Source: a virus. From it: a DNA stretch of 10,125 nucleotides. The translations under genes and the position numbers were made by a program. Shown here one piece after another: positions 1-10,125 of the stretch. The notes under the pieces were generated by a model. It ran no database searches, was not told the origin of the DNA, and saw nothing but the letters and a program-made list of their open reading frames with translations. Positions within the stretch are counted from its first letter, which is position 1. The number at the start of each line of letters is the position of its first letter. The DNA lies in UHGV virus genome UHGV-0288291; one strand, written 5' to 3'.

Positions 1-118
1 AACCGGGCGCGAAAGGTGTCGGCTCGTTGAAGGACGGCACCCACCAGTAAACATCCTCCTCCACGCCACGGCGGGTATATTTTGCCGGTGAGGTTTCCAG
101 TCTGATGATCTTACCGGT
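1..118 (-). repeat. Duplicated fragment of the portal-gene internal region (copy of 333..450)
   Basis: Read by eye, 1..118 is identical to 333..450. The minus-strand sense encodes ...TGKIIRLETSPAKYTRRGVEEDVYWWVPSFNEPTPFAPGS. The copy starts at the window edge and may extend further left. Confidence 0.7.
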
Positions 119-270
119 AACCTGTTTCTCTATGCCCCACAGGGGAAAGCCGACGGCATTAAAATTATCCCGCTCAGTGAAGTGGCGACGAAGGACGATT
201 TTTTTAATATCAAAAAAGCCAGCGCCGTTGACCTGCTGGATGCGCACCGCATCCCCTTTCAGTTGATGCT
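119..270 (+). repeat. Duplicated fragment of the portal-gene 3' region (copy of 659..810)
   Basis: 119..270 matches 659..810 with 3 mismatches (188 vs 728, 228 vs 768, 240 vs 780). It encodes NLFLYAPQGKADGIKIIPLSEVATKDDFFNIKKASA(V/A)DLLDAHRIPFQLM. Homology ends abruptly at 270/271. Confidence 0.7.
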
Positions 271-570
271 GAGATATTCCGGCAGGCCGTACAGCTCCTG
301 ATTAATATCCGGCTCCAGCAGGTGAAACACGGAACCGGGCGCGAAAGGTGTCGGCTCGTTGAAGGACGGCACCCACCAGTAAACATCCTCCTCCACGCCA
401 CGGCGGGTATATTTTGCCGGTGAGGTTTCCAGTCTGATGATCTTACCGGTGGTGCTGTAACGCTTTTCCAGAAACGCATTACCGAACACCAGAAAATCCA
501 GCACAAAGCGGCTGAAATCCTGTTGCGAAAGCCACGGATGCGGGATAAATGTCGAGGCCAGAATATTGAT
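271..570 (-). pseudogene. Q: Portal protein (gpQ-like) internal fragment, inverted relative to the 3' part of the same gene
   Basis: Clean minus-strand reading frame (part of track ORF 259..648) encoding INILASTFIPHPWLSQQDFSRFVLDFLVFGNAFLEKRYSTTGKIIRLETSPAKYTRRGVEEDVYWWVPSFNEPTPFAPGSVFHLLEPDINQELYGLPEYLS. It lies head-to-head with the plus-strand portal 3' part at about 570/571. The in-frame stop at 259-261 falls inside the adjacent duplicated segment. Confidence 0.6.
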
Positions 571-979
571 GTACGTCACCGATGCCGTGCAGGACCGCAA
601 CGATATCGAAATGCTTCGCGAAAACATGGTGAAGTCGAAAGGCCGCAATAACTTTAAAAACCTGTTTCTCTATGCCCCACAGGGGAAAGCCGACGGCATT
701 AAAATTATCCCGCTCAGTGAAGTGGCAACGAAGGACGATTTTTTTAATATCAAAAAAGCCAGCGCCGCTGACCTGCTGGACGCGCACCGCATCCCCTTTC
801 AGTTGATGGGCGGCAAGCCGGAGAACGTCGGGTCGCTGGGTGATATTGAGAAAGTGGCAAAGGTCTTTGTCCGCAATGAGCTTATCCCGCTACAGGACAG
901 GATCCGCGAGATAAACGGCTGGCTCGGTCAGGAGGTCATCCGCTTTAAAAACTACTCACTGGACACTGACAACGGCTGA
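569..979 (+). CDS. Q: Portal protein (gpQ-like) C-terminal portion, 136 codons; 5' part of the gene not colinear
   Basis: Track ORF 566..979 starts on a TTG; the first ATG is at 569. It is followed by an intrinsic terminator and then cos about 170 bp downstream, the position of Q in P2. The translation (MYVTDAVQDRNDIEMLRENMVKSKGRNNFKNLFLYAPQG...) matches my recollection of the P2 Q C-terminus; this needs alignment to confirm. Confidence 0.65.
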   Translation: MYVTDAVQDRNDIEMLRENMVKSKGRNNFKNLFLYAPQGKADGIKIIPLSEVATKDDFFNIKKASAADLLDAHRIPFQLMGGKPENVGSLGDIEKVAKVFVRNELIPLQDRIREINGWLGQEVIRFKNYSLDTDNG

Positions 980-984
980 ACATC

Positions 985-1006
985 GCCGCCTGCGGGCGGC
1001 TTTTTT
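985..1006 (+). terminator. Rho-independent terminator after the portal gene
   Basis: GCCGCC (985-990), loop TGCG, GGCGGC (995-1000), then TTTTTT (1001-1006), five bases after the stop codon at 977-979. Confidence 0.7.
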
Positions 1007-1148
1007 ACACCCCGCCATCACGCCCTCACACGCTCACCACCGCACAAAACAGCCCGCAGACACACCAACGCCCCGGCTAACAATCTAAACGCCATCACGA
1101 CGCGCTCAGACGCTGAAAAAATAAAATCAGCACCACCGCCAGCGCGCA

Positions 1149-1167
1149 GTGCTTTCCCCGCCTCGCC
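1149..1167. other. cos site: P2-type 19-nt cohesive-end sequence
   Basis: The plus strand reads GTGCTTTCCCCGCCTCGCC, the reverse complement of GGCGAGGCGGGGAAAGCAC, which I recall as the P2 cohesive end. It sits between the portal stop and the A-side variable locus, as in P2. Confidence 0.65.
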
Positions 1168-1451
1168 CGCCCGCTTCGTGGGGCGGTTTTAATGCAGTTG
1201 CATAGATACTATGGATCCGCACCAGTCCTGACCGCACGCAGCCTGAACGGACATCCCCAACGCATGCAAAAACATTCACTTGTTGCATGCATAGCTTTTT
1301 AAGTACGCCATACCGCAACTGTACATTTTTAAGCAATTGGCAACCTTAAAAAATTTACATTGCTTTCAAGACCTTATCATCCGTAGTCTCTGTTTTTTAC
1401 TTTGAGCTACATCAATAAAATCTCAAACATGTTTAATGCAAAGCCCTTGTT

Positions 1452-1505
1452 ACACAACATAGAATGTATGTCTAGAAACAACGACATACTATATGTTGTG
1501 TTTTT
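1452..1505 (+). other. Long imperfect hairpin followed by a T5 run (terminator- or attenuator-like RNA structure)
   Basis: ACACAACATA (1452-1461) pairs with TATGTTGTGT (1492-1501), and an inner TATGTC (1467-1472) pairs with GACATA (1483-1488). TTTTT follows at 1501-1505. The element is AT-rich. Confidence 0.4.
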
Positions 1506-1567
1506 CCGGCTCTCTGTTCGGTGATATGCCAAATCACTTTGCGTTTAAACAGAGCATTATTTCAGGG

Positions 1568-1582
1568 CAAGACTTCGCTCAA
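1568..1582 (+). repeat. 15-bp direct repeat CAAGACTTCGCTCAA, copy 1
   Basis: Exact 15-mer also present at 1832..1846. The two copies bracket the micro-ORF and its terminator. Confidence 0.5.
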
Positions 1583-1645
1583 AAGTCATTCCACCTAAGA
1601 AGCGCATATACCGGTGGAAGTTGCCCTCTACTTACAGGAGGCAAT

Positions 1646-1759
1646 ATGAAGAAATGCTATTACTGCATTCTCGTTCTGGCCCTCTTTGGCTATCCAAACG
1701 GTAGTCCGAGTGGTTTGTCAGTAAACGTCAGTAATATCAATGTCAGCATTATGCTTTAA
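1646..1759 (+). CDS. Hypothetical 37-aa hydrophobic peptide (MKKCYYCILVLALFGYPNGSPSGLSVNVSNINVSIML) in the cos-A variable locus
   Basis: Consensus Shine-Dalgarno AGGAGG (1636-1641) 4 nt before the ATG at 1646; a strong intrinsic terminator follows immediately. N-terminal hydrophobic stretch. Convergent with gene A. The track's 88-aa version starts inside a hairpin with no SD. Confidence 0.4.
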   Translation: MKKCYYCILVLALFGYPNGSPSGLSVNVSNINVSIML

Positions 1760-1771
1760 TATGCTTCAAAC

Positions 1772-1801
1772 AAAAAAACCACCTGCCAGGGTGGTTTTTT
1801 T
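1772..1801. terminator. Bidirectional rho-independent terminator
   Basis: AAAAAAA, ACCACC, TGCCAG, GGTGGT, TTTTTTT. The A-tract upstream and T-tract downstream let it serve both the plus-strand micro-ORF and the minus-strand A operon. Confidence 0.7.
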
Positions 1802-1831
1802 GCGCCCATCATCAATACGATGAAAGACTGA

Positions 1832-1846
1832 CAAGACTTCGCTCAA
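1832..1846 (+). repeat. 15-bp direct repeat CAAGACTTCGCTCAA, copy 2
   Basis: Exact match to 1568..1582. Confidence 0.5.
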
Positions 1847-2061
1847 GACGAATTATGCGTCGACATAAGGTTACCCGCAATGATTTTATTAGACTAAATG
1901 GATGGCCTTTTATGACCCGGATCAAACGGCTGTCCTTACCGACATGCTAGTCACTCAATAGCATTTAGCCTTCTAATTCAGCATGCTATTGACCTTCTGC
2001 TGCCCCATAACTGCTCCGCATAAGCCATTCAATGCCATATCAAATCACGTTGTGTTTTTAC

Positions 2062-4338
2062 TCAAATGGGTAACGAGAACCCCGGCCACTCATCAGCAAC
2101 CGGATACGTGAATTTTTTCCCGTCATAATTTACGGTCGCGCCACGCGCCAGCGCCTCAAGCTCCCATCGTTGCGGCCTGATACCGTTCTGAGCGAGGTCA
2201 ACGCGGATACGGGTAATTTGCAATCGTTCAGACCTGGTCAGTCTGGCAGATGGTGCAATTTCATGCGGTTTTAACGGGATTCCGTTTCTTTGCTGACGAT
2301 TTGGTGTTCTCAGTCCGTGTTTTAATGCGCCCCTGAGCGCCATCACGACCTCCGGGTCACTCCATTCGATAACACCGTCATCTACCAGATTAAGCACTGC
2401 TGCGGCGTGCTCAGAAGGTGTGGGAGCCGGTAACGAAGTATCACCACCGGTGAGCTTTCCACAGTTATTGACAGGACTCCGAGGCGCGGCGATGCCGCTT
2501 TTTAAAGTCAAAGGCTCAACGACCGGAACTTTCGGCACAATGCGCCAGTCCGTCGTTCTGGTGATATGAATATGACGCGCGCCGAGATGCGGCGCGTAAA
2601 TGCCGACCACTCTCTCGACTTCTTCCTCGTACTCGTTAACGTCATCCGACAGACTACGGGCGACCCTGACAGTCTGACAATCGCGCGGGACATTTGCCCC
2701 GCCCTGCGCGCTGATATACAGCGCAAAATCACCACTGTCTGCGGCGGCGCGTGCAGCCTCGACGCGCTCGTCAAACTCATCAGCAATGCTGACGCCGCGA
2801 GGCAATTTGCGTAGTTCACGGTAAGCCCCCATTGTCGGCAGGCCAACCGTTTTAAATTGCGGAATGCGCCACGTTGACGCCCATGCGGTAACAGCCGCTG
2901 CAGTGTCTTTCAGCGGCCTGCCGGTGTCGTTATCGAGCTGACCATCCAGTGCATAGCCGTCGATGTTTTTTGAAATGTATTTCGCGATATATCCCGCAGC
3001 ACCGCCCCGGTTAAGGTGTTTTGCCTGAAAACGGTTTCGCGCGGCTCCTCTTTCGTCGCCATCCTCTTTGAGCGCATAGCGACGCATGATTTCGATAATC
3101 TGGTTACGCTGGCGTGGATGACAAAAAAGCATCATATGCCAGTGCGGCGTTCCGTCGTGGTGTGGCTCGACGACTCGCAAACCGTAGACCTGTAAATCAT
3201 TATCCTTGAATGCCGTGCGCATCAGGCTCCAGATACGGCAGAGATAACGCTGCGCATCCTTTGGATTAAATGCCTCATCGTTCCAGCCGTGATTAAGCTG
3301 AACGGTTTTACTTTCGCCTTTTCCGACCTGACGTGTCGGGTGATACTTTGACGGCGCGGTCAGCGTGATAAACATCCCCACATCACCCTCTGCGGCGGCG
3401 TAACGCTCAATACCGGCAATGGTGTTCATCAGCTCCATCCGGCGAATTTCAGGATTAGAAATACTGCCCATCACCTTACTGATAAGGTCGATGCGCTCGC
3501 CGGTTTCCCTGTTTTCAAGGTCACACGATTTAAGAAATTCCAGATTTGCCTGGCGGCGCGCACGCACATCACGAATGGCGTGTTTACTGGCATAAGGAGA
3601 ACGGTCTTTATTGACCTCCCCGACAGCTATCAGTAACGCCTCATGCCAGCGCATACGCTGGCCTTTAAGCTGACTAATCCACCACTCATCGTTAAACAGG
3701 CGGGCAATGGCAGAATATGCCTGCCTCGTGGTCATCTGTCCTTTACGGTATTTTTTCCAGTAGAGCGGGGAAATATTGAAAGCACGTGCAGCGCCAGCAA
3801 CATGACCATACAGGTGAGCCTGCGCCTCATCCGTAAACAGCGATTCTTTTTCACCATGCGCATCAACCCATGCATCGCAGAGTTCCTCATACATCATGAA
3901 AAGCTGCGATGAGATACGGGCGGCAAACTTTTTCAGCTCCTTGTCATTCATTCCCGGCAGGCGCGCATAGTGGTCACGCTCTGCCAGAAACAGCAACGAC
4001 GCGTCGGTGTTCATTTCATGGCGCTGATTCACACGCTCAATGCGCGGCCATAAACGACGCTGAAAAGTAGATGTGAGGAAATAAAACCCGTGCACCGGGC
4101 TTTTATTGCGCCGGATGTAGTCATAGCGTGAAGTAAACAGCGAGCGCAAAAAGTAAGGCAGGCGGTTAATCGTGGATAAAACACCTTGCACCTGACGCAT
4201 CTCGTCACGTGTAAGAGGTCTTTCGCGCCCGACAGCCTCGCGTGGCGCGTTCCATGCATAAGCACCGGTAAACGCCTTACCGGTGCCTGCGGTAAATGCT
4301 GACGGAGGGACAAAACGCCCGGAGGCTTTAACGGCCAT
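2062..4338 (-). CDS. A: Rolling-circle replication initiator (P2 gpA-like HUH endonuclease)
   Basis: 758-aa product. The first ATG is at 4338; the track start at 4380 is a TTG. HUH motif HWHMM is encoded at 3130-3144. The GYIAKYIS tyrosine pair (Y-x3-Y) is encoded at 2971-3000, typical of phiX174/P2-type initiators. Its start overlaps the end of the upstream small ORF. Confidence 0.9.
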   Translation of the reverse strand: MAVKASGRFVPPSAFTAGTGKAFTGAYAWNAPREAVGRERPLTRDEMRQVQGVLSTINRLPYFLRSLFTSRYDYIRRNKSPVHGFYFLTSTFQRRLWPRIERVNQRHEMNTDASLLFLAERDHYARLPGMNDKELKKFAARISSQLFMMYEELCDAWVDAHGEKESLFTDEAQAHLYGHVAGAARAFNISPLYWKKYRKGQMTTRQAYSAIARLFNDEWWISQLKGQRMRWHEALLIAVGEVNKDRSPYASKHAIRDVRARRQANLEFLKSCDLENRETGERIDLISKVMGSISNPEIRRMELMNTIAGIERYAAAEGDVGMFITLTAPSKYHPTRQVGKGESKTVQLNHGWNDEAFNPKDAQRYLCRIWSLMRTAFKDNDLQVYGLRVVEPHHDGTPHWHMMLFCHPRQRNQIIEIMRRYALKEDGDERGAARNRFQAKHLNRGGAAGYIAKYISKNIDGYALDGQLDNDTGRPLKDTAAAVTAWASTWRIPQFKTVGLPTMGAYRELRKLPRGVSIADEFDERVEAARAAADSGDFALYISAQGGANVPRDCQTVRVARSLSDDVNEYEEEVERVVGIYAPHLGARHIHITRTTDWRIVPKVPVVEPLTLKSGIAAPRSPVNNCGKLTGGDTSLPAPTPSEHAAAVLNLVDDGVIEWSDPEVVMALRGALKHGLRTPNRQQRNGIPLKPHEIAPSARLTRSERLQITRIRVDLAQNGIRPQRWELEALARGATVNYDGKKFTYPVADEWPGFSLPI
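2468..2487 (-). promoter_or_regulatory. Candidate replication origin / A-protein nick region inside gene A
   Basis: The plus strand reads TTGACAGGACTCCGAGGCGC, the reverse complement of GCGCCTCGGAGTCCTGTCAA, which I recall as part of the P2 ori nick region located within the A coding sequence. This is recollection only and needs alignment. Confidence 0.35.
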
Positions 4339-4603
4339 ATGAGCCAAAAGCCTCTGAACAACGCTTGCTGAGTTGCTCAACCTGCGCGTTTAAATCAGCA
4401 AAAGATTTTGCGCTTCCGGTCAGAATATCGTGATGCATCAGGCCGGAAACGAGCTGGCCTAATTTCGGGTAATAACCAACCACCGCCAGCCATTCCTGAC
4501 CGGCGTTTTTACCGCTTTCCGCTCTCTTTTTCTCGTGGAGAATAAACTGAAAGCTGTCACTGGTAACGACATAACGTTTGCCAATTTCAATACGAATACT
4601 CAT
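4328..4603 (-). CDS. Hypothetical protein (P2 orf83 position), 91 aa
   Basis: ATG at 4603 overlaps the upstream stop (ATGA); SD-like GGAGAA upstream. Immediately precedes A. Confidence 0.6.
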   Translation of the reverse strand: MSIRIEIGKRYVVTSDSFQFILHEKKRAESGKNAGQEWLAVVGYYPKLGQLVSGLMHHDILTGSAKSFADLNAQVEQLSKRCSEAFGSYGR

Positions 4604-4824
4604 GCCGTTCTCCGGTAATGTTTGTTTTTTGCTTCAAAGACTGACTGACAGGAAACACAACGCGTGGCTGACGGATAAGCCGCACGACGGGCAGCAGGTA
4701 TTGGCGCGTCACACTCTTCGCAAACCAGCGCAGAAACACCGCAATGTTTTACCCTTGCCGCGTTAATCTGGCGCTCCAGTAATTCAGCCTGTTGTTCCTG
4801 AATGAAATCTACGTTGTCCGGCAT
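4600..4824 (-). CDS. Small C4 zinc-finger protein, TraR/DksA-like (P2 orf82 position), 74 aa
   Basis: CEEC...(about 20 aa)...CVSC motif. Start ATG overlaps the upstream stop (TAATG). Confidence 0.6.
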   Translation of the reverse strand: MPDNVDFIQEQQAELLERQINAARVKHCGVSALVCEECDAPIPAARRAAYPSATRCVSCQSVFEAKNKHYRRTA

Positions 4825-5126
4825 TACCAGTTCCTTTTGTCGTTCAGTTTCTTAAATTCATCAGCGCAATAGCTGGCGAGTTCTGTCGTTAATTTTGTCA
4901 GTTCATCCACTGAGGAAATTTGCCTGTGAAATACAGCGCGTTTTACAAGTAAATTGATCACATCAGACAGGAGGTTTAATTCGCTCTGATAAATCGCGAT
5001 AACAGATTCAGTTATGTCGCGCTTTTCTTTATCAAGACCAAGTTGAATAAGAGACAAATCGCCATTTTCCATAACAGCGATTTTTAAGGCGTTATTCAGT
5101 AATACAACCGAACGAGAACAGGACAT
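4824..5126 (-). CDS. Hypothetical protein (P2 orf81 position), 100 aa
   Basis: The track start at 5129 is a TTG; the first ATG is at 5126 and overlaps the upstream stop (TGATG). GGAGG lies 8 nt upstream. Confidence 0.6.
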   Translation of the reverse strand: MSCSRSVVLLNNALKIAVMENGDLSLIQLGLDKEKRDITESVIAIYQSELNLLSDVINLLVKRAVFHRQISSVDELTKLTTELASYCADEFKKLNDKRNW

Positions 5127-5350
5127 CAAAGCACCTCCCCGCGAGACAATCCGATATTGTGAAATTTTTCCGACTCCTGACTGAGCAGCTCAACTATCTC
5201 CACGCGGGATAACTCCGCCTTTGTGATGTGGCGAATCATGGCGTCAAGATGAGAAGAAAAGCGCGTCGCAGCGTCGGCCTGTGCTTCGGTTCTGGCCTGT
5301 TGCAGCAGTAATGCGTATTTACCGCACTGATTTTCAGAAACTGTATGCAT
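5126..5350 (-). CDS. Hypothetical protein (P2 orf80 position), 74 aa
   Basis: ATG at 5350 with GGAGA 7 nt upstream; its stop overlaps the next start. Confidence 0.6.
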
Positions 5351-5413
5351 GACTTTCTCCAGGCAAAAAGAAGCCCCGCACGATTAAGTGCGTTAAAAAC
5401 TCTGGTTAATTAT

Positions 5414-5914
5414 TTAATGCAGATATTGCTCTGGTTTTACCGACGTCAGAATTGTCGGTGCATACTCAAAAAGACTGAATAATTCACGTAATGCACGGAA
5501 TAAAGCATCACGCCAGTAACATGATTCTTCATTAATTCGCCAGTACGGCTGATTGAATTCTTTTTCTGTCAATCCCGCATGCATAAATAAAGTACGACGC
5601 TGACTGACTGTTAAAAAACTAATATATGCATACTCACTTGCGCCGACCTGACGGCGTTTTGAGAATGCGCCACGCAATTCATCAATTGCACAAACCAGTC
5701 GTTCACGTTCGACGTCGTTCATTTCTTCAAAACGCATCGTTGCGTGACGCTGTTTTAACTGTGCATGAAAGCAAACCGTTAGCCGTTCGCGCTCCATCAT
5801 CTGATTATAATAATCACATGTATCCTGCCAGCGAGGGACGGCAAGATGCTTGCCAATTATCCGGCGCATAGCTGCTGGCTGTTTTTCAACGAGATTGAGC
5901 GTCATCACTGTCAT
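5414..5914 (-). CDS. B: Replication protein B (P2 gpB-like helicase-loader accessory), 166 aa
   Basis: The ATG at 5914 is preferred over the track start at 5920: GGAGGG is spaced correctly for 5914, and it forms an ATGA overlap with the upstream ORF stop. Position between cox and A matches P2. Confidence 0.8.
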   Translation of the reverse strand: MTVMTLNLVEKQPAAMRRIIGKHLAVPRWQDTCDYYNQMMERERLTVCFHAQLKQRHATMRFEEMNDVERERLVCAIDELRGAFSKRRQVGASEYAYISFLTVSQRRTLFMHAGLTEKEFNQPYWRINEESCYWRDALFRALRELFSLFEYAPTILTSVKPEQYLH

Positions 5915-6081
5915 TTCCATACCCTCCGGCTTTTCAGAAAGGTCAGAGCCTTTTTTAACGGACTCTGTTTTTTGGTGCGGATAATGATTCCCTTACGCCC
6001 CTTACCGTGGGTGATGGTGAAGTCAATCGCCCTGGGGCTTTCGTTACGCAATAACTGAGCAATACAACGCGGCTCATTCAT
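5911..6081 (-). CDS. Small hypothetical protein between cox and B (P2 orf78 position), 56 aa
   Basis: The ATG at 6081 lies 2 nt after the cox stop (TGATTATG) and has a GGGG SD-like element. The track start at 6108 lies inside cox and has no SD. Confidence 0.5.
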   Translation of the reverse strand: MNEPRCIAQLLRNESPRAIDFTITHGKGRKGIIIRTKKQSPLKKALTFLKSRRVWK

Positions 6082-6083
6082 AA

Positions 6084-6371
6084 TCACAACCCCATCCACA
6101 AAAGCCATGCATCACGCTGTTCAACCGGTCGGTTATAAAACGCCTCACGTACAGCGCGATTAAACTCAGGAATGAAAACCCATTTTTCACCGGCACGAGC
6201 CTTCGGTTTGCAAGGATCACGCAATTCAATAATTGGTAATTTATTTGCCTTCACCATTTCACTGACGGCTGTCTTTGGCTTCCCTAATAAATCAGCAAAT
6301 TTATCCACATGAACCGCATCAAGCGGATACTGAATCACATAATTTTCAGCGTCCATATATGGTACCCTCAT
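6084..6371 (-). CDS. cox: Cox-like excisionase / early repressor of the lysogenic promoter
   Basis: First gene of the early operon, divergent from C. C-terminal ...RDAWLLWMGL resembles the P2 Cox C-terminus as I recall it. Alternative start at 6356 (MDAENYV..., 90 aa) has an AGGG at reasonable spacing. Confidence 0.7.
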   Translation of the reverse strand: MRVPYMDAENYVIQYPLDAVHVDKFADLLGKPKTAVSEMVKANKLPIIELRDPCKPKARAGEKWVFIPEFNRAVREAFYNRPVEQRDAWLLWMGL

Positions 6372-6492
6372 AGGATCCAGCCCTTTCTAAACCACTCAAA
6401 ACCGTTTAGATGCTGGTTTATTCTCAAATCAATGGAACCTATATAGGTTCCAGTTTTGAGGGAATTTAGTCCCTATATAGGCACCATGTCAA
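6372..6492. promoter_or_regulatory. C/cox immunity switch region with palindromic operator-like repeats
   Basis: Perfect 18-bp palindrome GGAACCTATATAGGTTCC (6434-6451); related CCCTATATAGG (6471-6481) about 34 bp away; degenerate CCCTCATAGG (6365-6374). Also an inverted pair TCAAAAC (6397-6403) / GTTTTGA (6454-6460). Confidence 0.6.
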
Positions 6493-6786
6493 ATGAAATT
6501 AAGCGAAAAGATTAAGGCCTTGCGTGAGGCTGAAGGGCTAAGCCAATCAAAATTCTGTGAAATCATAGAGTTACCGCTAAGCACACTTAAAAAATATGAA
6601 GGAGGAAACTTTGAACCCGGTGGCACAGCTTTGCTAAAAATCACTATGCATCCCACATTCCAAAAATATGCTCTATGGCTTATGACAGATAAAACCGCGC
6701 CGGACGCAGGACAAATCGCACCGGCTCTCGCGCACATTGGGCCAGAGTCAACAGAGTCCAACCACTCCGCGAAAAGGATTGGCTAA
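6493..6786 (+). CDS. C: Immunity repressor C (P2 C-like, HTH), 97 aa
   Basis: Located directly upstream of int on the same strand. ...GQIAPALAH... matches my recollection of the P2 C repressor C-terminal region. The ATG at 6486 is out of frame and hits a stop. Confidence 0.8.
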   Translation: MKLSEKIKALREAEGLSQSKFCEIIELPLSTLKKYEGGNFEPGGTALLKITMHPTFQKYALWLMTDKTAPDAGQIAPALAHIGPESTESNHSAKRIG

Positions 6787-6855
6787 CTCTATATAAAGAT
6801 TACATTTTCACCATTTGCTACCAAGATGGTGAATACAGCGCCGGAGGGCTTTCTT

Positions 6856-7836
6856 ATGGCAATTAAGAAGCTCGATGATGGTCGCTATGAAGTGGACATT
6901 AGACCTCGCGGTCGCGACGGAAAACGCATCCGCAGGAAATTCGAAAGAAAAGCTGAAGCACTAGCATTTGAGCGATACACAATCGCCAATGCCAGTCAGA
7001 AAGAATGGGGAGGCCAGCGAGCAGACCGCCGGACTTTGAGTGAGTTGCTGGACATCTGGTGGAAATATCACGGGCAAAACCACGAGCATGGAACAAAAGA
7101 GTTTAATCATCTACTCAAAACCATCAGCGGCATAGGTGATATACCAGTGAGCAGGATGAGCAAAAGGGCTTTGATGGATTATCGTTCCATGCGACTACGT
7201 GATGGTATCAGTGCCGCAACGATAAACCGTGACATGTACCGATTATCCGGCATGTTCACAAAATTAATTCAATTGGATGAATTTTCCGGGCAACACCCAA
7301 TTCACGGACTGCCGCCACTGGCGGAGGCCAACCCTGAAATGACGTTCTTGGAAAAAGCAGAAATCGAAAAACTGTTAAATGTTTTGGCTGGTGATGACTT
7401 ACTTGTCGCGCTTTTATGTCTGAGCACCGGAGGAAGATGGACGGAAGTTGCCACGCTAAAACCAGCACAGATTACAAATTGCAGGGTTACCTTCCTGAAA
7501 ACCAAAAACGGTAAAAAGCGAACCGTGCCGATTTCTGAGGAACTGGAGAAAAAAGTTAAAGAGGAGGCCAGCGCCAAATTATTCAAAGTTGATTATGAGA
7601 AATTTTGCGGGATTTTACGCAGAGTGAAACCTGATATACCACCCAATCAGGCAACCCACATCCTGCGGCATACATTCGCAAGCCATTTCATGATGAATGG
7701 GGGCAATATAATCGCACTGCAACAGATTCTGGGACATGCGAGCATTCAGCAGACGATGGCCTATGCGCACCTTGCGCCTGACTATCTGCAAAATGCCGTC
7801 GCTCTGAATCCACTAAAAGGCGGAGTGACGTTATAA
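6856..7836 (+). CDS. int: Tyrosine integrase (P2 Int-like), 326 aa
   Basis: The first ATG with an SD (GGAGGG, 6843-6848) gives MAIKKLDDGRYEVDIRP...; the track start at 6826 is upstream of this. C-terminal catalytic region HILRHTFASHF...LGHASIQQTMAYAHL carries the R/H-x-x-R/Y signature. Confidence 0.9.
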   Translation: MAIKKLDDGRYEVDIRPRGRDGKRIRRKFERKAEALAFERYTIANASQKEWGGQRADRRTLSELLDIWWKYHGQNHEHGTKEFNHLLKTISGIGDIPVSRMSKRALMDYRSMRLRDGISAATINRDMYRLSGMFTKLIQLDEFSGQHPIHGLPPLAEANPEMTFLEKAEIEKLLNVLAGDDLLVALLCLSTGGRWTEVATLKPAQITNCRVTFLKTKNGKKRTVPISEELEKKVKEEASAKLFKVDYEKFCGILRRVKPDIPPNQATHILRHTFASHFMMNGGNIIALQQILGHASIQQTMAYAHLAPDYLQNAVALNPLKGGVTL

Positions 7837-7848
7837 ATTTCCCCCTCT

Positions 7849-7873
7849 GAGTGTCCACATAGTGTCCACACTC
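7849..7873. promoter_or_regulatory. Candidate integrase arm-type binding sites (two TGTCCACA repeats, 11-bp spacing)
   Basis: GAGTGTCCACATAGTGTCCACACTC, with TGTCCACA at 7852-7859 and 7863-7870. The reverse complement TGTGGACA is what I recall as the P2 Int arm-site consensus. Confidence 0.5.
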
Positions 7874-7955
7874 AAGAAATTTTGAAACCGCTCCAAACCC
7901 TTACAGCTTTCGATAAGTACCTGTTTTTACTTTTGATTGCATGTAAGTAATTGAT

Positions 7956-7982
7956 AAAAAAAACCCCCACATCATGTGGGGG
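7956..7982 (-). terminator. Hairpin with A8 tract: terminator for leftward transcription, possibly part of the att core
   Basis: AAAAAAAA (7956-7963), CCCCCAC (7964-7970), loop ATCAT, GTGGGGG (7976-7982). The T-tract follows the stem only on the minus strand. Confidence 0.45.
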
Positions 7983-8046
7983 AAGACAGGGATGGTGTCA
8001 CAAAAATGCACCTAACCTGATGATATAAATGGATTTATATCAAACA

Positions 8047-8069
8047 CTGTCCACATAGCGTCCACATCG
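8047..8069. promoter_or_regulatory. Candidate integrase arm-type binding sites, second pair
   Basis: TGTCCACA (8048-8055) and CGTCCACA (8059-8066), same 11-bp spacing as the first pair. Confidence 0.5.
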
Positions 8070-8076
8070 ACTACTG

Positions 8077-8110
8077 AAAGCCCCTAAGCACATGGGGCTT
8101 TATTTTTCCT
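8077..8110 (+). terminator. Rho-independent terminator upstream of the moron
   Basis: AAAGCCCC (8077-8084), loop TAAGCACAT, GGGGCTTT (8094-8101), then ATTTTTCC. Confidence 0.6.
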
Positions 8111-8161
8111 CTTTTTGGAGGTATGAATTTTACTCAACCAAATGTTTATTAAGGATTTTCT

Positions 8162-8563
8162 ATGGCAACTCTTAAATCAGTGATGGCAATAGCCACCTTA
8201 ATAATTTCACTCAACGCAAACGCGAATGATATTAAAACCCTTCAAAAGCAGCTTAAACCATGGCAACCCCTAGAAATCACGAATAAAAACAACTCGCTTA
8301 CGGTGGTGCTTCCTGGCAAAGAAATCTCTCCTGACGCCTACAACAACCTGATTATGACTGGTGTATGCGCACCAGTCTGGACAAAAGACACGCCTGTTTC
8401 ATATCTCAAAAAAATCAAAGAAATAAGCATAGTTAATCAATATAAATCCATCGGTTATGTTTTTTCCGAACCATTAAAAACATGCAATGAAATAGGTTCG
8501 TTGACGCCTAAACAGGGGCAAGTGTTACTTTCATCCCAAACACGTCTTTACACAGGGAAATAA
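8162..8563 (+). CDS. Hypothetical secreted/periplasmic protein, 133 aa; AT-rich moron between int and ogr
   Basis: SD AAGGA 7 nt before the ATG. N-terminal Sec-type signal peptide MATLKSVMAIATLIISLNANA with an AxA-like cleavage motif and no lipobox Cys. Mature part is K/N/S/T-rich with two Cys. GC is visibly lower than the flanking phage genes. Terminators on both sides. Confidence 0.7.
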   Translation: MATLKSVMAIATLIISLNANANDIKTLQKQLKPWQPLEITNKNNSLTVVLPGKEISPDAYNNLIMTGVCAPVWTKDTPVSYLKKIKEISIVNQYKSIGYVFSEPLKTCNEIGSLTPKQGQVLLSSQTRLYTGK

Positions 8564-8582
8564 GCTCCTAAACAAAGTTGAA

Positions 8583-8610
8583 AGCCCCTCGACTGAGGGG
8601 CTTCCTGTTT
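8583..8610. terminator. Bidirectional terminator between the convergent moron and ogr
   Basis: AGCCCCTC, loop GACT, GAGGGGCT, with U-rich flanks on both strands. Confidence 0.6.
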
Positions 8611-8614
8611 GTAA

Positions 8615-8833
8615 TTACATCCACATAATTTGCTGCCCTGACGGCAACGGGTGCGGCCTTACGGCGTGGACTTCTCCCGGCTTCACGATGTATCGCTGTA
8701 CCGACTCATAAGTGATGAACGTGGCACTACAATTCACGTTCTGGCACTGATGATAACGCTCTTTTGTCGTGTCAGTGATATAGCGGCTTGTACGCGCATG
8801 TGCGGCATGCTGGCATAAAGGACAATGAAACAT
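8615..8833 (-). CDS. ogr: Late gene transcription activator Ogr (zinc finger), 72 aa
   Basis: MFHCPLCQHAAHARTSRYITDTTKERYHQCQNVNCSATF... with a CxxC...CxxxxC zinc finger. ATG at 8833 has AGAGG 8 nt upstream. The longer track ORF (to 8896) starts on a TTG with no SD. Confidence 0.9.
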   Translation of the reverse strand: MFHCPLCQHAAHARTSRYITDTTKERYHQCQNVNCSATFITYESVQRYIVKPGEVHAVRPHPLPSGQQIMWM

Positions 8834-8914
8834 CGCGAGCACCTCTTCCGGTTTTGTTGATGGTGCCATTTTAGTTAAATTATCCTTATAAAACAAACAG
8901 ATAAAATAAAAACA

Positions 8915-10078
8915 TCACTCATCATCTTCTGTTTCGTACTCCACATCAGAAAGCCTGACCTCAAGCTCCAGGGACGTCGTGAAGCCGCTATTATTCAGAA
9001 AATGTGTCACCTTAGTGATTGTCCAGTCCTGCTCGTCTATGACGCGCTTAAAGCCTGACACTTTAACCGGTGTTTCCGTGTAAATATCTGCCCGACCGGT
9101 AGCCAGGCTGATGGAGAACTCCGCAACGCCCCGTTGCAGTTTATCCCACTTCGCCTGAGCGGCGCGCATGGCCTGCGCTTTCGTGGCATATACCGTGGTC
9201 AGGGCAAAAACATTGTCAGCCTCACCGGCCATATATTCACCTTCGCGCGCTTCCGGTACTTTTGGCGCTTTCTTCTGCCTGACCGGTTTCGCTTTTGGGT
9301 GCTCCAGTGCGCGCAGGTGTTTTTCTTTCTTTTTGCGTTTCAGTTTTATCTTCTGCTTTTGCGGCTTCGGGTCTTTGGTGTGAAGCCACTTTGCCGTTAC
9401 GCCGGTATAGGCTCCACGGTCAGCAATCGCAAAATGATGACGGTCGCCGTCGCTGCGGGTGATGGTAATCTGCGGGATTTTTTTACCGCTGGCCGTCACC
9501 CCCTGCCCCGCTTTGAGAAACAACAGTTTTCCCATTTTTACCGACACCTCACCGCCGTTGCGTTCAGCAAGGCGGGTCAGGAATTTTGCATCAGACTCCT
9601 GCGACTGGTCGATGTGCGGGATTTTAATTCCGGCCAGTGACGGAGCGACACTGGCTTCCAGCCTGTTACGGGAGGCTATCGCCTCAACAATCGCACCGAG
9701 CGTGGTGTCATGCCAGGAGCCTTCACGGCGGGAATTGAGCGTCCCGCGAAAATCTGCACTCCGGGCGCGGATGGTGACCACATCCGGTGCGCCCCGGTGT
9801 TCAACCTCATCAACGGTAAATTTCCCTTTGCATACCAGAGCAAAACCTTTCCAGCCTATATACACCGTCAGGACAGCGCCACGAACCGGCAGCCCGACCT
9901 GCCCGTCGGCATCGTTCAGTTCAATATCAAGCTGGTCAGCCTCAAAGCCCCGGTTATCCGTCAGGGTCATGCTCATCAGACGGTCGCTGATATTGCCGGT
10001 AATATCCCTGCTGTCGAGCATCAGCATGTAATCCGGCGTCAGCGTACTGCCTGCATCAAATGTCAGCGCATCCAGCAT
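8915..10078 (-). CDS. D: Phage tail protein D (P2 gpD-like), 387 aa
   Basis: Same strand and immediately upstream of ogr, as in P2. Length matches P2 gpD. Start ATG overlaps the upstream stop (TAATG). Confidence 0.85.
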   Translation of the reverse strand: MLDALTFDAGSTLTPDYMLMLDSRDITGNISDRLMSMTLTDNRGFEADQLDIELNDADGQVGLPVRGAVLTVYIGWKGFALVCKGKFTVDEVEHRGAPDVVTIRARSADFRGTLNSRREGSWHDTTLGAIVEAIASRNRLEASVAPSLAGIKIPHIDQSQESDAKFLTRLAERNGGEVSVKMGKLLFLKAGQGVTASGKKIPQITITRSDGDRHHFAIADRGAYTGVTAKWLHTKDPKPQKQKIKLKRKKKEKHLRALEHPKAKPVRQKKAPKVPEAREGEYMAGEADNVFALTTVYATKAQAMRAAQAKWDKLQRGVAEFSISLATGRADIYTETPVKVSGFKRVIDEQDWTITKVTHFLNNSGFTTSLELEVRLSDVEYETEDDE

Positions 10079-10125
10079 TATCCCGCCCCCATCATACCTG
10101 TGAATCTGGTCGCCAGACTGCCGGC
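10078..10125 (-). CDS. 3' end of the upstream tail gene (gpU-like), truncated by the window
   Basis: Open minus-strand frame from the window edge encoding ...AGSLATRFTGMMGAG, with stop TAA at 10078-10080 overlapping the D start. Identity inferred from P2 gene order only. Confidence 0.4.
   Translation of the reverse strand, partial: AGSLATRFTGMMGAG

What the first reader, a model, noticed from the sequence alone, without database searches (positions are those of the whole stretch)
1..979. Portal gene broken into inverted and duplicated pieces with three junctions
The portal 3' part (569-979, plus strand) is intact up to its terminator and cos. Immediately upstream, 271-570 encodes an internal portal segment on the opposite strand, head-to-head with the 3' part. 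Further left, 119-270 is a near copy of 659-810 (3 mismatches in 152 bp: 2 synonymous, 1 Ala/Val) and 1-118 is an exact copy of 333-450. Junctions fall at 118/119, 270/271 and about 570/571. From my recollection of P2 Q, a linker of roughly 28 codons between ...PEYLS and MYVTDAV... appears to be missing. As written, no intact portal can be made. Either this is a genuinely rearranged, packaging-defective element, or it is a chimeric assembly (fold-back or amplification chimera, or a collapsed repeat). The 3 substitutions between copies argue against a simple duplicated-read artifact.
Basis: partly seen in the sequence, partly recalled or inferred. Interest (0 to 1): 0.65.

Follow-up and report, generated by a model that had tools for sequence, protein, structure and literature searches.

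The report
Scrambled portal fragments, probable assembly chimera
The first ~700 bases of this P2-like phage sequence are shuffled, partly inverted pieces of the portal gene that all come from a second, different P2-like phage, so this is most likely a chimeric contig end and not a biologically rearranged gene.

Summary
Window 1-118 is an exact copy of 333-450. Window 119-268 copies 659-808 with 3 differences. Window 269-568 is portal sequence on the opposite strand, and 84 nt (28 codons) of the portal are missing.

The new result is that every block in 1-726 is 100% identical to one natural portal allele, that of E. coli ATCC 11775 and APEC O1. From about 680-726 onward the window is 99.8% identical to a different prophage, in NZ_OZ040973.1. 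So the three "substitutions" between the copies are allele differences between two phages, not mutations.

The three junctions are blunt (0, 1 and 0 nt of microhomology). Two blocks are exactly 150 and 300 nt long. None of the junctions occurs in any public collection searched. The rest of the window is an ordinary P2-like genome in the excised, circular form (cos and attP intact), and every relative examined that carries either allele has an intact portal.

The best explanation is a technical chimera that mixes two co-occurring P2-like phages at a contig end (confidence about 0.7). A genuine complex rearrangement (inversion, tandem duplication, deletion, then a crossover) is formally possible (about 0.2). 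Interest is low.

The parts
1..118 (-). Block A': antisense copy of portal nt 358-475. It is an exact duplicate of window 333-450 and carries the type II allele (ATCC 11775 / APEC O1).
   Evidence: 100% direct repeat, spacing 332. (0 mismatches to L029/L030, 4-8 mismatches to six other alleles).
119..268 (+). Block B': sense portal nt 715-864, exactly 150 nt, type II allele. It is a near-copy of window 659-808.
   Evidence: (100% matches in natural E. coli prophages). (0 mismatches to L029/L030; the 3 differences from 659-808 are at nt 783, 824 and 837).
269..568 (-). Block C: antisense portal nt 240-539, exactly 300 nt, type II allele.
   Evidence: 0 mismatches to L029/L030, 5-14 to others. 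(100% match in about 29 complete E. coli genomes, all annotated as portal protein). (PF04860 profile positions 45-130).
569..726 (+). Sense portal nt 625-782, still 100% type II allele. The switch to the main phage allele lies somewhere in 680-726, a stretch identical in both alleles.
   Evidence: L029 has 0 mismatches up to window 726. L003 has 5 mismatches in 569-679 and none in 680-1009.
727..979 (+). Portal 3' end (nt 783-1035) of the main phage allele (L003/L001-like, not type II), ending at the natural stop codon.
   Evidence: 9 mismatches to L029 in this stretch, 0 to L003 in nt 865-1035. (PHROG 68 positions 209-343 of 344 for 569-976).
118..119 (.). Junction J1: antisense nt 358 joined to sense nt 715, with 0 nt microhomology.
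   Evidence: The junction 32-mer is absent from viral contigs and metagenome contigs.
268..269 (.). Junction J2: sense nt 864 joined to antisense nt 539/540, with 1 nt microhomology.
   Evidence: The junction 32-mer is absent from genome contigs and viral contigs.
568..569 (.). Junction J3: antisense nt 240 joined to sense nt 625, with 0 nt microhomology. Portal nt 541-624 are missing from the window.
   Evidence: The junction 31-mer is absent from viral contigs, genome contigs and metagenome contigs.
985..1006 (+). Rho-independent terminator of the P-Q operon (tQ).
   Evidence: 6 G-C pairs, then TTTTTT. (tQ annotated at the corresponding place in P2 NC_001895).
1149..1167 (-). cos, the 19-nt cohesive end.
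   Evidence: exact reverse complement of annotated cosL of NC_001895.1. (linear phage records OQ383618.1 and MT239398.1 begin at window 1149).

Best explanation
Window 1-~700 is a technical chimera at the end of an otherwise normal P2-like (Peduovirus) genome that was assembled in its excised, circular form.

The sequenced sample held two P2-like phages. The main one is 99.8% identical to the cpxP/fieF-site prophage of E. coli NZ_OZ040973.1. The second carries the portal allele of E. coli ATCC 11775 and APEC O1, which I call 'type II'.

The main contig runs leftward into the portal gene and crosses into the second allele inside a stretch that is identical in both (47-77 nt). It then continues through three blunt, non-biological joins of short type II pieces, 150 and 300 nt long. 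All these pieces come from a 625-bp neighbourhood of that crossing point.

What is shown: the two-allele composition, the blunt junctions, the block lengths, and the absence of the junctions elsewhere. What is inferred: that the joins arose during library preparation, assembly or scaffolding and not in a cell. Which of those steps made them cannot be told from the sequence.
For: (1) Blocks 1-118, 119-268, 269-568 and 569-726 are each 100% identical to L029/L030. They differ from six to fourteen other natural alleles at 1.5-4.5%.

(2) From 680 to 7999 the window has only 13 mismatches to L003, against 5 in 569-679. Window 7953-10125 matches the other end of the same prophage (L023) at 99.86%. 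The main phage is therefore a different, coherent genome.

(3) No complete E. coli genome matches 569-1140 better than 99.0%. This fits that stretch being a hybrid of two alleles.

(4) Microhomology at the junctions is 0, 1 and 0 nt.

(5) Blocks B' and C are exactly 150 and 300 nt, which are read-length-like multiples. I estimate the chance of two such lengths at about 1e-3 to 1e-4.

(6) None of the three junction 31-32-mers occurs in IMG/VR, GTDB representative genomes or JGI metagenomes. No record in INPHARED phages or 5,426 complete E. coli genomes covers 1-1300 in one piece, and no PLSDB plasmid covers more than 66% of the window. The junction-spanning ORF is not on record.

(7) The relatives inspected at annotation or sequence level carry an intact 344-aa portal: L029 and L030 for type II (and the hits all lie under an annotated portal protein), and L003 for the main allele.

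(8) The window has cos joined and int-attP-ogr-D contiguous, the arrangement of free phage genomes. A propagating phage of that kind needs a working portal.
Against: No reads are available, so the joins cannot be shown to lack read support.

I could not find the source record, and I do not know whether window position 1 is a contig end.

The structure decomposes neatly into three standard rearrangements: an inversion, a 540-nt tandem duplication and a 208-nt deletion. A random artefact need not decompose that way.

A de Bruijn graph cannot cross a blunt junction without chimeric reads, and scaffolders usually leave Ns. No single named artefact mechanism explains every detail.

MDA template switching, the best-known source of local inverted chimeras, usually leaves at least 2 nt of complementarity (93.5% of proximal inverted chimeras, PMC1855051). 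Here 3 of 3 junctions have less than 2 nt.
Confidence: 0.7

Rival explanations
1. This is a genuine complex rearrangement in a defective hybrid element. A type II portal gene suffered three events: an inversion with its right breakpoint at nt 624/625 (J3), a 540-nt tandem duplication (J2), and a 208-nt deletion in the first copy (J1). These could be sequential or one multi-step template-switching event. The element then recombined with the main phage inside the 47-77-nt stretch the two alleles share. The result cannot make a portal and would depend on a helper for packaging.
For: This decomposition reproduces both repeat spacings exactly, 332 and 540 (inference). All sequence in 1-979 is accounted for by portal DNA, with no filler or adaptor bases. 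P2-like prophages in E. coli are often degraded: several independent remnants keep only the portal 3' end plus cos, and four of them break 9-12 nt from J3. Many E. coli genomes carry two or more P2-like elements that could recombine (median 2 places per genome).
Against: It needs four events within 700 bp without a single point mutation. All blocks are 100% identical to the donor allele, and 1-118 equals 333-450 exactly. Blunt joins are unusual for E. coli illegitimate recombination; the real remnants examined show 2-4 nt of microhomology. Block lengths of exactly 150 and 300 nt have no biological reason. No relative in any collection shares a junction. The rest of the element is an intact-looking phage genome in circular form at 99.8% identity to a prophage with a normal portal.
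Confidence: 0.2
2. This is a library-level chimeric molecule made by strand-displacement amplification (phi29 MDA) or a similar in-vitro template switch. The polymerase zig-zagged across portal nt 240-864 of the second phage, and the product was assembled as if it were genomic.
For: All three joins are strand switches between segments only 324-385 nt apart. This is the 'inverted with intervening deletion, proximal' class that makes up 85% of MDA chimeras (PMC1855051). Viromes are often MDA-amplified (my own knowledge).
Against: In PMC1855051, 93.5% of proximal inverted chimeras show at least 2 nt of complementarity at the junction. Here the values are 0, 1 and 0 nt, which has a probability of roughly 3e-4 under that figure. 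Template switching does not explain the 150- and 300-nt block lengths. There is no evidence that the sample was amplified.
Confidence: 0.07
3. This is a programmed or regulated DNA inversion of a portal segment, that is, a site-specific invertase switch.
For: Some P2-like relatives encode a Hin/Gin-type invertase near the tail-fibre genes. One remnant (L007) joins a truncated invertase gene to the portal at nt 556.
Against: No inverted repeats flank the inverted block (0 inverted pairs). There is no invertase in the window. The inverted block is accompanied by loss of 84 nt and by duplications, which a conservative invertase does not produce. The arrangement is seen nowhere else.
Confidence: 0.01

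Closest known systems
Bacteriophage P2 gene Q (portal, gpQ; Pfam PF04860, PHROG 68) with the tQ terminator and cos
   Same: Window 569-1167 is colinear with the left-terminal 599 nt of P2, at 95% identity. That stretch covers Q codons 209-344, tQ and cosL. All of 1-568 is also Q sequence.
   Different: Q is not colinear in the window. Two blocks are antisense, two are duplicated, and codons 181-208 are absent. Codons 1-79 are also missing from the window.
Strain-mixing (inter-genomic) assembly chimeras, where a contig crosses between two co-assembled close relatives inside a shared identical stretch
   Same: Two coherent natural alleles are joined inside a 47-77-nt stretch that is identical in both.
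   Different: A simple strain switch is colinear. Here there are also three blunt joins with strand changes.
MDA (phi29) inverted chimeras (Lasken & Stockwell 2007, PMC1855051)
   Same: The joins are local strand switches with a jump of a few hundred nt, the commonest MDA chimera geometry.
   Different: The junctions lack the 2-21 nt of complementarity typical of proximal MDA chimeras. There are three junctions in one 570-nt stretch, and the block lengths are round.
Degraded P2-like prophage remnants in E. coli that keep Q', cos and the early region (L005, L007, L009, L010, L012-L014)
   Same: They retain the same 136-aa portal C-terminal reading frame, the terminator and cos.
   Different: The remnants are simple deletions that fuse a late gene to Q, with 2-4 nt of microhomology, and they sit integrated in chromosomes. 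The window has inverted and duplicated Q pieces from a second allele and is in the attP (excised) configuration.

Membership tests
P2-type portal protein gene (gpQ; PF04860 / PHROG 68) | Sequence homology to gpQ | tested here: met
   95-100% nucleotide identity of every block to annotated portal genes. PHROG 68 E = 3e-62.
P2-type portal protein gene (gpQ; PF04860 / PHROG 68) | One uninterrupted ORF of about 344 codons, colinear with the family profile | tested here: not met
   Only codons 209-344 are colinear. Codons 81-180 are on the opposite strand and codons 181-208 are missing. Fragment scores are 19.6 and 15.7 bits, below the Pfam cut-off of 39.1, whereas intact L029 scores 50.8.
P2-type portal protein gene (gpQ; PF04860 / PHROG 68) | Position: 3' end followed by tQ and cos, 5' end abutting the terminase gene P | tested here: inconclusive
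   tQ and cos are present at the expected distance. The P side lies outside the window.
Two-genome assembly chimera | Adjacent segments each identical to a different natural genome, with the switch inside a shared identical stretch | tested here: met
   1-726 is 100% L029/L030. From 680 onward the window is 99.8% L003. The overlap is 680-726.
Two-genome assembly chimera | Junctions lack support from reads or independent assemblies | tested here: inconclusive
   The junctions are absent from all six collections searched. The raw reads of the source are not available.
MDA inverted chimera | Proximal segments joined in inverted orientation | tested here: met
   Three strand switches with jumps of 357, 324 and 385 nt.
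MDA inverted chimera | At least 2 nt of complementarity at the junction (93.5% of proximal inverted cases, PMC1855051) | tested here: not met
   0, 1 and 0 nt.
MDA inverted chimera | The sample was amplified with phi29 | not testable with these tools
   The source record was not found.
Site-specific invertible segment (Hin/Gin/Cin type) | Inverted-repeat recombination sites flanking the segment | tested here: not met
   No inverted repeats in 1-2000.
Site-specific invertible segment (Hin/Gin/Cin type) | A cognate invertase gene nearby | tested here: not met
   None of the window's large ORFs is invertase-like. The ORFs correspond one-to-one to the annotated genes of the 99.8%-identical prophage: A, two DUF5405 genes, TraR/DksA, DUF2732, B, cox, C and int, plus the phrog_3807 gene, ogr and D.
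Replication template-switch rearrangement in vivo (FoSTeS/MMBIR-like) | Several local junctions including inverted and duplicated segments | tested here: met
   Three junctions within 570 nt.
Replication template-switch rearrangement in vivo (FoSTeS/MMBIR-like) | Microhomology at the junctions | tested here: not met
   0, 1 and 0 nt.

The most novel reading that the evidence does not exclude
The scramble is real. In this reading, a P2-like element's portal gene underwent a single multi-step template-switching event (inversion, duplication and deletion) next to a fragile site at portal nt 613-625, and then recombined with a second P2-like phage. The product is a portal-less element that keeps cos, replication, integration and ogr, and can spread only by using a helper's capsids. 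Four independent E. coli prophage remnants also break at nt 613-616.
Probability: 0.1. Interest if true: 0.4.

Novelty: not a real feature. Interest (0 to 1): 0.1.

Why it matters
If the chimera reading is correct, the value is practical. The first ~700 bases of this contig should be trimmed and the portal should not be annotated as disrupted. An inference of a 'defective phage' drawn from it would be wrong.

The case also shows that a few substitutions between duplicated blocks are not evidence of age or authenticity. Checking each block against natural alleles can reveal a second template.

If the rearrangement were real, it would be one more degraded P2-like element, of modest interest.

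Tried and rejected
(1) I tried to locate the source record. I made exact look-ups of the junction-spanning ORF in two start variants and of the A protein in two start variants. None is on record. BLAST of the window against phages, plasmids and complete E. coli genomes found no identical record.

(2) I searched for each junction as an exact 31-32-mer in IMG/VR, GTDB genomes and JGI metagenomes. There were no hits.

(3) I considered that the 3 differences between the copies are sequencing errors or post-duplication mutations. This is rejected, because the variant copy is 100% identical to a natural allele.

(4) I considered that 569-979 is one natural allele. This is unsupported: the best natural match is 99.0%.

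(5) Programmed inversion is rejected, because there are no inverted repeats and no invertase.

(6) MDA template switching is disfavoured by the junction microhomology.

(7) I asked whether a deletion hot-spot in Q could make J3 biological. Four independent remnants break at nt 613-616. That sample was ascertained through the 136-aa product. The site is not J3. An IMG/VR sample of 119 portals showed no such break. Divergent lineages show that Met209 is simply the first available start codon.

(8) I tried to relate the 118-nt length of block A' to a k-mer size (k-1 for k = 119). It does not match the conventions of common assemblers that I recall, so I dropped it.

(9) The Rfam scan of the whole window found nothing.

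Full report
**What the window is.** The window is a P2-like (Peduovirus) genome segment. In order it carries:
- the portal (Q) 3' end;
- the tQ terminator hairpin at 985-1000 (annotated tQ in P2);
- cos at 1149-1167, an exact reverse complement of P2's annotated 19-nt cosL;
- an AT-rich stretch of about 860 nt with no credible gene;
- replication gene A (2062-4338, minus strand) and the early genes through cox, C and int (6826-7836);
- a 133-aa gene of unknown function, then ogr and D on the minus strand.

Window 680-7999 has 13 mismatches to a prophage at the cpxP/fieF site of E. coli NZ_OZ040973.1 (locus L003). Window 7953-10125 matches the opposite end of that same prophage (L023) at 99.86%. 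The two matches overlap by 47 nt (7953-7999), which is the att core. With cos joined and int-attP-ogr-D contiguous, this is the excised, circular arrangement seen in free phage records. It is not a prophage-host junction.

**Checking the observation.** The repeats are real. Window 1-118 equals 333-450 exactly, and 119-268 equals 659-808 with 3 mismatches. I mapped the window onto intact portal genes:
- A' (1-118) is the antisense of portal nt 475->358;
- B' (119-268) is sense nt 715-864;
- C (269-568) is the antisense of nt 539->240;
- from 569 the sequence is sense nt 625->1035.

Portal nt 541-624 (28 codons) are absent. The three differences between the copies are two synonymous changes and one Ala->Val. 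The fragments hit the matching parts of the portal profiles.

**The key new result: two templates.** B' is 100% identical to a natural portal allele found in E. coli ATCC 11775, APEC O1 and others; 41 complete-genome records are at or above 99%. When I compared each block with 16 natural alleles, A', B', C and window 569-726 all had zero mismatches to that one allele (L029/L030, 'type II'). They had 4-14 mismatches to every other allele.

From portal nt 783 (window 727) onward the window is not type II. It has 9 mismatches to type II in the rest of the gene, and it matches the L003/L001 type.

Relative to L003, the window has 5 mismatches in 569-679 and none in 680-1009. The switch therefore lies in 680-726, a stretch that is identical in both alleles. 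It would be 77 nt long if the main allele is L001-like there.

No complete E. coli genome matches 569-1140 better than 99.0%, as expected for a hybrid. So the three 'substitutions' between the copies are allele differences between two phages. Everything left of about 700 comes from a second P2-like phage.

**The junctions.** With L029 as the parent for all blocks, microhomology is 0, 1 and 0 nt. No filler or adaptor bases are present, because portal sequence accounts for every base. Each junction is a strand switch with a jump back of 357, 324 or 385 nt. All pieces come from portal nt 240-864. Blocks B' and C are exactly 150 and 300 nt long.

**Is the arrangement seen anywhere else?** It is not.
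- The three junction 31-32-mers are absent from IMG/VR, from one genome per GTDB species and from JGI metagenomes.
- No record among 50,697 phages or 5,426 complete E. coli genomes covers 1-1300 in one piece, and no PLSDB plasmid covers more than 66% of the window.
- The junction-spanning ORF is not on record in the 153-billion-gene index.
- The window's own A protein is not on record either, so the source itself is outside these collections.
- The relatives inspected for either allele have an intact 344-aa portal, and the hits all lie under an annotated portal protein.

**Interpretation.** A technical chimera best fits these facts:
- two coherent natural alleles are joined inside a shared identical stretch;
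- the joins are blunt;
- two block lengths look like read lengths;
- the arrangement is a singleton;
- the phage is otherwise intact and in the free-genome arrangement, which needs a portal.

I cannot name the exact step that made it. MDA template switching has the right geometry: 85% of MDA chimeras are inverted, and they are mostly proximal. But 93.5% of proximal inverted MDA chimeras carry at least 2 nt of complementarity (PMC1855051), and none of the three junctions here does. Random blunt ligation would not draw all pieces from one 625-bp neighbourhood. Pure de Bruijn traversal cannot cross blunt joins.

One process that predicts the locality, the orientation errors, the 150- and 300-nt units and the blunt abutments is this: read-length mini-contigs of a low-depth second allele are placed at the main contig's end by pair links and then joined without gaps. 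This is inference only.

One numerical note is speculative. The reference prophage gives a circular genome of about 29,575 nt (coordinates). Three windows of 10,125 nt make 30,375 nt, which is about one genome plus the ~700-nt foreign stretch plus a short terminal overlap. This would fit the window being the start of a whole-genome contig, but I do not know how windows were cut.

**The rival: a real rearrangement.** The structure can be written as three standard events:
- an inversion whose right end is J3;
- a 540-nt tandem duplication whose novel joint is J2, which explains the B'-B spacing of 540;
- a 208-nt deletion in the first copy, J1, which explains the A'-A spacing of 332.

A homologous crossover to the main phage would follow. 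This is coherent, and it is why I leave it at about 0.2. It requires four events in 700 bp with no accompanying point change. It also requires blunt joins, whereas real P2 remnants show 2-4 nt of microhomology, and it treats the round block lengths as coincidence. It has no outside support.

**Side observation.** I looked up the 136-aa product of 569-979 and found it called as a separate gene in 261 blocks of the collection. In three of the contigs shown, the prophage is otherwise intact:
- the W186 codon is TAG in L006, inside a CCTGG Dcm site;
- the same codon is TGA in L011;
- L008 has a frameshift.

In seven of the contigs shown, Q is truncated by a deletion. Four independent events all join at portal nt 613-616, within GGA TAC|ATC ATG, with 3-4 nt of microhomology. 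These are L005, L010/L014, L012 and L013. They have different left partners, different integration sites and different Q' alleles.

Any break in nt 481-624 could yield the same product. On that basis, four of six events falling in a 4-nt bin has a chance probability of about 1e-3. The sample was nevertheless ascertained through gene calls. A sample of 119 IMG/VR portals showed no such break. In divergent lineages the equivalent short products arise from assorted upstream lesions. J3 of the window (nt 624/625) lies 9-12 nt from this site and is not the same junction. I record this as unexplained.

**Verdict.** The most likely answer is a two-phage chimeric contig end, which is not a real feature, so interest is low.

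Noticed in passing
Loci L005 (~9990), L010 and L014 (~9985), L012 (~9995), L013 (~9983). Equivalent to window ~557-560 (portal nt 613-616).: Four independent E. coli P2-like prophage remnants have a deletion joining a late gene to the portal at the same 4-nt site, GGA TAC|ATC ATG, with 3-4 nt of microhomology. The late-gene partners are the sheath gene at two positions, the V/W region, and ogr. Two other remnants break at nt 517 and 556. The sample was ascertained through the 136-aa product. The chance probability is about 1e-3, and I found no mechanism.
   Followed up: partly
L006 and L011, locus position ~9932-9934 (portal codon 186): In otherwise full-length prophages, the Trp186 codon TGG is TAG in L006 and TGA in L011. 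The TAG change sits inside a CCTGG Dcm site, a classic deamination hot-spot context. So two different stop codons occur at one codon. L008 instead has a frameshift.
   Followed up: no
window 7953-7999: A 47-nt stretch is shared by the attL-side and attR-side matches to the cpxP/fieF-site prophage of NZ_OZ040973.1. This is the att core, so the window is in the attP (excised or circular, or tandem) configuration. It contains AAAAAAAACCCCCACATCATGTGGGGG, a hairpin-like element.
   Followed up: partly
window 8162-8563 (+): A 133-aa ORF with a signal-peptide-like N-terminus lies between attP and ogr. It matches phrog_3807 (unknown function, E = 3e-56) and has no Pfam family on record in the collection's precomputed hits. 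The exact protein is present in about 2,006 blocks of the collection, always next to ogr at the prophage end. It looks like a moron gene.
   Followed up: partly
window ~1200-2061: An AT-rich stretch of about 860 nt (GC 0.34-0.45 against about 0.55 on either side) lies between cos and gene A. It has no credible ORF, no Rfam hit and no annotated gene in the 99.8%-identical prophage. Other P2-like phages carry anti-phage cargo at this position (SIR2, GmrSD, HEPN, AAA ATPases, methylases in L005-L014).
   Followed up: no
window 3674-3677: Three of the 13 mismatches to the closest prophage (L003) cluster within 4 nt inside gene A. The window's A protein is not on record anywhere in the protein-gene index.
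   Followed up: no
L153 and L154, locus position 1-3: Two unrelated metagenome or Logan contigs of a divergent P2-like phage end 1-2 nt before the Met209 codon of the portal. This is most simply an ascertainment effect of the exact-product look-up.
   Followed up: partly

What the first reader, a model, noticed from the sequence alone, without database searches (positions are those of the whole stretch)
1149..8110. Window topology implies a non-integrated, tandem or circularly assembled phage
An intact cos and an apparently intact int-attP-ogr junction occur in the same 10-kb window. In a single integrated P2-type prophage, int and ogr sit at opposite ends of the element, separated by the whole genome. 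This arrangement therefore indicates virion or replicative DNA assembled as a circle, a plasmid-like state, or a tandem polylysogen junction. It also bears on how the scrambled portal region at 1-570 should be read, since it could reflect assembly rather than biology.
Basis: inference. Interest (0 to 1): 0.4.

Follow-up and report, generated by a model that had tools for sequence, protein, structure and literature searches.

The report
Circular-form P2-like phage genome segment
The window is an ordinary P2-family (WΦ/L-413C-type) E. coli phage whose DNA is laid out as the free circle, with joined packaging ends and an unused integration site, which is routine for assembled phage genomes, and its garbled left end is an assembly artefact.

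Summary
The window carries a joined P2-type cos: the 19-nt end GGCGAGGCGGGGAAAGCAC occurs once, at 1149-1167. It also carries an unrecombined attP: P arm, 47-bp core at 7953-7999, then P' arm, lying between int and ogr.

Window 569-7999 and 7953-10125 are 99.8-99.9% identical to the two ends of a single prophage integrated between fieF and cpxP in E. coli OZ040973. The window therefore matches the excised or circular join of that prophage type.

No host flank is present in the window. None of about 790 complete E. coli genomes carrying this integrase has a contiguous attP. Deposited phage genomes do, and at least four Peduovirus records (for example vB_EcoM-12474III) show the same Q-cos-A-int-attP-ogr-D layout.

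Only the intact attP is diagnostic, because a joined cos about 6.8 kb from int is normal in an integrated prophage too.

Positions 1-568 are blunt blocks of 118, 150 and 300 nt. They are 100% identical to a second natural portal allele, alternate in orientation and have paired-read geometry, so I read them as an assembly artefact.

Alternatives I could not test here are a mis-join across the 47-bp core repeat and a tandem lysogen.

The parts
1..568 (.). Scrambled portal-gene (Q) pieces: blocks 1-118 (inverted), 119-268 (direct) and 269-568 (inverted). All come from a second Q allele and are read as an assembly artefact.
   Evidence: Each block is 100% identical to the Q gene of the E. coli ATCC 11775 prophage, against only 95.8-97.3% to the closest relative of the rest of the window. 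The joins are blunt. 1-118 is an exact copy of 333-450, and 119-268 is a 98% copy of 659-808. The reverse complement of 119-568 equals Q2[501-801] followed by the reverse complement of Q2[976-1125], which is paired-read geometry.
569..979 (+). 3' part of portal gene Q (C-terminal 136 codons), in the native orientation running toward cos.
   Evidence: Collinear with the Q genes of L-413C and L004. Weak Phage_portal Pfam hit. Positions 569 to about 680 are allele-2-like; the sequence switches to L004-like between Q coordinates 736 and 782.
1149..1167 (.). Joined cos: the 19-nt P2-type cohesive end (GGCGAGGCGGGGAAAGCAC on the minus strand), present once.
   Evidence: Both termini of the linear L-413C record overlap on these 19 nt.
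1204..2061 (.). Variable cargo region between cos and gene A (the P2 old/tin position). It holds no large ORF, only a 37-codon hydrophobic ORF at 1646-1759 followed by a terminator.
   Evidence: No match to L-413C or GMS190 over 1204-2075. Present in the L004 prophage. No PHROG hit and no Rfam family at gathering score.
2062..4338 (-). Gene A, the replication initiator (nicking endonuclease).
   Evidence: Pfam Phage_GPA, E = 7.5e-124.
4328..5350 (-). Homologues of P2 orf83, orf82, orf81 and orf80 (DUF5405, TraR/DksA zinc finger, DUF5405-like, DUF2732).
   Evidence: Pfam and PHROG hits and synteny with L-413C.
5414..5914 (-). Gene B (replication).
   Evidence: Synteny and annotation in L004 and L-413C. 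The copy of Pfam used gave no hit.
6084..6356 (-). cox (excisionase and switch repressor).
   Evidence: Pfam Phage_Cox, E = 1.2e-23.
6493..6786 (+). Immunity repressor C.
   Evidence: HTH_3 hit and synteny.
6856..7836 (+). int, a tyrosine integrase of WΦ/L-413C specificity.
   Evidence: Pfam Int_N plus Phage_integrase. Its 3' half plus the P arm occurs in 780-790 of 5426 complete E. coli genomes, always on the chromosome.
7837..7952 (.). attP P arm, with the tandem arm-type repeat TGTCCACATAGTGTCCACA at 7852-7870.
   Evidence: Identical to the phage side of attR in L004. Repeats found. They fit the P2-type arm consensus tgTGGaCa (PMC3448106).
7953..7999 (.). attP core, 47 bp. It equals the 3' end and terminator of the host cpxP 3'UTR sRNA gene cpxQ.
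   Evidence: Shared by attL and attR of L004. One mismatch to K-12 attB, which lies in the cpxQ-fieF interval.
8000..8107 (.). attP P' arm, with the arm-type repeat TGTCCACATAGCGTCCACA at 8048-8066 and a 10-nt inverted repeat at 8021-8042.
   Evidence: Identical to the phage side of attL in L004. Repeats found. Contiguous with the P arm in phage records.
8162..8563 (+). Cargo ORF of 133 codons, function unknown. Low G+C, with an N-terminus that looks like a signal peptide.
   Evidence: phrog_3807, unknown function, and no Pfam hit. Always found as fieF|ORF133|ogr in 10 chromosomal contexts.
8615..8833 (-). ogr, the late-gene activator.
   Evidence: Pfam Ogr_Delta, E = 1.1e-21.
8915..10078 (-). 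Gene D (tail protein).
   Evidence: phrog_52 tail protein, E = 4.7e-187 and synteny.

Best explanation
The window is about one third of a WΦ/L-413C-type P2-like phage (Peduovirus) of E. coli, written in the topology of the free circular genome. The two 19-nt cohesive ends are joined into cos, and the attachment site is unrecombined attP. The window therefore runs Q'-cos-cargo-A-B-cox|C-int-attP-ORF133-ogr-D.

This is the form the DNA takes after injection and cos ligation, or after Int/Cox excision. From memory, it is also the monomeric circle that P2 replicates and packages from.

The most likely reason it appears here is technical. The sequence was probably assembled from free phage DNA (virion preparation, induced culture or virome), and the assembler closed or permuted the circle, as in several deposited Peduovirus genomes.

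The first 568 nt are junk at a contig end. They are read-sized pieces of the portal gene of a second P2-like phage in the same sample.

Shown here: the identity of cos and attP, the absence of host flanks, the identity to both ends of a known prophage, and the artefactual nature of 1-568. Inferred: the kind of sample and the assembly history.
For: 1. cos is joined, with the 19-mer present once.
2. attP is P-core-P', matching attR and attL of one prophage at 99.8-99.9% with a 47-bp overlap. P2-type arm repeats lie on both arms (consensus in PMC3448106).
3. The integrated form has int and ogr at opposite ends, next to cpxP and fieF. cpxP-fieF is the known WΦ site (PMC3032704; PMC3448106).
4. About 790 complete E. 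coli genomes carry this int plus P arm, all chromosomally. No record, chromosome or plasmid, holds the P and P' arms contiguously.
5. Phage-derived records do have the attP contiguous. GMS190, vB_EcoM-12474III, GMG73 and phage 899 cover window 119-10125 in one place, with both cos and attP internal.
6. The left end is built of blunt 118/150/300-nt blocks, 100% identical to another natural Q allele, with forward-read/reverse-mate geometry. This points to a read-based assembly of a sample holding two P2-like phages.
Against: The source contig, its ends and its reads are not available. Neither circular closure nor coverage could be checked.

Exact junction and attP patterns were not found in IMG/VR, the JGI metagenomes or the GTDB representative genomes. 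The nature of the sample is therefore inferred, not observed.

The evident assembly error at 1-568 lowers trust in the assembler. It leaves open that the attP join is itself a mis-join through the 47-bp repeat.
Confidence: 0.75

Rival explanations
1. Assembler mis-join in an ordinary single lysogen. attL and attR share an identical 47-bp core, so a short-k graph assembler could walk int -> core -> P' arm and create an apparent attP with no free phage DNA present.
For: The core is an exact 47-bp repeat at both prophage ends. The same contig has a demonstrable assembly artefact at 1-568. Two similar P2-like prophages in one genome are known to tangle assemblies (E. coli W, PMC3032704).
Against: The block sizes in the junk suggest reads of 150-300 nt, which would span a 47-bp repeat, and most assemblers break at such a repeat rather than mis-join. 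The artefact at 1-568 is a blunt concatenation, which is a different failure mode from a repeat-mediated path error. None of the complete genomes shows such a join.
Confidence: 0.14
2. Tandem double lysogen. Two copies of the prophage are inserted head-to-tail at cpxQ/fieF, and the window covers the internal junction, which is an intact attP.
For: The topology is formally identical within 10 kb. The window cannot distinguish the two.
Against: None of about 790 complete E. coli genomes with this integrase has P-core-P' contiguous. From memory, P2 double lysogens usually occupy different sites rather than sitting in tandem.
Confidence: 0.04
3. A stable plasmid-like (episomal) P2-like phage, or a composite sequence pieced together in silico.
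For: The circle topology is compatible with an episome. The exact block sizes of 150 and 300 nt, and the join at 568/569 falling exactly on an internal ATG that gene callers use as a start, could also arise from computational handling.
Against: No plasmid record carries this int plus P arm. PLSDB holds no record covering at least 80% of the window. The window carries no plasmid maintenance genes. The attP and cos joins are base-perfect natural junctions rather than blunt joins.
Confidence: 0.05

Closest known systems
Prophage of E. coli isolate 30821_1#335 (NZ_OZ040973.1, between fieF and cpxP); WΦ-type, called 'Wphi1' in E. coli W
   Same: 99.76% identity over window 569-7999 and 99.86% over 7953-10125. 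Same cargo ORF133, same int, and the same 47-bp core.
   Different: That element is integrated (attL and attR, with int and ogr about 29.5 kb apart). The window has the two ends joined as attP. Twelve of the 18 differences in the 569-7999 match (21 over both matches) cluster in Q'-cos, 569-1179.
Yersinia phage L-413C and Escherichia phage WΦ (Peduovirus; virion-map genomes)
   Same: Same gene order, the same 19-nt cohesive end, and the same attP core and integration site (PMC3448106). Identity is 96-97%.
   Different: Those records are linear from cos to cos, so cos is split at the record ends. They lack ORF133 and carry different cargo between cos and A.
Circularly permuted Peduovirus records: vB_EcoM-12474III (NC_049457), GMS190, GMG73 and phage 899
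   Same: Identical topology in one linear record: P-Q-cos-cargo-A...cox-C-int-attP-ogr-D-U-T. GMS190 also carries ORF133.
   Different: Identity is 94-96% with different cos-proximal cargo, and their portal genes are intact.

Membership tests
P2-like phage (Peduovirus) | P2-type cos with the 19-nt 5' cohesive end GGCGAGGCGGGGAAAGCAC | tested here: met
   Window 1149-1167 is the overlap of both termini of L-413C.
P2-like phage (Peduovirus) | Conserved gene order Q-cos-(cargo)-A-orf83..80-B-cox | C-int-attP-ogr-D, with the matching protein families | tested here: met
   ORFs, Pfam and PHROG hits, and synteny with L-413C and 12474III.
P2-like phage (Peduovirus) | High nucleotide identity to recognised members | tested here: met
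   93-98% identity to many Peduovirus records over 71-84% of the window.
WΦ/L-413C integration-specificity group | attP core identical to the host sequence between cpxP and fieF, with P2-type arm repeats (tgTGGaCa) on both arms | tested here: met
   47-bp core versus attL, attR and K-12 attB. Arm repeats at 7852-7870 and 8048-8066. Integration site and consensus from PMC3032704 and PMC3448106.
Non-integrated (free circular) phage genome | [quoted passage not shown] | tested here: met
   Four-way att alignment. The only host-identical sequence in the att region is the 47-bp core.
Non-integrated (free circular) phage genome | The whole genome closes on itself, and read depth differs from chromosomal depth or reads span attP | not testable with these tools
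   The source contig and reads are unavailable. Exact-pattern scans of IMG/VR, JGI and GTDB found nothing.
Single integrated prophage | int adjacent to host DNA (cpxP side) and ogr adjacent to host DNA (fieF side) | tested here: not met
   Window 8000-8107 is the phage P' arm, not the cpxP flank. Contrast with L004.
Tandem polylysogen | Two phage copies flanked by attL and attR, with an internal attP | not testable with these tools
   The window is shorter than one genome. As a precedent check, 0 of about 790 complete-genome lysogens have an internal attP.

The most novel reading that the evidence does not exclude
The sequence may come from a cell that really holds this WΦ-type phage as a tandem dilysogen or a persistent episome alongside a second P2-like prophage. 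The portal scramble would then record real inter-prophage rearrangement at the recurrent Q breakpoint (GGATAC|ATCATGTACG) that several independent deletion remnants share.
Probability: 0.03. Interest if true: 0.35.

Novelty: already known. Interest (0 to 1): 0.07.

Why it matters
It matters mainly for bookkeeping. The window should be annotated as a free or circularly permuted P2-like phage genome, not as an integrated prophage. Positions 1-568 should be ignored as an artefact, so no biology such as portal rearrangement should be inferred from them.

The attP/attL/attR/attB comparison gives a simple test that can be reused. For P2-like elements only attP, not cos, tells free DNA from integrated DNA.

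Tried and rejected
1. Looking for the source contig. Exact 40-41-nt patterns across two scramble junctions, and an attP-spanning pattern (validated on the window), found nothing in IMG/VR, the JGI metagenomes or the GTDB representative genomes. Exact-protein look-ups of gpA and of the chimeric ORF at 259-648 were not on record.

2. E. coli genome hits that seemed to cover 91% of the window (H41-H46). These turned out to be an integrated prophage with an internal deletion whose BLAST pieces were joined non-collinearly, not an int-attP-ogr junction.

3. The idea that int-att-ogr-D could arise by integration next to a cryptic ogr-D' remnant, as at the K-12 cyaR site. Rejected, because the P' arm, ORF133, ogr and a full-length D match the attL side of the same cpxP-fieF prophage at 99.86%.

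4. De Bruijn-graph chimera as the cause of the 1-568 scramble. Rejected, because the junctions share only 0-1 nt.

5. Plasmid origin. PLSDB has no record covering at least 80% of the window; the best covers 66% and stops at the core.

6. Rfam. No family at gathering score anywhere in the window. Only sub-threshold terminator-like hits at the core and at 1740-1860.

7. Quantifying the Q deletion hotspot in complete genomes. Only about 33 of 1644 records have a truncated Q, and the spread sample did not show the hotspot class.
Full report
**What the window is.** Megablast of the whole window finds 134 phage records, almost all Peduovirus (P2-like), at 93-98% identity. The ORFs and their Pfam and PHROG families give the canonical P2 early region and its neighbours, listed here left to right:
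- portal Q, C-terminal part, 569-979 (+)
- gene A, 2062-4338 (-)
- orf83 to orf80, 4328-5350 (-)
- gene B, 5414-5914 (-)
- cox, 6084-6356 (-)
- repressor C, 6493-6786 (+)
- int, 6856-7836 (+)
- a 133-codon cargo ORF, 8162-8563 (+)
- ogr, 8615-8833 (-)
- gene D, 8915-10078 (-)

The window is the reverse complement of the standard virion map.

**cos.** I compared the window with the linear, cos-to-cos record of Yersinia phage L-413C.
- Window 569-1167 aligns to the left end of that record (599 down to 1).
- Window 1149-1204 aligns to its right end (30728 down to 30673).
- The two alignments share exactly 19 nt, GGCGAGGCGGGGAAAGCAC on the minus strand, and this 19-mer is present once in the window.

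This is a natural ligated cos, not two record ends pasted together.

**attP.** The closest relative is a prophage in E. coli NZ_OZ040973.1. It is integrated between fieF and cpxP, with the order fieF | ORF133-ogr-D ... P-Q-cos-A ... C-int | cpxP.
- Window 569-7999 matches the Q-to-attR part at 99.76%.
- Window 7953-10125 matches the attL-to-D part at 99.86%.
- The two matches overlap on a 47-bp core present at both prophage ends.

Aligning the window with attL, attR and the empty K-12 site gives the expected pattern. The window is P-core-P', attL is B-core-P', attR is P-core-B', and K-12 is B-core-B' with one mismatch in the core.

Both arms carry the tandem repeat TGTCCACATAG(T/C)GTCCACA. This is the complement of the P2-type Int arm-site consensus tgTGGaCa (PMC3448106).

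The cpxP-fieF interval is the published site of WΦ and of Wphi1 in E. coli W, and L-413C shares the WΦ core (PMC3032704; PMC3448106). In K-12 the core coincides with the 3' end of the annotated sRNA gene cpxQ.

**What the topology implies.** A joined cos about 6.8 kb from int is normal in an integrated prophage, so cos carries no information here. The intact attP is the diagnostic feature.
- About 780-790 of 5426 complete E. coli genomes carry this int plus P arm, always on the chromosome.
- A 701-nt query across attP found no record with the two arms contiguous. Every hit stops at the core, either at query 1-350 or at query 304-701.
- Tandem junctions and episomal 'plasmid' records of this phage type are thus absent from that collection. 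PLSDB likewise has no record covering more than 66% of the window.
- Phage-derived records do have the attP contiguous.
- At least four (GMS190, vB_EcoM-12474III, GMG73, phage 899) cover window 119-10125 in one stretch. The RefSeq annotation of vB_EcoM-12474III reads P-Q-...-A-...-cox-C-int-ogr-D-U-T in one linear record.

The window's arrangement is what a circularly permuted assembly of free P2-like phage DNA routinely looks like. Biologically it corresponds to the closed circle formed after cos ligation or after Int/Cox excision. From memory, that circle is also the P2 replication and packaging substrate.

**The scrambled left end.** Positions 1-568 consist of three blocks of portal sequence.
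- 1-118 is inverted and is an exact copy of 333-450.
- 119-268 is in direct orientation and is a 98% copy of 659-808.
- 269-568 is inverted.

All three blocks are 100% identical to a different natural Q allele, the one in the E. coli ATCC 11775, APEC O1 and SF-468 prophages. They are only 95.8-97.3% identical to the relative that matches the rest of the window at 99.8%.

The joins share 0-1 nt, and the block sizes are 150 and 300 nt. The reverse complement of 119-568 equals allele-2 Q[501-801] followed directly by the reverse complement of Q[976-1125]. That is the geometry of a forward read concatenated with its reverse mate from a fragment of about 625 bp.

The window's own Q' is allele-2-like up to about position 680 and then becomes L004-like.

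I read this as junk at a contig end, from a sample that held two P2-like phages. It is not a rearranged portal gene, and it is not a de Bruijn-graph chimera, because the junctions share no k-mer. It shows that the assembly is imperfect, which is why a mis-join through the 47-bp core remains the main rival to a real free circle.

**Rivals and limits.** I could not find the source sequence. Exact junction and attP patterns are absent from IMG/VR, the JGI metagenomes and the GTDB representative genomes (the pattern was validated on the window). The gpA product and the chimeric ORFs are not on record. Circular closure, coverage and read support are therefore untested.

My estimates are:
- about 0.75 for free phage DNA assembled as a circle or permuted contig
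- about 0.14 for a mis-join across the core in an ordinary lysogen
- about 0.04 for a tandem dilysogen
- about 0.05 for an episome or a computational composite

**Verdict.** The finding is accurate and the inference is logically sound. It describes a representation that is already known and common for P2-like phages, so it has low interest and no novelty.

Noticed in passing
window 1-568 (and 569-726): The portal 'scramble' is three blunt blocks (118, 150 and 300 nt) that are 100% identical to a second natural Q allele (E. coli ATCC 11775 type). They are arranged like a forward read followed by its reverse mate. The native-orientation Q' is itself allele-2-like up to about 680 and then switches to the L004-like allele. 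The sample therefore held two P2-like phages.
   Followed up: yes
window ~555-580; loci L005, L010, L012, L013, L014 at ~9985-10001: Independent deletion remnants of P2-like prophages in public assemblies share a right-hand endpoint within 9 nt, at GGATAC|ATCATGTACG (palindrome TACATCATGTA). This lies just upstream of the internal ATG at window 569. The left partners differ (tube, ogr, W, sheath). This may be an illegitimate-recombination hotspot in Q. Look-up bias is not excluded, and the sample is small.
   Followed up: partly
window 7953-7999: The 47-bp attP core equals the 3' end and terminator of the host sRNA gene cpxQ (the cpxP 3'UTR). Integration therefore replaces the end of cpxQ with a phage copy that differs from K-12 by one base in the terminator loop. 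The P2 locH site is likewise annotated at the cyaR sRNA in the E. coli W paper.
   Followed up: partly
window 8162-8563: A low-G+C cargo ORF of 133 codons (phrog_3807, no Pfam domain) with an N-terminus that looks like a signal peptide. It sits between the P' arm and ogr, has its own terminators on both sides, and occurs in only a subset of relatives (GMS190, P37, FSLSP004 and many E. coli prophages).
   Followed up: partly
window 1204-2075: The cos-proximal variable locus, which in relatives holds old/tin or other defence cargo (SIR2, DUF87, GmrSD, methyltransferases in L005-L014), carries no large gene here. It holds only a 37-codon hydrophobic ORF (1646-1759) with a ribosome-binding site and a strong terminator (about 1776-1801).
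   Followed up: no
E. coli genome collection: Two of the roughly 790 genomes carrying this int plus P arm have two copies of it. Neither copy forms a contiguous attP. I did not look at how the two copies are arranged.
   Followed up: no

What the first reader, a model, noticed from the sequence alone, without database searches (positions are those of the whole stretch)
1168..2061. cos-to-A variable locus carries only a micro-ORF module instead of tin/old-type cargo
In P2 the interval between gene A and cos holds orf91, tin and old (several kb) and is a known hotspot for anti-phage cargo. Here the interval is about 0.9 kb. Its only convincing coding unit is a 37-codon ORF (1646-1759) with a consensus AGGAGG SD and a strong terminator, convergent with A and embedded in about 570 bp of AT-rich DNA (about 1290-1860) that contrasts with GC-richer flanks. 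The peptide has a hydrophobic N-terminal half (CYYCILVLALFGY) and a polar Ser/Asn/Val-rich tail. It could be a small membrane-active peptide (toxin-like or exclusion factor) or a minimal, possibly RNA-based, cargo. I do not recognise it as any named system.
Basis: partly seen in the sequence, partly recalled or inferred. Interest (0 to 1): 0.65.

Follow-up and report, generated by a model that had tools for sequence, protein, structure and literature searches.

The report
Unannotated small-toxin/antisense-RNA module in P2-like phage
The short gap between the packaging site and the replication gene of this P2-like phage holds a compact, unannotated two-gene module: a 37-residue membrane-type peptide and a convergent small antisense RNA, built like a type I toxin-antitoxin system and driven by a copy of the host's anaerobic ribonucleotide-reductase (nrdD) promoter; the same module sits on hundreds of Klebsiella and Salmonella plasmids.

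Summary
The interval is AT-rich. The 37-codon ORF (1646-1759) has an AGGAGG Shine-Dalgarno (SD) sequence and a perfect bidirectional terminator (1771-1802).

Homologues occur in P2-like phages, about 400 Klebsiella, Salmonella and Enterobacter plasmids, Kluyvera, Citrobacter and metagenomes. Comparison shows one conserved module (about 1345-1893):
- an mRNA promoter homologous to the E. coli nrdDG promoter, with two FNR boxes 31 bp apart and NrdR-like boxes;
- a 174-nt structured 5'UTR with covarying helices and a paired SD;
- an ORF under purifying selection;
- a convergent minus-strand sRNA gene (about 1844 to 1772). Its -35 and -10 hexamers are invariant and its spacer varies.

The sRNA 5' end is complementary to the 5'UTR through a 15-nt direct repeat (1568-1582 and 1832-1846). 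In a distant Salmonella plasmid member, both repeat copies carry the same two substitutions.

My best reading is a new family of type I toxin-antitoxin-like modules. Its layout resembles par (Fst/RNAII) and its logic resembles TimP/TimR, but it matches neither family. It is not the variable cargo. It is a fixed A-proximal element, and other cargo such as retron Ec48 inserts beside it. Toxicity, transcription and regulation remain untested.

The parts
1149..1167 (.). cos cohesive-end 19-mer (reverse complement of P2 GGCGAGGCGGGGAAAGCAC). It is the left landmark, not part of the module.
   Evidence: it matches the P2 cosR end
1168..1291 (.). cos-flanking backbone shared with many P2-like phages. 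Extra cargo in relatives is inserted just to its right.
   Evidence: 76-98% identity in about 69 phage records
1402..1415 (+). FNR-2-like box TTGAGCTACATCAA (9/10 to TTGAT-N4-ATCAA), identical to the upstream FNR site of the E. coli nrdDG promoter
1433..1446 (+). FNR-1-like box TTAATGCAAAGCCC, 31 bp from FNR-2 as in nrdDG
   Evidence: The pair with 31-bp spacing is present in all 14 family members checked.
1452..1501 (+). Two NrdR-box-like 16-mers: ACACAACATAGAATGT (1452-1467, 13/16) and ACATACTATATGTTGT / ATACTATATGTTGTGT (1484-1501, 12-14/16). They overlap the -10 TAGAAT (1460-1465) and the predicted start site.
   Evidence: NrdR box architecture from PMC12176259
1472..1801 (+). Predicted toxin mRNA (about 330 nt): 174-nt 5'UTR, ORF and terminator. 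The start site is inferred from the -10 position by homology with nrdDG.
   Evidence: MFE -94.6 kcal/mol, z = -3.6.
1512..1554 (+). 5'UTR helices P1 (1512-1518 / 1548-1554) and P1b (1520-1524 / 1534-1538), with compensatory changes in relatives
1568..1582 (+). Direct-repeat copy 1, CAAGACTTCGCTCAA: predicted sRNA target in the 5'UTR, 64-78 nt upstream of the AUG
1589..1619 (+). 5'UTR hairpin P3 (TTCCACC 1589-1595 / GGTGGAA 1613-1619), kept through compensatory changes
1621..1641 (+). Anti-SD GCCC(U) (1623-1627) paired with SD AGGAGG(C) (1636-1641). 1621-1627 can alternatively pair with 1564-1570 (P2ext).
1646..1759 (+). 37-codon ORF MKKCYYCILVLALFGYPNGSPSGLSVNVSNINVSIML: basic N-terminus, 11-residue apolar core, GYP break, Ser/Asn-rich tail with alternating hydrophobic residues
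1771..1802 (.). Bidirectional intrinsic terminator shared by the mRNA and the sRNA, nearly invariant across the whole family (one loop-base change, T to G, in the Enterobacter and Citrobacter members); it probably also ends the gene A operon
1772..1844 (-). Predicted antisense sRNA (about 73 nt): 5' seed GAGCGAAGUCUUG, stem-loop SL1 (variable sequence, conserved hairpin, more stable on this strand) and terminator
1832..1846 (-). Direct-repeat copy 2; its reverse complement is the 5' seed of the sRNA
1852..1892 (-). sRNA promoter: -10 CATAAT (1857..1852), variable 17-nt spacer, -35 TTGCGG (1880..1875), conserved A/T block (1884-1892)

Best explanation
Window 1345-1893 is a self-contained module of the type I toxin-antitoxin kind.

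**Shown by comparison**
- A plus-strand mRNA of about 330 nt carries a 37-codon ORF under purifying selection.
- Its 174-nt 5'UTR folds into covarying helices, and the Shine-Dalgarno (SD) sequence is paired with an upstream anti-SD.
- A convergent minus-strand gene has a conserved sigma-70-type promoter, a 5' seed, a covarying stem-loop and the same bidirectional terminator.
- The sRNA seed is complementary to 13-18 nt of the 5'UTR.
- The two RNAs are also fully complementary over the terminator, about 30 nt.

**Inferred**
- The sRNA is made constitutively. It pairs with the 5'UTR 64-78 nt upstream of the AUG.
- This pairing keeps the mRNA untranslated, by blocking a standby or activating element, by triggering RNase III cleavage, or both, as in tisB/IstR-1, zorO/OrzO and timP/TimR.
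- The peptide is a signal-anchor-type inner-membrane protein that is harmful when over-made.
- The mRNA promoter is a homologue of the host nrdDG promoter. mRNA synthesis should therefore rise under anaerobiosis (FNR) and when NrdR leaves its boxes because dATP is low.
- The biological role is probably maintenance of the phage or plasmid, or a stress-gated growth arrest. An anti-phage role is possible but untested.
For: 1. **Coding.** The ORF is intact at 37-39 codons in every homologue. Variable sites by codon position are 19/12/31, and pN/pS is 0.16-0.43. The SD and ATG are conserved.
2. **sRNA gene.** The -10 CATAAT and -35 TTGCG(G/T) are invariant with a variable spacer in 12 aligned sequences and in L076. 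Each member has its own SL1 hairpin sequence. SL1 is more stable on the minus strand (summed energy -104.6 against -60.5 kcal/mol).
3. **Pairing.** The 15-nt repeat is conserved in members that were found by peptide similarity alone. In the distant Salmonella plasmid member the core is AAGGCTTTGCTC in both copies, instead of AAGACTTCGCTC. In L047 and L067 both copies share GTGAC.
4. **5'UTR structure.** 96.9% of cells are paired, against 40-52% for slid controls. Seven pairs have double-sided changes, against 0-2 in controls, and 0/500 shuffles reach the observed values. The SD is mostly paired in partition functions.
5. **Promoter.** Window 1346-1447 matches the treC-nrdD intergenic region of all 5426 E. 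coli genomes. All family promoters align with it. FNR box pairs 31 bp apart occur in all members. FNR and NrdR control of nrdDG is documented (PMC2892513, PMC12176259).
6. **Distribution.** The module is found on mobile elements only: P2-like phages, about 400 IncF-type plasmids, and two paralogous copies on one contig. This is typical of type I toxin-antitoxin loci.
7. **Peptide character.** It resembles TimP: a short apolar core after a basic N-terminus and a polar Asn/Ser tail.
Against: - No expression data were available. Both start sites, the sRNA itself and the peptide are predictions.
- Toxicity is untested, and TimP itself is not toxic at native levels (PMC7667032).
- The apolar core (11 residues) is short for a membrane-spanning helix. 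The AlphaFold model has low confidence (pLDDT 55).
- The minus-strand -35 is weak (3/6 to consensus), and the consensus promoter scan did not list this promoter.
- The seed is invariant in most members, so covariation rests on one strong case (L076) and one or two weaker ones.
- NrdR-like boxes are weak in most Klebsiella plasmid members. In the window their spacing is 32-34 bp rather than 31.
- How pairing 64-78 nt upstream blocks translation is unknown. A simple 'target blocked, SD closes' switch was not supported.
Confidence: 0.68

Rival explanations
1. The architecture is the same (small protein plus antisense sRNA), but the peptide is not a toxin. It would be a small membrane or periplasmic protein with a specific job, such as superinfection exclusion, modulation of a membrane protein, or an anaerobic or nucleotide-stress function. 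The sRNA would simply tune its level.
For: - The peptide looks like an uncleaved signal anchor with a conserved polar tail (GYPxGSxSGxS...) rather than a simple hydrophobic pore-former.
- Purifying selection acts on the tail as well.
- TimP is non-toxic at native levels.
- The locus is a P2 lysogenic-conversion hotspot (PMC9122126).
Against: - The tight multi-layer repression (paired SD, long structured UTR, dedicated antisense RNA, shared terminator) is the hallmark of toxic small proteins.
- The module travels alone on plasmids in varied contexts.
- No partner gene is conserved next to it.
Confidence: 0.2
2. The module is mainly a transcriptional insulator or terminator, or a decaying remnant between the A operon and the hotspot. 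The ORF and the 'sRNA' would be incidental.
For: - The bidirectional terminator is the first terminator downstream of A (one search found none between 1860 and 2061).
- PGAP annotates nothing here.
Against: - The ORF shows a codon-position bias and low pN/pS.
- The SD and ATG are conserved.
- Both the UTR and SL1 show covariation.
- The whole unit is conserved on plasmids that have no gene A.
Confidence: 0.05
3. The conserved block at 1828-1892 is a plus-strand promoter (CTGACA-17-AATTAT). It would drive an RNA antisense to the 3' end of gene A rather than a minus-strand sRNA. The direct repeat would then be a recombination or protein-binding site.
For: It is the only site reported by the consensus promoter scan (9/12).
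Against: - Its -35 is not conserved (CTAGCA, CAGGCA, and CGGGTA in L076).
- Conservation stops about 30 nt downstream of its would-be start site on plasmids.
- It explains neither the G-U strand bias of SL1 nor the concerted change of both repeat copies.
Confidence: 0.04

Closest known systems
par (Fst / RNA II) of Enterococcus faecalis pAD1 and par-like loci
   Same: Convergent promoters, a shared bidirectional intrinsic terminator that gives complementary terminator stem-loops, a DNA direct repeat that gives a second region of RNA-RNA complementarity, an intramolecular helix that sequesters the SD, and a small peptide of 33-37 residues (PMC7472228).
   Different: - There is one repeat, not two. 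It lies 64-78 nt upstream of the AUG, not over the translation initiation region.
- The peptide has no Fst/Ldr match, no PxxxG motif and no charged tail.
- The hosts are enterobacterial, not Gram-positive.
- The toxin promoter is nrdD-like.
TimP / TimR (ryfA locus) of Salmonella and E. coli
   Same: A peptide of about 38-41 residues with a basic N-terminus, a CxC-I-V/L-L apolar segment that resembles an uncleaved Sec signal, and an Asn/Ser-rich tail. The mRNA is about 300 nt with a long structured 5'UTR and a sequestered ribosome-binding site. The sRNA 5' end pairs far upstream in the 5'UTR (PMC7667032, PMC11228461).
   Different: - There is no detectable homology: BLASTP found nothing, hhalign probability is 7% over 11 residues, and Rfam RyfA did not match.
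- TimR is divergent and upstream, whereas here the sRNA is convergent and downstream with a shared terminator.
- TimP/TimR is chromosomal core, whereas this module is on phages and plasmids.
tisB/IstR-1, zorO/OrzO and dinQ/AgrB (enterobacterial trans-type type I systems)
   Same: A short seed pairs in a long 5'UTR well upstream of a structurally closed ribosome-binding site. Toxin transcription is gated by stress (LexA in tisB and dinQ).
   Different: - The toxin and sRNA sequences are unrelated. The Rfam OrzO-P hit is weak (E=1.4) and driven by the terminator.
- The gene layout differs.
- The predicted stress input is FNR/NrdR instead of SOS.
E. coli nrdDG promoter
   Same: About 110 nt of sequence homology, including both FNR sites (31 bp apart), the -10 and NrdR-type boxes.
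   Different: - It drives a 37-codon ORF instead of nrdDG, and homology stops after the boxes.
- In the phage alleles the NrdR-like boxes are shifted by about 10 bp and form a near-perfect inverted pair.

Membership tests
Type I toxin-antitoxin systems (general definition) | Small (<60 aa) hydrophobic or membrane-type protein gene | tested here: met
   The ORF is 37 aa, under purifying selection, with an apolar N-terminal core.
Type I toxin-antitoxin systems (general definition) | Adjacent or overlapping gene for an antisense sRNA complementary to the toxin mRNA | tested here: met
   The promoter hexamers, seed, SL1 and terminator are conserved. The seed and target changed together in L076. 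This is a sequence-level prediction only.
Type I toxin-antitoxin systems (general definition) | Toxin mRNA with a structured 5'UTR that closes the ribosome-binding site | tested here: met
   The helices covary, and the SD is paired with probability of about 0.7-0.97 in most members.
Type I toxin-antitoxin systems (general definition) | The protein is growth-inhibitory when expressed, and the sRNA neutralises it by blocking translation or mRNA stability | not testable with these tools
   This needs induction and rescue experiments.
par / Fst-RNAII family | Convergent promoters with a shared bidirectional terminator | tested here: met
par / Fst-RNAII family | Pair of direct repeats (DRa, DRb) whose pairing covers the toxin translation initiation region | tested here: not met
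   There is a single 15-nt repeat, 64-78 nt upstream of the AUG. A second contact between SL1 and the initiation region is inconsistent across members.
par / Fst-RNAII family | Toxin belongs to the Fst/Ldr superfamily (Pfam Fst_toxin or Ldr_toxin; PxxxG motif; charged C-tail) | tested here: not met
   No Pfam hit at E<=10; no such motif in the alignment.
TimP/TimR (RyfA, Rfam RF00126) | mRNA matches the RyfA covariance model | tested here: not met
   No RyfA hit at E<=10 in 900-2300.
TimP/TimR (RyfA, Rfam RF00126) | Peptide homologous to TimP | tested here: not met
   BLASTP gave no alignment. hhalign probability is 7.3% over 11 columns.
TimP/TimR (RyfA, Rfam RF00126) | sRNA encoded divergently upstream, with its 5' end pairing to the 5'UTR | tested here: inconclusive
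   The 5'-end-to-5'UTR pairing logic is shared, but the gene is convergent and downstream.
Known anti-phage defence systems of the P2 cos-gpA hotspot | Protein matches a defence-system model | tested here: not met
   PADLOC gave 0 families for three family peptides. PHROGs hits have E of only 0.2-0.3.
FNR/NrdR-regulated nrdDG-type promoters | Sequence homology to the nrdDG promoter, with two FNR sites 31 bp apart | tested here: met
FNR/NrdR-regulated nrdDG-type promoters | Two NrdR boxes separated by 15-16 bp | tested here: inconclusive
   In the window the boxes score 13/16 and 12-14/16, with 32-34 bp start-to-start. They are good in Kluyvera, L047 and L067, and weak in most Klebsiella plasmid copies (PMC12176259).
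FNR/NrdR-regulated nrdDG-type promoters | Anaerobic induction and NrdR repression in vivo | not testable with these tools
   This needs reporter fusions in fnr and nrdR backgrounds.

The most novel reading that the evidence does not exclude
The module is a nucleotide-pool- and oxygen-gated suicide or arrest switch. It captured the host nrdDG promoter, so toxin mRNA outruns its antisense RNA only in anaerobic cells whose dATP falls and NrdR leaves its boxes, for example during replication stress or infection by another phage. That would give P2-like prophages and IncF plasmids a minimal (about 550 bp) abortive-infection or addiction device that every current annotation and defence-finder pipeline misses.
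Probability: 0.15. Interest if true: 0.85.

Novelty: new variant of a known kind. Interest (0 to 1): 0.62.

Why it matters
- **An "empty" hotspot is not empty.** The P2 cos-gpA hotspot is screened for defence systems by protein-gene content. This locus looks empty to such screens, to PGAP and to Rfam, yet it carries a conserved two-RNA module.
- **It is widespread.** The module is present in about 2.8% of complete E. coli genomes (150 of 5426) and on about 400 clinical Klebsiella, Salmonella and Enterobacter plasmids.
- **The layout would be new for enterobacteria, if confirmed.** It would add a type I toxin-antitoxin family with a par-like layout; I found no enterobacterial example of that layout, in a limited literature search.
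- **The regulatory input would be new.** It would be the first such module, to my knowledge, whose toxin promoter is a copy of a ribonucleotide-reductase promoter. That links toxin expression to oxygen and dNTP status.
- **It is easy to test.** The unit is about 550 bp and its seed and target are well defined, which suits compensatory-mutation experiments.

Tried and rejected
- **Rfam** on 900-2300 at E<=10 gave only weak hits driven by the terminator (RNAI, Phe_leader, OrzO-P), all far below the gathering scores.
- **Protein libraries.** Pfam and NCBIfam gave nothing, PADLOC gave nothing, and PHROGs gave only E of about 0.3.
- **Genome contigs.** The first codon-degenerate pattern found nothing. 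The second found only Kluyvera and Citrobacter.
- **Metagenome repeat-pattern scan.** It gave two false positives, L063 and L065, which are unrelated repeats.
- **Viral scan for the Salmonella-type repeat** gave 0 hits.
- **88-aa ORF from ATG 1493.** Rejected, because relatives have an in-frame stop.
- **The 'hairpin' at 1451-1500 as an RNA element.** Reinterpreted as two NrdR-like DNA boxes.
- **TimP homology.** Not supported.
- **Structural-switch model.** The idea was that sRNA pairing frees the anti-SD to close the SD. P2ext and P4 are both supported by pair counts and overlap by 3 nt. But a constrained partition function shows the SD mostly paired with or without the target blocked, so the model is not adopted.
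- **Second sRNA contact (SL1 with the translation initiation region).** Significant in Kluyvera, L043 and L039, but not in the P2DC1 allele, Enterobacter or L076, so not claimed.
- **Plus-strand promoter-like site at 1828-1856.** Rejected because its -35 is not conserved.
- **Remnants of P2 orf91 or tin in the interval.** None found.
The three-sequence run gave low confidence.
- **Literature string searches** for the peptide and the seed sequence gave 0 papers.
Full report
**1. Setting and check of the observation**

The window is a P2-like (Peduovirus) genome read in the reverse of the P2 map.
- The portal C-terminus is at 566-979(+).
- The cos 19-mer is at 1149-1167.
- Replication gene A is at 2062-4380(-) (Pfam Phage_GPA, E=8e-124).
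- An integrase lies at 6826-7836(+) and gpD at 8915-10078(-).

- GC falls to 0.34-0.45 between about 1200 and 1900, against 0.52-0.60 outside.
- The ORF 1646-1759 has 37 codons, with AGGAGG at 1636-1641.
- At 1771-1802 there is a perfect 13-nt inverted repeat, CAAAAAAACCACC/GGTGGTTTTTTTG, around a 6-nt loop. This is a bidirectional intrinsic terminator.

P2 itself carries orf91, tin and old here. It shares only 1149-1196 and the end of A with the window.

**2. Is the interval the variable island?**

Only partly.
- The first 124 nt after cos (1168-1291) are backbone shared by about 69 P2-like phage records.
- The rest (1298-2061) is found in only three phage records, at 86-88% identity.
- It occurs in 150 of 5426 complete E. 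coli genomes, with nothing annotated there by PGAP.
- In IMG/VR and metagenome loci there are two alleles, at about 99% and about 85-88% identity.
- In all of these loci the block sits exactly 213 nt from the end of A.
- The distance from cos varies. It is 401 nt in every window-type allele. In the other allele it is 495, about 2030 or about 3057 nt, reflecting 0-3 extra hypothetical genes. One E. coli prophage has retron Ec48 there.

So the block is an accessory element fixed next to A in one sub-lineage. The truly variable cargo is inserted to its left.

**3. The ORF is a real gene with relatives on plasmids**

- The peptide matches no Pfam, NCBIfam or PADLOC model and gets only E of about 0.3 in PHROGs.
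- An exhaustive HMMER search of 1.8 billion representatives found seven relatives.
- tblastn found unannotated 37-codon homologues (62-68% identity) on about 390 large Klebsiella plasmids and two Enterobacter plasmids.
- A 39-codon relative at about 30% identity occurs on Salmonella, Leclercia and Citrobacter IncF plasmids.
- Further copies occur in Kluyvera georgiana, Citrobacter freundii and metagenomes.
- One contig carries two paralogous copies 2.9 kb apart.
- Among 11 distinct 37-codon sequences, variable sites by codon position are 19/12/31. Pairwise pN/pS is 0.16-0.43.
- The 88-aa in-frame extension that gene callers sometimes pick (P0001) is broken by a stop codon in relatives.

The peptide has four parts:
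- a basic N-terminus;
- an 11-residue apolar core (CYYCILVLALF);
- a conserved G-Y-P break;
- a Ser/Asn-rich tail with alternating hydrophobic residues.

A low-confidence AlphaFold model (pLDDT 55) gives a helix at 3-14 and a beta hairpin at 25-34.

**4. A convergent antisense sRNA gene**

The interval contains an exact 15-nt direct repeat, CAAGACTTCGCTCAA, at 1568-1582 and 1832-1846.
- Copy 1 is in the 5'UTR of the ORF.
- Copy 2 lies beyond the terminator.
- Just to the right of copy 2, on the minus strand, sits TTGCGG (1880..1875), a 17-nt spacer, then CATAAT (1857..1852).

In alignments of the phage alleles with plasmid, Kluyvera and metagenome members:
- both hexamers and an upstream A/T block are invariant;
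- the spacer varies;
- the repeat is invariant in both copies, and the terminator is invariant apart from one loop base in the Enterobacter and Citrobacter members.

A minus-strand transcript starting near 1844 and ending near 1772 would be about 73 nt long. It would consist of:
- a 5' seed, GAGCGAAGUCUUG, complementary to the 5'UTR;
- a stem-loop (SL1);
- the terminator.

SL1 has a different sequence in each lineage but always forms a hairpin. Thanks to G-U pairs it is much more stable as minus-strand RNA than as plus-strand RNA (summed energy -104.6 against -60.5 kcal/mol).

The key test is the distant Salmonella plasmid member (L076).
- It keeps the promoters, the ORF and the identical terminator.
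- Its repeat core is AAGGCTTTGCTC in both copies, so both copies carry the same two substitutions.
- L047 and L067 likewise share GTGAC at the 5' flank of both copies.
- One paralogue in L062 has a single difference that would give a G-U pair.

The members found by peptide similarity were not selected for the repeat, so its conservation there is informative.

**5. The 5'UTR is structured**

RNAalifold and explicit pair counts on 11 sequences support these helices:
- P1 (1512-1518 / 1548-1554);
- P1b (1520-1524 / 1534-1538);
- P3 (1589-1595 / 1613-1619);
- a helix joining the 5' flank of the target to 1621-1627 (P2ext);
- an anti-SD:SD helix (1623-1627 with 1636-1641).

Overall, 96.9% of cells are paired, against 40-52% when the partners are slid. 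Seven pairs show double-sided changes, against 0-2 in controls, and 0/500 shuffles reach the observed values.

The full mRNA folds with z = -3.6. In partition functions the SD is mostly paired.

I tested the idea that sRNA pairing frees the anti-SD to close the SD. Blocking the target did not change SD accessibility consistently, so I do not adopt that model. A second contact between SL1 and the initiation region is significant in some members but not in others.

**6. The mRNA promoter is a copy of the nrdDG promoter**

- Window 1346-1447 matches all 5426 E. coli genomes at about 79% identity. The matched site is the treC-nrdD intergenic region.
- Every family member aligns with the K-12 nrdD promoter over about 110 nt.
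- The window has the FNR-2 box TTGAGCTACATCAA (1402-1415) and the FNR-1 box (1433-1446) 31 bp apart. All 14 members checked have such a pair.
- The -10 is TAGAAT (1460-1465).
- Two NrdR-box-like 16-mers lie at 1452-1467 and 1484-1501, scoring 13/16 and 12-14/16.
- The inverted repeat they form is what looks like a hairpin at 1451-1500.
- Homology to the chromosome ends after the boxes.

That this phage promoter responds in the same way is an inference. NrdR-like boxes are weak in most Klebsiella plasmid copies.

**7. Comparison with known systems**

- **par of pAD1.** The layout is that of par: convergent promoters, a shared bidirectional terminator, a direct repeat giving a second complementary region, and a closed SD (PMC7472228). 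But the peptide is not an Fst/Ldr protein, there is only one repeat, and it lies far upstream of the initiation region.
- **TimP/TimR.** The logic and the peptide character are closest to TimP/TimR (PMC7667032, PMC11228461). But BLASTP, hhalign and the RyfA covariance model show no relationship, and TimR is divergent and upstream.
- **Literature.** No paper in the searchable library contains the peptide or the seed sequence.

I therefore file it as a new family of type I toxin-antitoxin-like modules. It is a new variant of a known kind, and toxicity and regulation are still to be shown.

**8. Verdict**

- Confidence that the mRNA/ORF/sRNA architecture is real is about 0.85.
- Confidence that it works as a type I toxin-antitoxin is about 0.68.
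- Interest is 0.62.
- The most novel reading still open is an oxygen- and dNTP-gated abortive or addiction switch. I give it a probability of about 0.15.

Noticed in passing
window 1-808: Two scrambled duplications. 1-118 is identical to 333-450, and 119-268 is 98% identical to 659-808. The portal gene is left as a 137-aa C-terminal ORF (566-979), with minus-strand ORFs upstream of it. This looks like an assembly artefact or a rearrangement at the contig end.
   Followed up: partly
window 1262-1290: Inverted repeat GCATGCAAAAA-N7-TTGTTGCATGC, exactly at the boundary between the conserved cos flank and the module. This is where relatives carry extra cargo. Its function is unknown.
   Followed up: no
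L004 2536-4424 (E. coli AH21I008): A relative carries retron Ec48 (reverse transcriptase plus membrane effector) between the module and the portal gene. In the same prophage a PAPS-reductase-domain gene follows A.
   Followed up: no
L001 326-1502; L002 258-2433: Other relatives carry two or three unannotated hypothetical genes (159-313 aa) between cos and the module. These are candidate hotspot cargo and were not analysed.
   Followed up: no
L062 (metagenome contig Ga0268256_1001162), reverse-complement coordinates 6895-7173 and 9816-10095: Two paralogous copies of the module lie 2.9 kb apart in the same orientation. In one copy the target differs from its own sRNA seed by a change that would give a G-U pair.
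   Followed up: partly
L076 1250-1750 (Salmonella Newport plasmid pCFSAN000924): A distant sub-family with a 39-aa peptide, MDRRDCMCLFILTLISHLITGQESWMVYLNHISLTVQFY. It has a different 5'UTR sequence, a co-varied repeat and the identical terminator, and lies next to an Rpn-family nuclease gene.
   Followed up: yes
window 1771-1802 and homologues: The terminator hairpin and its A and T runs (about 33 nt) are invariant, apart from one loop base in the Enterobacter and Citrobacter members, across members whose peptides are only about 30% identical. That is more than termination alone would seem to need. The sRNA loop CUGGCA contains a YUNR-type motif, which hints at a loop-loop first contact as in par.
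   Followed up: no
window 1493-1759; P0001: Public gene calls sometimes annotate an 88-aa protein that starts at ATG 1493. This extension exists only in the window-type allele and is probably a mis-call.
   Followed up: yes
L044 57-156 and about 385-470 (E. coli K-12 sseA-ryfA region): The K-12 timPR locus holds a second TimR-like sequence (terminator plus seed region), in addition to the annotated timR.
   Followed up: no

What the first reader, a model, noticed from the sequence alone, without database searches (positions are those of the whole stretch)
1452..1645. Highly structured AT-rich leader upstream of the micro-ORF
Three layers of dyad symmetry precede the micro-ORF. A long imperfect hairpin with T5 tail at 1452-1505 looks like a terminator or attenuator. 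A 7-bp stem CTCTGTT (1512-1518) / AACAGAG (1548-1554) encloses a smaller GTGAT/ATCAC hairpin (1521-1537). A 7-bp stem TTCCACC (1589-1595) / GGTGGAA (1613-1619) lies just before the SD. This density is more than expected for a plain 5' UTR. It suggests either a regulatory leader or an independent small RNA whose terminator is the 1452-1505 hairpin. An upstream hairpin GCATGCAA...TTGCATGC (1262-1290) may also belong to it.
Basis: seen in the sequence. Interest (0 to 1): 0.5.

Follow-up and report, generated by a model that had tools for sequence, protein, structure and literature searches.

The report
sRNA-controlled small-peptide cassette, borrowed nrdD promoter
The "structured leader" is the promoter and 5' untranslated region of an unannotated, mobile toxin-antitoxin-like cassette: a 37-residue membrane peptide, a facing small RNA that pairs with the leader, and a promoter copied from the anaerobic ribonucleotide reductase gene nrdD. 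The cassette is carried by P2-like prophages and by hundreds of Klebsiella and Salmonella plasmids.

Summary
All three dyads exist at the stated coordinates, but they are different things.

**Dyad 1 (1452-1505) is promoter DNA, not a terminator.**
- Window 1346-1505 is homologous to the E. coli nrdDG promoter.
- It keeps two FNR sites 31 bp apart and a -10 TAGAAT.
- The hairpin arms are NrdR-box half-sites.
- The strong hairpin and T-run occur only in this lineage.
- The predicted start (~1472) lies inside the hairpin.

**Dyads 2 and 3 are real RNA helices.** Dyads 1512-1554 and 1589-1619 are helices of a ~174-nt 5' UTR and are supported by compensatory changes across about 14 lineages.

A ~75-nt small RNA gene lies on the minus strand (~1846-1771).
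- It has a conserved promoter, TTGCGG-17-CATAAT.
- It shares a bidirectional terminator with the ORF.
- Its 5' end is complementary to leader 1566-1582.
- Seed and target covary at four positions, with G·U intermediates.
- The same bases also covary with a competing intramolecular helix that ends a few bases before the Shine-Dalgarno sequence.

**The 37-codon ORF** is under purifying selection.

**No match** was found in Rfam, Pfam, NCBIfam, PADLOC or the literature searched. The nearest analogues are TimP/TimR and par/Fst.

**Not demonstrated:** toxicity, FNR/NrdR control, and how pairing silences the mRNA.

The parts
1346..1505 (+). nrdDG-type promoter region, homologous to the E. coli treC-nrdD intergenic region
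   Evidence: Window 1346-1447 is about 80% identical to the nrdD upstream region in all 5426 E. coli genomes. The alignment continues more loosely to about 1505.
1402..1415 (.). FNR-2-type site TTGAGCTACATCAA
   Evidence: Identical to the K-12 nrdD site and matches 9 of 10 consensus positions. The half-sites are kept while the spacer varies among lineages.
1433..1446 (.). FNR-1-type site, weakened here (TTAATGCAAAGCCC)
   Evidence: Lies 31 bp from the FNR-2 site, as in nrdD. It reads TTGATGCAAA... in the other lineages.
1460..1465 (+). -10 hexamer TAGAAT, giving a predicted mRNA start near 1472
   Evidence: Aligned with TAAAAT of nrdD. It reads TAGAAT or TAAAAT at a fixed distance from the FNR-1 site in all lineages. 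The start site is inferred, not mapped.
1452..1467 (.).
   Evidence: Matches 4 of the 6 conserved box positions; T11 and G13 are missing. PWM score is about 10 bits, below the training boxes.
1486..1501 (.).
   Evidence: Matches 6 of 6 conserved positions and is the top PWM hit of the whole window (17.8-19.5 bits). It is homologous to nrdD box 2.
1472..1645 (+). Predicted 5' UTR of the micro-ORF mRNA
   Evidence: Runs from the inferred start to the start codon. It contains a 50-nt block that is invariant in the P2 lineages.
1512..1554 (+). Leader helices S1 (1512-1518/1548-1554) and S2 (1520-1525/1533-1538)
   Evidence: 100% of cells pair across 10 lineages. Four pairs show compensatory double changes, with a G·U intermediate in L048.
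1564..1570 (+). P1 helix, 5' strand (AGGGCAA), overlapping the sRNA target
   Evidence: Pairs with 1621-1627. The helix is kept in all 14 lineages (6-7 of 8 pairs) with G-C/U·G/U-A, G-C to A-U, and C-G to U·G to U-A series.
1566..1582 (+). Target of the small RNA. It includes hairpin A (stem 1571-1574/1584-1587) and its loop.
   Evidence: An exact 15-nt repeat lies at 1832-1846, giving a 17-bp duplex. Covariation with the sRNA gene copy is seen at four positions. Hairpin A covaries as well.
1589..1619 (+). Its loop AGAAGCGCA is conserved.
   Evidence: Five of its 8 pairs show double changes across 14 lineages.
1621..1627 (+). P1 helix, 3' strand (UUGCCCU), ending 8 nt before the Shine-Dalgarno sequence. 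It can alternatively pair with 1636-1645.
1636..1641 (+). Shine-Dalgarno sequence AGGAGG
   Evidence: Read from the sequence. Conserved as GGAGG or GGTGG in all lineages.
1646..1759 (+). Micro-ORF of 37 aa, MKKCYYCILVLALFGYPNGSPSGLSVNVSNINVSIML
   Evidence: Length is conserved at 37 codons, or 39 in the Salmonella-plasmid group. Variable sites by codon position are 22/13/33, and pN/pS is 0.23-0.46. The 88-aa in-frame extension is broken by a stop in the sister lineage.
1771..1802 (.). Bidirectional intrinsic terminator shared by the mRNA and the sRNA
   Evidence: A 13-bp perfect inverted repeat with A/T runs on both sides, -18.5 kcal/mol. It is nearly invariant in all lineages.
1771..1846 (-). 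Predicted small RNA of about 75 nt: 5' seed, variable hairpin, terminator
   Evidence: Folds at -31.5 kcal/mol, z = -4.2. The hairpin is kept by unrelated sequences in different lineages, with double changes in 3 pairs. Its ends are inferred.
1852..1880 (-). Promoter of the small RNA: TTGCGG (1880-1875), a 17-nt spacer, CATAAT (1857-1852)
   Evidence: -10 CATAAT is the same in all five lineages read (window, 86%, Citrobacter, Klebsiella, Salmonella plasmid); -35 is TTGCGG, TTGCGA or TTGCGT. The spacer is 17 nt in four lineages and by my count 18 in the Salmonella plasmid, and its sequence differs between lineages.

Best explanation
Window ~1346-1880 is one self-contained mobile cassette built like a type I toxin-antitoxin system. 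The flagged stretch is its promoter-proximal DNA plus its 5' UTR.

1. **Promoter.** It is derived from, or shares ancestry with, the anaerobic ribonucleotide reductase promoter PnrdDG. It has two FNR sites 31 bp apart, a -10 TAGAAT and NrdR boxes. It drives an mRNA that starts near 1472.
2. **The first 'hairpin' (1452-1505).** It is the DNA-level symmetry of two NrdR-box half-sites that flank the -10 and start region. It is not an RNA terminator.
3. **The leader.** The ~174-nt leader folds into conserved helices: S1/S2 (1512-1554), then a three-way junction. In the junction, helix P1 (1564-1570 with 1621-1627) encloses hairpin A (1571-1587) and hairpin B (1589-1619). P1 ends 8 nt before the Shine-Dalgarno sequence.
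4. **The small RNA.** A convergent ~75-nt RNA runs from ~1846 to 1771 on the minus strand, with its own sigma-70 promoter. It shares the bidirectional terminator with the mRNA. Its 5' end pairs with leader 1566-1582, that is, with the 5' strand of P1 and with hairpin A.
5. **Consequence of pairing.** Pairing must open P1. I infer that this silences the 37-aa ORF. Three routes are possible: freeing the P1 3' strand to pair with the ribosome-binding region, blocking a ribosome standby or entry site, or creating a duplex that RNase III cleaves.
6. **The peptide.** It has a signal-anchor-like N-terminus and an alternating polar/hydrophobic tail. I infer it is a membrane-active toxin or growth modulator, made mainly when FNR is active (low oxygen) and, in lineages with two intact boxes, when NrdR releases the DNA (low dATP).

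**Shown by sequence comparison:** the promoter homology, the RNA helices, the sRNA gene signals, seed-target covariation, and coding selection.

**Inferred:** the transcript ends, FNR and NrdR control, the silencing mechanism, and toxicity.
For: **Promoter**
- Window 1346-1447 matches the treC-nrdD intergenic region of all 5426 E. coli genomes at ~80%. The FNR-2 site is identical, and the FNR-1 site and -10 are in register.
- The NrdR-box rules come from PMC13584703. Window 1486-1501 meets 6 of 6 conserved positions and is the best PWM hit in the 10 kb, even with a matrix built without the nrdDG boxes.
- Other lineages carry canonical box pairs: L079 with a 15-bp linker, L053 with 16 bp, L055 with 26 bp, and the Salmonella plasmid and L072 with 15 bp.

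**Leader helices:**

**Small RNA**
- A 15-nt exact repeat.
- -10 CATAAT unchanged and -35 TTGCG(G/A/T) across lineages, with spacers of unrelated sequence.
- A body hairpin made from unrelated sequences, with compensatory pairs.

**Pairing**
- In the Salmonella-plasmid group, both the leader site and the sRNA-gene copy read GGTAAGGCTTTGCTCA instead of GGCAAGACTTCGCTCA. That is three changes in each copy.
- L079 changed G to A in both copies.
- Every one-sided difference inside the duplex is a leader-G: sRNA-U wobble (window, L053, L055).
- The same leader bases covary with the P1 3' strand and with the hairpin A 3' strand.

**ORF:** fixed length and pN/pS of 0.23-0.46.

**Mobility:** the cassette is in 152 of 5426 E. 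coli genomes, always between portal and gpA of P2-like prophages. It is also on 414 plasmids, 394 of them Klebsiella, and on Salmonella IncF plasmids.
Against: - No transcript ends, expression data or toxicity data exist. The one RIL-seq/dRNA-seq strain I could check (K. pneumoniae MGH 78578, plasmid pKPN3) lacks the cassette.
- In the window lineage itself the NrdR operator looks decayed. It has one full box plus a half-box with an 18-bp linker, and the ancestral box-1 position is lost. The FNR-1 site is weakened to TTAAT. The literature says two boxes are required.
- Thermodynamic ensembles of the full mRNAs do not consistently show that blocking the sRNA site lowers Shine-Dalgarno accessibility. 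The site is predicted to be mostly paired in both states, and P1 probability ranges from 0 to 0.99 among lineages.
- The target lies 64-80 nt upstream of the start codon, so direct occlusion is excluded.
- Concerted change of two direct repeats could in principle come from gene conversion. However, the identical tract is only ~16 nt, within unrelated flanks.
- The peptide matches no known toxin family.
Confidence: 0.72

Rival explanations
1. First reader's reading. 1452-1505 is an intrinsic terminator or attenuator. It either ends an independent upstream small RNA or prematurely stops the leader transcript.
For: The hairpin is strong (-19.7 kcal/mol, z = -5.5) and is followed by T5 in this window.
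Against: - The terminator scan does not call it, because the stem is AT-rich.
- In the 86% sister lineage a 2-nt deletion removes the inner stem (-8.7 kcal/mol) and the tail becomes TTGTT. The other lineages have no equivalent.
- Its arms are NrdR-box half-sites within an nrdD-homologous promoter, and the -10 lies inside the left arm.
- A transcript starting at the homologous +1 lacks the left arm.
Confidence: 0.04
2. Same architecture, but the peptide is not a toxin. It would be a small membrane protein with a physiological role under anaerobiosis or dNTP limitation, whose synthesis is merely tuned by the small RNA.
For: - TimP, the nearest analogue, is harmless at native expression levels.
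- The RNR-type promoter suggests a link to physiology.
- The peptide matches no toxin family.
Against: - The cassette spreads as an autonomous unit on plasmids and prophages.
- It combines a tightly conserved dedicated antisense RNA with a strong Shine-Dalgarno sequence on a long structured leader. That combination is the hallmark of type I toxin loci (established knowledge).
Confidence: 0.22
3. The two copies of CAAGACTTCGCTCAA are DNA-level sites, either protein-binding direct repeats or recombination relics. On this view the leader acts only in cis, as a thermosensor or riboswitch-like element, without a small RNA.
For: The repeat is direct and conserved at the DNA level. No RNA data exist.
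Against: - The downstream copy sits immediately after a conserved -35/-10 on the minus strand and is followed by a conserved-structure hairpin and a terminator.
- One-sided differences are exclusively G·U-compatible.
- The same bases covary with intramolecular RNA partners.
- No ORF for a binding protein belongs to the cassette.
Confidence: 0.04

Closest known systems
timP/TimR (ryfA locus) of Salmonella and E. coli (PMC7667032)
   Same: - A ~38-41-aa peptide with a signal-sequence-like hydrophobic N-terminus.
- An abundant, poorly translated mRNA with a long 5' UTR.
- A neighbouring small RNA whose 5' end pairs with a short stretch of that 5' UTR. A segment of the leader is repeated in the sRNA gene.
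   Different: - No demonstrable sequence homology. hhalign gives 9% probability, covering only the first 11 residues. There is no NCBIfam hit and no RyfA or other Rfam hit.
- TimR is divergent and upstream of its target gene. Here the sRNA is convergent and downstream, and shares the terminator.
- timPR is a chromosomal core locus. This cassette is on prophages and plasmids and has an nrdD-type promoter.
par locus of Enterococcus faecalis pAD1 (Fst toxin, RNA I / RNA II); stated from my own knowledge
   Same: - Toxin mRNA and antitoxin RNA are transcribed convergently.
- They share a bidirectional intrinsic terminator.
- They are complementary at their 5' regions, because the two genes carry direct repeats.
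- It is a mobile-element maintenance module.
   Different: - par is a Gram-positive system.
- Its repeats flank the fst ribosome-binding site, so pairing occludes it directly. Here the single target lies 64-80 nt upstream, inside a structural junction.
- The peptide has no Fst/Ldr-family signature (Pfam: no hit).
tisB/IstR-1, zorO/OrzO, shoB/OhsC and dinQ/AgrB of E. coli; from my own knowledge, plus PMC7708055 and PMC11264685 from the abstracts and passages returned by the search, not read in full
   Same: - A short (about 15-21 nt) complementarity between a separately transcribed sRNA and the far-upstream part of a long, structured toxin 5' UTR.
- The ribosome-binding site is sequestered in the primary transcript.
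   Different: - Those sRNAs are divergent and upstream.
- Their promoters are SOS-controlled or unknown, not FNR/NrdR-type.
- The peptides and RNAs are unrelated (Rfam OrzO-P gives only a sub-threshold match on the terminator).
E. coli and Salmonella nrdDG promoter (FNR-activated, NrdR-repressed)
   Same: About 80% identity over ~100 bp. The FNR-2 and FNR-1 sites, the -10 and NrdR box 2 are all in register.
   Different: - It drives a 37-aa ORF instead of nrdD. The 5' UTRs are unrelated beyond box 2.
- In this window box 1 has been replaced by a half-site and the linker is 18 bp.

Membership tests
Type I toxin-antitoxin system | Small (<60 aa) hydrophobic ORF that is conserved as coding | tested here: met
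   A 37/39-codon ORF with a hydrophobic N-terminal segment and pN/pS of 0.23-0.46.
Type I toxin-antitoxin system | Adjacent gene for an RNA complementary to the toxin mRNA | tested here: met
   Promoter, seed, hairpin and terminator on the minus strand. The 15-17-bp duplex covaries at 4 positions. Evidence is in silico only.
Type I toxin-antitoxin system | Peptide is toxic when overexpressed, and the RNA neutralises it | not testable with these tools
   No experimental data found. The RIL-seq strain's plasmid pKPN3 lacks the cassette.
TimP/TimR (RyfA, Rfam RF00126) | Sequence homology of the peptide or RNA to TimP/RyfA | tested here: not met
   hhalign probability of 9%. No NCBIfam hit. No Rfam hit even at E<=10.
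TimP/TimR (RyfA, Rfam RF00126) | sRNA encoded divergently, upstream of the toxin gene | tested here: not met
   The sRNA gene is downstream and convergent.
par/Fst-type architecture | Convergent genes sharing a bidirectional terminator, with direct repeats giving 5' complementarity | tested here: met
   Terminator at 1771-1802 with U-runs on both strands. Repeats at 1568-1582 and 1832-1846.
par/Fst-type architecture | Fst/Ldr-family peptide, with the pairing region overlapping the ribosome-binding site | tested here: not met
   No Pfam hit. The target lies 64-80 nt upstream of the AUG.
nrdDG-type promoter / NrdR regulon | Homology to PnrdDG, with two FNR sites 31 bp apart and a -10 in register | tested here: met
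nrdDG-type promoter / NrdR regulon | Two NrdR boxes with C4 and G13, separated by 15-16 (or 26-27) bp | tested here: not met
   In the window, one box scores 6/6 and the other 4/6 (G13 and T11 absent), with an 18-bp linker. The feature is met in relatives L079, L053, L055, L052/L054 and L072.
nrdDG-type promoter / NrdR regulon | Actual activation by FNR and repression by NrdR-ATP/dATP | not testable with these tools
   Needs reporter assays or binding assays.
Rho-independent terminator / attenuator (for 1452-1505) | G+C-rich stem followed by a U-run, conserved in relatives | tested here: not met
   Not called by the scan. The stem and U-run are lost in relatives.

The most novel reading that the evidence does not exclude
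A previously unrecognised, widely mobile family of type I toxin-antitoxin cassettes whose toxin gene is wired to the cell's ribonucleotide-reductase control circuit (FNR plus the dATP/ATP sensor NrdR). The peptide would be released when oxygen falls and dNTP supply collapses. That could happen during phage takeover, replication stress, or loss of the element. The cassette would then work as a nucleotide-pool-sensing suicide or growth-brake module in the P2 defence hotspot and on Klebsiella and Salmonella plasmids. It would also be the first paired NrdR operator outside RNR operons.
Probability: 0.3. Interest if true: 0.8.

Novelty: new variant of a known kind. Interest (0 to 1): 0.62.

Why it matters
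- **An overlooked regulatory unit in well-studied elements.** The cassette is unannotated or called 'hypothetical' in thousands of assemblies. It sits in the P2 gpA-cos cargo hotspot and on large Klebsiella IncF plasmids that carry resistance and virulence genes. If it is a toxin-antitoxin or maintenance module, it bears on plasmid and prophage stability and possibly on phage defence.
- **A natural dataset for RNA mechanism.** It shows one set of nucleotides covarying with two mutually exclusive partners, an sRNA and an intramolecular strand. This is the signature of an RNA-triggered conformational switch, and it can be tested directly by compensatory mutagenesis.
- **A possible extension of the NrdR regulon.** The promoter would extend FNR/NrdR control to a non-RNR gene on mobile DNA. 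A recent survey of E. coli K-12 and P. aeruginosa PAO1 found no non-RNR gene with more than one NrdR box (bioRxiv 10.1101/2025.03.28.645925). This family supplies natural variants with 15-, 16-, 18- and 26-bp linkers and half-boxes for testing NrdR binding rules.

Tried and rejected
- **Rfam.** No family was found for the window at gathering thresholds. At E<=10 over 950-2150, only sub-threshold matches on the terminator appeared (RNAI, Phe_leader, OrzO-P). The Klebsiella and Salmonella loci gave the same result.
- **Protein family libraries.** Pfam, PHROGs, NCBIfam and PADLOC gave nothing for the peptide family.
- **Tool limits.** The search for homologous proteins and the search for related loci refuse queries shorter than 40 aa. 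I replaced them with degenerate DNA patterns.
- **88-aa in-frame ORF (1493-1759), called by some annotators.** Rejected, because TAG at 1583 breaks it in the sister lineage.
- **TimP homology.** Rejected.
- **Full-text search for the seed, target and peptide strings.** No paper found. Keyword searches found no description either.
- **Experimental support from the K. pneumoniae MGH 78578 dRNA-seq/RIP-seq/RIL-seq study.** Its plasmid sRNAs KpnR_127 and KpnR_128 flank a hok gene. All of pKPN3 was scanned and lacks the cassette.
- **'sRNA binding frees an anti-SD strand that closes the ribosome-binding site'.**
  - Supported for short constructs and for the window mRNA: P(anti-SD:SD) rises from 0.11 to 0.69.
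  - Not consistently supported in full-length ensembles of the 14 lineages.
  - Kept only as one of three possible mechanisms.
- **Second repeat, 1517-1546 vs 2028-2057 (73%).** It does not co-vary in relatives and is treated as unexplained or chance.
- **Boston & Atlung 2003 (nrdD start site).** The paper could not be read. The -33.5 and -64.5 positions are from memory and from spacing.
Full report
**Context.** The window is a P2-like (Peduovirus) prophage, read in reverse relative to the P2 map.
- The portal gene 3' end lies at 566-979 (+). The cos region follows.
- The replication endonuclease gpA lies at 2062-4380 (-).
- The finding therefore lies in the gpA-cos interval. In related phages this interval carries variable cargo. 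One example is an AAA_15/AAA_21 ATPase pair in E. coli W.

**Check of the observation.** All dyads exist where stated.
- Only 1452-1505 is exceptional energetically: -19.7 kcal/mol, z = -5.5.
- 1512-1554, 1589-1619 and 1262-1290 have z of about -2.
- Rfam gives nothing at gathering thresholds. At relaxed thresholds it gives only sub-threshold terminator look-alikes.

**Dyad 1 is promoter DNA.**
- *Homology to nrdD.* A sensitive BLAST of 1340-1900 hit every one of 5426 E. coli genomes over query 7-108, at ~80% identity. The hit is the treC-nrdD intergenic region, that is, the nrdDG promoter.
- *Promoter elements in register.* In the alignment the phage keeps the upstream FNR site TTGAGCTACATCAA (1402-1415, identical to K-12). 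A second FNR-like site lies 31 bp downstream (1433-1446: TTAAT... here, TTGAT... in relatives). TAGAAT (1460-1465) aligns with nrdD's TAAAAT. ATATGTTGT aligns with nrdD's NrdR box 2.
- *NrdR boxes.* I applied the published box rules: 16 bp, with C4, A6, A8, T9, T11 and G13 conserved. C4 and G13 are critical, two boxes are required, and the linker is 15-16 or 26-27 bp (PMC13584703, PMC12176259).
  - 1486-1501 (ATACTATATGTTGTGT) scores 6/6. It is the best PWM hit in the whole window, even with a matrix built without the nrdDG boxes.
  - 1452-1467 (ACACAACATAGAATGT) has a perfect left half but lacks T11 and G13.
Both are copies of one palindromic consensus.
- *Start site.* By homology the transcript starts about 7 nt after the -10, near 1472, inside the 'hairpin'. 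This is an inference. The -33.5 and -64.5 FNR geometry of nrdD is from my memory of Boston & Atlung 2003 and Roca et al. 2008, which I could not read.
- *Conservation.* The strong hairpin and T5 run are private to this lineage. The 86% sister lineage has a 2-nt deletion (-8.7 kcal/mol) and TTGTT. Other lineages have nothing comparable.
- *Operator in relatives.* Several relatives keep textbook operators:
  - L079: 6/6 + 6/6 boxes, 15-bp linker.
  - L053: 16-bp linker.
  - L055: 26-bp linker.
  - Salmonella plasmid and L072: 15-bp linker.
- *Operator in this window.* The ancestral box-1 position (1443-1458) is lost and the linker to the half-box is 18 bp. NrdR control of this particular copy is therefore doubtful.

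**Relatives.** The cassette is a discrete mobile unit of about 1345-1925.
- It is in 152 of 5426 complete E. coli genomes, always between portal and gpA.
- It is in P2-type phage records, in IMG/VR contigs and in a Citrobacter genome.
- It is on 414 plasmids, 394 of them Klebsiella and mostly conjugative IncF.
- A much more diverged form is on Salmonella IncFIC/FII plasmids.
- A pattern built on the sRNA gene architecture retrieved further lineages from viral and metagenome contigs. This gave about 14 distinct lineages in all.
- It is unannotated in most of the records I examined. The micro-ORF is occasionally called 'hypothetical protein'.

**The micro-ORF codes.**
- Its length is fixed at 37 codons, or 39 in the Salmonella-plasmid group.
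- Variable sites by codon position are 22/13/33.
- Pairwise pN/pS is 0.23-0.46.
- The 88-aa in-frame extension called by some pipelines is interrupted in the sister lineage.
- The consensus is M-x-(K/R)-x-x-x-C-I-L-V-L-(A/T)-L-F-G-Y-P-x-G-S-x-S-G-(L/W)-S-V-x-V-S-x-I-x-V-x-I-x-L. It has a signal-anchor-like N-terminus and an alternating polar/hydrophobic tail.
- No Pfam, PHROG, NCBIfam or PADLOC family matches.

**Dyads 2 and 3 are conserved RNA helices.**
- *S1/S2.* S1 is 1512-1518/1548-1554 and S2 is 1520-1525/1533-1538. Every cell pairs in 10 lineages, against at most 55% when slid. Four pairs show double changes (0/500 shuffles). The series A-U, then G·U (Enterobacter plasmid), then G-C (Citrobacter) occurs at one pair.
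- *Hairpin B and hairpin A.* For hairpin B (1589-1619) plus hairpin A (1571-1587), 86% of cells pair against at most 54% when slid. Six pairs show double changes, and the covariation score is exceeded by 0/500 shuffles.
- *Helix P1.* A further helix, P1 (1564-1570 with 1621-1627), encloses both hairpins and ends 7-11 nt before the Shine-Dalgarno sequence. It is present in all 14 lineages, with the series G-C/U·G/U-A, G-C to A-U, and C-G to U·G to U-A. That table was fitted to the helix, so it leans towards it.

**The missed component: a convergent small RNA.**
- *Repeat.* CAAGACTTCGCTCAA occurs at 1568-1582 and again at 1832-1846. A chance 15-mer repeat in ~1.1 kb is expected about 6e-4 times by my estimate.
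- *Promoter.* On the minus strand the second copy follows directly after TTGCGG-17 nt-CATAAT (1880-1852). In the five lineages I read (window, 86%, Citrobacter, Klebsiella, Salmonella plasmid) CATAAT is unchanged and the -35 varies only at its last base (TTGCGG, TTGCGA, TTGCGT). The spacer is 17 nt in four of them and, by my count, 18 in the Salmonella plasmid. The spacer sequences are unrelated.
- *Body and terminator.* A hairpin follows that is built from unrelated sequences in different lineages, with three pairs showing double changes. The perfectly conserved bidirectional terminator at 1771-1802 comes next.
- *Duplex.* The predicted ~75-nt RNA would pair through its 5' end with leader 1566-1582 over 17 bp.
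- *Covariation across lineages:*

| Leader position | Pair types observed |
|---|---|
| 1567 | G-C; G·U (window, L053); A-U (L079) |
| 1568 | C-G; U-A (Salmonella-plasmid group) |
| 1572 | A-U; G·U (L053, L055); G-C (Salmonella-plasmid group) |
| 1576 | C-G; U-A (Salmonella-plasmid group) |

- *Wobble signature.* Every one-sided difference inside the duplex is leader-G : sRNA-U.
- *Competing partners.* The same leader bases covary with their intramolecular partners in P1 (1567, 1568) and in hairpin A (1572). These nucleotides therefore have two mutually exclusive, selected partners.
- *Alternative explanations.* Gene conversion or a DNA-binding protein would explain neither the wobble bias nor the RNA-partner covariation.

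**Mechanism.**
- *Shown by comparison.* The sRNA pairs with the 5' strand of P1 and with hairpin A, which must open the junction.
- *Inferred.* This silences the ORF.
- *Switch model.* In the window mRNA, blocking 1566-1582 shifts the P1 3' strand to the Shine-Dalgarno/AUG flank: P(anti-SD:SD) rises from 0.11 to 0.69. Short constructs of most lineages behave likewise.
- *Limits of that model.* Full-length ensembles are inconsistent, and the Shine-Dalgarno sequence is predicted to be mostly paired in both states.
- *Other routes.* Standby-site blockage (as in tisB/IstR-1) or RNase III cleavage of the duplex (as in zorO/OrzO) are equally open.
- *Regulatory logic.* Expression under low oxygen via FNR, and derepression at low dATP via NrdR where two boxes survive, follows from homology only.

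**Comparison with known systems.**
- *TimP/TimR.* This is the closest functional analogue: a small signal-sequence peptide, with the sRNA 5' end pairing in the 5' UTR. Homology is not detectable, and the gene order differs.
- *par/Fst.* The convergent layout with a shared terminator and repeats is that of par/Fst of pAD1 (my own knowledge). In par, however, the pairing covers the ribosome-binding site.
- *Promoter.* It is a member of the nrdDG promoter lineage by sequence.
- *Prior description.* I found none. No Rfam, Pfam or NCBIfam model matches. No full-text hit exists for the seed, target or peptide strings. Nothing appeared in keyword searches.
- *NrdR regulon.* A recent NrdR regulon survey of E. 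coli K-12 and P. aeruginosa PAO1 reports that no non-RNR gene has more than one NrdR box.

**Verdict.**
- It is a regulatory leader.
- It has no upstream terminator or small RNA.
- The first 'hairpin' is an RNR-type operator and promoter.
- The unit is a new variant of the type I toxin-antitoxin design, widespread on mobile elements.
- Toxicity, transcript ends and regulator dependence remain to be shown.

Noticed in passing
window 1-808: The left end of the window is a mosaic. 1-118 is repeated exactly at 333-450, and 119-268 recurs at 659-808 (98%). These are fragments of the portal-gene 3' region. Related genomes show an intact portal gene here, so this looks like a rearrangement or an assembly artefact.
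   Followed up: partly
E. coli RefSeq records (e.g. NZ_CP168035, NZ_CP185789, NZ_AP021892, NZ_LR883965): In many 'complete' E. coli chromosomes the cassette sits at exactly 2279-3139. These assemblies therefore appear to start at the prophage gpA replication gene. Circularisation software probably chose it as the origin gene.
   Followed up: no
window 1883-1925; L047, L046, L052 equivalents: A block upstream of the sRNA promoter (TTTATTAG ... TTATGAC ... ATCA) is conserved in all lineages although its surroundings diverge. It may be an UP element, a regulator site or a second promoter. Its function is unknown.
   Followed up: no
window 1599-1607 and 1542-1548: The loop of hairpin B (AGAAGCGCA) is almost invariant across lineages. 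It is complementary to UGCGUUU in the internal loop of S1, so a tertiary or pseudoknot contact is possible.
   Followed up: no
window 1661-1692: About 30 nt of the ORF (TACTGCATTCTCGTTCTGGCCCTCTTTGG) are identical at the nucleotide level, synonymous sites included, between the E. coli and Citrobacter lineages, which differ by ~25% elsewhere. This hints at an RNA-level constraint inside the coding region.
   Followed up: no
window 1517-1546 and 2028-2057: A second direct repeat (73% identity) links the S2 region to the sequence just after the gpA stop codon. It does not co-vary in relatives and remains unexplained or due to chance.
   Followed up: partly
L001 700-2698; L037, L038, L040: Some carriers have an AAA_15/AAA_21 ATPase plus a partner gene inserted between cos and the cassette. 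Others, including this window, have nothing there. The cassette is the constant neighbour of gpA, and the cargo varies beyond it.
   Followed up: partly
window 1771-1802; small plasmids (H87; H211-H218): The terminator hairpin and its flank are 89-100% identical over 29-44 nt to a stretch of small (2-6 kb) E. coli, Shigella, Salmonella and Klebsiella plasmids. This may explain the weak Rfam RNAI matches.
   Followed up: no
L090 57-156 and ~385-480 (E. coli K-12 sseA-ryfA region): The K-12 timR region appears to contain two tandem TimR-like units (terminator plus similar body). Only one is annotated.
   Followed up: no
cluster members P0002, P0004, P0007: Rare variants read through the leader stop (CAG instead of TAG at 1583) or are recombinants between the two P2 lineages. 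This shows recombination within the cassette.
   Followed up: no

What the first reader, a model, noticed from the sequence alone, without database searches (positions are those of the whole stretch)
6365..6492. Palindromic operator candidates in the C/cox switch region
A perfect 18-bp palindrome GGAACCTATATAGGTTCC (6434-6451) and a related half-site CCCTATATAGG (6471-6481) are centred about 34 bp (roughly three helical turns) apart. A degenerate third copy overlaps the cox start. A perfect palindrome differs from the direct-repeat operator I recall for P2 C, so this phage may carry a distinct immunity specificity. The TATATA cores could double as -10 elements, giving direct repressor/promoter overlap.
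Basis: partly seen in the sequence, partly recalled or inferred. Interest (0 to 1): 0.45.

Follow-up and report, generated by a model that had tools for sequence, protein, structure and literature searches.

The report
Repressor operator pair of a P2-like phage
The palindrome and its partner are very probably the two binding sites through which this P2-like phage's immunity repressor C shuts off the early lytic promoter; this is an ordinary kind of element, unusual only because each site is a true palindrome in a family known for direct-repeat operators.

Summary
The palindrome is in fact 20 bp long (TGGAACCTATATAGGTTCCA, 6433-6452). A second site (6469-6484) shares the exact 10-bp core CCTATATAGG and a 16-bp consensus GnnCCTATATAGGnnC, and the two centres are 34 bp apart.

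The window is a P2-like (Peduovirus) phage. Its C repressor is 100% identical to that of Yersinia phage L-413C.

By homology with the annotated P2 and WPhi switches, the early promoter Pe lies on the minus strand: -35 TTGACA at 6492..6487 and -10 TAAATT at 6468..6463. The two sites therefore flank the Pe -10, as O1/O2 do in P2, with the 34-bp spacing of WPhi.

Three lines of evidence support a C operator:
- The sites change together with the C DNA-binding half across about 14 immunity classes, not with Cox.
- They are intact in at least 95% of about 429 E. coli prophages that carry this C.
- The two lytic phages with an intact C gene, L-413C and R18C, each carry one private substitution in each site.

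The TATATA cores are not the promoter -10 elements. The "third copy" at the cox start is not supported.

An inverted repeat at the start of the Pe transcript recurs in every class examined. Its role is unexplained, and it may act at the RNA level.

Verdict: a real operator pair in a class with no experimentally located operator, of modest interest.

The parts
6433..6452 (.). Site A (equivalent of O2): perfect 20-bp palindrome TGGAACCTATATAGGTTCCA with core CCTATATAGG at 6438-6447. It lies at about +5 to +24 of the predicted Pe transcript.
   Evidence: sequence and chance. (co-varies with site B across C classes). (the 35-mer containing it matches, essentially all at 100%, in 416 E. coli genomes). 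(private substitutions G6435T in L-413C and G6447A in R18C).
6469..6484 (.). Site B (equivalent of O1): GTCCCTATATAGGCAC, 14 of 16 positions dyad-symmetric, with core CCTATATAGG at 6472-6481. It lies in the spacer between the Pe -35 and -10.
   Evidence: Position matches P2 O1 and WPhi O1 relative to TGTCAA. (35-mer intact in 407 genomes). (G6481T in L-413C, C6473A in R18C). (dyad symmetry 7 of 9, P=0.03 against shuffles).
6487..6492 (-). Pe -35 hexamer TTGACA, abutting the C start codon.
   Evidence: Scan. The same TGTCAA is annotated as the Pe -35 in P2 and lies inside the annotated WPhi Pe promoter. It is conserved in nearly all C classes.
6463..6468 (-). Pe -10 hexamer TAAATT (18-nt spacer), between sites A and B. 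The predicted +1 is near 6457-6456.
   Evidence: The P2 annotated -10 is at the equivalent place. Other classes have TAGATT or TATATT there. The +1 is inferred from the end of the WPhi promoter feature.
6493..6786 (+). C, the immunity repressor: 97 aa with an HTH_3 domain.
   Evidence: Pfam HTH_3. (P2 C structures 2XCJ/2L49, E=1.9e-21 over residues 3-97). (100% identical to L-413C gpC).
6084..6356 (-). cox: 90 aa from ATG 6356, preceded by GAGGG. An alternative ATG at 6371 gives 95 aa.
   Evidence: Phage_Cox, E=1e-23. Most database records annotate the 273-nt version.
6423..6428 (.). Outer left arm CTCAAA of the extended inverted repeat around site A.
   Evidence: I1, I9. (hairpin -18.4 kcal/mol on the + strand and -16.4 on the - strand, z about -4.7 on both). 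Analogous arms occur in all classes.
6455..6460 (.). Outer right arm TTTGAG of the extended inverted repeat.
6353..6362 (.). CCATATATGG over the cox start codon.
   Evidence: not within 2 mismatches of the core. (retained in heteroimmune P37). (no third match in a whole phage genome).

Best explanation
Sites A (6433-6452) and B (6469-6484) are the two operator sites of the L-413C-type C repressor. They are the counterparts of O2 and O1 in P2 and WPhi.

Proposed mechanism:
- One symmetric C dimer binds each dyad-symmetric site, with its two helix-turn-helix units reading the two GGAACC(T)ATA-like halves.
- The sites lie 34 bp apart and bracket the -10 hexamer of the early promoter Pe. Site B fills the -35/-10 spacer and site A covers about +5 to +24.
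- Occupancy of both sites blocks RNA polymerase at Pe, silences cox-B-A, and so maintains lysogeny and superinfection immunity.
- Relieving convergent Pe transcription would indirectly favour Pc, and so C and int.

What is shown:
- The sequence anatomy.
- Homology of C, Cox and Pe to the P2 and WPhi switches.
- Co-variation of the two sites with C.
- Population conservation of the sites.
- Clustering of private substitutions in both sites in two lytic derivatives.

What is inferred:
- Actual binding by C.
- One dimer per site.
- The position of +1.
- That the substitutions cause the lytic phenotype.
For: 1. Family context. C is a P2 C homologue (E=1.9e-21). cox carries Phage_Cox. int follows C.

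2. Promoter. A TTGACA-18-TAAATT promoter is the only promoter-like hit in 6200-6900. Its -35 is the same TGTCAA that P2's GenBank record annotates as the Pe -35, with O1, the -10 and O2 in the same order.

3. WPhi precedent. The experimentally defined WPhi half-sites (TATTGGTGAC, two copies) are also 34 bp apart and flank the -10.

4. Co-variation. Across 14 C classes, site A resembles site B of the same class more than site B of other classes: mean 9.86 against 8.20 of 12, and 0 of 20,000 permutations reached the observed value. Relatives with the same recognition helix (LPLSTLKKYE: L039, L083) keep the GGAACC(Y)ATA half-site in both sites.

5. The sites follow C, not Cox. Cox is 88% identical to P37 Cox and 82% to WPhi Cox. 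The C N-terminal half is only 44% identical to either, and the sites differ.

6. Conservation. Among E. coli genomes with this switch (429 at 95% identity or more), the site A 35-mer matches in 416 and the site B 35-mer in 407. The adjacent position 6463 carried the change in 3 of 4 sampled variants, out of 106 genomes that differ somewhere in 6428-6492.

7. Natural genetics.
- L-413C is described as a clear-plaque or lytic mutant of temperate L-413 (PMC3448106; PMC2893161). R18C is described as virulent (PMC6823313). Both encode a C identical to the window's.
- Each has exactly one private substitution in each site, all at consensus positions: G6435T and G6481T in L-413C, G6447A and C6473A in R18C.
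- The chance of hitting both 12-position consensus sets is 6.6e-4 for L-413C and 4.3e-3 for R18C over 2544 nt, or 0.043 and 0.016 when restricted to the spacer.
- Five other isolates have intact sites, and HQ103 is instead broken in C.
- In P2 and WPhi a mutation in one half-site leaves repression intact while mutating both relieves it; in P2 Hy dis, whose O2 already carries a natural mutation, one further point mutation did (PMC1904268).
Against: - There is no binding or expression data for this class. The held literature states that only the P2, P2 Hy dis and WPhi operators had been located as of 2007.
- Nearly all sequences that carry this C are over 99% identical, so conservation alone is weak evidence.
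- L-413C also has private changes in the Pe -10 region (A6464G), in Cox (P51L) and in B (R72P). Any of these could contribute to its phenotype.
- 'Virulent' for R18C rests on the authors' wording. No lysogeny test is described.
- The double-hit pattern was noticed after looking at the data.
- The C classes used for the co-variation test are phylogenetically related, so the permutation P value overstates independence.
- A palindrome here could also be selected as a hairpin (see the rival explanations).
Confidence: 0.85

Rival explanations
1. The palindrome is selected mainly, or additionally, as a nucleic-acid hairpin. On this reading, a stem-loop at the extreme 5' end of the early (Pe) transcript, also present in the Pc leader, affects mRNA stability, promoter escape or the outcome of convergent transcription. 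The operator function is secondary or separate.
For: - An inverted repeat sits just downstream of the Pe -10 in all 14 IMG/VR classes and in WPhi. P2 was not scored in that run; its repeat was read by eye from the sequence.
- In WPhi, P37 and similar classes the stem is built from arms (CAAAAGGT / ACCTTTTG and variants) that are not repeated at site B. The operator half-site sits in the loop. Symmetry is therefore maintained independently of the operator sequence, and arm sequences differ between classes while staying complementary.
- In the window, outer arms CTCAAA / TTTGAG extend the stem asymmetrically (a 4x2 internal loop). That suits a hairpin better than a symmetric protein site. The fold has z = -4.7 on both strands.
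- The WPhi Pe promoter feature ends so that transcription starts at the base of the stem.
- Ahlgren-Berg et al. report an unexplained rise of about 100-fold in Pe-cat expression when the phage DNA flanking the Pe promoter/operator (upstream of the -35 and downstream of O2) is replaced by vector. The 3' arm lies in the replaced downstream flank.
Against: - It does not explain site B, the shared 16-bp consensus, or the paired substitutions in L-413C and R18C. The site B changes cannot affect the stem.
- There is no consistent strand bias in folding energy across classes, so no G-U signature points to one transcript.
- There is no Rfam match.
- The DNA removed in the WPhi construct also contains Pc, so promoter interference explains that result equally well.
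- The terminator-like call on the minus strand has a poor U-tract, and other classes lack one.
Confidence: 0.2
2. The TATATA cores are themselves -10 hexamers of Pe and/or Pc, so that C competes directly with RNA polymerase for the same bases.
For: - TATATA matches TATAAT at 4 of 6 positions.
- On the + strand, TTTATT (6417-6422), 17 nt, then TATATA (6440-6445) is a weak promoter-like arrangement (read).
- Pc promoters in this family are weak and poorly matched to consensus.
Against: - The promoter scan finds only TTGACA-18-TAAATT on the minus strand.
- That promoter aligns with the annotated P2 Pe and the WPhi Pe.
- Classes with other operators (WPhi, P37, L043 and others) have no TATATA at these positions yet keep the -35 and a TAnnnT -10 between the sites.
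- The WPhi Pc promoter abuts the cox ATG, and the P2 Pc -10 lies about 40 bp upstream of O2.
Confidence: 0.07
3. The palindromes are binding sites for Cox (the lytic repressor and excisionase) or for a host protein, rather than for C.
For: - Cox binds within the Pe-Pc region in P2, and at high concentration spreads towards Pe (PMC3936717).
Against: - Phages with 82-88% identical Cox have unrelated sequences at sites A and B, whereas the sites track the C helix-turn-helix region.
- P2 Cox boxes are 9-bp units (TTAAA(G/C)NC(A/C)), not 16-20-bp palindromes.
- The cox-proximal half of the spacer (6373-6415) is the part conserved with Cox.
Confidence: 0.03

Closest known systems
WPhi C operator (O1/O2, TATTGGTGAC twice; Liu & Haggard-Ljungquist 1999; Ahlgren-Berg et al. 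2007, PMC1904263)
   Same: - Two copies of a 10-bp sequence, 34 bp centre to centre, flank the Pe -10.
- O1 ends 5-6 bp from the TTGACA -35, which abuts the C start codon.
- O2 lies just after +1, inside an inverted repeat.
- Cox is 82% identical.
   Different: - The WPhi repeats are direct and the 10-mer is not self-complementary. Here each copy is a palindrome, and site A is a perfect 20-bp one.
- C is 56% identical overall and 44% over the DNA-binding half.
- By my reading, WPhi O1 extended to 18 bp (AGTCACCAATAGGTTACT) is itself 14 of 18 dyad-symmetric. The difference may therefore be one of degree.
P2 C operator (O1/O2, GTTTAGAT twice, 22 bp apart; Ljungquist et al. 1984; Massad et al. 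2010, PMC2995052)
   Same: - Same switch layout: C and int face cox-B-A.
- The Pe -35 overlaps the C start.
- The half-sites flank the Pe -10.
- C has the same fold family.
   Different: - 8-bp non-palindromic direct repeats, two turns apart.
- C is 42-43% identical.
- P2 C is the textbook 'binder of non-palindromic direct repeats'.
Classical dyad-symmetric operators of small HTH (XRE/Cro-type) phage repressors, such as 434 or P22 c2
   Same: - A 14-20-bp palindrome is read by a symmetric HTH dimer.
- Massad et al. note that the P2 C dimer superimposes on P22 c2 bound to its palindrome, with recognition helices 26 A apart.
   Different: - Those switches use three adjacent operators shared by the repressor and Cro, between divergent promoters.
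- Here there are two sites 34 bp apart at one of two convergent promoters, and Cox uses other sites.
Coliphage 186 CI operators (inverted repeats at pR plus distal FL/FR sites)
   Same: - A P2-like phage in which the immunity repressor recognises inverted repeats at the early promoter.
   Different: - 186 CI is a two-domain protein of about 190 aa that forms a wheel of dimers, with a cII gene and distal sites.
- Here C is 97 aa, and no further copies exist in a whole phage genome.

Membership tests
P2-type C/Cox transcriptional switch (Peduovirus) | Immunity repressor is a protein of about 100 aa homologous to P2 C | tested here: met
   97 aa. phmmer against the PDB hits P2 C (2L49/2XCJ) at E=1.9e-21 over residues 3-97. 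HTH_3 domain.
P2-type C/Cox transcriptional switch (Peduovirus) | cox (Phage_Cox) is transcribed towards C-int across a spacer of about 110-150 bp; gene order int-C | cox-B-A | tested here: met
   Phage_Cox E=1e-23, integrase, GPA. The spacer is 136 bp (6357-6492).
P2-type C/Cox transcriptional switch (Peduovirus) | Pe -35 TTGACA overlaps or abuts the C start codon, with the -10 17-18 bp further on | tested here: met
   Scan. The same arrangement is annotated in P2 and WPhi.
P2-type C/Cox transcriptional switch (Peduovirus) | Two repeated half-sites 2-3 helical turns apart at Pe (flanking the -10 in P2 and WPhi) | tested here: met
   Two exact copies of CCTATATAGG, 34 bp apart, on either side of 6463-6468.
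P2-type C/Cox transcriptional switch (Peduovirus) | Half-sites are non-palindromic direct repeats (the feature stressed for P2 C) | tested here: not met
   Each copy is self-complementary. Site A is a perfect 20-bp palindrome and site B is 14 of 16 dyad-symmetric. Because the core is palindromic, the pair is at once a direct and an inverted repeat.
P2-type C/Cox transcriptional switch (Peduovirus) | Both half-sites must be lost to escape repression | tested here: inconclusive
   Indirect only. The two lytic derivatives with an intact C each carry one private change in each site. This matches the reporter data for P2 and WPhi in PMC1904268. No experiment was possible.
P2-type C/Cox transcriptional switch (Peduovirus) | C binds the sites and represses Pe | not testable with these tools
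   Needs EMSA or footprinting and reporter assays.
186-type CI/Apl switch | Two-domain CI of about 190 aa, a cII gene, and distal operator sites | tested here: not met
   C is 97 aa. There is no further copy of the consensus in a 31.2-kb genome with the same switch.
Intrinsic terminator or known structured RNA | GC-rich stem followed by a U-run, or a match to a curated RNA family | tested here: inconclusive
   There is a terminator-like call on the minus strand. However, the tail UUGAUUUGAG is weak, the stem lies at about +5 of the Pe transcript, and other classes lack a U-run. There is no Rfam hit below E=0.8.

The most novel reading that the evidence does not exclude
Two linked readings remain open.

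(a) C repressors of P2-like phages in general bind 16-20-bp dyad-symmetric or half-symmetric sites as conventional HTH dimers.
- The famous 'direct repeats' of P2 and WPhi would then be the better-conserved halves of such sites.
- This window's class, with a perfect palindrome and naturally occurring double-operator escape mutants (L-413C, R18C), would be the cleanest system for testing how a symmetric C dimer reads DNA.

(b) The inverted repeat kept at the first 20-40 nt of the Pe transcript in every class is a separate, undescribed regulatory element: a 5' stem-loop, or a pause or interference device at the point where the convergent Pe and Pc transcripts overlap.
Probability: 0.3. Interest if true: 0.55.

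Novelty: new member of a known kind. Interest (0 to 1): 0.33.

Why it matters
- This immunity type sits in about 8% of complete E. coli genomes and in the plague-diagnostic phage L-413C, yet its operator has not been located experimentally in the literature I could read.
- Pinning the operator down gives a sequence-level explanation for why L-413C and R18C are lytic despite an intact repressor gene. It also predicts which prophages confer immunity to them, which is relevant to phage diagnostics and therapy.
- A class whose half-sites are true palindromes is a useful natural contrast for the open structural question of how the symmetric P2 C dimer recognises direct repeats.
- Apart from that, it is an ordinary repressor-operator arrangement.

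Tried and rejected
- Third operator copy at the cox start. Rejected: more than 2 mismatches from the core, retained in heteroimmune P37, and no third hit in a whole genome.
- TATATA cores as -10 elements. Rejected on homology with the P2 and WPhi promoters.
- Intrinsic terminator. Rejected: weak U-tract, and other classes have none.
- Known RNA family. Nothing below E=0.8.
- Strand bias of hairpin energy as a test of RNA against DNA function. Mixed signs across classes, so uninformative.
- A generic 'best 10-mer repeat' scan over 51 C classes. It mostly picked up the hairpin arms and gave no clean statistic beyond showing that direct, inverted and palindromic arrangements all occur.
- Locating Pc in the window. 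No convincing hexamers. The WPhi -35 TTGATT lies in a roughly 21-nt segment absent here, so Pc is left unassigned.
- Literature. Karlsson et al. 2006 (PMC1482927), Liu & Haggard-Ljungquist 1999 (PMC113030) and Garcia et al. 2008 are not held. I could not check whether they already point out these repeats or the L-413C substitutions. A full-text search for CCTATATAGG found no phage paper. The record for the PhiD124 immunity-class representative (AM159060) is not in the collections.

Full report
**What is in the sequence**

The window carries the lysis-lysogeny switch of a P2-like phage.
- cox runs on the minus strand, 6084-6356. ATG 6356 is preceded by GAGGG. An upstream ATG at 6371 gives the 95-aa version annotated in L-413C.
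- C runs on the plus strand, 6493-6786, and is 97 aa.
- int runs on the plus strand, 6826-7836.
- Replication genes B and A lie further along the minus strand, and gpD lies on the other side.

The 136-bp spacer holds a perfect 20-bp palindrome, TGGAACCTATATAGGTTCCA (6433-6452). A second site shares the exact 10-bp core CCTATATAGG (6472-6481) and also the outer G and C. Both sites therefore fit GnnCCTATATAGGnnC, at 6435-6450 and 6469-6484. The centres are 34 bp apart.

The palindrome is the only perfect one of 12 bp or more in the window. One this long arose in 18 of 2000 shuffles of the window and in 2 of 5000 shuffles of the spacer. The core occurs nowhere else in the window, even with one mismatch. 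The 16-bp consensus with up to two mismatches occurs only at these two places in a complete 31-kb phage genome with the same switch.

**Identity of the phage and of C**

- The cox-C region (6084-6830) is 99-100% identical to Yersinia phage L-413C, R18C, vB_YpM_50, P24B2, FSL SP-004 and others.
- A 501-bp stretch (6300-6800) matches prophages in 469 of 5426 complete E. coli genomes. Of these, 429 are at 95% identity or more, and 40 belong to a class at about 75% identity, like phage P37.
- C is 100% identical to L-413C gpC and is a clear homologue of P2 C (PDB 2XCJ/2L49, E=1.9e-21). It is only 42-43% identical to P2 C and 56% to WPhi C. The N-terminal helix-turn-helix half is 33% and 44% identical respectively.
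- This is therefore a distinct but already sequenced, and very common, immunity type.

**Where the promoters are**

- The only sigma-70-like match in 6200-6900 lies on the minus strand: TTGACA (6492..6487), 18 nt, then TAAATT (6468..6463).
- The P2 GenBank record annotates exactly this TGTCAA, overlapping the C start codon, as the Pe -35. It places O1, the Pe -10 and O2 next in that order.
- The WPhi record annotates its Pe promoter at the same place.
- Other C classes keep the -35 and have TAGATT or TATATT at the -10 position.
- Mapped onto the window, site B lies in the -35/-10 spacer, where P2 O1 and WPhi O1 lie. Site A begins about 5 nt after the inferred start.
- The published WPhi half-sites (TATTGGTGAC, two copies) are also 34 bp apart and flank the -10. 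The geometry here is the WPhi geometry.
- The TATATA cores are therefore not the Pe -10.
- The WPhi Pc promoter abuts the cox ATG, and the P2 Pc -10 is about 40 bp upstream of O2. The cores are therefore unlikely to be the Pc -10 either. I could not assign Pc in the window.

**Evidence that the sites belong to C**

1. Co-variation.
- IMG/VR yielded 64 loci whose C proteins range from 100% to 59% identity.
- In each class, the sequence at the site A position resembles the sequence at the site B position of the same class. Examples: GGAACCCATATAGG in both sites of L039, GTTC-N7-GAAC in both of L060, and an 18-mer repeated in inverted orientation in P37 and L049.
- Over 14 classes, within-class A-B similarity exceeds between-class similarity: 9.86 against 8.20 of 12, with 0 of 20,000 permutations reaching the observed value.
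- Relatives with the same recognition helix (LPLSTLKKYE) keep a GGAACC(Y)ATA half in both sites.

2. The sites follow C, not Cox.
- P37 Cox and WPhi Cox are 88% and 82% identical to the window's Cox, and P37 shares the cox-proximal half of the spacer.
- Both nevertheless have unrelated sequences at sites A and B and a divergent C DNA-binding half.

3. Conservation.
- The 35-mers containing site A and site B match in 416 and 407 E. coli genomes respectively.
- Position 6463, between the sites, carried the change in three of four sampled variants, out of 106 genomes that differ somewhere in 6428-6492.

**Natural genetics**

- L-413C is described as a clear-plaque or lytic mutant of the temperate phage L-413 (PMC3448106; PMC2893161). 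R18C is described as a virulent P2-like phage (PMC6823313). Both encode a C identical to the window's.
- I compared 35 near-identical sequences over 2544 nt.
  - L-413C has six private substitutions. Three are in the spacer: G6435T (site A), G6481T (site B) and A6464G.
  - R18C has fifteen. Two are in the spacer: G6447A (site A) and C6473A (site B).
  - All four site hits fall on specified positions of the 16-bp consensus. Two of them hit the same position (the last G of the core), one in each site.
  - Apart from these, the only other polymorphism inside either site in the panel is T6433C, at the outermost base pair of site A.
- The chance of hitting both sites is 6.6e-4 for L-413C and 4.3e-3 for R18C, or 0.043 and 0.016 when only the spacer is considered.
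- Five other isolates have intact sites. HQ103 instead carries a 7-bp deletion in C.
- The pattern matches experiments on the characterised relatives. [quoted passage not shown] In P2 Hy dis, whose O2 already carries a natural mutation, one further point mutation sufficed (PMC1904268).
- Caveats:
  - L-413C also carries Cox P51L and B R72P.
  - No lysogeny test is described for R18C.
  - I noticed the pattern after looking at the data.

**What the palindrome adds**

- The P2 family is known for recognising non-palindromic direct repeats, although the C dimer is symmetric and superimposes on P22 c2 bound to its palindrome (PMC2995052).
- Here each site is dyad-symmetric. Because the core is palindromic, the pair is simultaneously a direct and an inverted repeat.
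- Across 16 classes, the site B position shows more dyad symmetry than shuffled sequence (sum 90 against 77.6 +/- 3.2). The signal is heterogeneous: strong in the window, L063, L057, L060 and WPhi O1, and absent in four classes.
- In 79 further loci from other species, direct, inverted and palindromic arrangements all occur. CCTATATAGG-type cores with different flanks recur in several genera.
- The most economical model is one dimer per site. In this class both helix-turn-helix units make equivalent contacts. That is inference.

**A second, unexplained layer**

- In every class examined, an inverted repeat lies just after the Pe -10.
- In the window, site A itself forms the stem and is extended by the outer arms CTCAAA (6423-6428) and TTTGAG (6455-6460) across a 4x2 internal loop.
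- In WPhi, P37 and relatives, the stem is made of arms that are not repeated at site B, with the O2 half-site in the loop.
- The WPhi promoter annotation implies that the Pe transcript begins at the base of this stem.
- Symmetry is therefore kept regardless of the operator sequence. This points to a function of its own, either as RNA (a 5' stem-loop on the early mRNA, also present in the Pc leader) or as DNA.
- Folding energies show no consistent strand bias, and no Rfam family matches. I cannot decide between these.
- Ahlgren-Berg et al. noted, and did not pursue, a rise of about 100-fold in WPhi Pe-cat expression when the phage DNA flanking the Pe promoter/operator (upstream of the -35 and downstream of O2) was replaced by vector. 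The replaced downstream flank holds the 3' arm, but also Pc.

**Verdict**

- The operator interpretation is well supported, with confidence about 0.85.
- The distinct immunity specificity is true but already implicit in public data.
- The -10 idea and the third copy are not supported.
- This is a new, and unusually symmetric, member of the known P2/WPhi operator type.
- The held literature says only the P2, P2 Hy dis and WPhi operators had been located by 2007. Karlsson et al. 2006 and Garcia et al. 2008, which I could not read, may already mention the repeats or the L-413C changes.

Noticed in passing
window 6420-6465; also L067 621-646 (P2), L068 638-668 (WPhi), and the loci listed: An inverted repeat or hairpin directly downstream of the Pe -10 is present in every C immunity class examined. 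Where the operator half-site is not palindromic, the stem is built from separate arms. In WPhi the mapped Pe promoter ends at the base of the stem. No strand bias and no Rfam match were found, and the function is unknown.
   Followed up: partly
window 6463 (and 6464): A6463G changes the last base of the predicted Pe -10 (TAAATT to TAAATC). It was present in three of four sampled E. coli variants, out of 106 of 420 genomes that differ from the window in 6428-6492. One genome has GG at 6463-6464. It may be a promoter-down allele of resident prophages.
   Followed up: partly
L002 (L-413C) and L020 (R18C), equivalent to window 6435, 6447, 6473 and 6481: The two phages reported as clear-plaque or virulent have an intact C protein but one private substitution in each operator site. 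This is a likely sequence basis for their lytic behaviour. L-413C also has Cox P51L (G6205A) and B R72P.
   Followed up: yes
L076 (Yersinia phage HQ103), equivalent to window 6649-6655: A 7-bp deletion inside C truncates the repressor to 61 aa. This is a different route to a lytic P2-like phage within the same immunity class.
   Followed up: partly
window 6486-6515: An out-of-frame ATG at 6486 (9 codons, MSNEIKRKD) overlaps the Pe -35. P2 C starts at the equivalent ATG (MSNT...), whereas this class starts 7 nt later at 6493 with no obvious Shine-Dalgarno. In several sister classes the right half of site B (TAGGAG or TAGGAA) could serve as the C ribosome-binding site.
   Followed up: no
window 6386-6392 and 6405-6411: TCTAAAC and GTTTAGA form an inverted pair in the cox-proximal half of the spacer. 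That half is conserved with heteroimmune P37, whose Cox is 88% identical. The pair is a candidate Cox binding site. Position 6411 is polymorphic: T in the window, C in most relatives.
   Followed up: no
window 8162-8563 (+): A 133-aa ORF between int and the ogr/gpD region has no Pfam match. P37 has an ORF of similar size at the same place. It may be a moron next to attP. The presence of gpD (8915-10078, minus strand) after int shows that the window comes from a phage or circular form, not from a prophage junction.
   Followed up: partly
window 6356 vs 6371: The cox start is annotated inconsistently in public records: 95 aa from ATG 6371 in L-413C and 569R9, but 90 aa from ATG 6356 in RefSeq and most others. 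ATG 6356 has the better Shine-Dalgarno (GAGGG, 8 nt upstream).
   Followed up: partly
L095, L099, L085, L124, L139: CCTATATAGG-type cores with different flanking bases recur at both operator positions in P2-like prophages of Dryocola, Providencia, Brenneria and Pseudomonas, sometimes with other spacings (for example 29 bp in L095). Specificity among these classes may therefore lie in the flanks.
   Followed up: no

What the first reader, a model, noticed from the sequence alone, without database searches (positions are those of the whole stretch)
7849..8069. attP-like architecture: two pairs of TGTCCACA repeats at 11-bp spacing flanking a hairpin
Two pairs of direct octamer repeats (7852-7870 and 8048-8066), each spaced one helical turn apart, lie about 195 bp apart immediately downstream of int. 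Their reverse complement TGTGGACA matches what I recall as the P2 integrase arm-binding consensus. A GC-rich hairpin with an A8/T8 tract sits between them (7956-7982); it reads as a terminator on the minus strand and may represent the 3' end of a host gene carried in the att core. The P2 attP core sequence itself is not present, so this phage probably uses a different chromosomal attB.
Basis: partly seen in the sequence, partly recalled or inferred. Interest (0 to 1): 0.45.

Follow-up and report, generated by a model that had tools for sequence, protein, structure and literature searches.

The report
P2-like phage attachment site (attP)
This is the ordinary, already characterised chromosome-attachment site of a P2-family phage of the WPhi/L-413C type: integrase-binding repeats flank a 47-base copy of the end of the host cpxP gene (the CpxQ small RNA), where the phage inserts.

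Summary
GTCCACA occurs four times in the 10-kb window. All four copies are at 7852-7870 and 8048-8066, as two pairs 11 bp apart; about 1e-4 such pairs are expected by chance. The fourth octamer is CGTCCACA, not TGTCCACA.

The pairs align with the Int-footprinted P' and P arms annotated in phage P2 and fit the published P2-type arm consensus tgTGGaCa. The adjacent integrase is 99% identical to WPhi Int and 50% to P2 Int.

Prophage junctions in complete E. coli genomes break at 7953-7999. This 47-bp core is identical in WPhi, L-413C and the empty attB between fieF and cpxP, and is found in 4488 of 5426 genomes. The core is the last 44 nt of the cpxP 3' UTR plus 3 nt. It carries the minus-strand terminator and most of the CpxQ sRNA, so integration regenerates CpxQ.

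The P2 core, which I show is the 3' end of CyaR, is absent. The IHF and Cox sites are inferred from position and sequence only. The WPhi integration site at cpxP-fieF and the arm consensus are both published, so the feature is already known. The only mildly new point is that the core is CpxQ.

The parts
6856..7836 (+). int, a heterobivalent tyrosine integrase of 326 aa. The real start is the ATG at 6856 (MAIKKL...), preceded by GGAGGG. The ORF list's 6826 is an upstream in-frame ATG.
   Evidence: Pfam Int_N PF24624 (2.7e-28) and Phage_integrase PF00589 (1.1e-19). It is 99% identical to WPhi Int and 52% (50%) to P2 Int; the first ~30 residues are nearly identical to P2 Int. Homologues are annotated as 981 bp.
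7852..7870 (+). P' arm: two direct Int arm-type boxes, TGTCCACA at 7852-7859 and 7863-7870, 11 bp start to start.
   Evidence: It aligns with the P2 'Int P' arm' protein_bind feature. It is invariant in P2, WPhi, L-413C and FSL SP-004. It lies 100-104 nt from the core in lysogens of several genera.
7871..7952 (.). Spacer between the P' arm and the core: the inferred Cox (excision directionality factor) binding region. Candidate boxes lie around 7883-7903 (TGAAACCGCTCCAAACCCTTA).
   Evidence: This position corresponds to the Cox footprint in P2. It is the most divergent part of attP between the window/L-413C and WPhi, whose Cox proteins are 79% identical. WPhi attP shares a 15/16 match with its own Pe-Pc region. 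The window shares only 15/21 with 6387-6407, which is not significant on its own (read from the sequence). This is an inference.
7944..7956 (-). Perfect match to the IHF consensus WATCAANNNNTTR (TATCAATTACTTA), straddling the left edge of the core.
   Evidence: It is the only perfect match in the window, and the WPhi sequence (TATCAATCACTTA) also fits. No footprint data exist. The number of matches with up to one mismatch in the window is not above chance.
7953..7999 (.). Common core, 47 bp identical between attP and attB: GATAAAAAAAACCCCCACATCATGTGGGGGAAGACAGGGATGGTGTC. Strand exchange must occur inside it.
   Evidence: The overlap of the two junction alignments is query 117-163 of 7837-8161. 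The core is present in 4488 of 5426 E. coli genomes. Empty site. attL and attR in one genome. It is identical in WPhi and L-413C.
7956..7982 (-). Rho-independent terminator of host cpxP / 3' end of the CpxQ sRNA (stem 7964-7972 with 7974-7982, U8 from 7956-7963), carried in the core.
   Evidence: In attB it lies downstream of the cpxP stop, with the core starting 24 nt after the stop codon. The 58-nt RNA folds at -17.4 kcal/mol, z = -2.7. CpxQ spans almost the whole cpxP 3' UTR (PMC9438474).
8013..8025 (-). Candidate IHF site (TATCATCAGGTTA, one mismatch) next to an A/T-rich palindrome at 8021-8042, between the core and the P arm.
   Evidence: The position matches the IHF footprint annotated between the core and the P arm in P2. 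The flanking block TGATATAAATGGATTTAT is conserved with P2. This is an inference.
8048..8066 (+). P arm: two direct Int arm-type boxes, TGTCCACA at 8048-8055 and CGTCCACA at 8059-8066.
   Evidence: It aligns with the P2 'Int P arm' feature. It lies 51-53 nt from the core in lysogens of several genera. In most of the 664 E. coli prophages that match, homology ends at about 8071, which marks the outer edge of attP.
8077..8109 (+). Terminator-like hairpin (AAAGCCCC / GGGGCTTT followed by ATTTTT) just outside the P arm. It is the likely end of the C-int transcript in the phage form.
   Evidence: P2 has a terminator at the equivalent place between ogr and the P arm.
6084..6371 (-). cox, the directionality factor expected to act on the 7871-7952 segment.
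   Evidence: Pfam Phage_Cox, 1.2e-23. It is 99% identical to L-413C Cox, 79% to WPhi Cox and 40% to P2 Cox.

Best explanation
The segment 7849-8069 is the complete attP of a P2-family (Peduovirus) temperate phage with WPhi/L-413C integration specificity.

Proposed mechanism. Binding and catalysis are inferred by homology; the site layout and the junctions are shown.
- The N-terminal domain of Int binds the four arm boxes, two in the P' arm (7852-7870) and two in the P arm (8048-8066).
- The core-binding and catalytic domains of Int act on the 47-bp core (7953-7999) and on the identical attB between fieF and cpxP.
- IHF bends the DNA between the core and the P arm, so that Int can bridge arm and core.
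- Cox binds between the P' arm and the core, blocking integration and promoting excision.

The core is the last 44 nt of the cpxP 3' UTR plus 3 nt. That is about three quarters of the CpxQ sRNA, including its terminator. The phage therefore brings a replacement copy, and insertion leaves cpxP and CpxQ intact.
For: - Repeats are non-random.
- They align with the Int-footprinted P and P' arms of P2, while the sequence between them differs.
- The published consensus for P2-type arm sites is tgTGGaCa.
- Int is 99% identical to WPhi Int and carries the Int_N and catalytic domains.
- Junction mapping: int-side alignments end at 7999, ogr-side alignments start at 7953, and empty sites match only 7953-7999. 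The annotated contexts are fieF|core|cpxP, int-core-cpxP and fieF-core-ORF-ogr-D. Both junctions occur about 31.7 kb apart in strain 181.1.
- The P' side is present in 777 and the P side in 664 of 5426 E. coli genomes. No genome has the intact attP.
- Comparative support: seven Peduoviridae from five genera keep the layout of two boxes, core, two boxes. In SEN5 and phiT5282H all four boxes change together to GTCTACA/GACTACA, alongside substitutions in the Int N-terminus.
- In species-representative genomes the arm pairs sit 100-104 nt and 51-53 nt from the core.
- The WPhi prophage in E. coli W is reported at cpxP-fieF, and the L-413C core is reported identical to the WPhi core.
Against: - Nothing contradicts this explanation.
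- Int binding, the IHF and Cox sites, and the exact crossover point are not shown for this sequence.
- IHF-consensus matches in the window are no more frequent than chance.
- The candidate Cox-box similarity to the Pe-Pc region is not statistically significant.
- The primary papers on WPhi attP (Karlsson 2006; Ahlgren-Berg 2009; Liu 1999) could not be read.
Confidence: 0.94

Rival explanations
1. The octamer repeats are binding sites for a different phage regulator (the C repressor, Cox or Ogr) rather than Int arm sites. Their position beside the core would then be incidental.
For: Directionality factors and repressors of this phage family also bind direct repeats about one helical turn apart.
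Against: The box does not occur in the Pe-Pc switch region, where C and Cox act; that region instead carries CCTATATAGG-type repeats. The boxes are invariant between P2, WPhi and this phage, although their C proteins are 42-56% and their Cox proteins 40-79% identical. The Int N-terminus is nearly identical. In P2 these positions are annotated as Int protein_bind features. The boxes co-vary with the Int N-terminal domain in SEN5 and phiT5282H.
Confidence: 0.03
2. The hairpin is simply a phage transcription terminator for the ogr/late or int transcripts, and the real crossover site lies elsewhere.
For: It is a strong intrinsic terminator on the minus strand, and P2 has a terminator between ogr and attP.
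Against: The hairpin lies inside the 47 bp shared with the empty chromosomal site, just downstream of the cpxP stop codon. All prophage junction alignments seen break at its flanks. Separate terminators already follow ogr (8580-8605) and the P arm (8077-8109).
Confidence: 0.02
3. The repeats are a chance arrangement with no function.
For: With one mismatch allowed, the octamer is not over-represented in the window as a whole (11 found, 7.3 expected).
Against: The exact heptamer occurs only in the two pairs. About 1e-4 pairs are expected. Sequence and spacing are conserved across genera.
Confidence: 0.005

Closest known systems
attP of coliphage WPhi and of Yersinia/E. coli phage L-413C (Peduovirus)
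   Same: The 47-bp core is identical, as are the arm boxes, their spacing and the gene order int-attP-ogr. Int is 99% identical, and the integration site is cpxP-fieF.
   Different: The segment between the P' arm and the core matches L-413C (about 96%) but differs from WPhi, in line with an L-413C-type Cox and C. This phage also carries an extra 133-aa ORF between the P arm and ogr, which neither WPhi nor L-413C has.
attP of phage P2 (Int P arm - IHF - 27-bp core - Cox - Int P' arm, footprinted)
   Same: The architecture and total size are alike (204 bp against about 220 bp). The arm-box sequence is the same and the Int N-terminal domain is nearly identical. In both, the core is the 3' end of an Hfq-dependent sRNA gene.
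   Different: The core and attB differ: P2 uses the end of cyaR next to yegQ, whereas this phage uses the end of cpxP/CpxQ. The host terminator has the opposite orientation relative to int. Int is only 50% identical, with the lowest identity in the core-binding region. The core is longer, 47 bp against 27 bp.
Phage lambda attP (heterobivalent Int, arm and core sites, IHF, Xis)
   Same: The logic is the same: arm-type sites on both sides of a core, bending proteins and a directionality factor (established knowledge; describes the P2-family version).
   Different: The site sequences are unrelated. There are two arm boxes per arm rather than lambda's P1, P2 and P'1-3. Cox replaces Xis and doubles as a Cro-like repressor.
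attP of phage 186 and relatives
   Same: The phage family and gene order are the same, with direct-repeat arm sites on both sides of a long core that restores a host RNA gene.
   Different: The 186-type arm consensus is tgccGCCActt and the targets are tRNA genes. Neither applies here.

Membership tests
P2-type attP (Peduoviridae heterobivalent Int site), WPhi/L-413C specificity | An adjacent P2-family tyrosine integrase with an N-terminal arm-binding domain | tested here: met
   Pfam Int_N and Phage_integrase. 99% identity to WPhi Int.
P2-type attP (Peduoviridae heterobivalent Int site), WPhi/L-413C specificity | At least two direct repeats matching tgTGGaCa on each side of the core | tested here: met
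   consensus. The repeats align to the P2 P and P' arms.
P2-type attP (Peduoviridae heterobivalent Int site), WPhi/L-413C specificity | A core identical to a chromosomal attB | tested here: met
   The 47 bp at 7953-7999 are identical to the fieF-cpxP intergenic site, which is found in 4488 of 5426 E. coli genomes.
P2-type attP (Peduoviridae heterobivalent Int site), WPhi/L-413C specificity | Prophages bounded by attL and attR that each keep one arm plus the core | tested here: met
   (both junctions in strain 181.1). The P' side is in 777 genomes and the P side in 664, and none holds an intact attP.
P2-type attP (Peduoviridae heterobivalent Int site), WPhi/L-413C specificity | The same core as WPhi | tested here: met
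   The alignment shows 47 of 47 identity with WPhi and L-413C.
P2-type attP (Peduoviridae heterobivalent Int site), WPhi/L-413C specificity | An IHF site between the core and the P arm | tested here: inconclusive
   A one-mismatch consensus match at 8013-8025 is in the right position, and a perfect match lies at 7944-7956. The overall count equals the chance expectation.
P2-type attP (Peduoviridae heterobivalent Int site), WPhi/L-413C specificity | Cox-binding repeats between the core and the P' arm | tested here: inconclusive
   No P2 cox-box consensus was looked for, and none is expected because Cox is only 40% identical to P2 Cox. The similarity of 7883-7903 to the Pe-Pc segment 6387-6407 is weak (15/21). 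The WPhi equivalent is 15/16.
P2-type attP (Peduoviridae heterobivalent Int site), WPhi/L-413C specificity | Int binds the arms and catalyses attP x attB recombination | not testable with these tools
   This needs EMSA or footprinting and recombination assays.
P2 attP sensu stricto (locI / cyaR specificity) | The 27-bp P2 core AATCTCCCTTACACGGGCTTATTTTTT | tested here: not met
   There is no match with up to 3 mismatches. The P2 core maps to the 3' end of CyaR.
186-type attP | Arm repeats matching tgccGCCActt and a tRNA-gene core | tested here: not met
   The arm boxes are of the P2 type, and the window contains no tRNA.

The most novel reading that the evidence does not exclude
The attP core is a 44-nt piece of the envelope-stress sRNA CpxQ: its terminator/Hfq-binding module and the single-stranded stretch before it. 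I found no paper that links WPhi-type integration to CpxQ. Lysogeny might therefore affect Cpx signalling in either of two ways.
- The C-int transcript could read antisense across CpxQ and cpxP, because there is no plus-strand terminator between int and cpxP in the lysogen.
- A truncated CpxQ-like RNA could be expressed from the second core copy or from the replicating phage.

No promoter-like site supports the second route, and nothing here shows any effect.
Probability: 0.07. Interest if true: 0.5.

Novelty: already known. Interest (0 to 1): 0.15.

Why it matters
The result matters mainly for annotation. It fixes the attP boundaries (7852-8066), the core (7953-7999) and the integration locus (fieF|cpxP) of this phage. 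It also shows that the phage belongs to the WPhi/L-413C integration group, which occupies that site in roughly one in seven complete E. coli genomes.

A small conceptual point follows. Two P2-family att specificities (P2 and WPhi) both target the terminator end of Hfq-dependent sRNAs, CyaR and CpxQ. The extreme conservation of CpxQ gives these phages an identical landing site across many enterobacterial genera.

Tried and rejected
- Rfam at gathering thresholds found no family in the window, and ARAGORN found no tRNA or tmRNA. The core is therefore not a tRNA-type target.
- Rfam appears to have no CpxQ family. The only hit at the host site is Hrs1 (RF02628), below threshold and on the antisense strand.
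- Rfam on the P2 attP did not detect CyaR, because the 27-bp core is too short. The link was shown instead by finding the core in an empty E. coli site and running Rfam there.
- The primary WPhi att papers (PMC1482927, PMC113030) and the CyaR paper (PMC2620814) are not held.
- A first regex for arm pairs used the wrong spacer and found nothing. It was corrected.
- I considered whether the partial similarity between the arm box and the hairpin stem (CCACAT, D2/I4) means anything. I treated it as chance, because arm and core sites are read by different Int domains.
- I considered naming the crossover position, for example the centre of the hairpin. The data do not allow it.

Full report
**Observation.** The window is the early/lysogeny region of a P2-like phage. 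Its gene order is:

| Feature | Coordinates | Strand |
|---|---|---|
| replication gene A | 2062-4380 | - |
| cox | 6084-6371 | - |
| immunity repressor C | 6493-6786 | + |
| int | 6856-7836 | + |
| the finding | 7849-8069 | |
| 133-aa ORF | 8162-8563 | + |
| ogr | about 8615-8896 | - |
| D | 8915-10078 | - |

Exact TGTCCACA lies at 7852, 7863 and 8048. The fourth box, at 8059, is CGTCCACA. The heptamer GTCCACA occurs four times in 10,125 bases, all in these two pairs. About 1e-4 pairs of the form GTCCACA-N4-GTCCACA are expected from composition, and two are present. The two 19-nt units are 95% identical and start 196 bp apart. The hairpin (7964-7972 with 7974-7982, preceded by A8) scores as an intrinsic terminator on the minus strand only.

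**Identity of the repeats.** The RefSeq record of phage P2 annotates, between ogr and int: an Int P arm, an IHF site, the 27-bp attP core, a Cox site and an Int P' arm. In an alignment of this window with P2, WPhi and L-413C, the two repeat pairs fall exactly on the P2 P' and P arms and are invariant. The sequence between them is unalignable with P2. Nilsson et al. [quoted passage not shown] The integrase has the Int_N and catalytic domains. It is 99% identical to WPhi Int and 50-52% to P2 Int, and its first ~30 residues are almost identical to those of P2. That fits a shared arm-site sequence combined with a different core specificity.

**Locating the core and attB.** A search of 7837-8161 against 5,426 complete E. 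coli genomes gave no genome with the whole segment. It gave three classes of match:
- 7837-7999, the int side;
- 7953-8161, the ogr side;
- 7953-7999 alone, in most genomes (4,488 genomes in all).

The annotated contexts fit integration at the core. The empty site lies between fieF and cpxP. The int-side junction abuts cpxP. The ogr-side junction abuts fieF. Both junctions occur about 31.7 kb apart in strain 181.1. The P'-side segment occurs in 777 genomes and the P-side segment in 664. In most genomes homology on the P side ends at about 8071, just past the last box, which independently marks the outer edge of attP. The core is identical in WPhi and L-413C. This agrees with the published statement that L-413C has the WPhi core and with the E. 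coli W genome paper, which places prophage Wphi1 at cpxP-fieF.

**What the core is.** In the empty site the core starts 24 nt after the cpxP stop codon and runs through the terminator. It comprises the last 44 nt of the 67-nt cpxP 3' UTR plus 3 nt beyond the U-tract. The cpxP 3' UTR is processed into the ~60-nt Hfq-dependent sRNA CpxQ, which spans almost the entire UTR and is more conserved than cpxP itself. From memory, CpxQ is 58 nt long and starts UUUUCC. On that count the core holds nt 15-58. The 58-mer folds into a small hairpin plus the terminator. Because the phage copy is identical, integration regenerates cpxP and CpxQ.

A 42-nt part of the core is exactly conserved in 115 stretches of a one-genome-per-species collection. 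These span Escherichia, Salmonella, Citrobacter, Klebsiella, Enterobacter, Kosakonia, Kluyvera, Raoultella, Yokenella, Mixta and others.

**Comparative support.** Seven Peduoviridae from five genera share the layout of two boxes, core, two boxes: the window, L-413C, WPhi, FSL SP-004, SEN5, phiT5282H and SI7. In SEN5 and phiT5282H all four boxes change together, from GTCCACA to GTCTACA/GACTACA. Their Int proteins differ in the N-terminal domain (for example KKLEGGQYEVDVWP against KKLDDGRYEVDIRP). Among the species-representative genomes, 14 of 116 core copies have an arm pair either 100-104 nt on one side or 51-53 nt on the other. The window has the same distances, 103 and 51. This concerted change and rigid spacing are what is expected of sites read by one protein domain within a defined nucleoprotein complex.

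**Accessory sites (inferred).**
- The only perfect IHF-consensus match in the window is at 7944-7956 (-), at the left edge of the core.
- A one-mismatch IHF match at 8013-8025 (-), beside an A/T-rich palindrome, occupies the position of the P2 IHF footprint. IHF-like matches are not more frequent in the window than in shuffles.
- The segment between the P' arm and the core (7871-7952) is where P2 Cox footprints. It is the part of attP that differs most between WPhi and this phage, whose Cox is 79% identical to WPhi Cox and 99% to L-413C Cox.
- WPhi attP shares a 15/16 match (TCCAGTCCCTTATAGG against TCCAGTCCCTTCTAGG) with its own Pe-Pc region. In the window the corresponding similarity, 7883-7903 against 6387-6407, is 15/21 and is not significant alone.

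**Comparison with P2.** The P2 core is absent from the window. I confirmed that the P2 core is the 3' end of the CyaR sRNA. It matches an empty E. coli site next to yegQ, and Rfam places CyaR at 1139-1224 of that locus, overlapping the core match at 1201-1228. Relative to int, the CyaR terminator is on the same strand and the CpxQ terminator on the opposite strand. The E. coli W paper also lists P2-type prophages at cyaR and rybB. Targeting of sRNA 3' ends by this phage family is therefore a known pattern, to which cpxP-fieF belongs once it is read as CpxQ. A full-text search for CpxQ with prophage returned 17 papers. None of the 12 listed was about this link by title or abstract, and the review I opened does not mention attachment sites.

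**Verdict.** This is a textbook heterobivalent-integrase attP of the already described WPhi/L-413C specificity. Novelty is nil for the architecture and slight for the CpxQ reading. Confidence in the assignment is about 0.94. Interest is 0.15.

Noticed in passing
L048 (Citrobacter amalonaticus P55), 1047-1088 and 2885-2926: Two copies of the CpxQ core lie 1.8 kb apart. One has a P-type arm pair 51 nt away and the other a P'-type pair 100 nt away (GTCTACA variant). They enclose only two ORFs, one of 339 aa and one of 154 aa with a Doc/Fic-like HAFSDGNKR motif, and no integrase. This is either a deletion remnant that keeps both att junctions or an int-less mini-element that a helper Int could move.
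   Followed up: partly
L015 (Kosakonia oryziphila), core at 5566-5607: A single core copy has a GTCCACA-type P' pair on one side and a GTCTACA/GACTACA-type P pair on the other. This is a hybrid attP-like junction, most simply explained by two different P2-like prophages inserted in tandem at the same site.
   Followed up: no
L001 2504-2576 (E. coli cpxP 3' UTR): Rfam Hrs1 (RF02628, an Hfq-regulated sRNA) matches this region at 44.5 bits, below its gathering score of 56.4, but on the strand antisense to cpxP. The model begins with an A-run followed by a hairpin, so it looks like a reverse-complemented terminator. The family may be the CpxQ homologue stored in the opposite orientation. No family named CpxQ matched.
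   Followed up: no
window 8162-8563 (+): A 133-aa ORF with a signal-peptide-like N-terminus is inserted between the attP P arm and ogr. It has no Pfam hit and matches phrog_3807, of unknown function. It is present in FSL SP-004, P37, GMS190 and a few E. coli prophages: 42 genomes share this flank, against 664 that share 8000-8071. It looks like a moron or cargo slot next to attP.
   Followed up: partly
L002 2900-3800 (lysogen junction int-core-cpxP): The scan finds no plus-strand terminator-like site between the int stop codon and the cpxP coding sequence in the lysogen. In the phage form one follows the P arm at 8077-8109. The C-int transcript could therefore run antisense across CpxQ and cpxP in lysogens.
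   Followed up: no
window 6372-6492: The Pe-Pc switch region carries two copies of a CCTATATAGG-centred palindrome (GGAACCTATATAGGTTCC and GTCCCTATATAGGCAC). These are presumably the operators of the L-413C-type C repressor. They are unrelated to the att boxes.
   Followed up: no
window 6826-6855: The ORF list starts int at ATG 6826 (336 aa). Homologues and the GGAGGG at 6844-6849 indicate the start at 6856 (326 aa).
   Followed up: yes

What the first reader, a model, noticed from the sequence alone, without database searches (positions are those of the whole stretch)
8111..8610. AT-rich secreted-protein moron inside the attachment region between int and ogr
P2 has no gene between int and ogr; that interval is attP. 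Here a 133-aa ORF with a clear Sec-type signal peptide and markedly lower GC than its neighbours is inserted there, with its own SD and intrinsic terminators on both sides (8077-8110 and 8583-8610). This is the classic signature of a horizontally acquired lysogenic-conversion gene. If the att core lies between the two arm-repeat pairs, the gene would sit at the prophage edge next to host DNA after integration. A small periplasmic or secreted protein here could act in superinfection exclusion or host interaction. I do not recognise the family.
Basis: partly seen in the sequence, partly recalled or inferred. Interest (0 to 1): 0.6.

Follow-up and report, generated by a model that had tools for sequence, protein, structure and literature searches.

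The report
Periplasmic accessory gene at P2-prophage edge
A P2-like E. coli phage carries an optional 504-bp gene cassette, just inside the end of the integrated prophage, that encodes a small exported protein of unknown function; relatives of this protein sit at the same boundary in P2-like phages of many bacteria, so it is a good but untested candidate for a prophage-expressed cell-envelope protection factor.

Summary
ORF 8162-8563 (133 aa) is real. It has a Shine-Dalgarno sequence and a signal-peptide-like N-terminus (ANA|ND). Its GC is 39.3%, against 47-55% in its neighbours. Stable hairpin terminators flank it on both sides.

It lies 163 nt beyond the 47-bp att core (7953-7999). In E. coli lysogens it is the first prophage gene, next to fieF.

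It is optional. Most related phages (P2, L-413C, WPhi) lack it, and 44 of 5426 E. coli genomes carry it. An 11-nt direct repeat brackets a 504-bp cassette.

It is not a one-off foreign insertion. The protein belongs to PHROG 3807 (function unknown; 371 clusters at 50% identity). In 113 of 118 loci the gene converges on tail gene D of a P2-like phage, on the lysogeny strand. In 186-like phages it sits inside a tight cI-ORF-int operon.

Alleles are under purifying selection (dN/dS 0.08-0.2), yet whole alleles have been swapped between near-identical flanks.

The predicted fold is confident (pLDDT 86) and has no solved relative.

Function is untested. My best guess (about 0.4) is a lysogen-expressed periplasmic binding protein that blocks incoming phage. 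It is a new member of a known kind (a moron), of moderate interest.

The parts
7852..7870 (.). P-arm integrase-binding repeat pair (TGTCCACATAGTGTCCACA)
   Evidence: Direct repeat family D1, 95% identical to the copy at 8048. Invariant in P37, FSL SP-004 and L-413C. The assignment as an Int arm site rests on my knowledge of P2 attP, not on a test here.
7953..7999 (.). 47-bp att core, containing the hairpin 7964-7982 (a minus-strand terminator with a T-run, i.e. the host cpxP terminator)
   Evidence: Identical in attP (window), attL (strain 181.1) and attR (strain M217); identity stops at both ends. Hairpin dG -14.4 kcal/mol. attR abuts cpxP.
8048..8066 (.). P'-arm integrase-binding repeat pair
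   Evidence: D1. Retained next to the ORF in the attL of lysogens.
8075..8085 (+). Left copy of the 11-nt direct repeat TGAAAGCCCCT that bounds the 504-bp cassette
   Evidence: (D10), exact, spacing 504. L-413C has a single hairpin at this point.
8077..8106 (+). Upstream intrinsic terminator T1 (8-bp stem, 9-nt loop, then ATTTTT). It insulates the cassette from int or host read-through.
   Evidence: dG -13.5, z -2.75. The GCCCC/GGGGC stem is kept, with a different loop, in FSL SP-004.
8122..8127 (+). Candidate -10 hexamer (TATGAA here; TATAAC in P37; TATAAA in FSL SP-004). The -35 is weak.
   Evidence: Read from alignment A5. It did NOT reach the threshold of the promoter scan, which found 0 sites in 7700-9000. 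Inference only.
8152..8156 (+). Shine-Dalgarno sequence AAGGA, 5 nt before the ATG
   Evidence: Read. The leader AACCAAATGTTTATTAAGGAT is conserved even in the divergent FSL SP-004 allele.
8162..8224 (+). Signal peptide (residues 1-21, predicted cleavage ANA|ND)
   Evidence: pLDDT below 50.
8225..8563 (+). Mature 112-aa domain plus stop codon. pI 9.4, two conserved Cys (C69, C108), alpha/beta fold, member of PHROG 3807.
8579..8589 (+). Right copy of the 11-nt direct repeat
   Evidence: D10.
8580..8605 (.). Bidirectional terminator T2, shared by the ORF (+) and ogr (-). Its stem is identical to the single hairpin of L-413C.
   Evidence: dG -16.9 on +, -21.0 on -.
8615..8833 (-). ogr (late-gene activator, 72 aa as annotated in RefSeq lysogens), convergent with the ORF
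   Evidence: Pfam Ogr_Delta, E 2e-21. Annotated as ogrK at the equivalent position in strain 181.1.

Best explanation
What it is (high confidence, about 0.9): a 504-bp optional cassette of a P2-like coliphage. It lies between the P' arm of attP and the ogr terminator, and it encodes a Sec-exported, soluble periplasmic protein of 112 residues after cleavage. The protein belongs to a family specific to P2-like phages (PHROG 3807). That family always rides on the lysogeny strand, at the junction with tail gene D.

How it most likely works (inferred, about 0.4): the prophage expresses it during lysogeny. In this phage, integration separates it from C-int and makes it the first gene inside attL, so it would need a weak promoter of its own downstream of T1. 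The protein is exported and probably forms a C69-C108 disulfide. It then acts as a non-enzymatic binding protein in the periplasm that interferes with incoming phage as the tail tip or DNA crosses the envelope. That would be superinfection exclusion, possibly including exclusion of the phage's own progeny and relatives.

What is shown and what is inferred: the anatomy, the optional status, the synteny, the selection pattern and the export signal are shown. Expression in lysogens is inferred from operon position in related phages. The exclusion function is inferred by analogy only.
For: Anatomy and optional status:
- The cassette is absent from most related phages.
- 44 of 5426 E. coli genomes carry it, while 789 carry the same int-att type.
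- An 11-nt direct repeat and a duplicated hairpin mark its ends.

Export:
- Signal-peptide features are present in 105 of 110 members, and only one has a lipobox-like motif.
- C69 is invariant and C108 nearly so across alignments reaching down to about 20% identity.
- 104 of 110 mature proteins have 2 or 4 Cys.

A real, selected gene:
- dN/dS is 0.08-0.2 between alleles.
- The family has 371 clusters at 50% identity.
- The fold prediction is confident: pLDDT 86.4, pTM 0.76.

Expression in lysogens (inferred):
- In 186-like phages the order is cI, ORF, int, with gaps of 14 and 11 nt.
- In Pseudomonas, Paraburkholderia and metagenomic P2-like phages the order is repressor, single-pass membrane protein (PHROG 6521, moron category), ORF, all on one strand.

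A phage-centred rather than host-centred role:
- gpD is downstream on the opposite strand in 113 of 118 loci, across hosts from E. coli to Burkholderia.

Diversification consistent with an arms race:
- The ORF is 75% (P37) and 66% (FSL SP-004) identical, inside flanks that are 96.5-100% identical to P37 and 81-97% to FSL SP-004.
- dS is 1-2.4 between alleles.

A binder rather than an enzyme:
- The conserved positions are mostly hydrophobic, Gly, Cys and Trp. Only Q28, K29 and N92 are polar.
- In longer relatives the domain is fused to envelope-type domains: VasI, YARHG, SH3_3.
Against: - There is no experimental or homology link to any known exclusion protein. PADLOC, Pfam and NCBIfam give nothing.
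- No sigma-70-like promoter was detected upstream, so expression from this prophage is unproven.
- Allele swapping could reflect ordinary phage mosaicism rather than an arms race.
- Most successful P2-like phages do without the gene.
- The papers read on P2 accessory and defence hotspots (PMC9122126; 10.64898/2026.02.27.708500) do not list an att-ogr site. This could mean the cargo there is not recognisable defence, or only that it has not been examined.
Confidence: 0.4

Rival explanations
1. Classical lysogenic-conversion factor that benefits the host: a periplasmic protein that changes envelope physiology, such as stress tolerance, serum or antimicrobial-peptide resistance, or colonisation, and has no effect on phages.
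For: The position next to att, the lower GC and the optional distribution are typical of conversion genes. The protein is exported. The prophage integrates beside the envelope-stress gene cpxP, although that is probably a coincidence of att choice.
Against: The family follows P2-like phages across hosts with very different lifestyles: E. coli, Klebsiella, Dickeya, Pectobacterium, Photorhabdus, Pseudomonas and Burkholderia. A host-niche factor would not be expected to stay at one phage position in 113 of 118 loci. It shows no similarity to known virulence families.
Confidence: 0.2
2. Periplasmic immunity or inhibitor protein against non-phage attack. It would neutralise a peptidoglycan- or membrane-targeting toxin, such as a T6SS effector, a bacteriocin or tailocin component, or a lysozyme.
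For: Small, disulfide-bonded periplasmic proteins are the usual format for such inhibitors (established knowledge). One relative is fused to a T6SS-associated VasI domain. In the decayed Enterobacter locus L021 the gene lies next to a gene with a colicin pore-forming domain. Alleles are diverse.
Against: No effector or toxin gene accompanies it in the other 117 loci. The VasI fusion and the colicin neighbour are single cases. There is no Pfam match to the Ivy, MliC/PliC or Spackle families: one of 55 members reached E 0.26 for T4_Spackle, which is noise. The predicted alpha/beta sandwich did not match any solved inhibitor structure above background.
Confidence: 0.15
3. A non-essential helper in the phage's own lytic cycle, for example fine-tuning lysis or envelope passage at release, rather than a lysogen-expressed function.
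For: It is tightly linked to P2-like genomes and lies beside the late tail operon and the late activator ogr.
Against: It is on the strand opposite the late genes and the same strand as repressor and int in every arrangement. In 186-like phages it is inside the cI-int operon. Most P2-like phages lack it. It is far from the lysis cassette.
Confidence: 0.1
4. On origin: a recent import from outside the phage gene pool (bacterial chromosome or another mobile element) into attP.
For: GC is 9.5 points below the window mean. The cassette has direct-repeat ends. It is rare among E. coli P2-like prophages.
Against: All 118 loci are P2-like phages or a remnant of one, and no bacterial-core context was found. 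Other backbone genes of the same phage (B, cox) have equally low GC3. The same site holds two alleles about 25% apart in DNA, which points to exchange among P2-like phages.
Confidence: 0.1
5. A chance ORF in a non-coding spacer, not a gene.
For: None beyond its small size and the lack of annotation.
Against: dN/dS is 0.08-0.2. It matches PHROG 3807 over its full length at E 2.7e-56. The family has 371 clusters. The fold prediction is confident.
Confidence: 0.01

Closest known systems
Morons of temperate phages (Hendrix/Juhala concept: an extra gene with its own promoter and terminator, differing in composition, present in some but not all closely related genomes)
   Same: Present or absent at one site between near-identical flanks. 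Lower GC. Terminators on both sides. Position next to att, as for many conversion genes.
   Different: A promoter is not demonstrated. The gene is not a lone import: it is a family kept at one syntenic position across P2-like phages, and in some lineages it is part of the repressor operon rather than an autonomous unit.
PHROG 3807 (phage protein family, function unknown); members include Burkholderia phage KS14 gp9, Salmonella phage FSL SP-004 gp27 and Serratia phage KSP20 orf1
   Same: Full-length HMM match, E 2.7e-56. tblastn identity is 26-69% to these proteins. The KSP20 protein has the same predicted fold, TM 0.79.
   Different: Nothing in kind: this ORF is a member. The family has no described function in the papers checked (PMC3091744, PMC3728262).
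T4 Spackle (Sp) and Imm: periplasmic and membrane superinfection-exclusion proteins that act on the incoming tail lysozyme and on DNA entry
   Same: It would work like these if the main hypothesis is right. It is a small Sec-exported periplasmic protein. In Pseudomonas and Burkholderia phages it is paired with a single-pass membrane protein.
   Different: There is no sequence relationship (Pfam T4_Spackle: 1 of 55 members at E 0.26). It is carried on a temperate phage's lysogeny strand, whereas T4's genes belong to a lytic phage's early set. Exclusion has not been tested.
P2 old, tin and fun(Z): the known non-essential exclusion genes of P2, and the gpA-portal and tail-region hotspots (Rousset et al. 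2022, PMC9122126; 10.64898/2026.02.27.708500)
   Same: It is optional cargo of P2-like prophages at a recurrent site.
   Different: The site differs: att-ogr / lysogeny-D boundary. The 2026 preprint lists gpA-portal, int-att, int-primase and late-gene hotspots, but not this one. The product is periplasmic, not a cytoplasmic nuclease or abortive-infection protein. It has no PADLOC match.
Prophage outer-membrane lipoproteins that block receptors (T5 Llp, phi80/N15 Cor) or aid the host (lambda Bor)
   Same: They are prophage- or phage-encoded envelope proteins with a signal sequence.
   Different: This protein has no lipobox, and only 1 of 110 family members has a lipobox-like motif. It is predicted to be soluble in the periplasm.

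Membership tests
Moron (Hendrix/Juhala definition) | Present in some and absent in other closely related phage genomes at the same site | tested here: met
   3 distinct phages (5 of 94 matching records) carry it; the others match in two pieces at 59-60% coverage. L-413C lacks it. 44 E. coli genomes carry it, against 789 with the same int-att type.
Moron (Hendrix/Juhala definition) | Nucleotide composition differs from the surrounding genome | tested here: met
   GC is 0.393, against a window mean of 0.488; that is the 4.7th percentile of 402-nt windows. The difference is modest, and B, cox and orf101 have similar GC3.
Moron (Hendrix/Juhala definition) | Own terminator | tested here: met
   T2 at 8582-8603, dG -16.9 on the + strand. 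T1 upstream insulates the cassette.
Moron (Hendrix/Juhala definition) | Own promoter; expressed from the repressed prophage | tested here: inconclusive
   The scan found no sigma-70-like site in 7700-9000. A -10-like hexamer is conserved at 8122-8127. Expression cannot be tested with these tools.
PHROG 3807 | Significant full-length match to the family HMM | tested here: met
   E 2.7e-56, residues 1-133 on profile positions 1-135 of 135.
Sec/SPase I exported soluble protein | Positively charged n-region, hydrophobic h-region of about 10-15 residues, small residues at -3 and -1, no lipobox | tested here: met
   K5; hydrophobic core at 6-17 (mean Kyte-Doolittle 2.55); A19-N20-A21|N22; no Cys before the cleavage site. 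The test was rule-based only. SignalP was not available.
Bacterial lipoproteins (Bor, Cor, Llp type) | Lipobox [LVI][ASTVI][GAS]C at the end of the signal peptide | tested here: not met
   Absent here. 1 of 110 family members has a lipobox-like match.
T4 Spackle family (Pfam PF25676) | HMM match above the gathering threshold | tested here: not met
   No hit for the window protein. 1 of 55 members reached E 0.26.
Known anti-phage defence systems (PADLOC-DB v2) | Match to any defence-protein model | tested here: not met
   0 families at E up to 1.
DUF4431 (label that UniRef gives to one homologue, P0029) | Pfam HMM match | tested here: not met
   None of 55 members matched at E up to 1.
Periplasmic lysozyme inhibitors (Ivy, MliC/PliC, PliG) | Pfam match, or the family's fold found in a structure search | tested here: not met
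Superinfection-exclusion proteins (a functional class) | Reduces infection by incoming phage when expressed | not testable with these tools
   This needs plating and DNA-entry assays.

The most novel reading that the evidence does not exclude
PHROG 3807 is an unrecognised exclusion factor with a new fold, found across P2-like phages. It would be made from the lysogeny transcription unit, exported to the periplasm, and there bind a component of incoming contractile-tail phages (tail tip, tape measure or ejection proteins). That would protect lysogens, and the phage's own released progeny, from unproductive reinfection. Allele swapping would then track the specificity of the target. In Pseudomonas and Burkholderia phages it would work together with the PHROG 6521 membrane protein.
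Probability: 0.3. Interest if true: 0.65.

Novelty: new member of a known kind. Interest (0 to 1): 0.45.

Why it matters
P2-like prophages are among the commonest in Enterobacterales. Their cargo is being mined for defence systems at the gpA-portal hotspot and at a few others.

This gene marks a further cargo position, the boundary between the lysogeny unit and tail gene D. In P2-type coliphages that boundary becomes the attL edge of the prophage. The position holds one recurrent family of exported proteins with a confidently predicted fold that has no solved relative and no known function.

Because the cassette is small, optional and has natural allelic variants inside identical flanks, its phenotype is easy to test. 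A positive result would add an envelope-level factor to the known repertoire of P2 accessory functions, which are otherwise cytoplasmic. A negative result for phage exclusion would point to a host-benefit role carried by phages across many genera.

Tried and rejected
Searches with no result:
- Pfam, NCBIfam and PADLOC scans of the ORF gave no meaningful hit.
- A Pfam scan of 55 family members gave only noise. The UniRef label 'DUF4431' and a weak T4_Spackle hit were both rejected.
- A profile search of PDB sequences found nothing below E 0.2.
- AFDB50 was not available.
- The promoter scan found no site.

Leads judged too thin:
- Domain fusions in long relatives (VasI, YARHG, SH3_3, pentapeptide) say only that the domain works outside the cytoplasm.
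- I considered an Ogr-dependent late promoter using the TGT-N13-ACA within the P' arm repeat. I dropped it: the spacing differs from the N12 I recall for P2 late promoters, and the gene is on the lysogeny strand.

Technical limits:
- The search for related loci failed on the diverse alignment. It returned only 3 genome loci with the tighter one, so the synteny count rests mainly on viral contigs.

Apparent exception resolved:
- L021 seemed to be a non-phage context. It lies in the baeSR-yegQ...yegS neighbourhood, where K-12 has its P2 remnant (my own knowledge), so I read it as a decayed prophage edge.

Literature:
- Searches found no description of this gene.

Full report
**The window.**
The window is part of a P2-like phage (Peduovirus). 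In order it holds:
- the portal C-terminus,
- a low-GC gap,
- A (2062-4380, -),
- small ORFs,
- B, cox (Pfam Phage_Cox) and C (HTH),
- int (6826-7836, +),
- an attP region,
- the ORF in question (8162-8563, +),
- ogr (Pfam Ogr_Delta, E 2e-21, -) and D (8915-10078, -).

**Checking the observation.**
- The ORF is 133 aa, with AAGGA 5 nt before the ATG.
- The N-terminus reads MATLK-SVMAIATLIISL-NANA|ND. It has one lysine, a 12-residue hydrophobic core and an A-x-A cleavage site after residue 21. It has no lipobox.
- The same rule-based test is positive in 105 of 110 family members and in none of nine cytoplasmic proteins of the window.
- AlphaFold leaves residues 1-18 disordered. No formal signal-peptide predictor was available.
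- GC is 0.393 (GC3 0.388). Compare int 0.472, ogr 0.479, D 0.548 and the window mean 0.488. Only 4.7% of 402-nt windows are as low, but B, cox and orf101 have similar GC3.
- The terminator scan found 5 sites in 7700-9000, against 1.2 expected.
- T1 (8077-8101 plus a U-run) folds at -13.5 kcal/mol. T2 (8582-8603) folds at -16.9 on the + strand and -21.0 on the - strand.

**Where it sits relative to att.**
- Complete E. coli genomes match the window only from position 7953 rightwards.
- The int side matches through 7990 and beyond.
- A three-way alignment of attP, attL and attR gives a 47-bp common core at 7953-7999. It includes the hairpin 7964-7982.
- The prophage lies between cpxP, at attR, and fieF, at attL.
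- The arm repeats are at 7852-7870 and 8048-8066.
- So the ORF is outside attP proper, 96 nt beyond the P' arm. In lysogens it is the first prophage gene, and it reads inward from the fieF side.

**It is optional, and it is a cassette.**
- Of 94 phage records that match the interval, only GMS190 (96%), P37 (88%) and FSL SP-004 (79.5%) span it. P2, L-413C, WPhi, fiAA91-ss and the others match in two pieces.
- L-413C goes from the P' arm to a single hairpin, AAGCCCCTCGACTGAGGGGCT, and then to ogr. That hairpin stem is identical to the window's T2.
- The window has in addition T1, the leader and the ORF. These are bracketed by an exact 11-nt direct repeat, TGAAAGCCCCT, at 8075 and 8579, which are 504 bp apart.
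- 44 of 5426 E. coli genomes carry the ORF: 27 at 95% identity or more, and 17 with an allele about 78% identical. 789 genomes carry this int-att type.
- The 78% allele, which matches the P37 type, sits at the identical site with the same OgrK protein.

**It is a real gene with swapped alleles.**
- dN/dS between alleles is 0.08-0.20, and dS is 1-2.4.
- Against P37, the int/attP flank is 96.5% identical and the ogr flank 100%, but the ORF only 74.9%. Against FSL SP-004, the attP flank is 96.9% and the ORF 65.9%.
- So whole alleles have been exchanged between conserved flanks.

**The family.**
- There is no Pfam, NCBIfam or PADLOC hit.
- The ORF matches PHROG 3807 (function unknown) over its full length, E 2.7e-56.
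- Word-indexed searches found 15 and then 64 clusters, in Enterobacterales and Burkholderiales.
- An exhaustive profile search found 371 clusters at 50% identity, most of them 120-140 aa.
- Signal peptides, C69, C108, N92, G98 and an N-terminal L-x-x-W motif are conserved down to about 20% identity.
- A few long relatives fuse the domain to VasI, YARHG or SH3_3. From my own knowledge, these are domains usually found outside the cytoplasm.
- The UniRef label 'DUF4431' is not supported.

**Structure.**
- With a 55-sequence alignment, AlphaFold2 gives pLDDT 86.4 and pTM 0.76, with the mature domain above 90. The fold is a compact alpha/beta domain.
- Foldseek against the PDB finds nothing significant (best E 0.098, TM below 0.4).
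- BFVD returns only family members such as KSP20 orf1, at TM 0.79. AFDB50 was unavailable.
- The conserved residues are mostly structural, which fits a binding protein better than an enzyme. This is an inference.

**Synteny, the most informative result.**
I collected 118 loci holding a family member and located gpD, Ogr and Int homologues by tblastn. gpD lies downstream on the opposite strand in 113 of the 118. Of the five exceptions, four are loci that end within about 1.3 kb of the gene (L086, L089, L097; in L006 the gpD gene is recorded in the phage's own annotation). The fifth is L021 (see below). Four arrangements recur:
- (A) C, int, attP, ORF, then ogr and D convergent. This is the window, P37, FSL SP-004 and many Enterobacterales prophages.
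- (B) In 186-like phages: cI (Pfam Phage_CI_repr), ORF, int, with gaps of 14 and 11 nt. This is a tight lysogenic operon.
- (C) In Klebsiella Vimunumvirus, the ORF lies between ogr and D.
- (D) In Pseudomonas, Paraburkholderia and metagenomic phages: HTH repressor, then a 224-241-aa single-pass membrane protein (PHROG 6521, moron category, with a C-terminal DUF1496-like Cys domain), then the ORF, which ends 3-50 nt from D.

The gene is always on the repressor/int strand, at the far end of the lysogeny unit. In many IMG/VR prophage contigs of about 30 kb it lies within the first few hundred bases.

L021 (Enterobacter) lies in the baeSR-yegQ...yegS neighbourhood. From my own knowledge, that is where K-12 keeps its P2 remnant, ogrK-yegZ. 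There the gene is followed by a gene with a colicin pore-forming domain.

**Interpretation.**
- The refinement is that this is not a stray import. It is a member of an old accessory family specific to P2-like phages, tied to the lysogeny transcription unit. In P2-type coliphages, attP lies between int and this gene. Integration therefore detaches it from C-int and leaves it as a self-contained, terminator-insulated cassette at attL.
- It would then need a promoter of its own. None reaches the scan threshold. A conserved -10-like hexamer (TATGAA, TATAAC or TATAAA) lies at 8122-8127.

**Mechanism.**
- Shown: export signals, conserved cysteines, purifying selection, allele exchange and lysogeny-strand synteny.
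- Inferred: expression in lysogens, from arrangements B and D. Also inferred: a periplasmic binding role.
- Best guess (about 0.4): superinfection exclusion at the envelope, acting in the manner of T4 Sp and Imm but unrelated to them.
- The main arguments are that the family follows the phage rather than any host niche, and that its alleles diversify.
- Rivals are a host-benefit conversion factor (0.2), immunity to a non-phage toxin (0.15) and a lytic-cycle helper (0.1). A chance ORF is excluded.

**Literature.**
- The KS14 and FSL SP-004 genome papers do not discuss the gene.
- The study of P2 regulatory and integrase regions does not mention it.
- Rousset et al. 2022 treat the gpA-portal hotspot.
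- The 2026 preprint lists gpA-portal, int-att, int-primase and late-gene hotspots, but not att-ogr.
- I found no functional study of the family in this library. That is not proof that none exists.

**Verdict.**
The finding is a real and correctly described feature. It is a new member of a known kind (a moron, or accessory lysogeny gene) from a catalogued but uncharacterised family. Interest is moderate (0.45). The family-wide synteny, the lack of any solved structural relative and the ease of testing make it a reasonable experimental target.

Noticed in passing
window 1-808: The left end of the window holds rearranged copies of portal-gene fragments. 1-118 is identical to 333-450, and 119-268 is 98% identical to 659-808. 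Portal-like ORFs occur on both strands (259-648 on -, 566-979 on +). Either the portal gene of this element is rearranged, meaning a defective prophage, or the assembly is chimeric here.
   Followed up: partly
window 1200-2061: This is a low-GC stretch (0.41) between the portal/cos end and gene A, which is the classical old/tin defence hotspot of P2-like phages. Here it is nearly empty and holds only an 88-aa ORF (1493-1759).
   Followed up: no
window 7953-7999: The 47-bp att core contains a minus-strand terminator hairpin with a T-run. In lysogens this is the terminator region of cpxP. The prophage sits between the envelope-stress gene cpxP and fieF.
   Followed up: yes
window 8615-8950 (ogr and the D 3' end): DNA similar to ogr and its surroundings is present in 4940 of 5426 complete E. 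coli genomes, nearly always without the rest of the interval. This fits the widespread ogrK P2 remnant.
   Followed up: partly
L016 5304-5978; L012 5194-5919: In P2-like phages of Pseudomonas and Paraburkholderia, a 224-241-aa single-pass membrane protein lies between the repressor and the family member. It belongs to PHROG 6521 and has a C-terminal DUF1496-like Cys-containing domain. It could be a functional partner.
   Followed up: partly
L021 5941-8097: In an Enterobacter chromosome the family member occurs without gpD, ogr or int, in the baeSR-yegQ...yegS region. It is followed by a 337-aa protein with a colicin pore-forming domain (E 1e-37) and a convergent 91-aa ORF, which is the usual position for a pore-former immunity gene.
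   Followed up: partly
window 4824-5129: orf101, between A and B, has the lowest GC of the annotated genes (0.386, GC3 0.402), as low as the ORF under study. It may be another accessory gene.
   Followed up: no
L008 6001-7433: In Dickeya the family member is again the first gene after the host gene pflB. Two further small genes, one DUF4177-like and one YidD-like, lie between it and ogr, so this edge position can hold more than one cargo gene.
   Followed up: no
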